From the NCBI GenBank assembly GCA_050014195.1, contig JBEKDT010000007.1, positions 1 to 64,000 on the forward strand: a stretch of 64,000 nt of DNA. The letters are read 5' to 3'. This DNA is from Desulfomonilia bacterium (GTDB lineage Bacteria > Desulfobacterota > Desulfomonilia > UBA1062). Position numbers and translations under genes: made by a program. Shown here in pieces: positions 1 to 64,000 of this stretch (its first letter is position 1; the number at the start of each line of letters is the position of its first letter). The notes below the pieces were generated by a model that was given only the letters and a program-made list of their open reading frames with translations, ran no database searches and was not told the DNA's origin.

Positions 1-120
1 GGTGCCGAGCACATTCTTGGAGCGGACCATCCCCCCGTAGAACAGCCCGAGACCGGGTGTCATGACCATGACGAGTGCGGTCGCAACAAGCATCCAAGCT
101 GTATCACCTGAATTGATCAT
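1..120 (-). CDS. amtB: Ammonium transporter (Amt family), N-terminal part; runs off the window start
   Basis: Reverse complement translates [40 protein letters not shown], the typical Amt N-terminus. RBS-like AAAGGGG upstream; lies next to N-assimilation genes. Confidence 0.93.
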
Positions 121-158
121 GTGATATTCCCCTTTCATGTTTTATGACTCAACCGCAA

Positions 159-174
159 TGCAACAGGGGTGCCA
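159..174 (-). promoter_or_regulatory. sigma54 (-24/-12) promoter of amtB
   Basis: Minus strand reads TGGCAC-CCCTG-TTGCA, a perfect match to TGGCAC-N5-TTGCW, ~40 bp upstream of the ATG. Confidence 0.85.
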
Positions 175-240
175 TGCATGATGAAAATGGTTAACTTATT
201 GAATTAAAATGACTAAATGATCGTAGGACTGATAAGTGAA

Positions 241-285
241 TGTACAATAATGTTAATAATTATAATTTATGATACTAAAATGGAT
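241..285. promoter_or_regulatory. Putative tandem enhancer (bEBP binding) sites for the amtB promoter
   Basis: 241-255 reads TAACATTATTGTACA on the minus strand, 14/15 identical to 1983-1997. A weaker related site lies 30 bp away at 271-285. Confidence 0.55.
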
Positions 286-368
286 AAAAAAGGTATACAT
301 GTATCAAATATGTATATATATTGATAATCAAATTTCTGATATATAATGAGAAAGATGGGAGAAAAGAT

Positions 369-1889
369 ATGATGCCGTTCAGCTATGAAGACCTTGAGGT
401 GCTCCATGACCTTGCGAAGATACTCGCATCAACGGTTGATCTCAGGGAACAGCTTGAAAAGGTCCTCAACGAACTCAGCACCAGTACAGGCACGAACAGG
501 GGTATGATCTCCATTCTTGATCGTGACAGCGGAGTTGCCATACTCGATGTAGCGCACGGCATTGATATCGACGGCCTCGAAATCACGTATATGCCCGGTG
601 AGGGGATCACCGGCCAGGTAGCCCAGACAGGAAAACCCATGGTCATCACCAACCTCGGGAAGGATAAACACTTTCTTGACAGGACCGGTGCCCGGAAATA
701 CCTGAACCAATCAGAACTCTCGTTCTTGTGCGTGCCTATTATTTATGATGATAAGGTCGTGGGCGTACTGTCAGCCGACAAGGTTGCACGCGAAGTCGAC
801 AATCAGGAATATGAGCTGCAGTTGTTAGGTGAGGTGGCGGAGCTGATCGCCAAGGCCGTGCATATGAGAGCCATTGAGGAAGAAAACCGTAAGTTGCGAA
901 ATATCCTCGGGAAGACCCAGCGGCCCTCGGATGAGATTATCGGTAATTCCAAGACCATGAAAGAGGTCTTTGGTCTCATCTCCCAGGTGGCAGATTCAAA
1001 CACCACCGTGCTCATCCATGGTGAGACCGGCACGGGAAAAGAACTGGTGGCGCGTGCCATACACAAAAACAGCCCCAGGACAAATGGCCCCTTCATAGAG
1101 GTAAACTGTGCGGCTATGCCGGATACGTTGATTGAGAGCGAGCTGTTCGGGCACGAAAAAGGTGCCTTTACCGGGGCTAATCAGAAGAGACGTGGACGTT
1201 TTGAAGAGGCCACCGGAGGAACGATCTTTCTCGATGAGGTAGGAGAGCTCTCGCCGCTGGCTCAGGCCAAGCTATTGCGTGTTATACAGGAACGCCAATT
1301 CCAACCGCTCGGCTCAAGCAACATGGTCAAGGTCAATGTAAGGATCATTACTGCTACAAACCGCGATCTCGACCAGGATGTTGCATCAGGCAAGTTTAGG
1401 TCCGATCTCTATTATAGACTCAACGTGTTCCCAATCTATATGCCCCCCTTGCGGGATCGGGGAGGGGATATCATACTGCTGGCCGATTACTTTGTGGAGA
1501 AATATTCCAAGCAGTTCAAGAAATCCATCAAGCGCATCTCTACACCTGCCATAGACCTTCTGCTCGCTTATCATTGGCCGGGCAATGTGCGAGAACTTGA
1601 GAACAGCCTCGAGAGAGCGGTATTGCTGGCCGGCAGCGATACCATAGACAGCGTCTATCTCCCTCCATCACTCCAAATGAAGGTGGCAACCCCTGAGAAG
1701 AAACAACACGGCAAGCTTATAAGCCTTGTAAACACCTATGAGCGGTCTCTGATCATCGACGCGATGAAAGATACCAAGGGCAATCAGAGCCAGGCAGCCA
1801 GGCTGCTTGGGACAACCAAACGGATCATCCAATACAAGGTTGAGAAATACAGCATCGATACAAAAAGGTTTAAAGCAAAGAAATCTTAA
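369..1889 (+). CDS. NifA-like sigma54-dependent activator (GAF + AAA+ + Fis-type HTH)
   Basis: N-terminal GAF ([13 protein letters not shown]), Walker [42 protein letters not shown]-terminal [11 protein letters not shown]. Start chosen at ATG 369 after GGGAG; the ORF track starts at 321. Confidence 0.93.
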
Positions 1890-1982
1890 TATGGCACTAT
1901 CGGTAGTATCCCTATTTCAGGAATTGTATTATAAGTCCAGGTTAAATATCGATATTCAAGAGGCTTAATCCGAGATTATTTA

Positions 1983-2025
1983 TAACAATATTGTACAAAT
2001 TGATTTCTTCTACACAATAATGATC
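1983..2025. promoter_or_regulatory. Putative tandem enhancer sites for the glutamate synthase operon
   Basis: TAACAATATTGTACA (palindromic core ACAATATTGT), with ACAATAATGA 29 bp downstream; matches the site upstream of amtB. Confidence 0.55.
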
Positions 2026-2169
2026 CATACGAACAGCAATATTTCTCCATATTCAAAAATGCTTCACAGCATCTATCCATAAGCGAATCTTCTAAGTAAC
2101 AAATAACATTTGATATATTTATATTATATGGGTACCTGAAACATGAGATTGATTGTTTAAATGAACCTA

Positions 2170-2185
2170 TGGCATGGTTCTGGCA
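2170..2185 (+). promoter_or_regulatory. sigma54 promoter of the glt/glnA operon
   Basis: TGGCAT-GGTTC-TGGCA (GG-N10-GC spacing), 36 bp upstream of a GTG start with AGGAGG RBS. Confidence 0.7.
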
Positions 2186-2221
2186 CTCTAAAGTAAGAAG
2201 TATAGAAACAGGAGGCTGGAC

Positions 2222-3352
2222 GTGTGCCGTTTGTTCGCCATCACCAGTGAAGAACCTCAATCACCGATGACTGCTTTGCAAGCATTAAACGTGATGAAAG
2301 AAGGTCATGACGGATCCGGAGTAGGAATTTTCATGACGGATCTTGGCGGAGATCTTGAGCAGTTCAAGGGATCACCGATCCTCTCGGGAATTTTCTCGCA
2401 GGATGGTATCAGGAAACTCGATCGATATATGATGGAGCTCGGCCTGCTGACCAAGTTCAAGCTTTCCATACGTCCCACAAAAAAACCGCCGGAAGGAACT
2501 CCGAAACGTGATGTGTATCTTATCCGCGTCTATGAATACCCGTATGAATGGGAAGGGATGAGCAGTGAGGAAACTGCAAACCGACTCATGAAAATTCGGG
2601 TGGACTTGAGGAATATGGGCGAGGAAGACCAGTCAATGATGGTATTTTCCTTTTGGCCCGATGTGATCATGATCAAGGAAGTAGGTGACCCTTTAGAAGT
2701 TGCAGATTACCTTGGGCTTGACCTTAAGGGCTTAAAGGCCAGAATCATCCTGGCCCAGGGCAGGCAGAATACGAATTATGGTATTACCCTTTATGCCTGC
2801 CATCCGTTTTTTATCCAAGGTTATGCCACCATGACCAATGGCGAAAACACTGCGTTTATCCCTATCAAAGAATATCTTATTTCCAGGGGTTTCCCAGGCT
2901 ATATGGGTTACCAATCGGATTCCGAGGTGTTTACGCATATACTTCACTATAGCAAGAACATCCTTGGTCTTGGATTACAAGAATACAAGCACATCATCAC
3001 ACCTTTGAAGGACGAGGAGCTTCTGAGGCACCCCGATGGGCCGTTTTTACGCCATCTTAAGCATTCTTGCAGGTTCCTCACCATTGACGGCCCGAACTGC
3101 GTCATCGGGTGTCTTCCCGACAAAACACTCTTTATGGTCCAGGATTCTAAGAAGCTGAGACCGGGTATTGTGGGAGGAAAGCCTGGCGTTTTCGCCTTTT
3201 CTTCAGAGATGTGCGGCCTTGAAGAGGCCATCCCCGACCGTGATAAAAGCCAAGAGTTTCAACCCATGAAGTATGACATTGCATATGTTGACTCTACGCG
3301 CACAGAGGTAAAGAGATGGAACCAGTGGGAACCCTGCACCCGTCCGCATTGA
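2222..3352 (+). CDS. Class II glutamine amidotransferase; stand-alone GltB1-type domain of a split glutamate synthase
   Basis: N-terminal M-C-R-L-F (Ntn Cys), GHDGSG, QGRQNTN, CHPF, TNGEN, SDSEV, DGP, KKLRP. Confidence 0.88.
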   Translation: MCRLFAITSEEPQSPMTALQALNVMKEGHDGSGVGIFMTDLGGDLEQFKGSPILSGIFSQDGIRKLDRYMMELGLLTKFKLSIRPTKKPPEGTPKRDVYLIRVYEYPYEWEGMSSEETANRLMKIRVDLRNMGEEDQSMMVFSFWPDVIMIKEVGDPLEVADYLGLDLKGLKARIILAQGRQNTNYGITLYACHPFFIQGYATMTNGENTAFIPIKEYLISRGFPGYMGYQSDSEVFTHILHYSKNILGLGLQEYKHIITPLKDEELLRHPDGPFLRHLKHSCRFLTIDGPNCVIGCLPDKTLFMVQDSKKLRPGIVGGKPGVFAFSSEMCGLEEAIPDRDKSQEFQPMKYDIAYVDSTRTEVKRWNQWEPCTRPH

Positions 3353-4950
3353 GCGTTCGCGATCTGATTTGGCGGATCCTGTGGGACAAAGAAAAATGTA
3401 CATTGTGCGGTAAATGCACGGCCGTATGTCCGGTGCGGGCCATCGAGATTGGTGTTCATCGCAAGAGGACCGTGGATATTCCCATCGGGCTCCAGACAAA
3501 ACCGGCCAACGTATATCAGGTATATCACGGAATCGATCAGGTCACTGACCTCGCGCATAGCTGCATCGGATGCGGCATGTGCACGTATGTCTGCCCCAAC
3601 AGTGCCATATTTGCCGTACGAAACGACGAGATAGACAAGCTTAGATTCCATCTCAACCAGGGTGGTGAACCGAGGAGAAGAGGGGGCAGAAGAAATGACC
3701 CCGGCAGCATCCTCGATCGATTCAAGTTCGTGAGGATATCCATGCTCACCGACCCTGCCCTGGATGCCGGCCGACACGAATTCGAGGTGAGAACACTCCT
3801 CGGCAGGATCCTTCCTCCGGAGGAAGTAGTAAGGGCAACATATGAAAATGAGTGGATACCGCCCGTCCGCGAGATCTATCCGCTCATCATCGGAGGAATG
3901 TCATTTGGCGCCCTTTCTCCCAATATGTGGGAAGGACTCCAGATGGGTGTTGCATATTTGAATGAAGAGCTTGGAATGCCGGTAAGGATGTGTACCGGTG
4001 AGGGCGGCTGCCCCCCGCGCCTTTTGAGATCGAGGTTTCTCAAGTATGTGATACTCCAGATTGCAAGCGGATATTTTGGTTGGGATGAGATTATTCACGC
4101 ACTGCCTGAAATGAAGGAAGACCCCTGCGCCATTGAAATCAAGTACGGACAGGGTGCAAAGCCCGGTGACGGCGGGCTTCTCATGTGGTACAAGGTCAAC
4201 AAGCTTATCGCCGCCATCCGCGGTGTACCGGCGGGTGTAAGCCTTCCGTCTCCTCCCACACACCAAACTAAGTATTCCATCGAGGAGTCGGTGGCAAAGA
4301 TGATCCAGTCCATGTATATGGTATGGGGATTCAGGGTGCCGGTGTACCCGAAGATATCCGCTACGACCACCTCGCTTGCCGTGCTGAATAATCTGGCCAG
4401 GAACCCCTATGCTGCGGCATTGGCCATTGATGGTGAAGACGGCGGGACCGGGGCTGCTTATAATGTCTCCATGAACCATATGGGTCATCCGATAGCAAGC
4501 AACATAAGGGATGCCTACTTAACTCTCGTCAAGATCGGCAAACAGAACGAAATCCCACTGTTCGCAGGTGGAGGTATCGGTAAGAACGGCAATCTTGCCG
4601 CCAATGCTGCGGCATTGATCATGCTGGGTGCCAGCGGTGTACAGGTGGGCAAATACATCATGCAGGCGGCAGGAGGCTGTGTCGGTTCAGAAAACGACCG
4701 CTGCAACATCTGCAACATCGGATTGTGCCCGAAGGGAATTACCTCCCAAGACCCAAGGATCTACAGGAGGTTGGACCCTGAAAATGTTGCCCAGAGAATT
4801 GTAGATGTTTTTCTAAGCTTCGATTCAGAACTAAAGAAGATCCTTGCGCCTCTCGGGAGGTCAACATCTCTACCCATCGGTATGTCGGACGCCTTAGGTA
4901 TTGACGACCGTGATGCAGCAGAGCGCTTAGGCATTCGGCATGTAGTATGA
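3316..4950 (+). CDS. Glutamate synthase FMN-binding subunit (GltB2-type) with N-terminal 2x[4Fe-4S] domain
   Basis: Two CxxCxxCxxxCP motifs, GGMSFGALS, TGEGG, QIASGYFG, EIKYGQGAKPGDGG, DGEDGGTGA, C-terminal Cys cluster with CPKGITSQDP. Confidence 0.92.
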   Translation: MEPVGTLHPSALSVRDLIWRILWDKEKCTLCGKCTAVCPVRAIEIGVHRKRTVDIPIGLQTKPANVYQVYHGIDQVTDLAHSCIGCGMCTYVCPNSAIFAVRNDEIDKLRFHLNQGGEPRRRGGRRNDPGSILDRFKFVRISMLTDPALDAGRHEFEVRTLLGRILPPEEVVRATYENEWIPPVREIYPLIIGGMSFGALSPNMWEGLQMGVAYLNEELGMPVRMCTGEGGCPPRLLRSRFLKYVILQIASGYFGWDEIIHALPEMKEDPCAIEIKYGQGAKPGDGGLLMWYKVNKLIAAIRGVPAGVSLPSPPTHQTKYSIEESVAKMIQSMYMVWGFRVPVYPKISATTTSLAVLNNLARNPYAAALAIDGEDGGTGAAYNVSMNHMGHPIASNIRDAYLTLVKIGKQNEIPLFAGGGIGKNGNLAANAAALIMLGASGVQVGKYIMQAAGGCVGSENDRCNICNIGLCPKGITSQDPRIYRRLDPENVAQRIVDVFLSFDSELKKILAPLGRSTSLPIGMSDALGIDDRDAAERLGIRHVV

Positions 4951-5011
4951 AAAGATAAACACGACAAGCTAACAATAAAGGATACGGAGGAATTCACTTT
5001 AGGGATAACGT

Positions 5012-7348
5012 ATGATTCAACATGGGAAAATAGTGATTTCCGGCATGGAAGACGGGAAGAGGGTGCAATCCCGAGTTCTTGAGGAACGCATCCAGCAGGC
5101 AGTCCTGAGCGGCCGTCTCAATATTGAGGTCAAGGCCTACGGTCAACATGGAATAGGCGGAAGACTCTGGAATACCAATTCCAAGTCGGTAAAAGTGGAT
5201 ATCTACGGATATCCGGGCCAGCGCATCGGGTCCATGGGTTCACCGCATACTACCATAGAGGTGCACGGACCCGGGTCCGATGATGTAGGCTGGCTCAATG
5301 CAGGTGCCCGGATCATCGTTCATGGTGCTGCCACCAACGGTGTTGCCAATGCCATGGCAGAGGGAAAGGTCTATATTGCCGGCGATATCGGCGCCCGGGG
5401 CATGACCATGACCAAGAGCAACCCCCACTTTACCCCGCCAGAGCTTTGGGTGCTTGGGGGTGTGGGAGATTCCTTTGCCGAGTTCATGGCCGGCGGTATA
5501 GCCGTAATATGCGGATGCGGATCTCAATACCGGAAGAACATCCTGGGTCAGCGGCCGTGTGTCGGCATGGTGGGAGGTAAGATCTTCTTCCGGGGCACGC
5601 AAAAGAGCTTCAGTGAGGCCGATGCCAAGCTCATCCGCATTACGGATGAAGAGTGGAACTGGCTTAAGGAGAATTTGAAGGAATTTCTCAAAGGCATTAA
5701 GAAAAACGAGAAATATGATCTCCTCATCACGGATCGCTCCCAGTGGCAGCTCCTGGCGGCACGTCTCCCTTCCGAAAAGCTTGCGTCCAAAAGGATCAGC
5801 ATGGGTCAGTTCCGCTCAGAGGTATGGGAGAAGGAGCTGGGAAAAGGCGGCCTCATCGGCGACCTCACTGATATCGATAGAACCCCCATACCTTTAATTG
5901 CAACCGGAGAGATGCGCAGATTCATCCCTTTATGGGAGAACGGGAAATACCTCCCCCCCTGTCAGGCAAGCTGCCCCACCGGTATACCGGTACAGCAGAG
6001 ATGGGCGCATATCAGGAAGGGCGCCGTAGATGAAGCGGTTGATCTCTCACTTCGATACACGCCGTTCCCTACCACTGTCTGCGGGTATCTGTGTCCTAAC
6101 CTCTGCATGGAAAACTGCACTCGCGGCAGAAATAACATGGCCCCCATAGACACGGTGCTGCTGGGAAAGGCGAGTCTTAATGCGAAGGAGCCGAAGCCGC
6201 TGGCCCCCACCGGCAGGAAGGTCGCTATCCTTGGAGGAGGACCTGCAGGTCTTTCTGTGGCGTGGCAGCTGTGGCTGAAAGGTCATGAACCGGTGGTGTT
6301 CGACAAGGCCCATGACCTGGGTGGAAAGATCAGGAGCGTAATCCCCTTCAGCAGGATACCCAAAGAGGTTTTCGAACACGAGCTCAAGCGGGTCATAGAA
6401 AAGATAAAGAGAGAGTATATCGGACCCGAGGGGATCACTGAAGAGTTGTTCATGGATATACATGACCGCTATGAATATATCGTCGTTGCAGTGGGAGCGC
6501 AAAACCCGAGGGAGCTGAAGATCAAGGGATACGATAAAGCCATATCAGCCCTTGATTTCTTAAGGTGCGCAAAAGACGATAATATTGAGGTCGGCAAACA
6601 TGTGGTCATCATCGGGGCCGGAAACGTGGGTTGCGATGCAGCCACGGAGGCAAGCCGTCTTGGCGCCAAGGACATAACCCTCATCGACGTTCAGAAACCT
6701 GCCTCATTCGGCAAAGAGCGCCAGGCTGCCGAAGCAGTGGGTGCCAAGTTTAAATGGCCTGTATCAGCCGAGGCGATCACGAAAAAGGGTGTGGTACTCT
6801 CCACGGGCGAAATCCTGCCTGCCGACATAGTCATTATCTCCATCGGAGACAAACCCGACTTGGGCTTTTTGCCTGCAACTATTGACACCGAGGCCGGGTT
6901 TATCAAGGTCAACGAATCCTTCCAGACATCCGATCCTCAAGTATTCGCCATCGGTGATAATGTCAAGCAAGGACTCATAACCGATGCGATCGGTGCCGGG
7001 AGGAGGGTTGCAGGAACCATCGACACATTCATCAGGGGAATGGAAGAGGAATACGACCAGTTACCGGCTATTAATCCGGCCCGCGTGAAACTGGAATATT
7101 ACGACCCGGCAATCAAAGATTTTCCTGATATCCAGGTATGTTCAATACAGTGCGCCTCCTGCGGAGGGTGCCGCGACTGCGGCCTGTGTGAATCCTTGTG
7201 TCCGCAACAGGCTATCTCACGGAGGTCACTTCAGGACGACGGATATGAGTATGTGGTGGATGAGGAGCGTTGCATCGGATGCGGCTTCTGTGCCGGGGCC
7301 TGTCCGTGCGGCATCTGGGAGTTGAAGGAGAATTATTCCATTGGTTAA
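5012..7348 (+). CDS. Fusion of GltB3 (GXGXG beta-helix) domain, GltD-like FAD/NAD(P)H oxidoreductase and C-terminal ferredoxin
   Basis: GXGXG repeats (GQHGIGG, FAEFMAGG, CVGMVGG), PPCQASCP, CGYLCPNLC, GGGPAG, GAGNVGCD, FAIGD, and two C-terminal [4Fe-4S] motifs. Confidence 0.9.
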   Translation: MIQHGKIVISGMEDGKRVQSRVLEERIQQAVLSGRLNIEVKAYGQHGIGGRLWNTNSKSVKVDIYGYPGQRIGSMGSPHTTIEVHGPGSDDVGWLNAGARIIVHGAATNGVANAMAEGKVYIAGDIGARGMTMTKSNPHFTPPELWVLGGVGDSFAEFMAGGIAVICGCGSQYRKNILGQRPCVGMVGGKIFFRGTQKSFSEADAKLIRITDEEWNWLKENLKEFLKGIKKNEKYDLLITDRSQWQLLAARLPSEKLASKRISMGQFRSEVWEKELGKGGLIGDLTDIDRTPIPLIATGEMRRFIPLWENGKYLPPCQASCPTGIPVQQRWAHIRKGAVDEAVDLSLRYTPFPTTVCGYLCPNLCMENCTRGRNNMAPIDTVLLGKASLNAKEPKPLAPTGRKVAILGGGPAGLSVAWQLWLKGHEPVVFDKAHDLGGKIRSVIPFSRIPKEVFEHELKRVIEKIKREYIGPEGITEELFMDIHDRYEYIVVAVGAQNPRELKIKGYDKAISALDFLRCAKDDNIEVGKHVVIIGAGNVGCDAATEASRLGAKDITLIDVQKPASFGKERQAAEAVGAKFKWPVSAEAITKKGVVLSTGEILPADIVIISIGDKPDLGFLPATIDTEAGFIKVNESFQTSDPQVFAIGDNVKQGLITDAIGAGRRVAGTIDTFIRGMEEEYDQLPAINPARVKLEYYDPAIKDFPDIQVCSIQCASCGGCRDCGLCESLCPQQAISRRSLQDDGYEYVVDEERCIGCGFCAGACPCGIWELKENYSIG

Positions 7349-7405
7349 AGCCGGCAATTTCCTGTAGGGGATATGCCATAAATAAAAACTACGGAGGATG
7401 GATAC

Positions 7406-8737
7406 ATGTTTAATTGCAAGACAAGTAATGATGTTTTAAAGGCGGTTAAGGAAAATAAGGTCAGTTTCATCCAGTTTTGGTTCACCGATGTTCTCGGCAG
7501 GCTCAAGAGCTTCAACATCACTCCATCTGAGTTGGAGGAAGGACTCGACGAAGGCATGGGGTTTGACGGATCGTCCATTGAAGGTTTTGCCCGCATCCAT
7601 GAGAGCGACATGATTGCCAAGCCCGATGTAACAACCTTTCAGCTCGTTCCCTGGAGACCGACCGAGAAGCCAGTTGCACGTATGATCTGCGACATCCTTA
7701 ACCCTGATGGGACTCCGTATGATGGCGACCCGCGCTATGCACTCAAGAGGGTTCTGAAAAAGGCAGCTGACAAAGGTTACACCTGCTACCTGGGGCCTGA
7801 GCTCGAGTACTTCTACTTTGCCGATGATAAATCCACCCAGATCCTTGACAAGGGCGGTTACTTCGATGGTCTACCCATCGATGCAGGCACCGAGATGAGA
7901 AGAGAGACCATCTTTGCGCTTCAGAGCATGGGCTACGGTGTGGAGTACAGTCACCACGAGGTTGCACCCTCCCAGCATGAGATCGACCTAAAGTATGCGG
8001 ATGCCCTCAGGATGTCGGACATCGTCATGACCTACCGCACCGCGGTCAAGGAAATAGCCCGGCAGAAGGGCGTATACGCAACCTTCATGCCCAAGCCTAT
8101 TGCAGGAGAGAACGGCAGCGGCATGCATGTCCACCAGTCTTTGTTCAAGGGCAAAGAAAATGCCTTCTTCGACATCAAGGACAAGTACCATCTCTCGAAG
8201 ATCGGCAAATACTACATTGCAGGTATTCTTACACACGCCCCTGAGATCTGTGCAGTTACCAACCAGTGGGTGAATTCCTACAAGCGGCTTGTCCCCGGCT
8301 ATGAGGCACCTGTTTATGTATCCTGGGCCCGCAGGAACCGTTCAGCCATGGTTCGCGTCCCCATGTACAAACCCGGCAAGGCCAATGCAACGAGGGCTGA
8401 ATTCAGGGCACCGGACCCGGCCTGCAACCCGTACCTCGCCTTTGCGGTACAGATCGCAGCGGGTCTCGAAGGCATTGACAAAAAATACACCTTGCCAGAG
8501 CCTATAGAGGAAGATATCTTCGAAATGGACGAGAAGGCCCGCAAAAAGGCCGGCATCACCTCTCTGCCCGGCAGCCTTTTCGAGGCCATCCAGGAGGTGT
8601 CCAAGAGCAAGCTCGTGAGAAATGCACTCGGCGACCATATCTTCGATAAATTCATTGAGAACAAAATAAAGGAATGGGACAACTTCCGCATCCACGTCAG
8701 CAAGTATGAGATTGACACATACCTCCCTGTGCTATAG
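7406..8737 (+). CDS. glnA: Glutamine synthetase type I (alpha-like, 443 aa)
   Basis: FDGSSIEGF, HHEVAPSQHEI, ATFMPKP, NGSGMHVHQSL, NSYKRLVPGYEAP, RNRS, EFRAPDPACNPYL. Confidence 0.97.
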   Translation: MFNCKTSNDVLKAVKENKVSFIQFWFTDVLGRLKSFNITPSELEEGLDEGMGFDGSSIEGFARIHESDMIAKPDVTTFQLVPWRPTEKPVARMICDILNPDGTPYDGDPRYALKRVLKKAADKGYTCYLGPELEYFYFADDKSTQILDKGGYFDGLPIDAGTEMRRETIFALQSMGYGVEYSHHEVAPSQHEIDLKYADALRMSDIVMTYRTAVKEIARQKGVYATFMPKPIAGENGSGMHVHQSLFKGKENAFFDIKDKYHLSKIGKYYIAGILTHAPEICAVTNQWVNSYKRLVPGYEAPVYVSWARRNRSAMVRVPMYKPGKANATRAEFRAPDPACNPYLAFAVQIAAGLEGIDKKYTLPEPIEEDIFEMDEKARKKAGITSLPGSLFEAIQEVSKSKLVRNALGDHIFDKFIENKIKEWDNFRIHVSKYEIDTYLPVL

Positions 8738-8748
8738 ATGAAGACCAG

Positions 8749-8776
8749 GCTGCCCGGGCGCCAAAGTCCGGGCAGC
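8749..8776. terminator. GC-rich stem-loop after glnA
   Basis: GCTGCCCGG-N10-CCGGGCAGC. No good U-tract on the plus strand; an A-rich run follows. Confidence 0.5.
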
Positions 8777-8817
8777 TTAAAAACAAAAAAGACGATAACT
8801 AGACAGGAGCTAGGCAG

Positions 8818-9960
8818 TTGTTTGGAAAGGCAAAGAAACCTGCTGTTCTGGTACTGGAAGACGGTACCATTTTCAGCGGGAGTGCTTTTGCCGGCTCCGG
8901 AGAGCACTTCGGCGAGGTCGTATTCAACACCGGCATGACCGGTTACCAGGAAATCCTCACTGACCCTTCCTATAAAGAACAGATCCTTGTCATGACCTAT
9001 CCCCTTGTCGGGAACTATGGGATAAATGACGAAGATATGGAATCCTCCTGTATCCACATGGAGGGCTTCATCGTGAGGGAATACCAGGGTTACCCCAGCA
9101 ACTTCAGATCGAAAAAGACCTTGGCCGAATTTTTGGAAGATCATGGAAGGATGGGTCTTGAAGGCATTGACACAAGGGCCCTGACACGCCGGTTACGTAC
9201 CCACGGGGCTATGCGCGGTGTGCTCTCGACGAAGGTAGGGAGCATCGACGAGCTCCTTGAAAAGGTAAGGGAGTATCCCGGGCTTGAAGGTAGAGATATC
9301 GTGAAGGATGTTACCTGTCATAAGCCTTATCTCTGGTGTGAAAATGCTCAAATGCCCATAAAAGTGAGACAGGCAAAATCAAAAAGGTTCCGAGTGGTTG
9401 TCATAGACTGTGGAGTAAAGCTCAATATATTGAGGATGCTCGAAGTGCATGGTTGTGAAGTCTTCGTTGTTCCCGCAAAGACATCATCCCAGTCGATCAT
9501 GTCCATGAATCCGGATGGTGTGCTCCTCTCCAACGGACCAGGCGACCCGGCACCTCTCTCATACCTCATTAATACCGTGAAAGAGCTTATTGGAAGGATT
9601 CCCATATTCGGCATCTGTCTGGGACATCAAATCCTGGGCCAGGCTGTAGGCGGAAAAACCGCAAAACTGAAATTCGGGCATCACGGCATCAACCAGCCTG
9701 TCAAAAACATGAAGACCGGCAGGGTGGAGGTCTCGTCCCAGAACCACGGATTTGTTGTTCTCACCGATACATTGCCGAAAGATACCCAGGTTACCCACAT
9801 CAATTTGAATGACAATACGCTGGAAGGGCTCAGCTACCCGGGTATGAATGCTTTCAGTGTGCAATATCACCCCGAGGCTGCACCGGGTCCGAAAGATTCT
9901 ACTTATCTGTTCCGTGAATTTATCGAACTGATGGAACAAAATACCGTGAGGGCAGCCTAG
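8818..9960 (+). CDS. carA: Carbamoyl-phosphate synthase small subunit
   Basis: GEVVFNTGMTGYQEILTDPSY, LSNGPGDP, FGICLGHQ, SQNHGF, VQYHPEAAPGP. TTG start after AGGAG. Confidence 0.97.
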   Translation: MFGKAKKPAVLVLEDGTIFSGSAFAGSGEHFGEVVFNTGMTGYQEILTDPSYKEQILVMTYPLVGNYGINDEDMESSCIHMEGFIVREYQGYPSNFRSKKTLAEFLEDHGRMGLEGIDTRALTRRLRTHGAMRGVLSTKVGSIDELLEKVREYPGLEGRDIVKDVTCHKPYLWCENAQMPIKVRQAKSKRFRVVVIDCGVKLNILRMLEVHGCEVFVVPAKTSSQSIMSMNPDGVLLSNGPGDPAPLSYLINTVKELIGRIPIFGICLGHQILGQAVGGKTAKLKFGHHGINQPVKNMKTGRVEVSSQNHGFVVLTDTLPKDTQVTHINLNDNTLEGLSYPGMNAFSVQYHPEAAPGPKDSTYLFREFIELMEQNTVRAA

Positions 9961-10018
9961 ACACTTGCCGTTAATACTGTTTAGAAGGTATTCAGGGCAA
10001 CCCAAAAGGTGCATATGA

Positions 10019-13000
10019 ATGAGTCTTGAAATAAACTTAAAAAGCCAAGGCCCGGATGAGAAAGGGACACATATGTTGAAAGCCTTGAGGACCAGGCTGC
10101 TTGAAATACCAAGATTGAAAGTCTATGTGTGCAAACGCTCTTCCGATCTTACCGGACCCGGTATTATCTTTTTCCCGATTTTTGATGACATGCTTTTTTG
10201 CGGGCTTGCCGGTTTTGTCACCATAAAGGGCACTATCATTACCACTGGTGATAACGGAGTTCCTGAAAGGATTTCTGCAAGTATCGGTGCCGTCTGCAGC
10301 AATGGCATCAGCAAGTTGGTCTCTGGAAAAATCACTTCCGATGGTTACCTCGAACCAGAGGCACTTCAGACTCTTGAGAATGAGCTCCACTGCCTTAAAC
10401 AGGATACGTGCCTCCAATATGCCTTGTGCTGCGGAAATGGGATGACACACCTGAAGAAACTCTCGGACATACTCTCGGCATTTATTGATAATGAAGATTC
10501 GGTCCTCGAAAAGGAGGCTAAGGAATTCCCATCAGGCGATCTCGAGGTCATCGCCTCGCGCCTGATAGCGCTTAAGGACTTTTCCTGGGGATTGAAAGAA
10601 GATATGCTCAAGAATCAGGAAAAGATCCTTGATCTTGCAGGCCCGAAGGCCCTGGAAGATGACAACTACTACTGCCGTTACCATAAGATCAATTCATGCA
10701 TGAATGCCTTGGACAGGCTCGAGGTGAGGGGCCGCGACTCGGCAGGATTGCAGGTGATGGTACAATTCAAAAGCGGCCAGGCTATGACTTCCCTGAGGCA
10801 TACACTCGGCCAGCAGGGCCTTTTTCATGAATTTCTCAAAAGGTGCCATCCAAGTGACCTGCTGGGCGGCTCCATTCATCTTTCGGATACTATGATCATT
10901 TTCACCTACAAGACGGCCCAGATCACCGGCCAACTTGGAGAAAACACCTCCAAGCTCAGGAATCACATCAAGAACGATGGTATTCTCAAGGCGGCACTCT
11001 GTCTGGATACCATATCAGATACATATCTCACCCACACCAGATGGGCATCCGTAGGCGCTATCAACGAGATCAATTGCCATCCGGTCAACAACCACACCAT
11101 CGACATCCCGCCCGTTGAAATTCACGGTATACCCATGGTACTCAAAACATATCCATTTTATGGAGAAGGCGCCTGGACCGTCAATGCGGCCCTGAACGGC
11201 GATATCGATAATTACCATCTCATCAAGGGCTCCATCGAGACGGGTAAGAAAGTCGCTGATCCGAATGTGACCACCGACACCAAGGTAATTCCCCTTCAGA
11301 TTGAACGATACCTCTTCGATGGACATGACCTGAAAGAGGCCTTCCGCAGGGCTGTAAACGATTTTCAAGGATCGCACGCCATTGCCGTTGAGAGTAATCT
11401 GGAGCCGGGCAAGATATTTCTTTCACTGAAAGGAAGCGGCCAGACTATCTATGTAGGACTCCTGCAAAATGGTTACATGTTTGCATCCGAGGTCTACGGC
11501 CTGGTTGAAGAAACCCCGCACTTCATCAAGATGGATGGAGAGTCATTCCGGGACCCCGGCAATCCCCACACCCAGGGCCAGATCTTCATCCTGAACAACG
11601 ACAAAGGCCCGGGGATTAAGGGAATTGAGGCATTGTCTTATGACGGGTACCCTCTTGATCTGACTGAAAAGGATGTCAGCCATGCGCAGATCACCACCCG
11701 TGATATCAACCGTGGTGAGCACCCTCACTTCCTGATAAAAGAGATCCTGGAGGCACCCCAGTCCATTCATAAGACCCTGCTGGGCAAGTACCGAATCACC
11801 GGCAAGAAAGAGGTCATATTCAACCTGGATGAAGGTGTGATCTCGAAGCGGACACGCGAATACCTAAGCCAGGGCAAAATACGGAATATCTATGTGGTGG
11901 GGCAGGGCACTGCGGCTGTGGCTGCCTATGCCGTTGCCGAGGCCGTATCGGCTTACCTCAAGGCCTCACCCATCAGTGTCCAGGCCAGAAAGGCAACGGA
12001 TTTAAGCGGGTTTTTGCTTGATGACGACATGTCGGATACGATAGTGATCGCCATCACCCAGTCAGGAACAACCACGGATACAAACAGGGCTGTTACCATG
12101 GCCAGACAGCGAGGCGCCCATCTCATAGCCATTGTAAACCGCAGGCAATCGGACATCACCACCAAAGTGGACGGTGTTTTTTATACGAGCGATGGGCGGG
12201 ACATCGAGATGTCCGTTGCCTCCACCAAAGCCTTCTACTCCCAGATTGTAGCAGGTTTTGTGATAGCACTCTTCTTCGCCAAACTTTTGAGGACCCTTCC
12301 CGACGAACTGATAGCGCATGATCTCATGGAGCTGGAAAAGGCCCCGGAACTTATGCAAAAAGTCATCAAGCAAAGGGAGTCCATCCGTACAACCGCATGG
12401 CACCTGGTCCGGAAGAAACAACACTGGGCCGTAGTAGGCAGCGGGATCAACAAGGTAGCCTCCGATGAGATCCGCATCAAGCTCTCTGAGCTGTGCTATA
12501 AGACCATCTCTTCCGACATAATAGAGGACAAGAAGCATATCGACCTCTCGTCCGAACCGCTGATCCTGGTTTGCGCTGCAGGCAGCCCTGAGATCGTGCT
12601 TGAAGACATTGTGAAAGACGTGGCCATATTCAAGGCCCATTCTGCAAGCGTGGTAGTCATAACCGATGAAGGGGAGCATCGGTTCGATACTGTTTCCGAC
12701 GAGGTCATCCATGTCCCTGCCGCAAACTTCCCCCTTTGTGTAATCTTCAATACGCTGGCAGGGCATATCTGGGGCTACTATGCAGCGTGCAGTCTTGATG
12801 ACCTTGCACGGTCCATGAAGGCATTCAGGACACGCCTTGCGGAAGTCGCCAAAGAACAGGAGAAGAAGGAATATACCATCTATGAAAGCATTCAGGATAG
12901 GGAACTCCACCGGATCGTAGATGAATTTGCCAATGAGTTTAATGCATGGAGAACACATGGTGAGCTGACCTCGCTCAGTGTGGAGGTTGCCTCGGACATC

Positions 13001-13780
13001 TTATTGCTGCTGAAATATGCAAAGGGAAAGCTCCCGGTGGAAGACTTCTGGGTGGAGTTCGAAAACAAACGTGATTCCTCATCCCCTATCGATATGCTGG
13101 ACATCACCCTGAAGCGGGCTATTGACGAGCTTTCACGGCCTGTGGATGCCATACGCCATCAAGCCAAGACCGTTACGGTCGGCACGAGCAGAAAGGCCGA
13201 AGTCCCGCATGGTCCTATCTTCGATGTATTCGGTGATCTTGGTTTTTCGATGGAGAGTGTCCGTGCCAAAGATGTGATTACTCTCAAAAGGCTTCAGAAT
13301 GCACTTTTGAATGTCAACGGATATACCCTGTATGAGGTTGACGGCCTCGATGGACAAGGAATACCTACAGACGTCTCGACGCTGACAATTGTCTCCCGGC
13401 ATGGTGTGGCAACGTCCATGCGTTCCCGCTTTGACAAACCGGCCCCGCTTATGGGTACCAAGAATACCATTGTAAGAACCGGAAAGGTGTATGCGGGCAT
13501 CGGAAGGTCCGATAACGCCCCCATCATCATTGTCCCTCTCTTCGGACAGCAGCGCATCATTACCCATCTGCTTTTGCTTCATGTGGACTTTGACGAGGCC
13601 TTGGGCATTGATCAGAAGAAGGAAGTTATGGGAGTCAAACTCAACGATATCACAAATCTTATCAATGAATACAACATACCTTGGAAAGATGAATTTCTAG
13701 AGGCATTGTCACTGAAGTACCTCCTCGGTGAAGATGTCGAGGTCATAGCAGAAAAAATCAGGCATTCCCTCGAAGGGTAG
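10019..13780 (+). CDS. glmS: Oversized GlmS-like glutamine:fructose-6-phosphate amidotransferase (class II GATase + 2 SIS domains, with large insertions and extensions)
   Basis: CGLAG, LEVRGRDSAG, HTRWAS, NGDIDNY, TDTKVI, QSGTTTDT, VASTKAF, KLSELCY, AKTVTV. About twice the usual ~610 aa. Start uncertain (10019, 10073 or 10190). Confidence 0.8.
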   Translation: MSLEINLKSQGPDEKGTHMLKALRTRLLEIPRLKVYVCKRSSDLTGPGIIFFPIFDDMLFCGLAGFVTIKGTIITTGDNGVPERISASIGAVCSNGISKLVSGKITSDGYLEPEALQTLENELHCLKQDTCLQYALCCGNGMTHLKKLSDILSAFIDNEDSVLEKEAKEFPSGDLEVIASRLIALKDFSWGLKEDMLKNQEKILDLAGPKALEDDNYYCRYHKINSCMNALDRLEVRGRDSAGLQVMVQFKSGQAMTSLRHTLGQQGLFHEFLKRCHPSDLLGGSIHLSDTMIIFTYKTAQITGQLGENTSKLRNHIKNDGILKAALCLDTISDTYLTHTRWASVGAINEINCHPVNNHTIDIPPVEIHGIPMVLKTYPFYGEGAWTVNAALNGDIDNYHLIKGSIETGKKVADPNVTTDTKVIPLQIERYLFDGHDLKEAFRRAVNDFQGSHAIAVESNLEPGKIFLSLKGSGQTIYVGLLQNGYMFASEVYGLVEETPHFIKMDGESFRDPGNPHTQGQIFILNNDKGPGIKGIEALSYDGYPLDLTEKDVSHAQITTRDINRGEHPHFLIKEILEAPQSIHKTLLGKYRITGKKEVIFNLDEGVISKRTREYLSQGKIRNIYVVGQGTAAVAAYAVAEAVSAYLKASPISVQARKATDLSGFLLDDDMSDTIVIAITQSGTTTDTNRAVTMARQRGAHLIAIVNRRQSDITTKVDGVFYTSDGRDIEMSVASTKAFYSQIVAGFVIALFFAKLLRTLPDELIAHDLMELEKAPELMQKVIKQRESIRTTAWHLVRKKQHWAVVGSGINKVASDEIRIKLSELCYKTISSDIIEDKKHIDLSSEPLILVCAAGSPEIVLEDIVKDVAIFKAHSASVVVITDEGEHRFDTVSDEVIHVPAANFPLCVIFNTLAGHIWGYYAACSLDDLARSMKAFRTRLAEVAKEQEKKEYTIYESIQDRELHRIVDEFANEFNAWRTHGELTSLSVEVASDILLLLKYAKGKLPVEDFWVEFENKRDSSSPIDMLDITLKRAIDELSRPVDAIRHQAKTVTVGTSRKAEVPHGPIFDVFGDLGFSMESVRAKDVITLKRLQNALLNVNGYTLYEVDGLDGQGIPTDVSTLTIVSRHGVATSMRSRFDKPAPLMGTKNTIVRTGKVYAGIGRSDNAPIIIVPLFGQQRIITHLLLLHVDFDEALGIDQKKEVMGVKLNDITNLINEYNIPWKDEFLEALSLKYLLGEDVEVIAEKIRHSLEG

Positions 13781-13845
13781 ACAGGAACCGTCCGATCATG
13801 ATACCTGGTCAGGACGGTTACGAGCGACTAGATTTAAGGTAAAAC

Positions 13846-16800
13846 ATGCCCAAGCGAACAGACCTTAAGAAGATACTCATCATAGGCTCCGGTCCTATTG
13901 TCATATCCCAGGCGTGTGAATTCGACTACTCCGGGGTACAGGCCTGCAAGGCCCTCAAGGAAGAGGGCTATTCGGTTGTCCTCATCAACTCAAACCCCGC
14001 TACTATCATGACAGACCCCGGCATGTCCGACAGGACCTATATAGAACCCATTACCCCGGAGATAGTGGAACTTATCATAGCAAAGGAAAGACCGGATGCA
14101 ATATTGCCGACCTTGGGAGGTCAGACAGGTCTGAACGTGTCGGTTGAGCTTGCCTCCCGCGGGGTACTCGATAAATATGGTGTGGAGATGATCGGGGCAA
14201 AACCTGATGTGATCCATAAGGCAGAAGACCGCGAGCTTTTCCGCAAGGCCATGGAAAATATCGGGTTGAGGGTGCCGAAGAGCGGATTCATACGCAGTGC
14301 AGACAACGTTTATCCCAGGGACGATGTCTATGCCATCGCAGAGAGAATCGGGTATCCCATCATTATACGGCCTTCATTTACCCTGGGGGGTATCGGCGGC
14401 GGTATTGCCTATAACCCTGAAGACCTAGACCGTATTGCGAAAACCGGCCTTGATGCCAGTATGATCCGTGAGATCATGATGGAGGAATCGGTCATCGGAT
14501 GGAAGGAATTCGAACTCGAGGTGATGCGGGACAAGGCCGACAATGTAGTGATCATCTGCTCCATAGAAAATGTAGATGCCATGGGGATCCACACCGGAGA
14601 CTCAATCACCGTGGCACCTGCCCAGACGCTCACCGATATGGAGTACCAGCGACTGCGTAACGCATCCATAGCCATCATGAGAGAGATCGGCGTAGAGACG
14701 GGCGGATCGAACGTACAATTTGCCGTCAACCCTGAAGACGGAGAACTTGTAGTCATTGAGATGAATCCGAGGGTCTCAAGGTCGTCCGCCTTGGCATCCA
14801 AGGCTACGGGTTTCCCAATAGCCAAGATCGCAGCCAAACTGGCCGTGGGTTATACCTTGGACGAGATCCCCAATGATATAACCAAGGAGACTTTTGCCTC
14901 CTTTGAACCCAGCATTGATTACTGCGTAGTCAAGATTCCCAGGTGGACCTTTGAGAAATTTCCCGAGACAGAGGACTTGCTCACCACATCCATGAAATCC
15001 GTGGGTGAGACCATGGCCATCGGCAGGACCTTCAAAGAAGCCCTCAACAAGGCTGTCCGCTCCCTGGAGATAGGGCAGTTCGGCCTGGGAGGGATGCTCA
15101 TGAAGGTGCCTCCAGAAGAAAAGAAACAACTCGTCACCGGGCTCACCTATCCCAATTCCAAACGATTGTTCTGGATAGCAGCCGCCTTTCGTTCCGGCTG
15201 GACTATCGATGATGTCGCCAGGCTCACAAAGATCGATCCGTGGTTCCTGTACCACATTAAAGAACTTGTAGATGCTGAAGCCGAGATCGCATCAAGTACG
15301 CCTGACAGACGTAGTTTGTACGAGGCCAAGAGACTCGGTTTCTCCGACCGTTATCTTGCACATTTATGGGGTACAAGCGAGAAGGTCATCCGGGATCTCA
15401 GGTATGAACATGGGGTGCTGCCGGTCTATAAACTTGTTGACACCTGTGCCGCCGAGTTCGAGGCATATACCCCTTATTACTACTCCACCTATGAAGAAGA
15501 GGACGAGTCGAATCCGTCATCAAGCCCCAAAGTGATCATTCTGGGCGGGGGTCCCAACAGGATCGGTCAGGGCATTGAGTTCGACTACTGCTGTGTCCAT
15601 GCATCCTTCGCGCTCAGGGAGATGGGCTATGAAAGCATCATGATCAACTCCAACCCCGAGACGGTGAGTACTGATTACGACATATCGGACAAGCTCTTTT
15701 TTGAACCGCTCACCCTTGAGGATGTATTGCACGTGGTTAAAAGAGAAAAGCCCGAAGGGGTGATCGTTCAGTTCGGCGGTCAGACCCCGCTTAACCTTGC
15801 CAAGGGGCTCTTTGCAGCCGGAGTGCCCATCCTTGGTACATCTCCTGATGCCATTGACCGGGCTGAGGACCGGCAGCGTTTTCTTGAAATTGTGAACAAG
15901 TTGGACCTGAAACAGCCGGCCAGTGGGACCGTGGTCAGCGTAGATGATGCATTAAAGGTCGCGTCCCGGATCGGCTACCCGGTTCTCGTAAGGCCTTCAT
16001 ATGTCCTTGGCGGACGGTCCATGGAGATCATCTATGACCCTGATACCCTCAAGACCTTTATGGCGCAGGTGCTTGAGCTCTTCCCGGATAACCAGATCCT
16101 CATCGATAAATTTCTGGAAGACGCCATTGAGGTGGATGTTGATACTTTAAGTGACGGAAAGTCCAGCATTATCTGCGGCATCATGGAGCATATCGAGGAA
16201 GCGGGCATCCATTCCGGAGATTCTGCCTGTGTTCTTCCTCCCATAAGCCTTCCGAGAAAGATCATCCAACTCATTGAGAGACAAACAAAGATGATAGCCT
16301 CCGAGCTTGGCGTGGTTGGCCTCATGAACATCCAGTATGCAATAAAGGACGGCGAAGTATACGTATTGGAGGTCAATCCGAGGGCTTCGCGGACCGTACC
16401 CTTTGTAAGCAAGGCCATCGGCGTACCCATTGCCAAGCTTGCCACCAAGGTGATGCTTGGTCACAGTTTGAAAAGCCTTGGCTTTACAAAGAAGATTATA
16501 CCTGCACATGTCTCGGTCAAGGAATCGGTATTCCCATTCAAGAGATTCCCCAACATCAACATCGCGCTAGGCCCTGAGATGAAGTCAACAGGCGAGGTTA
16601 TGGGCATTGATACGTCATTTGAGCTGGCATTTGCCAAATCCCAACTTGCAGCCGGAGCCGAGCTGCCCACATCAGGGGCCGTGTTTATCAGTGTTCACGA
16701 TTTTTACAAGGAACGGATCGTACCGGTAGCGCACTCTTTTGTAGCTCTCGGGTTCAGTATTTTGTCTACTACCGGCACTGCAGCACATCTGAATGCCCAT

Positions 16801-17064
16801 GGAGTGGATGTAAAGACGGTTCTCAAGGTGAGCGAAGGCAGACCTAATGTAGTGGATTATATCAAGAATGGTCATATTCAGCTCGTCATAAACACGAGTA
16901 TTGGAAGACGTCCTTCGGAAGATGCATACCATCTCCGCCAGAGCGCTATTAGATATAACATCCCATACTCCACTACTATTGCTGCGTCCAAGGCCATGAC
17001 CGAGGCCATCAGGGCACTTCAGCACAAGCAGCTGCAGGTCTGTGCCCTGCAGGATTATTATTGA
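13846..17064 (+). CDS. carB: Carbamoyl-phosphate synthase large subunit
   Basis: MPKRTD start, [53 protein letters not shown]-terminal MGS domain. Confidence 0.98.
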
Positions 17065-17117
17065 TCACAGGGGGCTTAAAGAGTTGGCGGGTGTTTAAAA
17101 ATATACCGGCTCCTTTC

Positions 17118-17146
17118 TTGACACATAAGAATCTATAGAATAGATT
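17118..17146 (+). promoter_or_regulatory. sigma70-type promoter of pyrG
   Basis: TTGACA-17 bp-TAGATT, ending 11 bp before the ATG. Confidence 0.6.
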
Positions 17147-17157
17147 AGGGACAGAAG

Positions 17158-18777
17158 ATGGCAACGAACAAATCCACCAAGTATATTTTTATAACCGGTG
17201 GAGTGTTGTCTTCTCTTGGTAAAGGTCTTGCCGCCGCCTCCATAGGAGCCATTATGGAGGCCAGGGGACTCAAGGTCTGCAACATTAAACTCGACCCTTA
17301 CATCAACGTCGATCCCGGCACTATGAGTCCATTCCAGCACGGCGAGGTCTTTGTCACTGACGATGGCGCAGAGACCGATTTGGACCTTGGCCATTACGAA
17401 CGGTTCACCTCAAGCGTCCTTACCGCAAAAAACAACTTTACCACCGGCCAGATCTATGACTCGGTGATCCAGAAGGAGCGAAACGGTGAATATTTGGGCA
17501 AGACCGTCCAGGTGATCCCTCATATTACCGACGAAATCAAGGATCGGATCAAACAGTCCGCTGCCGGCAATGATATTGCCATCGTGGAGATCGGCGGGAC
17601 CGTGGGAGACATCGAGTCCTTACCGTTTTTAGAGGCCATACGGCAATTCGGATTCGACATGGGAAAGGCAAACGTGCTCTATATTCATCTCACCCTCGTC
17701 CCCTATATCGCCACGGCGGGTGAGCTCAAATCAAAGCCTACCCAGCACTCTGTCCAAAAGCTCAGGGAGATCGGAATTCAGCCCCAGATCCTCCTGTGCC
17801 GGTCAGAAAGAATGCTGAGCAACGAACTTAAAGAAAAAATCGCACTTTTCTGCAATGTGGAAAAGAATGCGGTAATTAATGCAATCGATGTTGAAAGTAT
17901 ATACCAGGTGCCTATCGGGTTCCACAGAGAAGGGCTCGACGATAGAATTATTGAATACCTCAACATGTGGACCAGAGAACCCCGGATGCATGGCTGGGAA
18001 CAGCTCCTTGAGAGGATTCAAAACAGAACAGAGGTGGTAAACATTGCTGTGGTAGGCAAATATGTGAAGCTCACTGACTCCTATAAGAGTCTGAACGAAG
18101 CACTTGAACACGGCGGGATATTTAACAACACAAAGGTGAACAGGATCTTTGTGGATGCTGATGAACTTGTCGGAAAGGATGATATATCAACATACTTCGC
18201 CGGTATTGACGGAATCCTCATCCCAGGAGGCTTCGGCGAGCGGGGAACCGAGGGAAAGATCCTTGCCGCCGGATATGCCAGGGCGCACAACATGCCATTC
18301 TTCGGCATATGCCTCGGCATGCAGCTTGCCGTGGCGGAATTTGCGAGAAACATCTGCGGATTGAAGGGGGCGAACAGCACTGAGTTCGACCCAAAAACAG
18401 CAGCACCCGTCATCGATTTCCTGCCTGAACAGAGAAACATCATCCGCAAGGGTGGCACCATGAGGCTCGGCGCATACCGATGTGCTATAACTCCGGGAAC
18501 AAAGGCCATGCATGCATACGGATCACCCGAGATCTTCGAGCGGCACCGGCACCGCTATGAATTTAACCCGGTTTATGAAAAGCAGCTTACAGATGCGGGC
18601 CTCATAATCAGCGGGCGAAACCCAGATACGGCACTCGTTGAGATCATCGAGTTGCCGGACCACCCCTGGTTCCTCGGCTGCCAGTTCCACCCTGAGTTCA
18701 AATCAAAGCCCATGCAGCCGCATCCATTATTCAGGGATTTCATCGAGGCAAGTCTGGAATACCGGAAAAGCAAGTGA
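17158..18777 (+). CDS. pyrG: CTP synthase
   Basis: [62 protein letters not shown]. Confidence 0.98.
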
Positions 18778-18934
18778 TCAGCAGGAGTGACCAGTGAATG
18801 GTTTCTTGATGCCGGTGATCAGTGACCAGAAAAACCATAACTATTGAAAACAAAGGAATATTTGGGAGATTGCTCTCCTCTGAAGCAAGAGGGAAAAGCA
18901 TTGAACCCTGGGAGAAGGGAACCCATATCAAAAA

Positions 18935-19135
18935 CTACAAGATATGAATATCTCCGGACTTTTTCTTTCCCTTCTTTCCCCTGGGCTGTTTTTCCTCTTT
19001 TTTCTCCTCTACCTTGACCCGGATGGTGAGGTCTCTCGTGTAGTCGGGGCAGTGAACACCATTACCCTGCATGAATTTCTTGTTGCAGTCACCCCTCCAG
19101 GCGCAGATAGCACATAATGTCCTGTCCATTGACAT
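18935..19135 (-). CDS. Small Cys-rich hypothetical protein (putative metal-binding, basic tail)
   Basis: CxxC-x4-C...HCPDYTRD motif and Lys-rich C-terminus. TTGACT-16-TATTAT promoter-like sequence upstream at 19146-19173. Confidence 0.65.
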   Translation of the reverse strand: MSMDRTLCAICAWRGDCNKKFMQGNGVHCPDYTRDLTIRVKVEEKKEEKQPRGKKGKKKSGDIHIL

Positions 19136-19376
19136 AGTTGTTATAATAATAGCATTGTTAATTTCTAAGTCAATGCCTTTGTAGTAAAATCCCAGTAATC
19201 AGTGAACAGTGGTCAGAAAGTGAAAGTAATAAAAAAAACAGAGAACCAATCATTTATTCAGTATTTACACGGATGATATTTTGTGGTCTGTACAAGGCCT
19301 GTTCCATATCGGCAAACCGGCATGTATAAGAAAAGACAAACAGAACCATTCCCAAGGGAGAGGGGTTATTCCAAAG

Positions 19377-22300
19377 ATGCTTAGACGATCATTTGTAAAT
19401 ATCTTTGCTGTGTGGCTAATAATATTCATTTTTGCCGATACCGGCGAGCCCTTTGCCCAGGAATGGGCCCCTCTTGATAAAACAGCAGTCATAGAACAAG
19501 TCGAGACGGTTACAACTGATAAATACCCTGATGCCGATGTGGTAGTGGTAGACCAGCAGACCTGGACGAAATACCGGCAAGATGGGACATATGGAGAATG
19601 GTTTGAGCAATATATCAAGGTACTCACAGAAAAGGGCAAGCGCCGATTTCGCACCCTCACCTCATCATTTAACATACCGTACAACACTACGAAATTTACC
19701 CTTGTGGAGGTCATTTCACAAGACGGGACATCACACAAAGTGGATATCGAGAAAAACAGCCGTGTGATGGTGGATTCCTCCCAGATGGCATCGAATATCT
19801 ATGACCCCAATAATAAGATGCTCCAGGTGAGCATTCCTGAACTTAATATAGGCGATACCGTTCATTTCATCACCTATGACGACTTCGTGAAGGCCCGCAT
19901 GTCGGGTGAATGGAGCGACTTCATCAACTTTGAAGAGACTGATCCTATCAAATCATCCAGATTGACGATTATTGCCCCTAAAGCGAAGCCTTTGAAAAGT
20001 ATTGCACTGAAGAGTGAAATTCCAGGTACCGTGACCTTTGTGAAAATACTTGAAGCAGATGACATCATCTATAAATGGGCTGCCAAAGACGTACCAAGGG
20101 CCTTTGAAGAACCTGAAATGCCGCCCCTGTATACCCAGGCCCAACGTCTCCTTGTGAGCACTATCCCCGACTGGAATACCATATCGCGCTGGTACTGGAA
20201 CCTATCCAAACCCCATCTCGGAAAAACCACTCCTGAGATGCGCAGGATAGTTAAACAACTTGTAAAAGGGAAAATGAACAGACAAGAAAAGATAGAGGCC
20301 ATTTTCTTCTGGGTATCCCAAAAAGTACGCTACCTCGGGATTACAACAGAGACAGAGGCACCCGGGTATGAGCCTCATAACGTCTCCATGACCTGTGATC
20401 GTAGGGCAGGGGTATGCCGTGATAAGGCCGCCCTCTTGGTCGCCATGTTGAGGCTTGCCGGGTTTAAAGCCTATCCGGTGCTCATCATGAACGGCCCCAA
20501 AAAAGACCCGGAGGTGCCCCAACCATATTTCAACCATGCCATAGTCTGTGTGAAAAACAAGAATGGATCTTATCTTCTCATGGATCCTACGAATGAGAAC
20601 ACCAAGGAGCTGTTCCCTGCATACCTGAACAACCAGAGTTACCTTGTTGCCACGCCTAAAGGTGAGACACTTCGCACGAGCCCTATAACACCGGCTGATA
20701 AGAACATGCTCCGCATCTCCACTTCAGGAAAGCTTGATACAAAGGGGACTCTCACTGCCAAAACCTCACTTGTCTTCGATGGTATCAACGATAATGCCTA
20801 TCGCGGCTATTTCTCCGGAATTACTGAGGATGATCGGAAGGCCTATTTTGAGAGGATGCTCAGGAGGGTGCTACCGGGTGCCGACCTTCATGAGCTTGTT
20901 ATCAAGCCGGACAATATGCAGGATACCTCCAAACCCCTCCAGGCTGACTTCAGCTATTCTGCGAAGGATTATCCGATCCATGGCACTGATGTAACAATAC
21001 TGCCTGTCTTCAGGTTCGGCGATACGATCGGGGTCGCCAACTTTGTCATCGGCAGGCTGGGGCTTAAGGAGAGGAAATATACCTATATGACCGATACAGC
21101 CTGCGGCATTGAAGAGGATGTAAACATAGATCTCGATCCATCCCTGGGCAAGCCTCAGAGTGCTCCTGTGAAAGAGTCAGCCTCTGATGACGGATCCTCA
21201 TGGGCCAGGTCTCTTGATGTGAAAGATGGGATCATGAGGGGAAAGAACATCTTCATGTTGAAGCTCACGGAGTATTCCCCTGAGCAGTACAAACGCCTTC
21301 AGGATACCCTCAAAAAGGTGGAAAAGGCAAACCGCTTCATGCCGGTCTTCGCCACTGAGCAGGGAACCGGTATGACATCGGGTCAGCCCTGGTACGCATC
21401 ATACAGGCCTGATGCGGTTATTTTGGATGAAGACATTTCTATCGATATCATAGATAAGTCCTCCTATATCGAGACAGTACATAAAAAGATCAAAGTTCTT
21501 ACGTATGCCGGCAAGAAGAAGCACTCTGAGCTCTATTTTTCTTTCAACCCGGTGTGGGAGGATATCCAGATCAAGAAGGTCTCAGTGACATCGCCTGAGG
21601 GCCAGACCAAGGAGATCGACCCCAAAGAGGTCAATGTGATGGATCAAGAGTGGGTTGGAAAAGCCCCGCGATATCCTGCCGGTAAGGTCATGGTGGCAAG
21701 CCTGCCGGGCCTTCAGGAGGGAAGTATTATTGAATATGAGTATATCCGTAAGAAGAAAGATACCTGGCCTTTCCTCATCGAACGCGAATTCCAAGGTGAG
21801 GACCCCATCGATAAAAAACAGTTGCAAATCAGTTTTCCGGACACAATCGACCTGAAAGTTGCAAAGGCTGACAACGGCTTTTATCCGGAGAGTTCATGGA
21901 AACATTTTCCAAAGGAGTTCTTAAGCGAGATCAGAAGCAGGAAGGATAACAGGAATGTTTTTGAATTTAGTGTGAATCATGTACCGCCTATAAAGCACGA
22001 GGACTTCCTGCCGCCGGATTACAGCTACATGCCGACGGTCTTTGCAACCATGGCACAGACAAAAGAATATGCCAAAGTGGTCTTGGATGTGTTTGAGAAG
22101 GCATCTTCTTCACAAGGAGAATCTGAGAAAAAGGCGCGTGCGATTACAAAAGATACGACTTCAAGTGATCAGAAGGTGATTGCCATAAGAGATTATGTGG
22201 CGAAGAACGTCAAGGCCGTGAACATCACCTTCGCTCAGTTACCCTTAAGCCTGATCAGCCCTGCGGATGTCACCCTTGCCGCCGGTTACGGAAACAGCGC

Positions 22301-23261
22301 GGACCGGGCTGTGCTCATAGCCGCAATGCTCAAGGCGATCGGGTATAAACCGCAATTCATGCTGACCTCATCCTCATCTCCGCTTCAATCTTTGCAGACA
22401 CCGCTTGTAGAGTTTCCCGCCGCCGATTGGTTTCTCTCAGTGTTGGTTAAGGTCGAGACACCTCACGGACAGATTATTCTCGGGGACACGGACCAGTATG
22501 CAGCCCTCGGCACTGTCTCTTCTTTTGGTAATCCGGCCCTTAATCTTACCTCCGGTGAGATCGAGACGATCCGGGCAGCCGGCCAGCAGTTTGAAGAAAA
22601 GTCCGAATCCAGCATTACTATTGACTTAAGTCCTTCGGGTGATGCCAACATCACTCAGCTTCGAAAACATTACGGCATCGGATATGCCATGTTTTGTAAA
22701 GATTATCTTGAGATGTCTCCCGAAGAGCGCAATAGGCGCTTCCAGGAGATCGTCTCTTCAGTCAGCAAGGCGGCGGTTGCTACAAGCCCTTATAAAGTTT
22801 CATGCGATGTGTACCCTGCCACCGAAGAATTCAGCGTGAGTGTACCGGGCTATGCGGTGCGCCAGGGGGAGCATCTTTCACTTGAGCTCCCTGGAATTAC
22901 CAGGTCTGTTGCGGGTGTCAGCGGTGATGAGCGCAACAATCCCCTTTATCGCGACTCCTTTATAAAGCAGGACACAAAGATCGAGGTACTCTTGCCCGAG
23001 GGAGTTAAGGCGGTCGAACTGAGCCCCCCTGAGATGAAGCGTTTCCAGCTGCCAGGTTCCAGCGAACTCGTAACATCGAGAAGGATTGTCGATACAGATA
23101 CCGGGAATACTGCAAAAGGCCGCATGCGCTTCATTGTTGAACAGAGAAGCGACATCAAGCCTTCATTCATCTTTCCTGATAAATACCCTGACCTTCTTGA
23201 TATTCAACGTGCCGCTTCACATCCCGGGATGAGGACAATTGTGGTAAGAATGGAAAAATAA
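19377..23261 (+). CDS. Exported tandem DUF3857 + transglutaminase-like protein (two modules)
   Basis: Hydrophobic N-terminal signal. Module 1 has GVCRDKA...FNHAI...MDPT (Cys-His-Asp); module 2 repeats the architecture (PDAVIL, GSIIEYEY, GYGNSADRA). Start set at ATG 19377. Confidence 0.85.
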   Translation: MLRRSFVNIFAVWLIIFIFADTGEPFAQEWAPLDKTAVIEQVETVTTDKYPDADVVVVDQQTWTKYRQDGTYGEWFEQYIKVLTEKGKRRFRTLTSSFNIPYNTTKFTLVEVISQDGTSHKVDIEKNSRVMVDSSQMASNIYDPNNKMLQVSIPELNIGDTVHFITYDDFVKARMSGEWSDFINFEETDPIKSSRLTIIAPKAKPLKSIALKSEIPGTVTFVKILEADDIIYKWAAKDVPRAFEEPEMPPLYTQAQRLLVSTIPDWNTISRWYWNLSKPHLGKTTPEMRRIVKQLVKGKMNRQEKIEAIFFWVSQKVRYLGITTETEAPGYEPHNVSMTCDRRAGVCRDKAALLVAMLRLAGFKAYPVLIMNGPKKDPEVPQPYFNHAIVCVKNKNGSYLLMDPTNENTKELFPAYLNNQSYLVATPKGETLRTSPITPADKNMLRISTSGKLDTKGTLTAKTSLVFDGINDNAYRGYFSGITEDDRKAYFERMLRRVLPGADLHELVIKPDNMQDTSKPLQADFSYSAKDYPIHGTDVTILPVFRFGDTIGVANFVIGRLGLKERKYTYMTDTACGIEEDVNIDLDPSLGKPQSAPVKESASDDGSSWARSLDVKDGIMRGKNIFMLKLTEYSPEQYKRLQDTLKKVEKANRFMPVFATEQGTGMTSGQPWYASYRPDAVILDEDISIDIIDKSSYIETVHKKIKVLTYAGKKKHSELYFSFNPVWEDIQIKKVSVTSPEGQTKEIDPKEVNVMDQEWVGKAPRYPAGKVMVASLPGLQEGSIIEYEYIRKKKDTWPFLIEREFQGEDPIDKKQLQISFPDTIDLKVAKADNGFYPESSWKHFPKEFLSEIRSRKDNRNVFEFSVNHVPPIKHEDFLPPDYSYMPTVFATMAQTKEYAKVVLDVFEKASSSQGESEKKARAITKDTTSSDQKVIAIRDYVAKNVKAVNITFAQLPLSLISPADVTLAAGYGNSADRAVLIAAMLKAIGYKPQFMLTSSSSPLQSLQTPLVEFPAADWFLSVLVKVETPHGQIILGDTDQYAALGTVSSFGNPALNLTSGEIETIRAAGQQFEEKSESSITIDLSPSGDANITQLRKHYGIGYAMFCKDYLEMSPEERNRRFQEIVSSVSKAAVATSPYKVSCDVYPATEEFSVSVPGYAVRQGEHLSLELPGITRSVAGVSGDERNNPLYRDSFIKQDTKIEVLLPEGVKAVELSPPEMKRFQLPGSSELVTSRRIVDTDTGNTAKGRMRFIVEQRSDIKPSFIFPDKYPDLLDIQRAASHPGMRTIVVRMEK

Positions 23262-23267
23262 ATACTC

Positions 23268-24209
23268 TCACACATCGATACTCGCAGCAAGGATAATTGC
23301 CTTGCAATGCCGAATCTTCTCCTGGGACAAGAATTTGGTCATACCCTTATCTTTAGAGTATACATCTTTTCTCCCTAAACTCCAGCTCTTGTCATGCCAG
23401 AGCGGGTTATAGGGCAGGAGATCGGCTTTCATCACTGTGCATTCCCTCAAGAAAGAAGAGATGGCCAGAATGTTCGAATCCGTATCGGTAATACCCGGCA
23501 CCAATGGGATGCGGGGAAGAAGGCTGATTCCCCTCTTGCGTGTATCACTCACGAGTAATGTGAAGTTTTTGATGATTACTGAATTCGACACGCCGCAAAA
23601 GTGCTTGTGTTCAGCGTCATCAAACAGCTTGAGGTCATAGTAGATTATATCAAGATAGGGCAGCAGCGTATCCCTGAAGTGATCATAGTTGAACAAGCCG
23701 CAGGTCTCAAGCAGCACATGGATGTCCATTTCTTTCAGGACGCGAGCAAGCTCGGCAGCATACTCCATGTGCAGTGTCGGCTCTCCTCCGGAAAGGGTCA
23801 CGCCTCCGCCCGAATTGTCGTAGAAGGGTTTGTCTGCAATGACCTTCTGTTTTACCTCATGAATTGGCATCTCAAAACCAACACACTCCAGTGCACCGGA
23901 AGGGCATTCATCGACGCACTTGCCACAGATATTGCAAATGTTTCGATTGATGTAATAGGGGTTCTCTTTTGACAGGGCCGTTGCAGGGCAGATTCTTATG
24001 CAGGTGCCGCACCCGATGCATTTTTTCGGGTCATATGATATCTCGGATTGAAGGCTTTTGCTCTCAGGATTATGGCACCACACGCAGTCAAGCGGGCAAC
24101 CCTTAAAGAATATAACGGTCCGAATTCCCGGACCGTCATCCAGGGAGTTGCCTTTGATCTCGAAAAGGAGCGGGTTTTTTCTTGGTCTACATTTCGATGC
24201 TGTTTTCAT
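23268..24209 (-). CDS. Glycyl-radical enzyme activating enzyme (radical SAM, ferredoxin-insert type)
   Basis: DDGPGIRTVIFFKGCPLDCVWCHNPES, two CxxCxxCxxxCP, GGVTLSGGEP, LLPYN. Confidence 0.92.
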   Translation of the reverse strand: MKTASKCRPRKNPLLFEIKGNSLDDGPGIRTVIFFKGCPLDCVWCHNPESKSLQSEISYDPKKCIGCGTCIRICPATALSKENPYYINRNICNICGKCVDECPSGALECVGFEMPIHEVKQKVIADKPFYDNSGGGVTLSGGEPTLHMEYAAELARVLKEMDIHVLLETCGLFNYDHFRDTLLPYLDIIYYDLKLFDDAEHKHFCGVSNSVIIKNFTLLVSDTRKRGISLLPRIPLVPGITDTDSNILAISSFLRECTVMKADLLPYNPLWHDKSWSLGRKDVYSKDKGMTKFLSQEKIRHCKAIILAASIDV

Positions 24210-24260
24210 CAGCCTTACCTTTCTTATATTACGGCCGGATGACCTAAAGAGACTGACAAG

Positions 24261-24288
24261 ATAACGCTGTTAATATAACACTGTTAAT
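24261..24288. promoter_or_regulatory. Tandem 14-bp direct repeat, putative operator pair
   Basis: ATAACGCTGTTAAT followed by ATAACACTGTTAAT; core TAACA-C-TGTTA is palindromic. Lies in a divergent intergenic region. Confidence 0.5.
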
Positions 24289-24431
24289 AATTCGTCAAGT
24301 AGCTTTGCCCACATTCCTACGGATAAGGTGTATTCAGTCCTTGATGGATGATTGTTGAAAATATAATGATTTCGATATACTAATTGATAAGTCAGACAAA
24401 GAATCTTATAGGCGCAAAAGGATAGGTTGCC

Positions 24432-25514
24432 GTGCAATCATCTATCGAACGCATGTATGCAACACTACTCGACCAGGAGTATCAACGGGAGCTTTTCGGT
24501 GACCTCCAAGGTTTCCAAAGAAGAGGCCCCGGGTTCATAGCGTGCTGCCCATTCCACAAAGATCATATGCCCACATTACTGATCTACGGTGACAGGCCCG
24601 AATACTTTTGCTTTTCCTGCAGCGAACGCGGAGATTGGCTGAAGTTTATGATGCAAAGGTATAAAATACCATTTGAGGAGGCCTTATCGAGGATACCTCA
24701 TGCCTCTAAGATCCGACCTGCCGATTTACGTAAAGACCAATGGGAGAAAACGCTTTCTCGGATGATCTTTCTGGAAACGGCAACGTGCACGTTCATAACA
24801 CAGCTCTGGTCAAAACAAGGGGAAGATGTATTGCACTTCCTGTATAAACGCGGGTATTCAATGGGTGAAGTGGAGGGTATGTCGCTCGGATATTATCCGG
24901 GTTTCACGCAAACAAGGCGAAGCCTCCATTCTCAGGGAATAGACAAACATGATCTCGATAAGGTGTTTTCGCGGCTTTGGAAGAATCAATCCGATAATGC
25001 GGGCCTTGCCATCCCCTATCGGGACACATGCGGGAGACTCATGGGGATTATATTCCGTGATATAAGCAACACCGGCCATGGGGCATACAAGCCGTTGACC
25101 GACAATGAACCCCTTCAAGATGTGCCGTTTCTCATGTACCGGTCCAGGGGCCAGAGTGAGATTATTGTTGTTGAAGGTTTTTTTGATGCCCTGCTCATCG
25201 ACCAGGTGCGCCTAAAACCCGTAATCGGCATAGGCACGAATGGTCTTACCGGAGATCAGATAGATACTGCTGTTTTTTACGGAACAAGGCATTTTATACT
25301 CGCTCTGGGCAGCGGCAACCGGCAGAAAGACATCACCCGGGAAGCAATAAAAAAAATTCATGAACGCTCATTGACTGCATCAATATTGCCGATCCCTCCT
25401 GAATACAAAGATCTGGATGAATTCATCCGCATGACTTGCCTCGATCACTTCAAAGCCCTCCTAAAAAAGGTCATCAACGCTGATAAGTGGCTGGAAAGCG
25501 GCTTAAAAGGATAA
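24432..25514 (+). CDS. DnaG-like protein (CHC2 zinc finger + TOPRIM-like), short and probably catalytically degenerate
   Basis: CPFHKD...YFCFSC zinc finger, IPYRD..GRLMG, VVEGFFDA, KDLDEF. The DxD position reads ALGSG. Confidence 0.8.
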   Translation: MQSSIERMYATLLDQEYQRELFGDLQGFQRRGPGFIACCPFHKDHMPTLLIYGDRPEYFCFSCSERGDWLKFMMQRYKIPFEEALSRIPHASKIRPADLRKDQWEKTLSRMIFLETATCTFITQLWSKQGEDVLHFLYKRGYSMGEVEGMSLGYYPGFTQTRRSLHSQGIDKHDLDKVFSRLWKNQSDNAGLAIPYRDTCGRLMGIIFRDISNTGHGAYKPLTDNEPLQDVPFLMYRSRGQSEIIVVEGFFDALLIDQVRLKPVIGIGTNGLTGDQIDTAVFYGTRHFILALGSGNRQKDITREAIKKIHERSLTASILPIPPEYKDLDEFIRMTCLDHFKALLKKVINADKWLESGLKG

Positions 25515-25521
25515 TCCGTTC

Positions 25522-26646
25522 ATGCATTCTGCATCATACTCACAGGCAATTGTCATCGGAGCGGGCCCCGCGGGCCTCGGCGTATCGCTCGGTCTTGCCC
25601 GCAAGGGCATCTCAGTGATCATCATTGAGCTGCAGAAAAAATTAGGCTCGGTTCGCAGGGGGGAGACCATACGCTCTGATAAGCATATGGAAGAGATCCT
25701 TGGGCCCGGCTTTTTTGAGCGTATCACCATAAAAAAGGTGAACAAACGCCGCTACTTCTCGCATACCGGGGAATGCCATGTAGACCGTACCATCAAGAAC
25801 CCAAATATCATCTTTGCATGGCCGGATCTCATTCAAGAGATCGCGGCTCAGGCTGAGCGCAGTGGGGTGAGAGTCCTCACGGGAGTCGGCGTGAAGACAC
25901 TCTTAGGGGGTTCCGGCAGGGCACAAGGTGTTATAGCCGAGATGAACGGCGGCGAAAAAGAGTACCTTGCGCACACGATTATTTCCTGCGGGGGCTGTAA
26001 TGACCCGACTTCACTCTACATCAATCAGGACCGGACCGGTATCGACATGGCTGTGGCAAAACTCTTGGTGCGAGGATATACCGGACCGGAGGACCGGCTG
26101 GAATATCATCTCCATCTCGGACCTTCCGGACTTGTAGTCGGGACGATGTTCCCGCGCGGAGGAGGTGAGGCTGAATTCATACTGCTGGACACCTCCTCGG
26201 GAAAAGACATGCCGCCTTCATTCGATAAATTCTGCCATAGTCATCCTCAATTCAGCCGACTTTTAGAAGGCACGCAGACCTACTATGAACTTCAGACATG
26301 TATTCCTATGGGTGGAATACTCTATCCTTTCTCTCCTTGGCCAGGTCTTGTTATGGCTGGTGATGCCCTTGGCCATGTCCAGGCAAGGGGCGGCAGCGGG
26401 ATCAGAACTTCCTTTTTGATCGGCCATGCAGCAGGCACACTTGCAGCAGATGTTATACACTCAGGTGGGTGGTCCGAAGATAAAATGAAGAGATTCGAGC
26501 ACTTGATGAGAACCCATCCCTATGTTCGATCATTGAGACTTCATAATTTCCTCTACTCCAACCTCAGGTCACGTATTTTTGGTTTGGTCGACACGGCAGA
26601 AGAGATGGATAAAAAATGGAATATCCTTAAAGTCGCTTTGAGGTAG
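25522..26646 (+). CDS. FAD-dependent oxidoreductase (geranylgeranyl reductase/FixC-like)
   Basis: N-terminal VIGAGPAG Rossmann motif; AGDALG..GGSGI second FAD motif. Confidence 0.82.
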   Translation: MHSASYSQAIVIGAGPAGLGVSLGLARKGISVIIIELQKKLGSVRRGETIRSDKHMEEILGPGFFERITIKKVNKRRYFSHTGECHVDRTIKNPNIIFAWPDLIQEIAAQAERSGVRVLTGVGVKTLLGGSGRAQGVIAEMNGGEKEYLAHTIISCGGCNDPTSLYINQDRTGIDMAVAKLLVRGYTGPEDRLEYHLHLGPSGLVVGTMFPRGGGEAEFILLDTSSGKDMPPSFDKFCHSHPQFSRLLEGTQTYYELQTCIPMGGILYPFSPWPGLVMAGDALGHVQARGGSGIRTSFLIGHAAGTLAADVIHSGGWSEDKMKRFEHLMRTHPYVRSLRLHNFLYSNLRSRIFGLVDTAEEMDKKWNILKVALR

Positions 26647-26661
26647 AGAACCTATAAGTAG

Positions 26662-27825
26662 TCATGTCTGGGCCTTGTTCTTCGGCATAGTTTGGGACGG
26701 ATTTGGTACGAGTTGAACAACCCTTCTCTGCAATGCCCTTATCCTGTCCAGTTCATAATCCCCGTAGTGGTTCTCCATGACCGCCATAGATGACCAATGA
26801 CCGTAAGCCTGGGCATCTTCCTTGCTCCAACCGAGCTCATTGATTGCTGAGCTTGCCCCGCTTGTCCTGAACCCCCTATGCATATCAATGGTAACCCCTA
26901 TCTTCGCACAGGCTGCTTTCCATATGCTCATGAGGGTATCATGCGTGTACCTCATTCCGAATGAACGTGACGAGGCGTTGGTGAAGAAGTAAGGTGATAG
27001 GGCTTGGGGTTTGGGCATGTAGGGCTTAAACGCAGGGTGGCACGGCATTGTGACCGGAATACCGGTCTTGATGCTGTCTATCTCCTTGCCTCCGCTGATA
27101 GCTCGATGAATGATAAAAGAATCAAGCCTCTTGTCGTAATCGGACCGGTGCAGTGCGCATGCCTCTCCGACCCTGCGCCAGTGTAGTGCCATCCACCGGA
27201 ATATCGGCTGATGCTCTATAGGTATCTCGCTCAAAATAGCTTCCTGGGTTGCCTTATCAATCCAGTGTTTCGGTTGCTTTGGCACCTCGATGGTGGGGAA
27301 CCTTGGCACCTTGGAGATCCGGTCGGAATCACAGGCATCCCTGAGGATTTCTTTGAACACACCGAGGATGTTGCGTTTTGTCTTTGGTGCGGGTGGCAAT
27401 TCCATGGCCATGAGCTGCAAAGTGTCCTTCTGAACCACATGAAGATGCAGCGGATGACGTTCAAAGAATGCAATGATATGACGGACTGAACTACGATAGA
27501 AATGAATCGAGGATGGTTTTAATGATGGCTCTCTCAGGGTAAGCCAGGTTTCGCAATAGGGTATGGCATCGGTGAACTTGCCCCGGTACCTACTCAGATC
27601 AAAATTGCGCTCACCTCTCTGGTATGCCTCCCAATCATTACGCATGACGGTGAGGCATCTTTCGGCCATCTTGTAGCCGATGCACTTATCCTTATCCTGA
27701 TGACGCCTCCAGAACTTCTCACCTCCATGCAGGAAATCATCATAGAATTTCTCATGCTTCCCATCCTGATACCAATCTATAAACCAATACCGGCCCGATG
27801 AATGCGGTTGTATACTCCCCTTCAT
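26662..27825 (-). CDS. Tyrosine recombinase / phage-type integrase
   Basis: N-terminal arm-binding-like RYWFIDWYQDGK. Catalytic R (WRRVGE), K (IKT), H-x3-R (MHRGFR), GH, and Y (ENHY). Alternative start at 27894. Confidence 0.9.
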   Translation of the reverse strand: MKGSIQPHSSGRYWFIDWYQDGKHEKFYDDFLHGGEKFWRRHQDKDKCIGYKMAERCLTVMRNDWEAYQRGERNFDLSRYRGKFTDAIPYCETWLTLREPSLKPSSIHFYRSSVRHIIAFFERHPLHLHVVQKDTLQLMAMELPPAPKTKRNILGVFKEILRDACDSDRISKVPRFPTIEVPKQPKHWIDKATQEAILSEIPIEHQPIFRWMALHWRRVGEACALHRSDYDKRLDSFIIHRAISGGKEIDSIKTGIPVTMPCHPAFKPYMPKPQALSPYFFTNASSRSFGMRYTHDTLMSIWKAACAKIGVTIDMHRGFRTSGASSAINELGWSKEDAQAYGHWSSMAVMENHYGDYELDRIRALQRRVVQLVPNPSQTMPKNKAQT

Positions 27826-27900
27826 ACACACACCCCCCAACCCTGAAATAGTGGGGTGATTATACTGATGCATGTAAGGCCCGGTCAACTGCATGATTTT

Positions 27901-27999
27901 CTACCTAGGCATTACCTTGATTCCTGCAGGGCTGGAAGTCTCAGAATTTATTCCAGAACATATGTTTGTCCTAATCAAATTTTGTTTAACGAGTTTCAT
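27901..27999 (-). CDS. Small 32-aa ORF immediately upstream of the integrase
   Basis: AAGGAG RBS followed by MKLVKQNLIRTNICSGINSETSSPAGIKVMPR*. Confidence 0.35.
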   Translation of the reverse strand: MKLVKQNLIRTNICSGINSETSSPAGIKVMPR

Positions 28000-28240
28000 A
28001 TTATCTCCTTGGTAGGGGTTTAATGATTGTAATAGGGAAAGGCTAAAATATGATTTTTGGGTTCAAATATTTCTGGTTACGGACGACAGGAGAAAGCAAA
28101 AAGTGAGATGTTTTGAAAAACAGATTTCACGCTATAATTTGATTTAAGCATAGCCCTGCATTTCAGCAAAAGCCCAAATATTTGATGCTCTCCTTATAAC
28201 AAGAGTCAAACCAGCAACATACAGACATAAGGAGAATTTC

Positions 28241-29110
28241 ATGATCAATAACAGCTGTAATATCATAGCAATTGCAAATAGGAAGGGAGGGTGCGCCAAA
28301 ACTACCGCAGCAGTTAACCTGGCTGCAGCCCTAGCGGAGGAAGGAAAGAAAACACTCCTCATCGACATGGATTCACAGGCAAACGCAACGACCTGGCTCA
28401 GGAATGGGCTCAAAGACAACCAGTATTCAGTCTTTGAATTCCTGGCTGGGAGGGTAGGAGGTAAAAAAATCTGGTACCAGGACACCGTCATTGAACTAGG
28501 TAAAAACCTCAAACTCATCCCGGGAAGTAATAAGCTTAACGAAATTGAACCCATGATGGCAGTAGCGGAGAAAATGAAAAACACAGAGGTAAGATACTAC
28601 CTCCAACAAAGGATAAGAGAAATCGATGAAGATTTCGACTATATCCTCATCGATTGTCCCCCAGGCCTGGGCTATATAATGCTTAACGTCCTAACTGCCA
28701 CAGATTACGCTATTATCCCCGGTTTTGATGCATTCGCCGTTAAGGGTGCCATAGAAGTGATAGATCTTATCGATACTCAGATAAGAAAAAGAAACCCGGG
28801 ACTACATGTGCTCGGCTTCCTCATAACCAGGTATGGGAACCGTTTCCTGGGCAATGGCTTGCCTGCTTTTTTCCGGTATCGTAACCTTTCAATCGCCCTG
28901 AAAAGATACTTCAATGGAAATGTCCTGAAGACGTTCATCCGAGAAGACAATAAGCTCGAAGAGGCATGCTGCAATGGTCAAACAATCTTCGAGTACAAAA
29001 GATATTCAAATGCCGGACAGGACTACGAGGCTCTGGCAAAAGAGATTATTTCCATCATCGATGCCTTAAAACAGGAGGATATTCATGAAACCGAAAGAAA
29101 AAGTATCTGA
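28241..29110 (+). CDS. parA: ParA/Soj-family ATPase
   Basis: IANRKGGCAKTT deviant Walker A, LIDMDSQANAT, YILIDCPPGLG, DYEALAKEI. AAGGAG RBS. Confidence 0.93.
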   Translation: MINNSCNIIAIANRKGGCAKTTAAVNLAAALAEEGKKTLLIDMDSQANATTWLRNGLKDNQYSVFEFLAGRVGGKKIWYQDTVIELGKNLKLIPGSNKLNEIEPMMAVAEKMKNTEVRYYLQQRIREIDEDFDYILIDCPPGLGYIMLNVLTATDYAIIPGFDAFAVKGAIEVIDLIDTQIRKRNPGLHVLGFLITRYGNRFLGNGLPAFFRYRNLSIALKRYFNGNVLKTFIREDNKLEEACCNGQTIFEYKRYSNAGQDYEALAKEIISIIDALKQEDIHETERKSI

Positions 29111-30005
29111 AAATAACTTTGCCAGAATGTTTCAGAAAAAATCTGGCTTACAAAACACGTTAGAAGATTTCGATCTATCGCGCCCGGAAGCTGATGATCA
29201 AATAAATGTAAGATTTGGGCAGTTGATCAAACTGGATATTATCCACCCCGACCCCAAACAGCCACGGAAAACCTTCAATGAGGAGAGCATCCAGAGTCTG
29301 GCCGAATCCATCAAGACCAATGGTCTGATTACTCCGATTCTCGTCAGGCCAAACGGGGAAGGTTACATGATCGTGGCAGGTGAAAGACGTCACAGAGCAT
29401 GCGTCATTGCAGGGCTCGATGCTGTCCCCTGCATCATCAAAGATGTCACAGGGTTTGAGGCCTTCAAGCTCTCGCTTATCGAAAACCTCCAAAAGGAGGA
29501 TCTGGATCCATTTGAAGAAGCTGCTGCATACCAGAGTCTTATTGATGATTATGGAATGACCCAGGAGGAAATCGGAAAGATAGTAGGAAAAAAACAATCG
29601 ACAATTTCACATATTATGTCTGTAAATAAGCTCCCTGAGAGTGTTTGCAAGAAATATGCGACGTCGCATATTCCAAAAAGTCAGCTTGTTGAGATCGCCA
29701 AGGCCCCTACAGAGGAAGTAATGGAAAACCTAGCCGAAAAGACCGTGCAAGAAAGTCTCACTGTGAAGGATATCAGGGAAGCAACCAAAGCTGCCAAGAC
29801 GAAGGAAGCAATCCCCAGCCGGGCCAAGAATTCCGATGTGTTCAAAACCCTCATGAATATGGCCATATCTTATACCAAAGTATTGAACAAGCTTGCCGAG
29901 AACGACATAAGCACCCTGTCTGAGAACGAACGTAATGCATTGCGAGACAAGATCATAGAAAACCGGAAGATCGAGGACGCCTGGCTTGATAGATTGCCGA
30001 TTTGA
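29085..30005 (+). CDS. parB: ParB/Spo0J-family partition protein
   Basis: QPRKTF, VAGERRHRAC (CTP box), LIENLQKEDL, HTH TQEEIGKIVGKKQSTISHIM. Overlaps parA. Confidence 0.93.
   Translation: MKPKEKVSENNFARMFQKKSGLQNTLEDFDLSRPEADDQINVRFGQLIKLDIIHPDPKQPRKTFNEESIQSLAESIKTNGLITPILVRPNGEGYMIVAGERRHRACVIAGLDAVPCIIKDVTGFEAFKLSLIENLQKEDLDPFEEAAAYQSLIDDYGMTQEEIGKIVGKKQSTISHIMSVNKLPESVCKKYATSHIPKSQLVEIAKAPTEEVMENLAEKTVQESLTVKDIREATKAAKTKEAIPSRAKNSDVFKTLMNMAISYTKVLNKLAENDISTLSENERNALRDKIIENRKIEDAWLDRLPI
29653..29672. promoter_or_regulatory. Perfect 20-bp palindrome inside parB, candidate parS
   Basis: AATATGCGAC|GTCGCATATT. Confidence 0.55.
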
Positions 30006-30088
30006 ACCTATGAGGCCGGGGCGATAGCTTCCCGGGTTGATACTCTTCAACTTTTTTAGATAATTAATCTGATCAAAAAGCTCTATGA

Positions 30089-30293
30089 TCAGTTTTGCAT
30101 GAGAAGGTGCAGGTGTTTATTGGAGAGCCATCTGGATATTGCAGGCTGCTCAAGTCCGAATACTTCAGCGGCTTCTTCCTATGTCTTATGCTTTTCTCCA
30201 TCCATACTCTGCAATAGTTTGAACTCATTCTGCAAGCCTGGTTTTTTCTTTTCATCCCATATATGATCACTCTGGCATTTTAAGGGCCGTCAG
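30089..30293 (-). pseudogene. Remnant of an HTH protein gene (unit 1)
   Basis: Minus frame KKKPGLQNEFKLLQSMDGEKHKT*EEAAEVFGLEQPAISRWLS: a ParB/KorB-like HTH interrupted by TAG at 30179-30181. The 5' part aligns with the unit-3 ORF. Confidence 0.6.
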
Positions 30294-30354
30294 GGCATTG
30301 AAGGACTGGCTCTTGCGGCTAGGCTTACAGGTCAAACTATAAGATTATTTGCGA

Positions 30355-30412
30355 GATAATACAGCATGTCCCACAGGTGACATTTGTCACTAGTGGGACA
30401 TGCTGTATTATC
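30355..30412. repeat. 58-bp near-perfect palindrome (unit 1)
   Basis: GATAATACAGCATGTCCCAC-AG-GTGACATTTGTCAC-TA-GTGGGACATGCTGTATTATC; perfect 20-bp outer arms. Confidence 0.95.
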
Positions 30413-30516
30413 ATAATGTAACAGTTTGATTGTATGTAATTTATAGATAACACAGTATATAAGGCCATTATTTTTCGTTTCGTATACGTTTTCTTTAAAT
30501 CTATGCCTCATAATCA

Positions 30517-30850
30517 TCATTGGAGGAAATACGATTGAAATCGTTTAATAACCACAACTGTTGCGATAATCTTGTACTTCTTTTCATAGACTCTTCAGAT
30601 CCGGGCAGGGCACACATCAGCCATGAACTTGGCTATAACCGACAATGAGTCTGCCGGAAGTGCGGCATCATATACACATCTGCAAACATCTCGGAGACAG
30701 ACTTAAGTTCAGCAGTTGTAAACTGATCAAGCGAACCTTTATACCGCCTTTGGGTTATCTTAAGATCCTCTTATTCTACCGGAATCTTACAATGAATAAT
30801 CTGATTTGCCTGAACTTAATGTTGACTTATTTTTTTCTATGGGCACAGTC
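30517..30850 (-). pseudogene. Degenerate ORF remnant (unit 2), paralogue of 31078-31463
   Basis: 30589-30810 aligns ungapped (222 bp) with 31162-31383. Translates QANQIIHCKIPVE*EDLK...FADVY/DAALPADS...CPARI* with stops and a frameshift. Confidence 0.6.
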
Positions 30851-30960
30851 ACAGTTTCTTTTTATTGGGTGGGTTTACTTGCGACGTGTCTTACGGGTCA
30901 AATTATGAGATGTTTTCTGATAGACACAATCAATTTTGAAAAGCATTTTATTAAATTATA

Positions 30961-30994
30961 TTATTCACTGGTGACATTTGTCACCAATGAATAA
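30961..30994. repeat. 34-bp palindrome (unit 2)
   Basis: TTATTCACTG-GTGACATTTGTCAC-CAATGAATAA. Confidence 0.95.
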
Positions 30995-31077
30995 CGCTTT
31001 ATATTAAGTTTATTATAAAGATAGTGTGCTACTGGTTTAACAGATGATACAGCGTAACAAAGCATTAATTAAATATT

Positions 31078-31463
31078 TTATTCATGGTTTTTTAAAACCT
31101 TTAACTCATAATCTGCATCGATAATCTCATACAGCTCTTCATCCTCATACAGCTCATCATCGACTCTTCAGACCTGGGCAGGGCACATATCAGTCATATC
31201 CCTGGCTATGACCGATACTCAGTCTGCCGGCAGTGCGGCATCATATACACATCTGCAAATCTCTCGGCAACAGCCTCAGGCTCTACATAGGTAAACTGAT
31301 CAAGCATACCTTTGTACAGTTTTTGGGTTAACTTAAGATCCTCATCTTCTCCCGGCATCTTAAAATGAATAATCTGATTTGCCAGAACGAAAGTTGCCTT
31401 CTCGCTTATTTATAACTGTGGTTTCTTCTTATTTAATCCCTCTGACATTTTTAGGACTGTCAT
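31078..31463 (-). pseudogene. Degenerate ORF remnant (unit 3)
   Basis: MTVLKMSEGLNKKKPQL*ISEKATFVLANQIIHFKMPGEDEDLK...FADVY/DAALPAD*...CPAQV*; same frameshift position as unit 2. Confidence 0.6.
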
Positions 31464-31558
31464 GGTGGGGAAGGTGCTGGCTTGTTCCTGCCCCAAGGCT
31501 TACAGGTCAAATTATGAGATGTTTTCTGAAAGACATAATCAATATTGAAAAGCATTTT

Positions 31559-31610
31559 AATGAATCACCCCGCAGCAAGCTGCGATGAATTAACAATTAA
31601 CCCAGGCAAG
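31559..31610. mobile_element. 52-bp hairpin-bearing mini-insertion
   Basis: Absent from the homologous unit-2 junction (AGCATTTT|ATTAAATTAT); contains CGCAGC-AA-GCTGCG. Confidence 0.55.
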
Positions 31611-31621
31611 ATTAAATTATA

Positions 31622-31655
31622 TTATTCAGTGGTGACATTTGTCACCATTGAATAA
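31622..31655. repeat. 34-bp palindrome (unit 3)
   Basis: TTATTCAGTG-GTGACATTTGTCAC-CATTGAATAA. Confidence 0.95.
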
Positions 31656-31986
31656 CGCATTAATATCAGTGCGTTATAAAGATATTGTGTTACTGATTTA
31701 ATAGGTGTTATAGCGTAACAAAGCAAACAAATAGGATCCTGTTTTACTGGATGCCAAAGTAATTTCCCAGTTATCTTTGTAAATGGGTATCAAACATTTT
31801 CAACAAACCTTTTTTTCAAAACACTCAAACACGTTCTGGGAGACCACGCAGGTCATCTCGGGCTCTCTAACCATATTTCCCACTTTTGGAGACAACATCC
31901 ATGCTTTCATGTTCTCCTCATGCGATGATCTTGTCGGGAGAACTGATTTTGAAGTGCACCTTCTCCAGAAAAGCTCAGGTATCCTC

Positions 31987-32021
31987 TCATGGATCATCAA
32001 TGGCGCTTTGATGATCCATGA
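31987..32021. repeat. 14-bp inverted repeat / hairpin
   Basis: TCATGGATCATCAA-N7-TTGATGATCCATGA. Confidence 0.8.
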
Positions 32022-32088
32022 CAACGGCTAAGCCCACAGACAATCAAACAATTGCCGTTTTTTGATCTTACGCTAATATTCCCAGTAC

Positions 32089-32121
32089 AAGCCCGGATCT
32101 TTCCGGGCTTTCTTTTGTTTT
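32089..32121 (+). terminator. Rho-independent terminator
   Basis: AAGCCCGGA-TCTT-TCCGGGCTT followed by TCTTTTGTTTT. Confidence 0.75.
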
Positions 32122-32184
32122 CAACTACCCTCGCCATAATGGGGATATCCCTGAGATGACTTGTAATGACTTTATGATTGAATG

Positions 32185-32235
32185 ATCAAAGTGCATTAAA
32201 GGCTGTTCTCGTATAGGCCTTTTTTGCACTTTGAT
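32185..32235 (-). terminator. Long stem-loop downstream of 32258-32686
   Basis: ATCAAAGTGCA..AAAGGC-loop-GCCTTT..TGCACTTTGAT. Confidence 0.5.
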
Positions 32236-32257
32236 TCTTGATGGGTAGGGGATGTGC

Positions 32258-32686
32258 TTACGCAACTATGTTTGGATTCCTTTTCTGGCGCTTCTCAAAA
32301 CTGTCATCCTCGATGTGACCTGTTATCTGCATTATTTTCCTCAGGATCCTGACATCTTTCTGTTTCGTGATGAGTTTACTCCTTACCAGATCGAGGATAT
32401 TTTCTTCGTCAGTATCAAGCATCTTTGACCAGCCTGTTGCTTGTTTTTCTATATAATTCCAATGCTTATTCAACTGTTTTCTTTTTACATCGATGTACTT
32501 TGTGAGATCTTTTAATAGATCCGGCTTTTCCACTATTCTCCTTCCGTGTAAATATCTCATCTCGATTTCTTTGAGTATCTGCTTTGTCTTTACTTCCCAT
32601 GATCCATTAATCCTTGAGTTCCATAGCCTAGTGTCGATGTAAGCCTCTAATTTTGACTTCTTCCGTGATGCGGGTTTTGGGTTCAT
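32258..32686 (-). CDS. Basic hypothetical protein (possibly DNA-binding or Rep-related)
   Basis: 142-aa ORF with GGAGG RBS; Lys/Arg-rich; no motif recognised with certainty. Confidence 0.6.
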   Translation of the reverse strand: MNPKPASRKKSKLEAYIDTRLWNSRINGSWEVKTKQILKEIEMRYLHGRRIVEKPDLLKDLTKYIDVKRKQLNKHWNYIEKQATGWSKMLDTDEENILDLVRSKLITKQKDVRILRKIMQITGHIEDDSFEKRQKRNPNIVA

Positions 32687-33599
32687 TTTGCCTCCAGAAT
32701 GTTCGATTTTTAAAAAAGGTTCTTTATAAAATAATAATAAATAGTATATATAATAAATAAGTAGTTGCTGTTCAAAATCATATTTTCACTCCCCATCTGT
32801 TTTGGGATATATTTTGTCCCGAGCATCTGTAAAATATAATGTGACTGACTTTAAATCCGTGTCTTGTTTTTTGGGGTCCCTGATTTCAGCATATCCCTAT
32901 TACGATCTGAAAATGGATTCGAGGTGATTGATGAAAAATATACGACCTAATTTTTTGTACCTTCATTATCGGCTCATCAATTTTCATCCTGGTCATGTGC
33001 ATTATTGCTCTTGTCTTCCATTCCTCTCCCGCCCCGCTGTTGTTGGTGTTTGTGAAGCCATAACAATGGATGCCCTGAAAAAACATACACCCATCCCAAG
33101 TGTTGAAATTGTATCAAAGAAAGATGTCTTGGGTATGTGCAGAGATTTATGATCTCATTGACCCCTTAAAATCCCCCAGGATCGTTTTTTAGGGTCAGAT
33201 AGAATTATAATAGAGTGCGATGCTCTGTGCAGGCACCTGCCAAGCATAGATCTTTATTTCATAATCTCTGGTCGAGCGTTTACTCATGGAACCGTAGGTT
33301 ATATTGCTTACTCTACACTTTGCCCAACCTATAGATTTGTAAACATAATCTCTGGTTGAGGGAGTGGAGATGTAGCCGATGATTTAGTGCAAAAATCATC
33401 GGTATTAGAAAAGTGATGATTATATTGCATAATCATCGCTTTAGCGCCTAGGCTTGACTGAGGCCGTCCGGCGACGACCTCAAATTTTGTTTGTAGTTCT
33501 GGCAAGGGCAGGGATTTCAACTCTTACTTCGCATTGAGCTTCGATCTGGGAGCCTGGGCTGATTGGTCTTGGTTTCCATAATTGGTATTCTTCTGTTTG

Positions 33600-34628
33600 T
33601 CATACCCATCTCTTTTCCATCTCGGCATTGTATTCGCCGCGGCGCGCAGCCTTGTTACACATGGCTCGATGATACAGAGCCTGCTGTGCCAGCAACACGT
33701 GGGCCTCATTGCCTTGCCAAATCTCTAAAGCCGGTTGCTGGATGGCACGGGCAAACGAAAAGGCCAATGCCCAAGGCAGTCGCGACTTGAATCTAACATT
33801 CATGGCATTCAACCGGGCTGAAGCCAGTTCACCGGATTGGCCGCCCGACAAGAACGCAATCCCCGGAACGGCAGCGGGAACGGCTCGCTTTAGACATCTC
33901 ACCGTGGCGTCGGCCACCTCGTCCACCGCTTCTTGCTTGGGGCAGGTCAATCCCGGAAGCACCATGTTTGGCTTCAGGATCATTCCCTCAAGCATCACCC
34001 GTTGTGTGTAAAGATGGTTGAAAACTGTTCGCAGGACTTCCTCCGTTACCTCGAAGCACCGCTCCAGGGTATGCTCGCCGTCCATGAGCACTTCCGGCTC
34101 GACGACCGAGACCAGTCCGGCTTCCTGACACAAGGCAGCATAGCGAGCTAACGCCTGCGCATTGGCCTCGATACAACCCCGACTGGGAATGCCATCGGTT
34201 ATGGTAATCACCGCGCGCCATTTGGCAAAACGGGCACCCATTTGAGAGTATTCAACCAGTCGGTCGCGCAATCCGTCCAGACCTTCGGATATTTTCTCTC
34301 CGGGATGACCGGCCATGTCCTTTGCACCGGTATCCACTTTGATGCCGGGAATGATTCCCGCATCGATGATGGCTTTAACAAAGGGAGTGCCATCTTTCTT
34401 CTGCTGGCGGATTGTTTCGTCATAGAGGATCGCACCACTAATGCACTCTCCGAGACCGAGCGTGGTCACAATCAACTCTCGATAGGCGCGCCGGGCCTCG
34501 ACGGTCTGGGGAATTCCCAACCTGGCAAATCGTTTGTTGCAGGTTGGAGTGCTTTCATCCATTGCTAGCAGGCCCTTGTCGCCTGCGACCAGCGTCCTCG
34601 CGGTGTTTATAAGCTCTTGTGCATTCAT
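33600..34628 (-). CDS. Fructose-bisphosphate aldolase class I (eukaryote-like type)
   Basis: KGLLAMDES, GIIPGIKVD, ARFAKWRAV, VEPEVLMDG, ILKPNMV (Schiff-base Lys), FLSGGQ, FSFARA. Start at MNAQEL. Confidence 0.95.
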   Translation of the reverse strand: MNAQELINTARTLVAGDKGLLAMDESTPTCNKRFARLGIPQTVEARRAYRELIVTTLGLGECISGAILYDETIRQQKKDGTPFVKAIIDAGIIPGIKVDTGAKDMAGHPGEKISEGLDGLRDRLVEYSQMGARFAKWRAVITITDGIPSRGCIEANAQALARYAALCQEAGLVSVVEPEVLMDGEHTLERCFEVTEEVLRTVFNHLYTQRVMLEGMILKPNMVLPGLTCPKQEAVDEVADATVRCLKRAVPAAVPGIAFLSGGQSGELASARLNAMNVRFKSRLPWALAFSFARAIQQPALEIWQGNEAHVLLAQQALYHRAMCNKAARRGEYNAEMEKRWV

Positions 34629-34639
34629 TTGGGGTAGCC

Positions 34640-34716
34640 TCACTTCCATGCCAGATTTCCGGCATGTCTTGGCCATGCTTGTCGATGTACTGCTTGTGCT
34701 CGATGAGCTTGTCCTG
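34640..34716 (-). pseudogene. C-terminal remnant of phosphoketolase (Xfp family)
   Basis: Minus frame QDKLIEHKQYIDKHGQDMPEI followed by a frameshifted WK; matches the recalled phosphoketolase C-terminus. Confidence 0.75.
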
Positions 34717-34939
34717 CCAGTTAGATGACCTCTCATTAGTTTTTACTTATTTTATGATCATATTACACCCTCTTCAAGGGCTTTTCTAGGATCATCAAGC
34801 TGATAGATCTCAGGAAATCGTCAGGCCCAGTGAAGATGATAACCATGCGCTAGTAAAGATGTAAAAGTATGGCAGGGTATACCGAGCTGATAAAATCTCC
34901 GGTTGCATCCTGTTCGATCATGCCACATAAGAGGAAGAC

Positions 34940-36220
34940 ATGGATCTCACACATATCTTCTACCGGTTCGGGGTGGCGCTGACCATCGGATTTCTTATCG
35001 GTTTGCAGCGGGAATATGCATCCGAAAAGGAAGACGACCTCAAGGATTCGGAGCAGTTTCTTTTTGCAGGAGCCCGCACCTTTGCACTCATGGCGCTCTT
35101 TGGATGCACCTCGGCATTCATCGGGGAGATGGCAGGTTCGTACTGGGCTGCCATTGTCCCGATGGCAGTTCCCGGAGTGCTCATCACGGTTGCCTACGTC
35201 ATGAATGCCAGTCGCGGGAAGTTGGGCATGACCACCGAGATGGCCGCACTCATGACGATCCTCATCGGCGCCATGTGCTACTGGGATCACATTGTTCTGG
35301 CCACGGCTCTCGGGGTCGTCACCATGACACTCTTGTCCGTGAAGATGCAGACTCACAAGCTGGCCCACATGATATCCCGTGAAGATCTCTACGCCACCAT
35401 CAAGTTCGCCATCATCACGGCCATCATCCTGCCGATCCTACCGCAAACGGGATATGGCCCGGCTCCATTCAATGTTCTCATCCCATTCAACATCTGGCTC
35501 ATGGTTGTCTTTGTCTCAGGCATCAGCTTTTTCGGATATATTCTCATAAAGTTCATCGGGCCCGGACGCGGGGTCGGGCTGACAGGCCTGCTTGGCGGTT
35601 TCGTATCAAGCACGGCCGTAACCTTGAGCTTTTCGCAGCGTAGCCACAACTCGCAGCAGCTCTCACGGGCATTAGCCCTTGGGATCATGGCCGCATGGGC
35701 GGTGATGTTTCTTCGCATCATAGTCATTGCGGCCGTGCTCAACAGGAATCTGCTCACCTATCTGTGGATGCCCATGACCGTGGCACTGCTCGTCTCGGTT
35801 TGCTACTGCACATATCTCTTCGTGTACAGGAAGGACCAGGACTCGTCCGGCTTAGAGGATTTCAAGAACCCCTTTGACCTCATTCCGGCCATAACCTTCG
35901 GCCTGCTCTATGCGGTCATCCTGCTCTTGGCCCATTGGGCGCAGATCTACTTCGGGGAGGCAGGTGCATACGCCTCGGGCGTCTTGTCAGGCCTGGTGGA
36001 TGTTGATGCAATCACTGTATCCATGTCCGAACTCAGCTTACAGAGGACTGGCCTGGCTCCGGCAACAGCATCCCGCGCCATCGTCTTCGCTGCAGCCTCG
36101 AACACACTTATCAAGGGCTGCATCGTGCTCTTTACGGCAACGGCATCGCTGCGCAAGATAATACTTCCAGGTATGGTCCTCATCCTGGCAACTGCAGTCG
36201 GGGTGGCGATGCTCATCTGA
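34940..36220 (+). CDS. MgtC/SapB-family membrane protein with DUF4010
   Basis: GFLIGLQRE, AGARTF, GMTTE, GGFVSSTA, SGLVDVDAI; many hydrophobic segments. Confidence 0.9.
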   Translation: MDLTHIFYRFGVALTIGFLIGLQREYASEKEDDLKDSEQFLFAGARTFALMALFGCTSAFIGEMAGSYWAAIVPMAVPGVLITVAYVMNASRGKLGMTTEMAALMTILIGAMCYWDHIVLATALGVVTMTLLSVKMQTHKLAHMISREDLYATIKFAIITAIILPILPQTGYGPAPFNVLIPFNIWLMVVFVSGISFFGYILIKFIGPGRGVGLTGLLGGFVSSTAVTLSFSQRSHNSQQLSRALALGIMAAWAVMFLRIIVIAAVLNRNLLTYLWMPMTVALLVSVCYCTYLFVYRKDQDSSGLEDFKNPFDLIPAITFGLLYAVILLLAHWAQIYFGEAGAYASGVLSGLVDVDAITVSMSELSLQRTGLAPATASRAIVFAAASNTLIKGCIVLFTATASLRKIILPGMVLILATAVGVAMLI

Positions 36221-36430
36221 TCCTCTAGGACCAAACAGCAGAGAGAATAGGTATTGATTGTCAGACAAACCCTTGTCATTCTGGCAAGTTTAATGGTGCC
36301 CTTTAGGGTATTTTGTCATTTTGTTCCTGCCCATGTCCTGACAGGAGGCCTTTCTGCCAAAGTGGCAGTCTCAGAAAAAGTCGGCTGTTTATTATCCCCT
36401 GTTATAATTGAGTTATAAGTTGTCAGAACC

Positions 36431-36446
36431 TGGCATGCCCCTTGCT
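36431..36446 (+). promoter_or_regulatory. sigma54 promoter of a small-membrane-protein operon
   Basis: TGGCAT-GCCCC-TTGCT. Upstream TGYCA-N3-TGGCA palindromes at 36274-36286 and 36355-36367. Confidence 0.8.
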
Positions 36447-36494
36447 TTAGGTAAGGTAGAAAGAAAAAAACAAACCCCAAGGGAGGGAATAACC

Positions 36495-36671
36495 ATGATG
36501 ACATTGTGGATCGTAATAGGCGCACTGTTCATAACCGGCATCGGCATCAGGTTCACCTACAAGGTATTGGGACTCACTCCGACAGAAGCAACCGCAGTGT
36601 TCGTCCTGGTGGTCACTCTGGTAACCATCAATACCGGCCCGGCACGTGAGATCCTCATGAACCTGTTCTAA
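36495..36671 (+). CDS. Small two-TM hypothetical protein (58 aa)
   Basis: GGGAGG RBS; MMTLWIVIGALFITGIGIRF...AVFVLVVTLV. Confidence 0.75.
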   Translation: MMTLWIVIGALFITGIGIRFTYKVLGLTPTEATAVFVLVVTLVTINTGPAREILMNLF

Positions 36672-36709
36672 GGTAGGACAGGATAGAAAAACGGATTAGA
36701 AGGAAGGCC

Positions 36710-36946
36710 ATGAAACGGATCAAGAAAGTAAAGATCGAAAGGGCTAACAGACTGGTTCGGATCAGCGGCTACAGCTTAGTGCTCGTTACGATGACCTTCC
36801 TCGGACTCTACGGTGGCATGTATCTCGATAGGGTTCTCGGCATGGCACCAAATTTCACGCTGGTCGGTCTGGTGGCCGGCATCGTGCTGGGCTTCACGGG
36901 GTTCATCCATGAAGTCTTGATTGAGAGAAAGGAAAAGAAGGCTTAG
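36710..36946 (+). CDS. AtpZ/AtpI (ATPase gene-1)-like small membrane protein
   Basis: GLYGGMYLDRVLGMAPNFTLVGLVAGIVLGF matches the G..LD...P.F...G..G pattern. Confidence 0.8.
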   Translation: MKRIKKVKIERANRLVRISGYSLVLVTMTFLGLYGGMYLDRVLGMAPNFTLVGLVAGIVLGFTGFIHEVLIERKEKKA

Positions 36947-36948
36947 CT

Positions 36949-37053
36949 ATGAAAATCATCTTCATCACTATCGGCATCATAGCATTCCTGGCCTTGGCAA
37001 TAAGGTTCCTGAATCGCTTGGGGCACGCTCCCAGAACAGTACATAGCCGGTAA
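36949..37053 (+). CDS. 34-aa single-TM microprotein
   Basis: MKIIFITIGIIAFLALAIRFLNRLGHAPRTVHSR*; starts 2 bp after the previous stop. Confidence 0.6.
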   Translation: MKIIFITIGIIAFLALAIRFLNRLGHAPRTVHSR

Positions 37054-37216
37054 TTAATTAATCAACTACATCTCTTCTACGGTGTACTGCTCTCCTGGAA
37101 CTATCCATATCACACACCACGGCCCCCAATGGGTCGTGCTTTTTGTACAACTTCTCCAGCAAAAAAAAGCAACGAGCTGCCTGATATTGGCAACCCGCTT
37201 TCGTGATGCCGCTTCT

Positions 37217-39016
37217 TCAGGAGGCCCCTCCCATCAGTGCCTTGATCTCGTCGTGGTCGATCTTTTCCTTGTCCAGCAACAGACTCGCGCCTTTGGCAAG
37301 CACGTCCTTCCTCTGCTTAAGGATATCCATGGCGACTTTATACTGGGCAAAGACGATCTGCCGGATCTCTGTATCAATGGCCTGTGCCGTTGATTCGCTG
37401 TAATCGCCGCGATTATCCATGCCGAAGTCCATGAACTGTGAACGTCTGTCATGGGCGAGGTAAACCTGACCGAGCGAATCGCTCATGCCGTATTCCTTGA
37501 CCATGCTCTTTGCGATATCCGTTGCACGGGAAAGGTCGTTTTGCGCACCAGTGGATATATCGCCGAAGATGATCTCTTCCGCAGCCCTGCCGCCCAGCAG
37601 GGATGCAACCTTGTTCAGGAGCTCGGTTTTGCTCATGAGAAACCGGTCCTCTGTGGGCACCTGCATGGTGTAACCGAGTGCTGCAATACCCCGGGGGATG
37701 ATGGAGATCTTCTGGACCGGGTCAGTGCCGGGAAGGCTCATGGCGACTATTGCGTGGCCCATCTCATGGTGCGCGACTACGTCTCGCTCATGTGGATTGA
37801 TGACCCGGTTCTTCTTCTCGAGCCCACCGATGATACGTTCCACTGCCTCCTGGAACTCGCTCATGCCCACGAGCTTCTTGTTACGCCTGACCGCAAGCAG
37901 TGCCGCTTCGTTTGCGAGGTTCGCCAGGTCGGCTCCCACCATACCGGGTGTCATGGCTGCAAGCTTCTCAATATCGACATCGGGTTCGGTTTTGACCGTG
38001 CGCAGGTGAACCTTGAGGATGTCCTCCCTTCCCTTTTTATCGGGACGATCCACCAGGATATGGCGGTCGAACCTTCCCGGTCTGAGCAAGGCCGGGTCCA
38101 GGATCTCGGGCCTGTTGGTGGCTGCCATGAGGATGACCCCCACCTTCGAGTCGAAACCGTCCATCTCCACCAGGAGCTGGTTCAGCGTCTGCTCGCGTTC
38201 GTCATGGCCGCCCATGACTCCGCCAATCCCCCGCGCCTTGCCCAGGGCATCGAGCTCGTCGATAAATATGATGCAGGGGGCCTTCTCCTTGGCCTGGACA
38301 AAGAGGTCTCTCACCCGGGCGGCGCCAAGGCCCACGAACATCTCCACGAAGTCGGAACCGCTCATGCTGAAAAACGGCACACCGCTTTCCCCGGCCACGG
38401 CCTTTGCCAGCAGGGTCTTGCCGGTGCCCGGAGGCCCCACTAAAAGGATGCCCTTGGGGATCTTACCCCCGAGCTCGCCGAATTTGGCAGGGTGCTTGAG
38501 GAAGTCGATCACCTCCACGAGCTCCTGCTCCGCCTCATCCACGCCTGCTACATCGGTGAACCTCACATTGAGCTCGTTTTCCATATAGATCTTGGCCTTG
38601 TTCTTGCCGAGCGACATGAAACCCGGCTGCTGGGCCCCCATGCGCTTCATGAAAAAGTACCAAATCCCGATGAACAGGAATATAGGCAGCACCCAGGAGA
38701 TGATATCGCGCAGAAAGTTAGACTCGATCTCACCTTTGAATGTGACATTGTACTGCTCAAGCGTCTTCGAGAGCTCCTGATCGACCCGCACGGTTTTAAA
38801 TTCTTCAGTCTTTCCCTGAGAGTCCTTCATTTTCCCCTGGATCTTGTTCTGAGAGACGGCGATCTCGGTGACCTTGCCTGTCTTTAACAGCGTCATGAAC
38901 TGGCTGTAGGGTATGGTCTTCACTGCGAACATCGATGCTATGTAGCTCTGAATGATGATCACCACCCAGACCCCGATAAGTATGTAAAAAAAAGAAAATT
39001 TATGCTGTTTCTCCAA
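37217..39016 (-). CDS. ftsH: ATP-dependent zinc metalloprotease FtsH (probably an accessory paralogue)
   Basis: Two N-terminal TMs, [32 protein letters not shown]. Confidence 0.97.
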
Positions 39017-39135
39017 GTAGGATCCTCCCCTCCATCTATGGCTTATGGCGAAGTGAATAATACTATAGTTAAGTTCGCCGCTATCATCATGGCTTCCAGA
39101 AATCGGAATATTCTTAAGCGTATTGCCTGTCCGCT

Positions 39136-39173
39136 GAATTCCCGGCTTCTTTATTTAAAGAGCCGAGGAATTC
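39136..39173 (-). terminator. Stem-loop between the DUF5692-like gene and ftsH
   Basis: GAATTCCCGGCTTCTTT-ATTT-AAAGAGCCGAGGAATTC, imperfect stem. Confidence 0.45.
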
Positions 39174-39210
39174 TGTATGCCTCTTACAAGCCATTAAAAG
39201 CAATTACTTA

Positions 39211-40146
39211 CTATACTGCGGGAGCAAGCTTGCTCTTTCCAACTTTCTTGTACGAAGGAAGATTTGTATAGATCTCTTCTTTGAGCGGGTTGCGTTTGTA
39301 CTTAAGAACTGTATACACCTGGTAAACAAATACTGCGGCGTTGGAAGCCAGAGCGAGGCTGCTGACAACCCACAGAGCAGTTGCATTGTGTGATGACTTA
39401 ACAGCAAACATTGATGTATCGATGAAATTCGGAAAGGTCATGGCGAACATGCACCAGATGGCAAGGGTCTGGGCACGGTGCTGCAGCCAGGCACCAGTCC
39501 TGATGACGAAAGCGGGAATGGTACAAGAGATCAGAAGAGCTGCTCCGGCATAAAATGCGTGATCGGAAAGACAGTTGTACACATATGCGAAGTTCCAGAG
39601 ATCATATGCAATGATCCAGAACCAGAGCATATCAGGCCATAGCATATCTTTCTTCTTGTCGTTACTTATGAAAATTCCCTGCCAGCCGCAAATAGTGATG
39701 ATATTCAGAAGTCCGGCAATGCCGTTCATGACATTCCATGGACCGCTGAACATAAATACGCCGTCAACCATTCCTCGAGCATGCATGCCGAACACCTGGA
39801 AATCACGAGTACAGGCTTCCAGTATGTTGAGCGCGAGAATAAACGGAGGGAACATCAGGAGATATTTGTTTTTTGCCGCACCCTTGATATGACGAATGAC
39901 AAGGAAGCCAAGGCATCCGGCCAACGCCGAATACACCTTTGCCCAATGAAACCAATCGTTCATGCTGGTGCCTTCTCCGGCAGTGGTCGGCCATAAAGCA
40001 AATGTTAGAATAAGAGGCAGTACAAGAAAAATCAAAAGGGAACACCATTTGTTTAAACGGGCCAGTTCATTGACAAGCATCAAACCGCCAAGAACGGCGA
40101 ACCACATTAGGGCGGAGTACCATGGGATCGGTTGAAATAAAAACAT
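39211..40146 (-). CDS. Integral membrane protein, DUF5692-like
   Basis: WFHWAKVYS, NILEA, WNVMNGIAG, AYDLWNFAYVYNC, WLQHRAQTL. Start at MFLFQ; family assignment from memory. Confidence 0.75.
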   Translation of the reverse strand: MFLFQPIPWYSALMWFAVLGGLMLVNELARLNKWCSLLIFLVLPLILTFALWPTTAGEGTSMNDWFHWAKVYSALAGCLGFLVIRHIKGAAKNKYLLMFPPFILALNILEACTRDFQVFGMHARGMVDGVFMFSGPWNVMNGIAGLLNIITICGWQGIFISNDKKKDMLWPDMLWFWIIAYDLWNFAYVYNCLSDHAFYAGAALLISCTIPAFVIRTGAWLQHRAQTLAIWCMFAMTFPNFIDTSMFAVKSSHNATALWVVSSLALASNAAVFVYQVYTVLKYKRNPLKEEIYTNLPSYKKVGKSKLAPAV

Positions 40147-40198
40147 CGTAATAGCCTTCCTTTCAGAGGAAAATCTGCTGCCAAGATCGATCCTTCGA

Positions 40199-40588
40199 TC
40201 AGACGATGACCACCGGACAATGGGCATTGATGATCACGTGCTGGGCCACAGAGCCCAACAGGAACTTCTCAACCCTGGATTTCTTCTCGGTCCCGATAAC
40301 GATCTCGTCCACATGGTGCTCCTTGGCAAAGCGTATCACGTCATCGCCAGCATCGTTTCCTTTGATCAGTAGGTGCGTCTCGGCAACAATCTTCTCCTTT
40401 TCCAGGACGCCCTTGAGATATGCAAGATCGGTTTCCATTTTATCAATCTCATCAAGCTGCGGCTCTCCACCCTTGTGAAGGGAGCACACAATATCTACTG
40501 CGGCCTGAAAGGCCTTTGCATGCATTTTCACCAAAGGCAGGGCATCCTTGGCATACTCTGTCCCATCATAGTACATCAGTATTCTCAT
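40199..40588 (-). CDS. Universal stress protein
   Basis: ILMYYDG N-terminus; IVIG...LLGSVAQHVI...CPVVIV. Confidence 0.92.
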   Translation of the reverse strand: MRILMYYDGTEYAKDALPLVKMHAKAFQAAVDIVCSLHKGGEPQLDEIDKMETDLAYLKGVLEKEKIVAETHLLIKGNDAGDDVIRFAKEHHVDEIVIGTEKKSRVEKFLLGSVAQHVIINAHCPVVIV

Positions 40589-40679
40589 AGTCTGTTACTT
40601 CCTTTCTCCTGGCTGATCCGCAGTACATCATGCATCATGCGTCTCCCATGCCTCTCATAAGATCTGGCTCAGTATCCTT

Positions 40680-41180
40680 CTATTTCTTGAAGATCTTTTT
40701 CAGGAGCTGCTTTTCTTTTCCAGCATTCTCCACGGTCTTGCCCAATTCCTCCTGGTACCCGGTAACAAGGGCATGGATGATCCGGTCAAAGAACAGGTTC
40801 CCGTAGTAGTTAATCTCCAAGAGCTGGTTCAGGGTAAAACCGCTGTCTACCGCGATTTGGTCCCTGAGCTCATGCCAGATAGCCCTCTTGATGAGAAGAA
40901 AGACCATGACTACCTCGTCCAGCGGGATGCCTTCCATGCACCGGTGCGCACCCAAATCGGAATAGTAGGCGAACAAGGTGTTTTTGGGCTTGTTCTTGTT
41001 CAGCCAGTTTCCGAGCCTCACGTGCACATTGCGGATCACTTGGGCGATGCGCTCTTCAGTGACATCCTCTGAGAGCTCACGGTAATGCCTTGTCTCTTCC
41101 CTCTTCTGGATCTCCTGCTCAACGTTCTTCGTTATCTTCTCCGCATGGTTTTCAATGAGGGCCATGAATCGTTCGTACAT
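40680..41180 (-). CDS. Helical sensor-like protein (RsbRD N-terminal/globin-like), paralogue A
   Basis: YSDLGAHRCMEGIPLDEVV, FFDRIIHALVTGY; AGGAGG RBS. Confidence 0.75.
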   Translation of the reverse strand: MYERFMALIENHAEKITKNVEQEIQKREETRHYRELSEDVTEERIAQVIRNVHVRLGNWLNKNKPKNTLFAYYSDLGAHRCMEGIPLDEVVMVFLLIKRAIWHELRDQIAVDSGFTLNQLLEINYYGNLFFDRIIHALVTGYQEELGKTVENAGKEKQLLKKIFKK

Positions 41181-41207
41181 CGTTGATTCCTCCTTTCTCA
41201 GGTTTAA

Positions 41208-41693
41208 CTAATGATTGTATATGCTACCTGTCTTTTCGTTAGTCCTTCCTTGTTCGTCCTGATAGCCAATGACCGTAGAATGGATGATCTGATCAAAGAA
41301 CAGATTTACATAGAAATTGATCTCCAAGAGCTGATTGAGCGTTAAGCCAATGAACACCTCAGGCTCATTTTTAATTGCATCCAATATCTGTCTTTTGATC
41401 AGCATGATCAGCATGATAACCTCTTCAAGGGGTATGCCTTCCCTGCATCTCTGTGCACCTAGATCCGAATAATAGGCAAACATAGTATCCGAAGAATTCA
41501 TTTCCCATGTAATTCGCAATGTGTATGAAATACTAGGAAACTGGGTCAATAAGAACAAACCGAAAGACACCTCTTTCGAGATATCACGATCACGATAATG
41601 CCTGACTTCCTCTCTCTCTTGGATCTCCCGCATGAGATTTTTTGTTATCTTCTCAGAACCGTTTTCGATGAGCTTCATGAATCTTTCGTACAT
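41208..41693 (-). CDS. Paralogue B of 40680-41180, carrying an in-frame internal inversion (41485-41570)
   Basis: Aligns with paralogue A except for ~28 central residues, whose homologous sequence lies on the opposite strand. Confidence 0.8.
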   Translation of the reverse strand: MYERFMKLIENGSEKITKNLMREIQEREEVRHYRDRDISKEVSFGLFLLTQFPSISYTLRITWEMNSSDTMFAYYSDLGAQRCREGIPLEEVIMLIMLIKRQILDAIKNEPEVFIGLTLNQLLEINFYVNLFFDQIIHSTVIGYQDEQGRTNEKTGSIYNH

Positions 41694-41730
41694 GACCTTT
41701 CCCCCCTTCATCTGTATGAGTTAGTTAAAA

Positions 41731-41746
41731 GGCATTATTTATGCCA
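41731..41746 (-). promoter_or_regulatory. sigma54 promoter of the leftward operon (paralogues B and A, USP, membrane protein)
   Basis: Minus strand TGGCAT-AAATA-ATGCC (GG-N10-GC). Confidence 0.7.
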
Positions 41747-41828
41747 AGACATAAACGATTTATAACTTATTAAAATGACGATTATATTTATCTTTCCTAT
41801 ATATCTACCAACCCTGAATGACCGGGCA

Positions 41829-41870
41829 ATATTTGAATTTTTACAAGGTTTCTTTGCAATTTTTTAAAAG
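41829..41870. promoter_or_regulatory. Putative enhancer (tandem sites) related to 44627-44669
   Basis: Reverse complement aligns with 44627-44669 at ~31/43 positions by hand; both end 81-82 bp upstream of a sigma54 box. Confidence 0.6.
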
Positions 41871-42042
41871 ATCAAACCATCAAGGGATTTTCTCATGATC
41901 TCATGATAATGTCAGGTCACCTTTTCCTCTACAAGGATGATAAGGCATCCTATTGGCAATTCTCAATAGCTTCCCTGCCAGGGTCGTATTATAATTATAA
42001 AAGATTATTAAGATGACTTCAGACTGTAAGGAGACAATAAGG

Positions 42043-43221
42043 ATGCCGCGAAAACCGTCATATGCCGAGCTGCTGCAGAGGATAAGGGATCTTGAGGCCC
42101 GGCAGGACGCTCTTATAGAGAATAACCCTTCGGAGTATGGCATCGATGATCCCTTCAGGAAGAATGAGGAACATTTCAGAGACCTGGTGGAGAATTCGCC
42201 TACCGGCATTTCCATTGTCGTGGACGAGAAGGTCGTGTACAGAAACCTGGAACAGCAGAGGATCTTCGGGCCGCTGACCGGCGGTCTGCCGTCCATATAC
42301 GAGCGGGTCCACCCTGATGACCGACAAAAGCTTAAGGAACATTATCAATCGACCCTTGAAGGTCATACCGCAGGCATTGACCTCAGATTCATCGGCATAC
42401 GCAGTGAAGCAGCGGGTGACCACGCAACAATATGGATCCACGGCCGTTCAAGCCTTATAAGATATCAGGGCAGAAGGGCGATACTGTTCAACATGATGGA
42501 TGTCACTGCTGCCAGGGAGATGGAGCGCCTCCTGAACATCCAGGACCGGATGGCGTCCCTGGGCCATGTAGCAGCGGGCATTGCCCATGAGATCCGCAAT
42601 CCCCTTTCAGGGATCAACATTTATCTTGATAACGCTGAACAGATTCTGGAAAAAGGTGGGGACATAGAGAAGCTTAAGGAGGTTCTTAAAAAAATACAGT
42701 CCGCTTCATCCAAGATCGAATCCATAATCAAGCGTGTCATGGATTTCTCCAAGCCCTCCGAGCCGAAGCTCATGCACATCGATATCAACAGGCCTATTGA
42801 GGATGCTTTGGGGCTCTCCTCTGTCATGCTCAGAAAGACAGGTATTGAGATAATAACGGATCTTGCAAAAGGCCTTTCACCATGCATCGCAGATTCCCAG
42901 CTTATCGAGCAGGTGATCCTCAACCTTATAACGAATGCTGCAGAGGCTATGAAAGACATGGAACAGGGAAAGAAGATCAAAGTCAGCTCATCTTGTAAAG
43001 GGAACCATATCATTGTTTCTGTGGCGGATTCCGGACCAGGTGTACCGGCGGATCTGGCTCAAAAGATTTTCGACCCGTTCTTTACGACCAAGGGTAGCTC
43101 AACCGGCATCGGGCTGAGCCTCTGCCAGCGGATAATCCATGATCATAAAGGGACATTGAATATATCCTCCGGCACACTTGCCGGGGTTGAATTTACATTC
43201 ACCATACCTTTGGATATATGA
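42043..43221 (+). CDS. Cytoplasmic PAS histidine kinase (NtrB-like)
   Basis: PAS (VHPDD), H-box AHEIRNPL, N-box NLITNA, DSGPG, FDPFFTTK, GIGL. Confidence 0.93.
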   Translation: MPRKPSYAELLQRIRDLEARQDALIENNPSEYGIDDPFRKNEEHFRDLVENSPTGISIVVDEKVVYRNLEQQRIFGPLTGGLPSIYERVHPDDRQKLKEHYQSTLEGHTAGIDLRFIGIRSEAAGDHATIWIHGRSSLIRYQGRRAILFNMMDVTAAREMERLLNIQDRMASLGHVAAGIAHEIRNPLSGINIYLDNAEQILEKGGDIEKLKEVLKKIQSASSKIESIIKRVMDFSKPSEPKLMHIDINRPIEDALGLSSVMLRKTGIEIITDLAKGLSPCIADSQLIEQVILNLITNAAEAMKDMEQGKKIKVSSSCKGNHIIVSVADSGPGVPADLAQKIFDPFFTTKGSSTGIGLSLCQRIIHDHKGTLNISSGTLAGVEFTFTIPLDI

Positions 43222-43232
43222 TGGGAGGAAGC

Positions 43233-44624
43233 ATGATCAGGTTCTCTCTCGTTCTCATTGATGATGAGAAGACGATCAGGGATGGAATCAGCATGGCCCT
43301 TGATTCTGAATATGATGTCAGGACCTTTGCTACTGCGGAAGAAGCCCTTGACGCTATCAGAACCGCCCCTCCCGACCTCATCCTTCTTGATATCGGGCTC
43401 CCGAGCATGAACGGCATCGATGCCCTGGACAAGATTAAGGAAATGTACCCTGATATGCTGGTCATCATGATAACGGCATACGAAGACATCAAAACCGTCA
43501 TATCGGCCATGAAGCTCGGAGCCTATGACTATGTGGTAAAACCCATCGTCATGGGTGGACTGAGGGTTACTATACAAAACGCCCTGGAGTCTATCCGCCT
43601 CAGAAAGGAAGTGAGGCTCCTCCAGGAACACTACCTGAAAGACAACCTGCCTTTTTTCATTGCACAGAGCAATGAGATCCAGGAGGTCATGGACTTCATC
43701 ACAAGGGCTGCCAAGAGCCCTGACACGCCCATACTCATCCTGGGGGAGACCGGTACGGGCAAGGAGCTCATTGCGAGCGCCATCCACTACCACAGCCCGA
43801 ATTTCAAGGGTCCTTTTCTGACACTCAATTGCGCAGCCATCCCTAAGGAACTCATTGAAAGCGAGCTTTTCGGATATGAAAAAGGCGCTTTCAGCGGCGC
43901 AGGCCCTTCGGGGAAACGTGGCCTTATTGAGGAGGCAGCGGATGGAACCCTGTTTCTCGATGAAGTGGGTGATTTGAGCCTTCAGGCCCAGGCAAAACTC
44001 CTGCGCTTTCTGGAAGACGGGGAATTCTACCGTGTTGGTTCAACCCAGAAACACCATATCCGAACACGGATCGTGTCCGCAACAAACAAGGACCTGAGCG
44101 ACATGATGGAGCAGAGTTTATTCAGGAATGACCTATACTTCAGGCTGGGTGTGATCACAGTCCATGTTCCCTCCCTGAACGAGCGCAAGGAAGACATCAT
44201 GGCCCTGGCGAACCATTTTCTCGTTACGTTCAGCGCCAAGTTTCACAAAAAATATAAAGGCATATCAAAGGAGGCCAAGCAGGCCCTTCAAGAGCATCAC
44301 TGGGTGGGTAATGTACGCGAGTTGAAAAATCTCATTGAGCGGGGCGTACTTATCGGGAAAGGTCCTGAGCTGAAACTTGAGGATATGGGTATGAACATGT
44401 CAGGACGGGGAGGAGGTAAGCGCGCTGCAGAAAAGGTGTACTTTCCGGATGAAGATCCGGCCATTCCTCCTGAAGGCATCGATCTCATACAGGCAGTCAC
44501 TGAATATGAAAGACGTTATATAAAAGCCGCACTCAAGTATGCAGAGGGCAATGAGAGCAAGGCTGCAAGGCTTCTCCACATGAACCACTACACATTCCGC
44601 TACCAGAAAAAAAAGATCCTGTAG
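43233..44624 (+). CDS. NtrC-family sigma54-dependent response regulator
   Basis: Receiver (IDDE, LLDIGLP, VKP), [35 protein letters not shown]. Confidence 0.94.
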   Translation: MIRFSLVLIDDEKTIRDGISMALDSEYDVRTFATAEEALDAIRTAPPDLILLDIGLPSMNGIDALDKIKEMYPDMLVIMITAYEDIKTVISAMKLGAYDYVVKPIVMGGLRVTIQNALESIRLRKEVRLLQEHYLKDNLPFFIAQSNEIQEVMDFITRAAKSPDTPILILGETGTGKELIASAIHYHSPNFKGPFLTLNCAAIPKELIESELFGYEKGAFSGAGPSGKRGLIEEAADGTLFLDEVGDLSLQAQAKLLRFLEDGEFYRVGSTQKHHIRTRIVSATNKDLSDMMEQSLFRNDLYFRLGVITVHVPSLNERKEDIMALANHFLVTFSAKFHKKYKGISKEAKQALQEHHWVGNVRELKNLIERGVLIGKGPELKLEDMGMNMSGRGGGKRAAEKVYFPDEDPAIPPEGIDLIQAVTEYERRYIKAALKYAEGNESKAARLLHMNHYTFRYQKKKIL

Positions 44625-44750
44625 ACATTTTGAAAAATTATCAAGGATCTTTGTGAATTTTGCAAATATCTGAGTAACCGAATTCTATCCAGTTTCTTAA
44701 TAGAGCAGCTAACAGATTGAATGGACATATGATCTCGTAATACGCTTATC

Positions 44751-44766
44751 TGGCATGCCCTATGCT
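44751..44766 (+). promoter_or_regulatory. sigma54 promoter
   Basis: TGGCAT-GCCCT-ATGCT, ~30 bp upstream of ATG 44796. Confidence 0.75.
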
Positions 44767-44795
44767 CTATACACAGTTCAGAGGCAAGAAAATTT

Positions 44796-45185
44796 ATGAA
44801 CCTGTTTGAAGAGATCAGAGATAAGAAAATTTTACTCATTGATGATGATGAGAGTATCAGGGACTCCATGAGCATGTTTTTTCTCGGTGAAGGCATTTCG
44901 ATCGATACTCTGGAGACAGCGGAAGAAGGAGTCAATGCCATAAAAAAACAGCACTACGACATCATAATCACCGACTACAAACTGCCCAGCATGGACGGAC
45001 TGAGTTTTCTCAAGCACATTCATGTGCTATGCCCTGATTCCTTTAAGATTTTCCTAACTACATATGGGAACAAAGAAGAGTTCTCAGAGGCAACCCGGCT
45101 AGGAGCAGACGAATACATAGTAAAGCCCTTTACCACCAAGCTCATCAAGGATGTCCTGACACGATTTATGGAAAGAAGGAGATAA
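44796..45185 (+). CDS. Single-domain response regulator
   Basis: LIDDD, ITDYKLPSMDG, YIVKPF. Confidence 0.92.
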   Translation: MNLFEEIRDKKILLIDDDESIRDSMSMFFLGEGISIDTLETAEEGVNAIKKQHYDIIITDYKLPSMDGLSFLKHIHVLCPDSFKIFLTTYGNKEEFSEATRLGADEYIVKPFTTKLIKDVLTRFMERRR

Positions 45186-45208
45186 AGAGTCGTATATAGG
45201 AGGACTGT

Positions 45209-45643
45209 ATGTTTGATAAAATCTTGTATCCAACTGACTTTTCAGAAATAGCACATAAAGCATTACCCTATATTGAGGCATTAAAGAGTGCTGGGGCGAA
45301 TGAGGTGATCATTTTGCATGTAAACGATGAGACATGCGTAAATACTCTTCGCATATTTACGGCACAAGATGTTCTTGCTTTAGAAAAACGCTTGAAGGAT
45401 TCAGCACTCAACCAGATTGCCCCCCTTGAAGATGAGTTGAGGAGTAAAGGATTTCGAGTCAAATCCCACATCGATAATGGTATCCCTTTCAGAGAGATTC
45501 TGAAGGTGGCAGAGGAAGAGAATGTTTCTATTATCATTATGGGCTCTCATGGAAAGAACAGCATCATCGAGATTATGCTGGGCTCTGTTGCTGAAAAAGT
45601 GGCCAGTAGAGCCCATAAGCCTGTACTCATAGTAAGGAGATGA
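45209..45643 (+). CDS. Universal stress protein
   Basis: KILYPTDFS, MGSHG, LGSVAEKV, PVLIV. Confidence 0.94.
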   Translation: MFDKILYPTDFSEIAHKALPYIEALKSAGANEVIILHVNDETCVNTLRIFTAQDVLALEKRLKDSALNQIAPLEDELRSKGFRVKSHIDNGIPFREILKVAEEENVSIIIMGSHGKNSIIEIMLGSVAEKVASRAHKPVLIVRR

Positions 45644-45703
45644 GAAGTTTTCCAAATAACAGGACCAGCGAGAGCGGGCCTACTGCTGAACCGTATAAAT
45701 CAG

Positions 45704-48700
45704 ATGATAAAAACATGGATAAATAAATATCTGAAAAAGGAAGGGACAGAGGCATTCAATGACATCGAAGGTTGGAGAACATATTACTTTGACCTGATAT
45801 TGTTCCTTGCCTGTATCCTTTTGCCCATAGCTCTTGCTGTTAATCTTTCGACTTACATCGAGGAAAACAGATGGGGAACCCTTATATTTCAGGTAGGGAT
45901 ATTCTTTTTCCTGGCGATCTTGTTTTTCATACGGAATCCCCTTGTCCGCTGGGGTATGTTCTTTTTCTTTCTTTATGCAACTGTCATCACATTCTTCATT
46001 TCTCTTGGACCCTTCTATGCCCGTCCCGGATGGCTTGTTCTCTGTACTGTCACTGCCGCCCTTCTCTTCGGAGTGCCTGCTGCAGTGGCATCCGTTGGAC
46101 TTAATGCCATACTACTTCTTGTCCTCTATTACTTTATTGGGCCGCATCTGCAATCATGGGCGACAGCCTATACAGAGCCTGATCTGAAATGGATCATATT
46201 CACCGTGAATATCTCTTTTGTCTCCCTTGTGGCAAGTGTGCCTGTCAGCCTGCTCTTGAGAAGGCTGAATACTTCCTTTCAACATGAACAGGATATGCAC
46301 CAGCAGCTTTTAAATGAAAGTGAATCGCAGAGAGAAACAAACGCCATTCTCTCCAATGAGATCGCTGAACGTAAGCGTATAGAAGGAGAATTGAAAGAGA
46401 GTCAAAAAAGCTACCGGCTTCTTGCAGAGAATGTTCGTGACGTTATGTGGATCTTTGACCTGAATCTTGACTACGCCTTCGTGACACCGTCTGTACAGAG
46501 GTTGAGAGGTTACACCGTCGAAGAGGCATTGAAACAGACCATTGATCAGATCCTGACGCCGGAATCCTATCAAAAGGCCAAGGCGATTCTGGATAGAGAA
46601 ATTGCGCTGGAATTCAGTGGAAAACGCCATGGGCCTGAATGGTCATTAACCACTGAACTCGAGATGGTCCGTAAAGATGGCTCTACCGTCTGGACAGAGG
46701 CTACCATGAACATGGTCTACCATGAGGATGGCGAGCCTACAGGAATCATAGGGGTAACCCGTGACATCACCGAACGCAAGCGGACGGAGAAGGCGCTTAC
46801 GGAATCAAAAAACTATCTGGACAGGATCATCAATTCTGTTGCCGATCCCATTTTTGTTAAAGACAGACAACACCGCTGGGTATTACTGAACGACGCTATG
46901 TGCAATTTTATGGGGCACAACCGAGAGGAATTGATAGTGAAATCTGACTATGATTTCTTCCCGAAAAGTGAAGCCGATACCTTCTGGGAAAAAGATGAGG
47001 CCGTCTTTAATTCGGGTAAAGAAAACATCAATGAGGAAAAATTCACTGATGTAAAAGGAGTTGTTCATACTATCGTTACAAAAAAAACATTGTACACGGA
47101 CGATAAGGGAGAGAAGTTCATAGTTGGTATCATCAGGGATATTACAGGGAGAAAGCAGGTCGAGGGAATAATCCGAAAGAGCGAAGAGCGATATCGGACG
47201 ATCTTTGAGAGCACGGCGACAGCCAACATCATTGTGGCTGAGGATACGACAATCCTTCTAGCAAACTCGAACTTCGAGAGAATGACGGGGTATTCGAGGA
47301 GTGAATTGGAAGGGAAAATGAGCTGGACGAGTCTTGTGGTGGACGAGGACCTTGAGAGGGCAAAAATGAATCACAGGATGCGTCGAGAAAAGCCGGGATC
47401 AGCAGCTAACTCCTATGAATTGCGGTGTGTCAATCGGCAGGGCCAAATAAGGGATCTCTATATGAGTGTTGCCGTCATCCCTGATACACAAGAGAGTGTT
47501 ACCTCCTTAATAGACATATCTGAACGAAAGCAGGCTGAAGAAGATCTCCGAAGGAGTGAAGAGCGATATCGTACCATGTTTGAGCACACAGGCAATGCAT
47601 CGGTACTCTTTGGTGAGGACACAACTCTCCTGCTGGTAAATTCAAATTTCGAGAAGCTCTCCGGGTACTCAAAAAAGGAACTTGAAGGCAAGATGAGCTG
47701 GACCGCTTTCGTTGATAAGGAAGATCTGGAGAGGATGCGGCAATATCATGAGATGCGCAGGAATGAACAGGGGTCTGTCCCTGATTCCTATGAATTCGGC
47801 TTCATTAATCGCTGTGGGGAGAAGAAAGACATATTCCTGAACATAGCCCTCATCCCTGGAACCAAAGTAAGTGTCTGCTCCCTGATAGATATCACCGAGC
47901 GCAAGAAGGCAGCTGAAGAGAAGAAGCGGCTTGAGGATCAACTCACCCAAGCCCAGAAAATGGAGTCCATAGGGACATTAGCTGGCGGGATCGCACATGA
48001 CTTCAATAATATCCTTACAGCAATAATCGGATATTCAGAACTCGCCCTCGACGATGTCTCAGATCCAGAAAAGGCGAAGACAGAAATCAGAGAGGTGATC
48101 AAGGCGGGTGATCGTGCCAAAAACCTCGTGAGTCAAATCCTTACATTCAGTCGCAAGACTGAGACCACATATTCTCCATTGGAACTCCCAACTCTTATCA
48201 AGGAATCGCTCAAGATGCTTCGATCAGTTATCCCAGCGACCATTGAGATTCGCCGGGGTATCATCAAGTCGGGTCTGGTCATGGTAGATCCTACCCAGAT
48301 TCATCAATTGATGATGAACCTGTGCACCAATGCGGCTCATGCAATGGATGAGACTGGGGGTGTGCTTTCCGTAAGCTTGCATAAAGACAATATAGATGCA
48401 GAGATAGCTAGTGATCTTGAAGTATCTCCCGGACCTTATTTAAGGCTCACCGTCAGTGACACCGGTCATGGCATGACCCCTGAGGTCATGGAAAGGATCT
48501 TCGAGCCTTATTTTACTACCAAGGAACTTGGGCGTGGAACAGGCCTTGGACTGTCGGTTGTTCATGGGATTGTAAAAAGTCATGGTGGCGCTATCATTTG
48601 TAAGAGTGCATCTGGAGAAGGGACAACCTTTGATATTTATCTACCTGAACTTGTATTGGAGACAAAAGCTCCAGAATCTACCAAGGAAGAATCTCTTCCG

Positions 48701-49075
48701 AGGGGAACCGAGCGTATACTTTACATTGATGATGAACCAGCTCTGGCTAACTTAGCAGAAAAGATGCTGAGTAAACTGGGATACGATGTAACCACTTTGA
48801 CAAGCAGCCTTGAGGCATTGAATATCTTTAAATCAAGGGCAGATAAGTTCGACCTGGTCATCACTGACATGACCATGCCAGGCATGACAGGAGATACCCT
48901 GGCCCAGAAGCTTATGGAAATTCGACCTGATATTCCTGTGATTCTGTGTACCGGATATAGCGAGCACGTCTCGGGTGAGGGAGCAAAAAAGATCGGTATT
49001 CGGAAATTTGTCATGAAGCCCTTAGAAATGAAAGTGTTGGCGAAGGCCATCCGTAAGGTGCTCGATGACAAATAA
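45704..49075 (+). CDS. Membrane hybrid histidine kinase (TM region, 4 PAS, HisKA/HATPase, receiver)
   Basis: N-terminal TMs, four PAS/PAC ending DITERK-like, AHDFNNIL, GTGLGL, ITDMTMP. Confidence 0.93.
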   Translation: MIKTWINKYLKKEGTEAFNDIEGWRTYYFDLILFLACILLPIALAVNLSTYIEENRWGTLIFQVGIFFFLAILFFIRNPLVRWGMFFFFLYATVITFFISLGPFYARPGWLVLCTVTAALLFGVPAAVASVGLNAILLLVLYYFIGPHLQSWATAYTEPDLKWIIFTVNISFVSLVASVPVSLLLRRLNTSFQHEQDMHQQLLNESESQRETNAILSNEIAERKRIEGELKESQKSYRLLAENVRDVMWIFDLNLDYAFVTPSVQRLRGYTVEEALKQTIDQILTPESYQKAKAILDREIALEFSGKRHGPEWSLTTELEMVRKDGSTVWTEATMNMVYHEDGEPTGIIGVTRDITERKRTEKALTESKNYLDRIINSVADPIFVKDRQHRWVLLNDAMCNFMGHNREELIVKSDYDFFPKSEADTFWEKDEAVFNSGKENINEEKFTDVKGVVHTIVTKKTLYTDDKGEKFIVGIIRDITGRKQVEGIIRKSEERYRTIFESTATANIIVAEDTTILLANSNFERMTGYSRSELEGKMSWTSLVVDEDLERAKMNHRMRREKPGSAANSYELRCVNRQGQIRDLYMSVAVIPDTQESVTSLIDISERKQAEEDLRRSEERYRTMFEHTGNASVLFGEDTTLLLVNSNFEKLSGYSKKELEGKMSWTAFVDKEDLERMRQYHEMRRNEQGSVPDSYEFGFINRCGEKKDIFLNIALIPGTKVSVCSLIDITERKKAAEEKKRLEDQLTQAQKMESIGTLAGGIAHDFNNILTAIIGYSELALDDVSDPEKAKTEIREVIKAGDRAKNLVSQILTFSRKTETTYSPLELPTLIKESLKMLRSVIPATIEIRRGIIKSGLVMVDPTQIHQLMMNLCTNAAHAMDETGGVLSVSLHKDNIDAEIASDLEVSPGPYLRLTVSDTGHGMTPEVMERIFEPYFTTKELGRGTGLGLSVVHGIVKSHGGAIICKSASGEGTTFDIYLPELVLETKAPESTKEESLPRGTERILYIDDEPALANLAEKMLSKLGYDVTTLTSSLEALNIFKSRADKFDLVITDMTMPGMTGDTLAQKLMEIRPDIPVILCTGYSEHVSGEGAKKIGIRKFVMKPLEMKVLAKAIRKVLDDK

Positions 49076-49149
49076 CATAAGTGAGAATGTATTATTTTAG
49101 GGATAACTATAGATTGATTTAAAAGGCATTCTCATAATCGAGGTATTCA

Positions 49150-50265
49150 ATGAAACATAAAGAACCAACAAAGGAGGATCTCATAAAAGAGTTGGCTGCT
49201 GCACGCCAGTTGATAGGAGAATTGAAAATTGCAGATTCTAAACACAAGCGGACAGAGGAGGCGCTCCGTGAATCAGAAGAAAAATACCGTTTGCTTGCGG
49301 AAAATGCTCATGAGGCTATTTTCGTTGTACAGGATGACATGATTCGATATGCTAATGTAAAGGCCAGTGAACTCTCAGGTTATTCAAAAGAGGATTTAAC
49401 CTTTAACCAATTCTTGTCTTTTTTACATCCGGAAGACCGGGAGATGGTTCTGGATCGTCACCAGAAAAAGATTAGGGGCGAGACACTCACTGAAATCTAT
49501 TCCTTCAGAATTGTGAATAAAGATGGAACTATTAGGTGGGTAGAAACCAACACGGTCTTAATCTTTATGGAAGGCAGACCAGCCACGTTGAATTTCCTTT
49601 CGGACATCACCGATCGCAAGCAGTCTGAGGAGGAACTTAAGGAGAGCGAGAGACGCTATCAGACACTGGCCGAGAACGTGCATGACATGATCTTGGTCTT
49701 TGACCTCAATTTGGAACCTACCTACATCAGCCCATCGGTCAAGTACCTGAGTGGATACAATGTAGAAGAGGCCATGAAACACAGACTCGATCAGATCCTC
49801 ACACCCGAGTCATACAAGAGACTCATGGAGATTTTTGAAAGAGAAATCTCATTTGAAAGGAGTGGACAAAAACACGGTCCTGGATGGTCTCAGACCATCG
49901 AACAAGAGATACTCAGGAGGGATGGCGCTACAGTCTGGATAGAGGTTACCCTTAACCTTATCTATGATGAAGAGGGTATACTCAAGAGCATCGTAGGTAT
50001 CGCCCGAGATATCACTGAACGCAAGCTCGCTGCTCTGGAACGAGAACAACTTCTCAGTGAACTGCAGCAAGCCCTGGCAAATGTCAAAACCCTGAGCGGG
50101 TTGCTTCCCATCTGTGCCAACTGCAAGAAAATACGTGATGACAAAGGTTATTGGAATCAGATCGAGAGTTATATCTCAGAGCATTCTGAAGCTGTTTTCA
50201 GTCATGGTATCTGCCCAGAGTGCACCAAGCAGCTCTATCCTGATTTTTATAATCGAAAAAAATAA
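49150..50265 (+). CDS. Two-PAS protein with C-terminal Cys/His metal-binding domain
   Basis: Two PAS/PAC domains, then GLLPICANCKKIRDDKGYW...FSHGICPEC. Confidence 0.88.
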   Translation: MKHKEPTKEDLIKELAAARQLIGELKIADSKHKRTEEALRESEEKYRLLAENAHEAIFVVQDDMIRYANVKASELSGYSKEDLTFNQFLSFLHPEDREMVLDRHQKKIRGETLTEIYSFRIVNKDGTIRWVETNTVLIFMEGRPATLNFLSDITDRKQSEEELKESERRYQTLAENVHDMILVFDLNLEPTYISPSVKYLSGYNVEEAMKHRLDQILTPESYKRLMEIFEREISFERSGQKHGPGWSQTIEQEILRRDGATVWIEVTLNLIYDEEGILKSIVGIARDITERKLAALEREQLLSELQQALANVKTLSGLLPICANCKKIRDDKGYWNQIESYISEHSEAVFSHGICPECTKQLYPDFYNRKK

Positions 50266-50336
50266 CAATGCACTACACCCAGATCCGGCTGGCCCAAGAA
50301 TAAAATTATTTTGAATAGAAAGCAAAGGAGACGGAT

Positions 50337-51980
50337 ATGAACTACAGTGAAAGGCCATGGTTACAATCGTATACGGTTGGTGTTCCTCAGAAAATCACCT
50401 TTGAGGAGTTGTGTATTCCTGACTTTCTTGAAAGAGCTGCCCGGGACTTCCCCAAAAACGTGGCGCTCTCTTTTATGGGATATACGCTGACCTATCTTCA
50501 ATTAAAAGACACAGTGGACCGCTTTGCTACATGTCTGGCTGATTTCGGTATCAAGAAGGGTGACAGTGTTGCAATCCTTCTTCCCAACACCATCCAATGT
50601 GTGGTGGCGTACTATGCGATATTGAAGATCGGCGGCATCGCGGTCATGAACAATCCGCTTTACTCAGATAAGGAGCTTCTGCATCAGTTTAATGATTCCG
50701 GTGCAAAGATTCTTGTCACCATCGACCTGCTGGCAAACAGGATGATCGATCTGAGGCCACAGACAGCTATCAAGCAGATTGTGGTTGCATCGATCGGTGA
50801 CTATCTGCCCGTTCCCATCACCGACTTTAAGCCGGCTGAGAACGTGTACCGGTGGAAGGATGTTATCGATCAATATCAACCCAACCCGCCTGCAGTGAGA
50901 ATTACCCTGGACGATATTGCTCAGTATCAGTACACCGGTGGAACAACGGGCGTCTCAAAGGGTGTCGAGCTCACGCACGAAAACCTGAGCAAGAATGTCC
51001 AACAGATTGCTTCGTGGTTTCCCAATCTCAAACGGGGTGAGGAAGTGATGCTTGGCGCGTTGCCGTTCTTCCACGTGTTCGGTCTGACGGTAGCCATGAA
51101 CTATGCTATGTATATGGCCTGGGGTGATATACTCGTGCCGAGACCCCAGCCTGATCAGCTCATTGAGACATTCGAAAAATTCAAGCCCAAGTTCCTTCCC
51201 ATGGTACCCACCATGTACATCGGGATACTCAATCATCCGAAAATAAATGACCTCGATCTCTCTTTTATTGGGGGCTGCTTTTCGGGAAGTGCACCTTTGC
51301 CTGTGGATGTAATAAAACAGTTCGAGGAGAAGACAGGGGTTGCTATCTGCGAGGGTTTCGGTATGACTGAATCCTCTCCGGTGACACATGTCAACCCTTT
51401 TGCAAAAGGAAAGACAAAACCCGGGAGTATAGGGGTTCCCCTACCCGATACCGAGTGCCGACTGGTTGATATCAATGACCGGAAGACCGATGTGCCGGTC
51501 GGAGAATCTGGAGAGCTTATCATACGAGGCCCTCAGGTCATGCGGGGGTATAAAGGTAAGCCCGATGAGACCAGGGAAACAGTCCGCGATGGCTGGCTCC
51601 ATACCGGAGATATCGCCAGGATGGATGAAGACGGCTATTTCTACATCGTTGACAGGCTCAAGGACATGATCATATCAGGCGGATACAACGTGTATCCCAG
51701 GGATATCGATGAAGTGCTATACCAGCATCCGAAGGTGGCGGAGGCCTGTTCGATCGGCGTGCCGCATCCGAGCCGCGGTGAGGCAGTTAAGGTCTTCGTG
51801 GTTCTCAAGGAAGGTCAGACAGCAACCCAGGATGAGATCATCAACTTCTGTAAAGACAAACTTGCAAAGTACAAGTGGCCGGATGAGGTGGAGTTCAGAG
51901 CGTCTCTCCCGAAGAGTGCGGTAGGCAAGATCCTCAGGAAGGACCTCCGGACAGAGGAATTGGCTAAGTGCGGCACATGA
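50337..51980 (+). CDS. Long-chain fatty-acid--CoA ligase (FadD-like)
   Basis: YTGGTTGVSKG, EGFGMTE, GWLHTGD, DRLKDMIISGG, PKSAVGKILR. Confidence 0.93.
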   Translation: MNYSERPWLQSYTVGVPQKITFEELCIPDFLERAARDFPKNVALSFMGYTLTYLQLKDTVDRFATCLADFGIKKGDSVAILLPNTIQCVVAYYAILKIGGIAVMNNPLYSDKELLHQFNDSGAKILVTIDLLANRMIDLRPQTAIKQIVVASIGDYLPVPITDFKPAENVYRWKDVIDQYQPNPPAVRITLDDIAQYQYTGGTTGVSKGVELTHENLSKNVQQIASWFPNLKRGEEVMLGALPFFHVFGLTVAMNYAMYMAWGDILVPRPQPDQLIETFEKFKPKFLPMVPTMYIGILNHPKINDLDLSFIGGCFSGSAPLPVDVIKQFEEKTGVAICEGFGMTESSPVTHVNPFAKGKTKPGSIGVPLPDTECRLVDINDRKTDVPVGESGELIIRGPQVMRGYKGKPDETRETVRDGWLHTGDIARMDEDGYFYIVDRLKDMIISGGYNVYPRDIDEVLYQHPKVAEACSIGVPHPSRGEAVKVFVVLKEGQTATQDEIINFCKDKLAKYKWPDEVEFRASLPKSAVGKILRKDLRTEELAKCGT

Positions 51981-52201
51981 ATATTGCAACAATCAGGGTA
52001 AGTATTTGAAATAAAATTCAGGTGCTTGATGGATATTGACTTTAGGGATCATCAAACTATTAGTAATATTTATATCACCCATGAAGAATGTCTTATGCAA
52101 CAAAATTCCCACTGAGAAGGACGATATGAATGCAGATGTACAAACCGTAACCGCCCATGCCACTGTGGTCTATGACTACGACAACAGAAAGGAGAAAAAT
52201 T

Positions 52202-52972
52202 ATGAATAAGATGATCATGACAATATTCGACAACGAAAGCAGAGCCTACGAAGGCATCAAAGCTCTCAAGGAACTCCACGCCGAAGGCAGCATCACACTC
52301 TACGCATCCGCCGTCATTGCTAAAGACTCAAAAGGCAAGGTCAGCGTCAAGCAAGCGGCTGATCAAGATCTTCTCGGGACTATTCTCGGATTTGCCACGG
52401 GGAGTCTTATCGGGTTGCTCGGAGGCCCTGTGGGGCTAGCTGTCGGAGCAACGACCGGAACCCTTGCGGGTTCGCTGTACGATATAGCGCAGCTCGGCGT
52501 CGGCAACGATTTCTTAGCTGAAGTTTCGCAGCAACTTTTGCCTGGCAAAACGGCTGTGGTCGCCGAGATCGATGAAGAGTGGGTCACTCCGTTGGACGCT
52601 CGCATGGAAACCCTCGGTGGGGTCGTGTTTCGACGCGCGCGCGGTGAGTTCATTGACGCTCAAATCGAGAAAGAGATCGCAGCCGACAAAACCGAAATCG
52701 CTAAACTGAAAGCTGAGCGCGACCAAGCCATCGGGGAAGCCAAAGCCAAGCTTCAGGCTAAAATCGATGCCGCTCAAAACAGGCTGCAGGCTAGACGAGA
52801 TCGGCTCAATGAGAAAATCGAAGCCATCAAGCGCGAAGGAGAAGCCAAGATCAAATCTCTGCAAGAACAAGCGGCGAAGGCGAAAAGTGAAACGAAAGCA
52901 AAGCTGGAAAAGCGTCTCGCCGAGGCACGTGCTGATAACGAAGCACGTGTTGACAAGCTGAGCAAAACTTGA
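52202..52972 (+). CDS. DUF1269-like membrane protein with C-terminal coiled coil
   Basis: Gly-zipper GSLIGLLGGPVGLAVGA, EIDEEWVTPLD, Ala/Lys/Glu-rich tail. The stop may be slightly premature. Confidence 0.82.
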   Translation: MNKMIMTIFDNESRAYEGIKALKELHAEGSITLYASAVIAKDSKGKVSVKQAADQDLLGTILGFATGSLIGLLGGPVGLAVGATTGTLAGSLYDIAQLGVGNDFLAEVSQQLLPGKTAVVAEIDEEWVTPLDARMETLGGVVFRRARGEFIDAQIEKEIAADKTEIAKLKAERDQAIGEAKAKLQAKIDAAQNRLQARRDRLNEKIEAIKREGEAKIKSLQEQAAKAKSETKAKLEKRLAEARADNEARVDKLSKT

Positions 52973-53059
52973 CGACGCACCAAGGAAACACTGGCATTGT
53001 GATGTTCTGCGTTTGGGCTGCGGTTACTTCCTCACATGACAGTGAAAGGAGATGAAGAA

Positions 53060-53611
53060 ATGATTATAAACACATTGCTCCCGGGATGGGAGGAGATCCG
53101 GCAGAAGTGGGGATGGTTCCTCGTTTTAGGAATTACCTTGATTGTCCTTGGGGCCGTTGCGCTAGCCGTGCCCCGACTGATGACGCTCACCTCGGTCTTG
53201 CTGTTCGGCTGGCTCATCGTTTTGGGCGGCGTCTTCGAGACAGTCGCCGCGTTCGCAGCGCGGAAGTGGATTGGATTTTTCCTCCACCTGCTCAGCGGCA
53301 TCCTGGGCATCGTCGTCGGCGCCCTGATGGTAACCCACCTCAACGCCGCTGCGGGGGCTTTGACGCTGCTCCTTGCGGCGTTTTTCTTGATAAGTGGGTT
53401 GTTTAGAATCGTCGCCGCAGTTATGGTGCAGTTCCCGGGTTGGGGTTGGGCAGTCTTCGGAGGCATAGTCTCGACGTTTCTGGGCGTTTTGATCTGGGCA
53501 GAATGGCCGTCGTCCGCCCTCTGGGTGATCGGCACGTTCGTGGCCATCGATTTACTCTTCCGCGGATGTGCATGGATGATGTTTGCCCTCGCCGCCCGGC
53601 AAACTCCGTAG
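53060..53611 (+). CDS. HdeD/DUF308-family membrane protein, copy 1
   Basis: WGWFLVLG, FPGWGW, WPSSALWVIGTFVAIDL. Confidence 0.9.
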   Translation: MIINTLLPGWEEIRQKWGWFLVLGITLIVLGAVALAVPRLMTLTSVLLFGWLIVLGGVFETVAAFAARKWIGFFLHLLSGILGIVVGALMVTHLNAAAGALTLLLAAFFLISGLFRIVAAVMVQFPGWGWAVFGGIVSTFLGVLIWAEWPSSALWVIGTFVAIDLLFRGCAWMMFALAARQTP

Positions 53612-53691
53612 CCAGCCGACTTGCGGTGCGAGCCGGCACTGCAGCGGGTGAGTTGAAAGACGTATTAAAAACGAAGTAAGGAGATATTGTA

Positions 53692-54246
53692 ATGAGCGAG
53701 ATTGATACGCTGATGGTTGGAATTCCCCCCGAGATGATTCACAACTGGGGGTGGTTCCTGGCATTCGGCATCGGATTGGTGCTGCTGGGGACCGCCGCGA
53801 TTTTCCGGTCCGTGAAAGCCACGGTAATCTCGATGTCGTTCTTCGGATGGCTGCTGGTGATTGCGGCTGGAATCGAGATTGCGCAGGCTTTCCTGGTCGG
53901 TAAGTGGGCAGGCTTCTTCCTGCATTTGCTGGCTGCGGTTCTCTTCGGAGTAACCGGCGCTCTGTTTGTGAGGAGACCGGTGATCAGCGCCGAAGTTGCG
54001 ACCCTTTTCATGGCCATGTTCTTCCTGATGTCCGGGCTGTTTCAACTGATCAGCTCGCTGGTGATCCACCTGCCAGGTTGGGGTTGGTACGCGCTGAACG
54101 GAATCATCACCTTTGTATTGGGGGTTCTCGTCCTTGCGCAGTGGCCAATCTCAGGCCTGTGGGCGATCGGCCTTTTCATCGGAATCGATCTGGTGTTTTT
54201 CGGCTTGGCTTGGGTCACGCTGGCACTTGACCTTCACAAGATGTGA
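53692..54246 (+). CDS. HdeD/DUF308-family membrane protein, copy 2
   Basis: WGWFLAFG, LPGWGW, WPISGLWAIGLFIGIDL. Confidence 0.9.
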   Translation: MSEIDTLMVGIPPEMIHNWGWFLAFGIGLVLLGTAAIFRSVKATVISMSFFGWLLVIAAGIEIAQAFLVGKWAGFFLHLLAAVLFGVTGALFVRRPVISAEVATLFMAMFFLMSGLFQLISSLVIHLPGWGWYALNGIITFVLGVLVLAQWPISGLWAIGLFIGIDLVFFGLAWVTLALDLHKM

Positions 54247-54360
54247 GAGTCTGGGCCTTGCAGTCGTTTATGAAGAGGGAATCAAAACTGTGAGGTAACA
54301 AGGTAAGAGATACTATTGCTTATCGCAACAACCACAGTTTTAAGTCCTTCAAATACTCCT

Positions 54361-56883
54361 TTAAAATTTCACCTTCTTATAGAAAATCTTCTTCGCTATT
54401 TCCGCTGTTATAATGTAACATATCGTAATTAGTCCTACTATCAGAAGGAACGAGATCGGCAACCGGCTGAATCCAAAAATATCACCAAGCGGCGTAAAGG
54501 GTACTATAAGCGTCATGACAACAATTAACAGAGTTGTCAGCAAGAGATATTTCCCAGGCATGCTTTTAAAGAAGGGCCTCCTTGTACGGATAACCAGCAC
54601 AATGAGTGCTGCTGAGATGACAGACTCCACAAACCATCCTGCCCTGAATTCCTTAGGGTTAGCATGAAGAACGAATAACAATACACCAAAGGTGAGATAG
54701 TCAAACACCGAGCTCACTATTCCGAAGGTAAACATAAACTCGCGGATTGCCTTAATGTCCCAGCGCCGGGGATGATCAACCATTTCGTTATCCACCCTGT
54801 CGGAAGCGATGGTCATCTCAGGGAAATCGGTCATGAGATTGGTGAGCAAGATCTGCTTGGGCAGTAAGGGGAGGAACGGCAGGAACAGGGATGCTCCGGC
54901 CATGCTGAACATGTTTCCGAAATTGGCGCTGGTCGCCATGAACACATACTTGAGCGTGTTAGCAAACGTCGTCCTGCCTGCGCGCACGCCCTCAACAAGA
55001 ACGCCCAGATCCTTTTCGAGTAAAACGATATCAGCCGCATCTTTGGCAACATCAACAGCGCTATCGACGGAAATGCCGACATCGGCAACATGGAGTGCCG
55101 AGGCATCATTGATGCCGTCTCCCATATAACCCACCACATTACCGGCTTTTCTCAGCGCGAGGATGATGCGCTCTTTCTGATTGGGTTCGATTTCGGCAAA
55201 GACATCCACGTCAGCCACACGTTTGAGGAGCGCGGCATCGCTCAACTGACTGAGCTCCGGACCAGTAATGATCCCTGTCTTCGATAATCCCATCTGCCCA
55301 CTGACGTTGGCTGCTACAAGGTGGTTGTCTCCCGTTATGATCTTCAGGGAAACACCGAGGTTTTTCAGATTGGTAATGGTCTCGATAATATTGGGCTTGG
55401 GCGGATCAAAAAGGACAAGGAATCCTGAAAACGTCATGCCTGCTTCGTGGTCTTTGCTTATGCGTGAGTCAGCCCCCATATTCTTATAAGCGACGCCCAG
55501 CGTTCGCAGACCCTTACTACTGAATTCCTCAAAGTGTTGCTGAATTCGGTCCCGCGCTGCAATAATCTCGATGATTTCTCCTCCTTCGGTTTCTACCGAT
55601 GAACAGACGGCAAGCACATTTGAGAGCGCACCTTTGGTCACCATCAAATGCGTATCATCATGTGAAACCAGGATACTTAAACGTTTACGGAAAAAATCAT
55701 ACGGGATTTCATCCTGCTTCCGGTAACCGGACAGGTCAAATTTGCGATGGGTGCGGATGGCTTCATCGATCGGGTTGGTAAACCCTGTTTCATAAAAGGC
55801 GTTGAGATAAGCATAAAGCAGAACTTTATCGCTTGGCGCTCCTTCCACATCAAGGGCGGATTGCAGCTGTACGACCCCTTCGGTCAGGGTGCCGGTTTTA
55901 TCGGAGCAGATCACGTTCATGCTGCCGAAGTTTTCAATCGAGGCGAGCCGTTTGACAATGACCTTTTTTTGAGCCATCCGTTTGGCCCCATGGGCGAGGT
56001 TGATGCTGATAATCGCCGGCAACAATTGCGGGGTCAGTCCGACAGCAAGTGCCAGGGAAAAGAGGAAGGAGTCCAGGACCGGCCGTACCAAGTAGACGTT
56101 GATGGCAAAGATGACCACCACCAGCACCAGTGTGACCTCCATGAGAAAATAGCCGAATCGCCGTATGCCGTGTTCAAATTCCGTTTCAAGCGGCCTGAGT
56201 TTCAATCGCTCAGACACCTTGCCGAATTCGGTTTCCTTGCCTGTGCTTATAACAAGGGCCTGTGCACTGCCACTCACCACATGGGTTCCCATGAAGAGCG
56301 AGTTTGTCCGCTGCCCGAGCGGTATCTCGGCCGCCAATACTGCAACGGTTTTTTCTACGGGGAACGTCTCACCGGTCAGCATTGCTTCATCGACAAAGAG
56401 ATCTTTGGATTCCAGAATCAAACAGTCACCGGGAACAATATCACCAGCGCCTAAGATGACGATATCTCCGGGAATAATCTCTTCTACCGGGATATCTTTG
56501 GGGCCTCCATCACGAAGCACGGAAGCCTTGATTTGCACGATGGCCAGTAACTTCTCTACAGCGTTTGCCGCACCGCGTTCCTGCCAGAACCCGAGTAAGC
56601 CGCTGACGAGAACAATGGTGAGAATAATAAAGGCATCGACAGGATCATGTAAAAAGAATGACAATCCCGTTGCAAATAAAAGCATGAGAATAATAGGACT
56701 CTTGAATTGAGCAAGGAGGAGGGTTACTACATCTGTCCGCTTTGGCGGCTTCAGAAGATTGGAACCATGCTGCGCGAGCCGCTGTCTCGCTTCATCACCG
56801 GTCAATCCTTTATTTGTTGTATTCAGTTGCTGGAGCATCTCCATCGTGGAGCAACTCCAAAAGGGCAGCCGATGCTGGTTCAT
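54361..56883 (-). CDS. mgtA: Magnesium-translocating P-type ATPase (P3B-like)
   Basis: LTGET, AVGLTPQLLP, CSDKTGT, TGDN, MGDGINDA, SANFGNMFS, GWFVES. Confidence 0.88.
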   Translation of the reverse strand: MNQHRLPFWSCSTMEMLQQLNTTNKGLTGDEARQRLAQHGSNLLKPPKRTDVVTLLLAQFKSPIILMLLFATGLSFFLHDPVDAFIILTIVLVSGLLGFWQERGAANAVEKLLAIVQIKASVLRDGGPKDIPVEEIIPGDIVILGAGDIVPGDCLILESKDLFVDEAMLTGETFPVEKTVAVLAAEIPLGQRTNSLFMGTHVVSGSAQALVISTGKETEFGKVSERLKLRPLETEFEHGIRRFGYFLMEVTLVLVVVIFAINVYLVRPVLDSFLFSLALAVGLTPQLLPAIISINLAHGAKRMAQKKVIVKRLASIENFGSMNVICSDKTGTLTEGVVQLQSALDVEGAPSDKVLLYAYLNAFYETGFTNPIDEAIRTHRKFDLSGYRKQDEIPYDFFRKRLSILVSHDDTHLMVTKGALSNVLAVCSSVETEGGEIIEIIAARDRIQQHFEEFSSKGLRTLGVAYKNMGADSRISKDHEAGMTFSGFLVLFDPPKPNIIETITNLKNLGVSLKIITGDNHLVAANVSGQMGLSKTGIITGPELSQLSDAALLKRVADVDVFAEIEPNQKERIILALRKAGNVVGYMGDGINDASALHVADVGISVDSAVDVAKDAADIVLLEKDLGVLVEGVRAGRTTFANTLKYVFMATSANFGNMFSMAGASLFLPFLPLLPKQILLTNLMTDFPEMTIASDRVDNEMVDHPRRWDIKAIREFMFTFGIVSSVFDYLTFGVLLFVLHANPKEFRAGWFVESVISAALIVLVIRTRRPFFKSMPGKYLLLTTLLIVVMTLIVPFTPLGDIFGFSRLPISFLLIVGLITICYIITAEIAKKIFYKKVKF

Positions 56884-56952
56884 ACGCGATTCTTCATTTT
56901 ATTCATAGCTTGCTCCATTCGGTGGCTCACCAATGCATCATTTTGTCAGGCG

Positions 56953-57330
56953 TCAGGTCCCATTCGCAATCAGCCATTCGATTGCATCTTCGAAAGAAGT
57001 GAACGCCCTGACTTGGAAGCCTCTGTTTTGGGCGCAGAGAGCGAAGAACCCTGCGTTGTCAAATTGTTCAAGTGGACAAAGAACGGCTATTTTGTTGTGA
57101 GAAAAGGCCTTACGAAGGTTGCTGAGTTCAGTCGTCAGATTCCAAAGGTCGGCTATAGACATTCCTATCTGCGCCTTTCGAGTGTCTAGGATTATTTCGT
57201 AGTCCATCATAGGGGCCACGGCTGAAGCGATCTCCATAAGCACTTTCTTAGACTCTTCGAAATCGAACTGTCCTTCTGGGGTCACTTTGATGAAGTCGTG
57301 TGCATGGATAATTCTGATATTAGTTGACAT
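56953..57330 (-). CDS. SpoIIAA-like (STAS/SEC14-type) small protein
   Basis: IILDTR, KIAVL, C-terminal VRAFTSFEDAIEWL. Confidence 0.72.
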   Translation of the reverse strand: MSTNIRIIHAHDFIKVTPEGQFDFEESKKVLMEIASAVAPMMDYEIILDTRKAQIGMSIADLWNLTTELSNLRKAFSHNKIAVLCPLEQFDNAGFFALCAQNRGFQVRAFTSFEDAIEWLIANGT

Positions 57331-57498
57331 TACTTTCCCCTTCTGTATTTGTTGACGCCCATGACTATAATGCAATTATATTTTGCTTATAAAATATCTG
57401 AAGCAAGATTACATTATATCTAGATAATGAGTGCAAGACAATATGCAGTTAAATTAGGTCTTGGAAAAGATCCGGTTAGTTGACTCACACACACTTTT

Positions 57499-58899
57499 AT
57501 GCATAAGCTCTTTTCCATGGCCATCTTAAGCACGGGTTTTTTCTCGGCTGCGCGTACGCTCCCCAGCCTATGCCTTACACACCTGGTTGACGGCCATCCC
57601 GCTCCAGACGCGGATATCCTCTCCAGTGCCAATCAGGAGATCCTCGACCAACTTTCGGTTTCGAGATCGGTTCCTGGCAATCATATCGAGGTTCTTGATC
57701 ACGGCCCCTCGGCCTTTAACCGGTGGATCGATATCCTGCAATCGGCGAACACCTCTATTTTTCTGCAGACGTACTACCTGGAAAACGAAGGCAGGTGTGC
57801 CAACCTGATCAACATACTCAAGGATAAGGCGGCCCAGGGTGTGGCAGTCGCTGTGATCATTACCCGTTATTCGCAGCTGGGCAAATCTCCGCTGACCTTC
57901 CTAGAGCTAAAACGTGCCGGCATCGATGTCCTCTTGGTCGGCGATATCGGGTTTCCCAAGAACAGTACGCCACGGCAGGACTCCTGGCTCAATAGGATGC
58001 TCGAGGAGGACCGCATATTCAAGTCATTGCCCCGGGAAGCCCCCTTCCGCCAATGGTTTGAAGATAAGAAGAACAGTGATCTCATGGTGGATTATGCCCT
58101 GCATGAAAAGATGCTGATCGTCGATGGGAAATCCGCCATTACCGGCGGCCGGAACTTAAGCGACTGTTATTTCTTCTGGTGGCAGGACCTCGACATAGCC
58201 CTGGCCGGTCCGATCGTTACCGAGCTTGGAAAAGCCTTTGAACGAAACTGGCACGAATTCGGGGGAAAACCCCTCCCGCCGGCACCCTTCACACCAGAGA
58301 CATTCCCCGGAGGTATAACCCTGCGGCTCACCCAGTCCCGACCGTGGGTCGGTGTTTACAACAATCTCGATATGCTCTGCGGTGCTATCGACATTGCCAA
58401 ACAGCGGGTATATATTTCCTCACAGTATCTTGCTTTGCCGTCCAAGCTCAGCCAGGCCCTCACAGAGGCTGCCGCTCGCGGGGTTGATGTGCGCATCCTC
58501 ACCAATTCGCTGGAGACCGGCCACGAAGTCAATCTATCCCTTTGCCACTTTATATCACTCAACTACTACCGCGAACTACTGCATGCCGGCGCAAGCATCT
58601 TCGAATACCAGTGTCCACCGGGACAGAAACTAAGGCCATATTGCCATGCCAAACAGTTCATCATCGACGGCAAATTCCTGTCGATTGGATCGTTCAACCT
58701 GTCTATCCGCAGTTCCTACCTGGAATCCGAACTAATGTTCGGTATTCTGGATCCTTCCTTGGCTCAGATCCAGGAAAGTAAGTTCCTCAAAGATCTTGAT
58801 CAGCACGCCCATCAAGTCAACCTTGATGATTATACCAAAGAGGAGAAGGCCTACCGTGTGTTCATGGACATTGCCAGGCATCTGGAGATTCTTTATTAA
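57499..58899 (+). CDS. Phospholipase D / cardiolipin-synthase-family protein
   Basis: Two HKD motifs: HEKMLIVDG...GGRN and HAKQFIIDG...GSFN. Confidence 0.9.
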   Translation: MHKLFSMAILSTGFFSAARTLPSLCLTHLVDGHPAPDADILSSANQEILDQLSVSRSVPGNHIEVLDHGPSAFNRWIDILQSANTSIFLQTYYLENEGRCANLINILKDKAAQGVAVAVIITRYSQLGKSPLTFLELKRAGIDVLLVGDIGFPKNSTPRQDSWLNRMLEEDRIFKSLPREAPFRQWFEDKKNSDLMVDYALHEKMLIVDGKSAITGGRNLSDCYFFWWQDLDIALAGPIVTELGKAFERNWHEFGGKPLPPAPFTPETFPGGITLRLTQSRPWVGVYNNLDMLCGAIDIAKQRVYISSQYLALPSKLSQALTEAAARGVDVRILTNSLETGHEVNLSLCHFISLNYYRELLHAGASIFEYQCPPGQKLRPYCHAKQFIIDGKFLSIGSFNLSIRSSYLESELMFGILDPSLAQIQESKFLKDLDQHAHQVNLDDYTKEEKAYRVFMDIARHLEILY

Positions 58900-59221
58900 A
58901 ATGCATTGATAATTCGGTGGTAGATTACGCTGCCCCACAACCGCAGCCCACAATTTCGTCGCATGCCCCTTTATTGGATCAGATCGCTCCTTCTTGGTCT
59001 TGCCCGAAATTTAATAGCTCTCAGTGGCAACTTGATAAAAGATAAGTTTTAACATGAAAACGAAGGTTCCCAGGTAGCCCAATCTATTAAGCTATACACA
59101 GCGTCATAATTAATTGCGGTTTATGTACCGACCAAACGATGAACTTCGGCGTCTATGCGCAATATATTAAGACGCTATGTATAGTTCATTATTGATCATG
59201 TCATGATGTGTCTAATAATTT

Positions 59222-59599
59222 ACTATCTCGGGCTACCTAGGCGCAGCTGGAGCTACGGCTGCCTTGACTAAACGTGCGAAAGAAGGAGGTAGTTACCACG
59301 TTAATGTTAGTTTGACGCGCAGCGCTATGTGGTATCAAACCTTAGGGCTCATTCCAGAGAGTGAGAGAGCTTCCTCACAAAACTATATGCAACGGATATG
59401 GGATTTGTCCGAAAAAGATATGCCAGCTATTGCTAAGGAACTTAAACTACGCCTTATCGATCCAGACACCTTTATTAAAGATACCCCTTTGGAAAGGGTT
59501 CGGCGACTAGCACCAGCCGTTACCTACTCGAAAACACCAGCTTATTGGAGTGATCCTATACTTGTACCACGAGGCTCTTCTATTGCTTCATGGAGGTAA
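59222..59599 (+). pseudogene. C-terminal fragment of a family III (CaiB/BaiF-like) CoA transferase
   Basis: GYLGAAGATAALTKRAKEGGSYHVNVSLTR...LVPRGSS; no N-terminal part upstream. Confidence 0.7.
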
Positions 59600-59782
59600 A
59601 TTGTCCGTTAACCCGGATTTCCCAGACCCAATGCCTAGACCTTGTAAAATGGTGGCTGAAAGTGACGGTTTTGATGCCAATGGCGATATTGGCTGTCTAT
59701 CTGGAAAATCTCGGGTGAAGCGAGCCTGCAAGAGACACTGACCATAGACACCGAAAAGGGCGCCAGACGAAAGGAGGCCAAT

Positions 59783-60139
59783 ATGGCAATGAGAGCGATC
59801 ATCGGCTGCGTAGGCAGGGAATGGATGCTGCGAGAGCAGGAACTCCCGCTTATAAGGCTTGGGCCGGTGCGCGGGTGCGTCGTCGCCGCGGGCCTTAATA
59901 GGGCCGACCTCTTAATGCTCGATGGAAAGTACGGCCTGAACAGCAAGATCAACGACCTATACGGGGCCGGCATGGAACTGGCCGGCATCGTCGAGACATC
60001 CAGTCCTCTGTCTCCGCATTTGCCTGTAGGAGCACGGGTGATGGGCGTTACGCAAGGCGCGTTCGTGGACTATGCGCTCTGCCACCCTGGCACGCTCATG
60101 CCCATTCCCGACAATGTCTGCCATAGTAAGACACAATAA
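59783..60139 (+). pseudogene. N-terminal fragment of an MDR-family (quinone) oxidoreductase
   Basis: AAGLNRAD, GMELAGIV, VGARVMG, GAFVDY, PIPDN, then a stop. The Rossmann domain is missing. Confidence 0.75.
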
Positions 60140-60199
60140 AGGCAGGGTCGAGAATAACTCCACCTATGATCTCCAATTATTATGCTGTGTTCCTTTTCA

Positions 60200-60270
60200 A
60201 TATTCTTCCTTAACCCTGCAAGTCCGAGCAGTCCAGACCCGATGAGTATCAAAGAAGTTGGGGGGTGACT
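60200..60270 (-). pseudogene. Orphan PEP-CTERM/VPLPA-CTERM-like sorting-signal remnant
   Basis: Minus frame PPTSLILIGSGLLGLAGLRKN with no upstream ORF. Confidence 0.6.
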
Positions 60271-60345
60271 CTTGTCATAAATTTAGAATGCTCAACCAGG
60301 GATTACAGCTGACAACCACTTCGTGGACTTTTAAATCCATTCTCA

Positions 60346-60373
60346 TTGACACACAAAACCGCTTTCTTATACT
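60346..60373 (+). promoter_or_regulatory. sigma70-type promoter upstream of the pqi operon
   Basis: TTGACA-16 bp-TATACT. Confidence 0.45.
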
Positions 60374-60534
60374 CTGAACATTAAAAACAATGTCCTATCA
60401 ATTTCAATCAGGTGAGGGTCAGGATGGACGACGATTCTCCTATGGATAGGATCAGAGTCCTGAAGCGGATTGGTGAAGTACACTTTTTGTAATCACTCAT
60501 ACCGCCAATTGGTGTAAAGTGTTTGAGGTAGAGA

Positions 60535-61854
60535 ATGTCATCTTCAGGTGAAAATATCGTTGCCTGTCTCAACTGTGATCTCTTACAGCGAATTCCTCCA
60601 CTTCCGACCGGAGCTACGGCATGCTGTAAACGCTGCGGCCATTCAATGGCCTTCAACAAACCAGATTCTCTTAACAGGACCATGGCCCTGACATTTGCTG
60701 CAGCCATCGTTCTCATTATAGCCAACGTGACACCATTGATGGGACTTTCGGTTTCAGGGCGGCAGGCAAGTACAACGATTATCGGCGGCGCCTGGCAAAT
60801 GTGGCTCCAGGGTCAGCTGATAACGGCCATGCTCGTTGTATTCTGCACAGTGGTTTCGCCCGCCGTTTATATCGGGATCATGTGCATTATCCTGCTTTTT
60901 GTATGGCGGACTCAGGTTCCATGGTGGGTCTCTACACTTCTGCGCTGGTCTGAGTGGAATCAGTCCTGGGCCATGGTAGAGGTGATGATGCTCGGTATCC
61001 TAGTGTCGCTGATCAAGATTGGTGATCTTGCAACAGTGATTCCCGGGGTTGGCATGTTTGCAGCAGGCGCTCTTGTTGTACTGATTGCTGCGATGACGGT
61101 CAGTTTTGACCCGCATGAAGTGTGGCAGAGGGTTGAGTGGGTGGGCAATGAAATCCCACCAGATTTATCAGGCAGTCAATCCACTGCCTCAAGTGATAGA
61201 GCATCCATACATATACATACAGGCATGCTGACCGGAATCAACCTGGGACTAGTATCGTGCGAATCCTGCGGGCTTCTGACAACGCCGCTCGATATCAATG
61301 AGCCCGGCTATTGCCCTCGCTGCGGCGAAGAGCTTTCCCTCAGACGGTACGATTCAATCCAGCGTACATGGGCGCTCATCATCGCAGCGGTGATTTGCTA
61401 TGTCCCGGCCAACCTGCTACCTGTAATGGTGACGACCACGCTGATTGCCTCAGAGGGGACTACCATCATGAGTGGCGTTGTGTGGTTCTATATGACTGGT
61501 TCGTGGCCTCTGGCGCTGATTGTTCTTATCGCGAGCGTTGTTATTCCGCTCGCCAAAATTATCGCTCTAGCCTATCTGCTCATAACTGTCCAGCGCCGTT
61601 CGATCAAAGGGCAGCATGATCGGCTGCGGCTTTACAAGCTGATCGAGTTTGTGGGACGATGGTCCATGCTCGACGTGTTCGTCGTCACATTCACCGCGGC
61701 CCTGATTCAGATGCAACCGCTTATGTCTATCAAACCTGGAGCTGGAGTCCTTTTTTTCGCATCAGTGGTCGTGCTTTCCATGATAGCAGCCAGAAGCTTT
61801 GATCCCCGCGTGATATGGGATTCCGGCAACGAACAAGGAGTTCAATATGACTGA
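60535..61854 (+). CDS. pqiA: Paraquat-inducible protein A (two PqiA domains)
   Basis: Two CxxC..CxRC sets, WAMVEV, YVPANLLP, GRWSMLDVFVV, FDPRVIWD. Confidence 0.93.
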   Translation: MSSSGENIVACLNCDLLQRIPPLPTGATACCKRCGHSMAFNKPDSLNRTMALTFAAAIVLIIANVTPLMGLSVSGRQASTTIIGGAWQMWLQGQLITAMLVVFCTVVSPAVYIGIMCIILLFVWRTQVPWWVSTLLRWSEWNQSWAMVEVMMLGILVSLIKIGDLATVIPGVGMFAAGALVVLIAAMTVSFDPHEVWQRVEWVGNEIPPDLSGSQSTASSDRASIHIHTGMLTGINLGLVSCESCGLLTTPLDINEPGYCPRCGEELSLRRYDSIQRTWALIIAAVICYVPANLLPVMVTTTLIASEGTTIMSGVVWFYMTGSWPLALIVLIASVVIPLAKIIALAYLLITVQRRSIKGQHDRLRLYKLIEFVGRWSMLDVFVVTFTAALIQMQPLMSIKPGAGVLFFASVVVLSMIAARSFDPRVIWDSGNEQGVQYD

Positions 61855-63472
61855 CAAGATCGATCTTGCGAATGTCCCGGAGGCCTCCACCATACCGATG
61901 AGGCGAATGAGGCTTTCGGTGGTCTGGATCATTCCGCTCCTTGCTGCAATCGTCGCCTTGGGGATAGCGGTTCAGCGGATCATGACAGAGGGGCCGACTA
62001 TCACCATAATCTTCAATCAGGCCGAGGGTATTGAGGCGGGGAAAACCTTTGTTAAATACAAGGAAGTCAACATCGGCCAGGTGACGAAAGTAAAACTTTC
62101 AAAAGACTTCCGGAAAGTTGTGGTCACTGCGAAGATTGATAAAAGTGCGGCAAATCTCCTTGTTGATGATGCAAGATTCTGGATAGAGCAGCCACGCGCC
62201 ACCTTGAGCGGAGTATACGGCATCGGTACGCTGCTGTCAGGCAACTACATAGGATTGGAACCCGGAAAGTCCAAAAGTCAAAGGCGTGAGTTCACAGGCC
62301 TCGAGGTACCGCCAGCGATCACAATTGATCAGCCGGGCAGACGGTTTGTGTTGCAGGCTGACAGTTTCGGCTCGATAGGGAACGGCTCCCCTTTGTATTA
62401 CCGGCAGTTGAATGTGGGACAGGTGATCGACTATGATCTTACGGAGGGCGGGGGGGCAGTCAAGATGGAGATCTTCGTGCGCGCGCCTTACGATAAATTC
62501 GTCACAGATCAGACTCGTTTCTGGCAGTCCGGCGGCATCGACGTGTCTCTTGGGACAGAGGGTTTTTCCGTTCATACTCAGCCGGTATTGTCGATGTTGA
62601 TCGGCGGGATCGCCTTTGAAACGCCCCTCTCTGCTGTTAATCCCAAGCCTGCAGCCGAGAAAGCCGTCTTTAAACTCTTCAGCAACCGTACCGAGGCACT
62701 GGCGAATCCCGAAACGATTGTTTCGTATTACGTCCTGTATTTCAACGAGACGTTGCACGGACTCAATGTTGGTGCACCCGTTATGTTCCTCGGATTACCA
62801 ATAGGCGAAGTCACAGCCGTGGGTCTCGACTATAACCCAGATACGAATATTATTCGACCACGTGTTGACATAGTAATATACCCAACACGGTTCCTGAAAC
62901 ACGTGAAGAACCCATCTGATCTTTATGCAAGGGTCCAGAGCAAGACAGGGCGACATGACTTAATTCAAAATGCGACAGACCGAGGCTTCCGGCCCCAGTT
63001 GCGAAATGCGAATCTGTTGACAGGACAGCTCTATGTCGCATTTGACATCTTTCCGGATGCACCCAAGGTGAGTATTGACTGGACCAAGTCTCCAATTGAG
63101 CTGCCGGTGGTGTCGAGCGGTATGCAGGATTTGCAGAACAAGATAAGCAGCATTCTGGCCAAGATCGATAAAATCCCGATCGATGCCATTAGCGAAGATA
63201 TGAGGAATTCCCTTGCAAGGCTCAATGGGATGGTTCAGCGTATCGACGGAGAAACCCTCCCAGAGTTTAAAACCACGCTTGAAGAACTCAAGCGGGTACT
63301 CTCAAATACCAATGCCACGATGGTCGGCAAGGATGCGCCGACGCAACAGCAACTTCGAGAGACTCTCCAGGAGATCACAAAAGCTGCTCAGGGTGTCAGT
63401 GGACTCACCGAATATCTCGAGAGAAACCCCGAAGCCCTCATTCGAGGAAAAGCAGAGGAGAATCCACGATGA
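61847..63472 (+). CDS. pqiB: PqiB (multi-MCE-domain protein)
   Basis: SVVWIIP TM anchor, GIEAGKT, LLSGNYI, three MCE repeats, C-terminal YLERNPEALIRG. Confidence 0.93.
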   Translation: MTDKIDLANVPEASTIPMRRMRLSVVWIIPLLAAIVALGIAVQRIMTEGPTITIIFNQAEGIEAGKTFVKYKEVNIGQVTKVKLSKDFRKVVVTAKIDKSAANLLVDDARFWIEQPRATLSGVYGIGTLLSGNYIGLEPGKSKSQRREFTGLEVPPAITIDQPGRRFVLQADSFGSIGNGSPLYYRQLNVGQVIDYDLTEGGGAVKMEIFVRAPYDKFVTDQTRFWQSGGIDVSLGTEGFSVHTQPVLSMLIGGIAFETPLSAVNPKPAAEKAVFKLFSNRTEALANPETIVSYYVLYFNETLHGLNVGAPVMFLGLPIGEVTAVGLDYNPDTNIIRPRVDIVIYPTRFLKHVKNPSDLYARVQSKTGRHDLIQNATDRGFRPQLRNANLLTGQLYVAFDIFPDAPKVSIDWTKSPIELPVVSSGMQDLQNKISSILAKIDKIPIDAISEDMRNSLARLNGMVQRIDGETLPEFKTTLEELKRVLSNTNATMVGKDAPTQQQLRETLQEITKAAQGVSGLTEYLERNPEALIRGKAEENPR

Positions 63473-64000
63473 AAAGACCAGCACACATACTAACATTTAT
63501 AGTAATTGCTTATCTAATCACGGGATGCGCATCGTCTTCACCGTCACGTTTTTATACACTGAATTCCACTGTAGCACCGTCCGTGTTACCGCAGACTAAA
63601 TACTCGGTTTCAGTAGGTCCCGTCTCAGTACCGGCCGCCATCGATCGACTGCAAATAGTTGTTCGGACCGGTCCGAATCAGGTGTTCATCAACGAGTTTG
63701 ACCGTTGGGCCTCACCGCTCAAGGACGATATCGGGCGTGTCGTGGTTGATAACCTCGTTTCACAGCTTGGAACTACGCAAGTATCCACATACACCCAGGC
63801 GACGGCCGCAGGTGCATCATATCGCGTCATGATCGACGTTCTGCGTTTCGATTCGGAACTCGGTAAAGCAGCTACCCTGGATGCTCTTTGGACTGTGAGT
63901 TCCGTGAAGGATGGTAAGTATTATTGGGGTCGCACAACGCATACCGAAGCTACGCAAGGTGACGACTATGCAGCCCTTGTTGCGGCGCATAGCCGCACAC
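63469..64000 (+). CDS. pqiC: PqiC-like lipoprotein; runs off the window end
   Basis: MKRPAHILTFIVIAYLITGC lipobox, SRFYTL, VGPVSVPAAIDR, RWASPL. Overlaps the pqiB stop (ATGA). Confidence 0.85.
   Translation, partial: MKRPAHILTFIVIAYLITGCASSSPSRFYTLNSTVAPSVLPQTKYSVSVGPVSVPAAIDRLQIVVRTGPNQVFINEFDRWASPLKDDIGRVVVDNLVSQLGTTQVSTYTQATAAGASYRVMIDVLRFDSELGKAATLDALWTVSSVKDGKYYWGRTTHTEATQGDDYAALVAAHSRT

Follow-up and report, generated by a model that had tools for sequence, protein, structure and literature searches.

A probable ancient micro-inversion in a presumably still-selected sensor-globin-like paralogue of a Desulfomonilia peat bacterium

The window, i.e. the whole stretch of 64,000 nt that was analysed (contig JBEKDT010000007.1), belongs to the 4.2-Mb genome of a peat bacterium. 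It contains the tandem genes A and B, which are listed together with the other features in Table 1. Gene A is preceded by the motif AAGGAGG and served as the reference for the uninverted state. The reading frame of B is open up to an ATG at position 41711 (41208-41711, 167 aa); the true start is probably the ATG at position 41693, just ahead of which the Shine-Dalgarno-like sequence GAAGGGGGGAAAGG is located. A protein identical to B is present in the database (P0001). The C-terminus of B (41208-41240) reads ...NEKTGSIYNH and is without the LLxKIFKK-type tail of A and of most relatives.

Both genes are located upstream of a Usp gene and of the gene for a DUF5692 membrane protein, and they lie opposite a pair consisting of a PAS histidine kinase and a sigma-54 activator. 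This signalling neighbourhood spans positions 39211-49075. The prediction of sigma-70-like promoters between positions 40500 and 42050 was uninformative (3 found vs 3.3±1.6 expected), and 0.04 of the sampled words of the stretch were present in one RNA run. At some distance, the block from 24432 to 30005 resembles part of a mobile or partition module. In total, the genome (G000) possesses five copies of the family, A and B included. The three further paralogues were observed at C1:46810-47307, C2:75929-76396 and C2:76507-76983; the copy on contig 1 shares 73% identity with A, and contig 2 holds a second tandem pair. Similar pairs of adjacent matches occur in several genomes of the same genus.

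Table 1. Features of the window at and around the genes A and B.
Feature	Position	Strand	Length	Remarks
CHC2 zinc-finger (DnaG-like, primase-like) ORF	24432-25514
ORF with weak integrase match	26662-27894	minus	410 aa
ParA-like	28241-29110
ParB-like	29085-30005
DUF5692 membrane protein	39211-40227
Usp	40199-40588
Gene A	40680-41180	minus	166 aa	Canonical tandem paralogue, 27 nt downstream of B
Gene B	41208-41693	minus	161 aa	From ATG 41693; RsbRD_N-like, sensor-globin-like; carries the inverted segment
Inverted segment	41485-41570		86 nt	As first given; B residues 42-70 (161-aa numbering)
Left end GTATC	41485-41489			Partner GACAC
Right end GACAC	41566-41570			Partner GTATC
PAS histidine kinase	42013-43221
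Sigma-54 activator	43218-44624
Response regulator	44796-45185
Second Usp	45209-45643
MASE11-PAS hybrid kinase	45704-49075

In the first-pass annotation, which was made from the sequence of the window, B was described as matching A except for one stretch. This agrees with our alignment, in which the proteins share 62% identity outside the segment (80/130) and 29 codons differ. The minus-strand ORF of B reads ...ISKEVSFGLFLLTQFPSISYTLRITWEMNSSDTMFAYY... in this region, and the present reading of the segment itself is VSFGLFLLTQFPSISYTLRITWEMNSSDT. In this orientation, 21 of the 29 positions can be aligned with A (MAFFT), and 4 of those are identical. The plus strand of the segment still reads the family motif. 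Frame 0 of positions 41485-41570 gives VSEEFISHVIRNVYEILGNWVNKNKPKD(T), and positions 41485-41571 give VSEEFISHVIRNVYEILGNWVNKNKPKDT. A recount yielded the same 20 identical residues of 29, without gaps, that had been reported for the comparison of this opposite-strand reading with VTEERIAQVIRNVHVRLGNWLNKNKPKNT of A. Translation of both strands also upheld the earlier statement that the segment is free of stop codons in either orientation.

A six-frame search of the whole genome with A detected positions 41482-41580 on the plus strand (E=5e-7; 64% identity; A residues 39-71). Conversely, residues 40-77 of B matched the opposite strand of homologues in G013, G000:C1, G007 and G011 (E-values from 2.6e-10 to 2.9e-7). 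Because of the low E-values in both types of search, the match exceeds what is expected by chance. In comparison to its homologues, the segment is a reverse complement in place, and its flanks are collinear with theirs. Judged by this comparison of sequences, the inversion in B is real.

A flip that keeps the reading frame must be symmetric about position 41527.5. The best-scoring flips in comparison to A extend from 41483/84 to 41571/72, and those from 41485-41570 to 41487-41568 fall short of the best by no more than one match. According to a breakpoint scan, the true ends lie within 41477-41491 and 41564-41578; they cannot be placed more finely because the reference paralogue A is only 56% identical. 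The two pentamers at the ends of the segment as first given, GTATC and GACAC, are complementary at 4/5 positions, which corresponds to a perfect match of 2 nt (GT/AC) or to 5 nt with one mismatch. None of the 20 pairs listed in an inverted-repeat scan of positions 41350-41720 (6-nt exact seeds) brackets the segment. The previous description of the ends as a short and imperfect inverted repeat is thus confirmed, as the scan revealed none that is longer.

Two further observations were made close to the right end. At positions 41583-41596, 12-15 nt from the right breakpoint, there is a tandem duplication of a hexamer (ATCACG x2 on the plus strand, CGTGAT x2 on the coding strand), which encodes R-D-R-D. 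At this site, B and P0002, a relative described below, are two residues longer than all canonical relatives (HYRDRDISKE vs HYRE--ISEE). This duplication may be a separate slippage event or may belong to the same mutational episode. In addition, the flip put two copies of CGAAAGA in inverted orientation, resulting in a 7-8-bp hairpin inside B (41560-41585). A T-rich run comes after it on the sense strand, and a simple scan flags the hairpin as terminator-like. It was rejected as a feature, as 24/200 shuffled sequences fold equally well (-13.2 kcal/mol; z=-1.35), and the number of terminator-like sites in the scan was 3 vs 1.5±1.3 in shuffles. It was likewise rejected as the footprint of a template switch in which copying went past the replaced stretch, since the sequence to the right of the segment contains no reverse complement of its loop and left arm.

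Each codon of the present frame pairs with positions 2 and 1 of an old codon and with position 3 of the one before it, and from the coordinates the third codon positions coincide in both frames. As these positions are shared, conservation at the protein level alone cannot tell which of the two frames is constrained. When the segment was flipped virtually in other members of the family, no stop codon occurred in any of the 6 close homologues (A, the contig-1 copy and four copies from the same genus), and 1-3 stop codons occurred in each of the 5 more distant homologues. The virtually flipped peptides of the close homologues resemble the peptide of B, e.g. VFFGLFLLSQFPSLSYTLRITWEMRSEAT. Since the antisense frame is free of stop codons in close homologues, it is unremarkable that the frame remained open after the flip. 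It was also observed that in the close homologues L002 and L008-L011 the antisense frame would give nearly the hydrophobic peptide of B over 29 codons.

The product of A matches the Pfam family RsbRD_N below the cutoff (E=0.0016; 19.6 bits; cutoff 24.3), and our own scan detected no Pfam family at E<=0.1 for B. Precomputed matches to PF14361 exist for P0001 and, in all, for 31/32 of the database relatives. The AlphaFold model of A, based on a 28-row alignment, is all-helical (pLDDT 85.4) and is predicted to possess a globin-like fold. A Foldseek search with this model retrieved the sensor globins BpeGReg (6m9a_C; TM 0.68/0.71), pXO1-118 (3pmd; 0.66/0.71), the N-terminal domain of RsbR (2bnl_A; 0.57/0.70) and DosC, with a probability of 1.00 but weak E-values of about 0.2-0.3. 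This placement is in line with the RsbRD_N (PF14361) matches, which are weak or precomputed. The family appears to share the all-helical fold of the RsbR N-terminal and sensor-globin domains (PF14361; 2bnl, 3pmd, 6m9a). Unlike these domains, its members are stand-alone proteins of ~165 aa without an output domain, and no histidine is found among the conserved columns of the family.

In A, the segment comprises most of a helix (residues 38-60) and a lysine-rich loop (residues 61-68, NKNKPKNT), which were modelled with confidence, and 6 of the 24 columns that are invariant in the family are located inside it. Compared with the sensor-globin fold, the third helix and its loop are replaced in B. 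The model of B (29-row alignment; pLDDT 73.5) keeps the remaining fold. Residues 47-68 show pLDDT values <50, and the other 10-residue blocks average 64-94, except for the last seven residues; the low values say little about the real structure, because the rows of the alignment carry the canonical segment at these positions. The recoded version had been called more hydrophobic, and the mean Kyte-Doolittle values bear this out (0.32 for the present peptide vs -0.59 for the canonical reading). The present peptide contains 1 basic and 2 acidic residues vs 4 and 4 in the canonical reading, and FGLFLL has taken the place of the lysine-rich loop.

With B as the query, 32 relatives were retrieved from 5.8 billion protein clusters. 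When the search was restricted to residues 38-84, the flipped peptide was detected in P0001 and P0002 only, and a search among shorter proteins gave no match. P0002 is a protein of 183 aa that is encoded on a single contig of 1,865 nt. It carries the flipped peptide VSFGLFLLTQFPSISSALRITWEMNSSDT (...SISSALRITW...), which is identical to that of B at 27/29 positions; outside the segment, 105/132 residues (80%) are identical. P0002 also retains a related C-terminal tail (...VVKNFKIKK). Flanks like those of B that are joined to a canonical segment were found neither among the 5.8 billion protein clusters nor in the examined contigs, and among 40 related genomes, of which 14 belong to the same genus, the flipped residues of B were not matched in sense orientation by any further copy.

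A maximum-likelihood tree was calculated from 36 rows after removal of the segment and its flanks (alignment columns 120-163); P0023 and P0029, which are fused or fragmentary, and P0001, which is identical to B, were left out. Over the columns compared, P0010, which one source assigns to a Desulfomonilia bacterium, does not differ from a copy of the same genus. In this segment-masked tree, B and P0002 form a clade (support 100/98), which groups with the canonical proteins P0003 and P0012 (support 97/92). The distance from B to P0002 amounts to 0.11+0.26 changes per column (about 0.37 per site). P0003, P0012 and all other relatives examined possess the canonical segment. P0003 is the closest canonical relative and shares 24/29 residues with the old frame of the B segment and 70% identity with B outside it. 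An import of the segment from another paralogue was rejected, as the old frame is closest to P0003, and so are the flanks.

By parsimony, these sequences place the inversion as a single event on the stem of B and P0002, after the split from P0003 and P0012. It is not recent, because it is shared with P0002, whose sequence outside the segment is 80% identical; this age rests on one diverged protein, P0002, at the protein level. A comparison of orthologues had been proposed previously, and it yielded this shared flip in P0002 and canonical sister lineages in P0003 and P0012. Of the suggestion of a recent one-off microhomology inversion, the one-off origin remains, and the recent date has to be given up, since the flip predates the split of B and P0002.

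For an analysis of selection, conserved columns were defined as those occupied by one residue in at least 90% of 28 canonical relatives, which applied to 40 columns outside and 12 inside the segment. B and P0002 both have full-length frames without stop codon or frameshift. Outside the segment, they differ at 3/40 conserved columns vs 24/88 variable columns (Fisher p=0.010), and each of them retains the family residue at 36/40 conserved columns. These observations suggest that the protein with the replaced helix is still under selection.

Inside the segment, 2/29 positions differ between both proteins. This is fewer than in the variable columns (Fisher p=0.022; binomial 0.007), indistinguishable from the conserved columns (p=1.0) and not significantly different from the whole remainder of the protein (27/128; p=0.11); if the lineages of B and P0002 had recently exchanged this central part of the gene, such a conservation would be mimicked. 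The old frame of B has lost 4/12 conserved residues (R44F, Q47H, R55I and L60V) vs 4/40 outside the segment, a marginal difference (p=0.07). Two base changes behind these losses are silent in the present frame. The exchanges Y->S and T->A in P0002, if they are due to single base changes, would by parsimony translate into V->A and Y->D when read in the old frame, both at further conserved positions. The combined sequence data favour selection on the present form and argue against a continued use of the canonical reading.

The occurrence of both orientations was examined in other sequence data. In 23 DNA runs from 22 peat or wetland samples (2017-2025), the share of recovered 31-mers, as sampled from positions 41150-41800, is 0.97-1.00; all of these runs are flagged as possible sources of the DNA of the window, but no more than a few of them can have provided it. 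In the per-run (Logan) assemblies of the runs X16, X13, X6 and X20 (80% likeness), one contig of 12,655 nt each covers positions 41000-42000 with 0 differences. No strand-change joint was found over this range in the contigs of the 4/4 runs; such contigs drop rare variants, so that a minority orientation could escape. A second contig of 2,978 nt (<90% alike) corresponds to positions 41002-41118 and 41259-41339 only and is located off the segment.

The lengths of the contigs (12,655 and 2,978 nt) are equal in all four runs despite different sizes and years. This suggests that the samples, from related sites, share one clonal strain, for which the graph breaks at the same points, and because of the equal lengths the four runs do not represent fully independent populations. 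Two JGI contigs also cover the locus; one is identical to the window over 5,501 nt (L037) and the other differs at 2 positions (L038). The present orientation is thus the only one seen in the contigs of 4/4 runs, in 2/2 JGI contigs and in P0002. With regard to DNA of the P0002 lineage, a scan of the JGI metagenomes gave just 2 loci, both 100% identical to B, a scan of species genomes gave no loci, and no P0002-like contig was found in the 4 runs at 80% likeness.

It is probable that B is a still-selected paralogue of a sensor-globin-like (RsbRD_N-type) gene in which an ancient micro-inversion became fixed. A single flip in place of about 76-90 bp would have occurred inside one paralogue. It was presumably caused by an illegitimate event, e.g. 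a replication template switch or break-and-rejoin, and not by a site-specific recombinase; such an event is most likely because there is hardly any homology between the ends (2 nt perfect, 5 nt imperfect). The flip would have been symmetric to the codon phase, which kept the frame, and the antisense frame, which is free of stop codons upon virtual inversion of close relatives, would have left the gene open. The residues equivalent to residues 40-68 of A, most of the helix and the loop, would thereby have been exchanged for an unrelated, more hydrophobic peptide of 29 residues. The inverted allele would then have been fixed and passed on to at least two lineages, those of B and P0002, as is seen at the protein level. 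Afterwards, the rest of the protein would have been subject to family-like purifying selection, and the new segment would have changed little. B most likely still works, as an altered member of the family, and is probably co-transcribed with its canonical neighbour A. Whether the 29-residue peptide itself is under purifying selection, B being a working and functionally shifted paralogue beside its canonical twin, is a point on which our assessment is evenly balanced.

It is unlikely that B is a dead or dying paralogue that lost its function through the inversion and whose open frame survives only by chance or owing to the short time elapsed. A conserved helix has been replaced by a peptide that AlphaFold cannot place (residues 47-68, pLDDT <50), the C-terminal tail is absent, no Pfam family was detected in our own scan, and canonical copies are redundant, with A alongside and a third copy on contig 1; in addition, a random frame of 29 codons is open in about 25% of cases. 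However, the frames of B and P0002 are still full-length after about 20% amino-acid divergence, their differences avoid the conserved columns, the segment has changed less than the variable columns, and B is preceded by a good ribosome-binding site. Even less is to be said for an artefact of assembly or amplification, an alternative which had been considered before and whose probability is practically negligible. Chimeric or foldback artefacts can yield short inversions, and each of the 23 runs is marked as a possible source of the DNA; yet the DNA can stem from no more than a few of the 22 samples, separate Logan assemblies agree in 4/4 runs, the two JGI contigs agree as well, and the flip is shared by the diverged protein P0002.

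The reversible switch proposed in the first-pass annotation, an intragenic inverton by which one gene gives rise to a canonical and a recoded isoform, was not borne out and is very improbable. Recoding intragenic invertons exist in Bacteroides, as far as the available text of the respective report shows (bioRxiv 10.1101/2023.03.11.532203), and both orientations of the segment are free of stop codons. Due to the shared wobble positions, both frames could in principle be maintained, and contigs could miss a minority orientation. A tyrosine recombinase had also been noted ~14 kb away. An ORF is indeed present at 13.6 kb (26662-27894, minus strand), but its match to Phage_integrase is weak and remains below the threshold (E=5e-5; 23.6 bits; cutoff 27.1). 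This ORF adjoins the ParA/ParB and primase-like ORFs, and no link between it and the inversion site was found. Against a switch stand the ends, where nothing longer than the imperfect 5-mer serves as an inverted repeat, and the single orientation in 4/4 runs, 2/2 JGI contigs and the 80%-identical P0002. Moreover, the peptide occurs in just two protein clusters, no cluster combines B-like flanks with a canonical segment, and the canonical reading has lost 4/12 residues that are conserved in the family.

Short inversions are a recognised, little-studied class of mutations. In the accessible part of the work on recoding intragenic invertons, these elements are described as bounded by inverted repeats, acted on by site-specific recombinases and present in mixed orientations in one culture (bioRxiv 10.1101/2023.03.11.532203); the inverted repeats of the thiC inverton comprise 11 positions (Chanin et al., bioRxiv 10.1101/2023.03.11.532203). 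Like in these invertons, the inversion in B is located wholly within a gene, and the enclosed residues are recoded without a stop codon. Unlike the invertons described there, B has imperfect 5-mer ends, was seen in one orientation and has inherited the inversion across about 20% protein divergence.

A template-switch inversion is the better analogy. Template-switch mutations are known at quasipalindromes of E. coli (PMC7202029, as far as its available text goes). For coding genes of yeast (Saccharomyces), the accessible part of a further study describes spacers of 2-5 bp, arms >9 bp and changes of <=2 residues by inversion of the spacer, and its authors expect long inversions to be non-neutral (PMC8604942). 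B resembles these events, as far as they are described there, in the one-step replacement by the reverse complement in frame, by which several residues are changed and which can become fixed. It differs from the yeast events in its length of about 86 bp and 29 residues, in the near absence of arms and in its persistence. Micro-inversions <100 bp have been treated as rare genomic changes in human and bird genomes, according to the available parts of three reports (PMC4895285, PMC7658078, PMC3123225). The inversion in B belongs to the same size class and may likewise be regarded as a rare shared derived character, which unites B and P0002; in contrast to those cases, it is located in a bacterial coding sequence and kept the frame. 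Our searches of open-access literature revealed no fixed in-frame inversion of such a length in a bacterial gene.

The inversion in B is a rare and moderately interesting case of protein innovation. The fixed coding examples found change one or two residues (PMC8604942, accessible part), and here 29 codons are concerned. The flip hit the best-conserved part of the family and survived about 20% divergence of the other residues, and the remainder of the protein is still constrained. With regard to methods, the case implies that phase variation should not be assumed for every intragenic inversion with both strands open in an assembly. A and B, or B with and without the flip, provide a pair for testing the tolerance of the globin-like fold to the replacement of a helix. 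If the peptide is indeed selected, B would be a natural one-step protein innovation that is roughly ten times longer than the described coding template-switch inversions. If this explanation is true, a gene duplicate can absorb a large jump in sequence space in one step.
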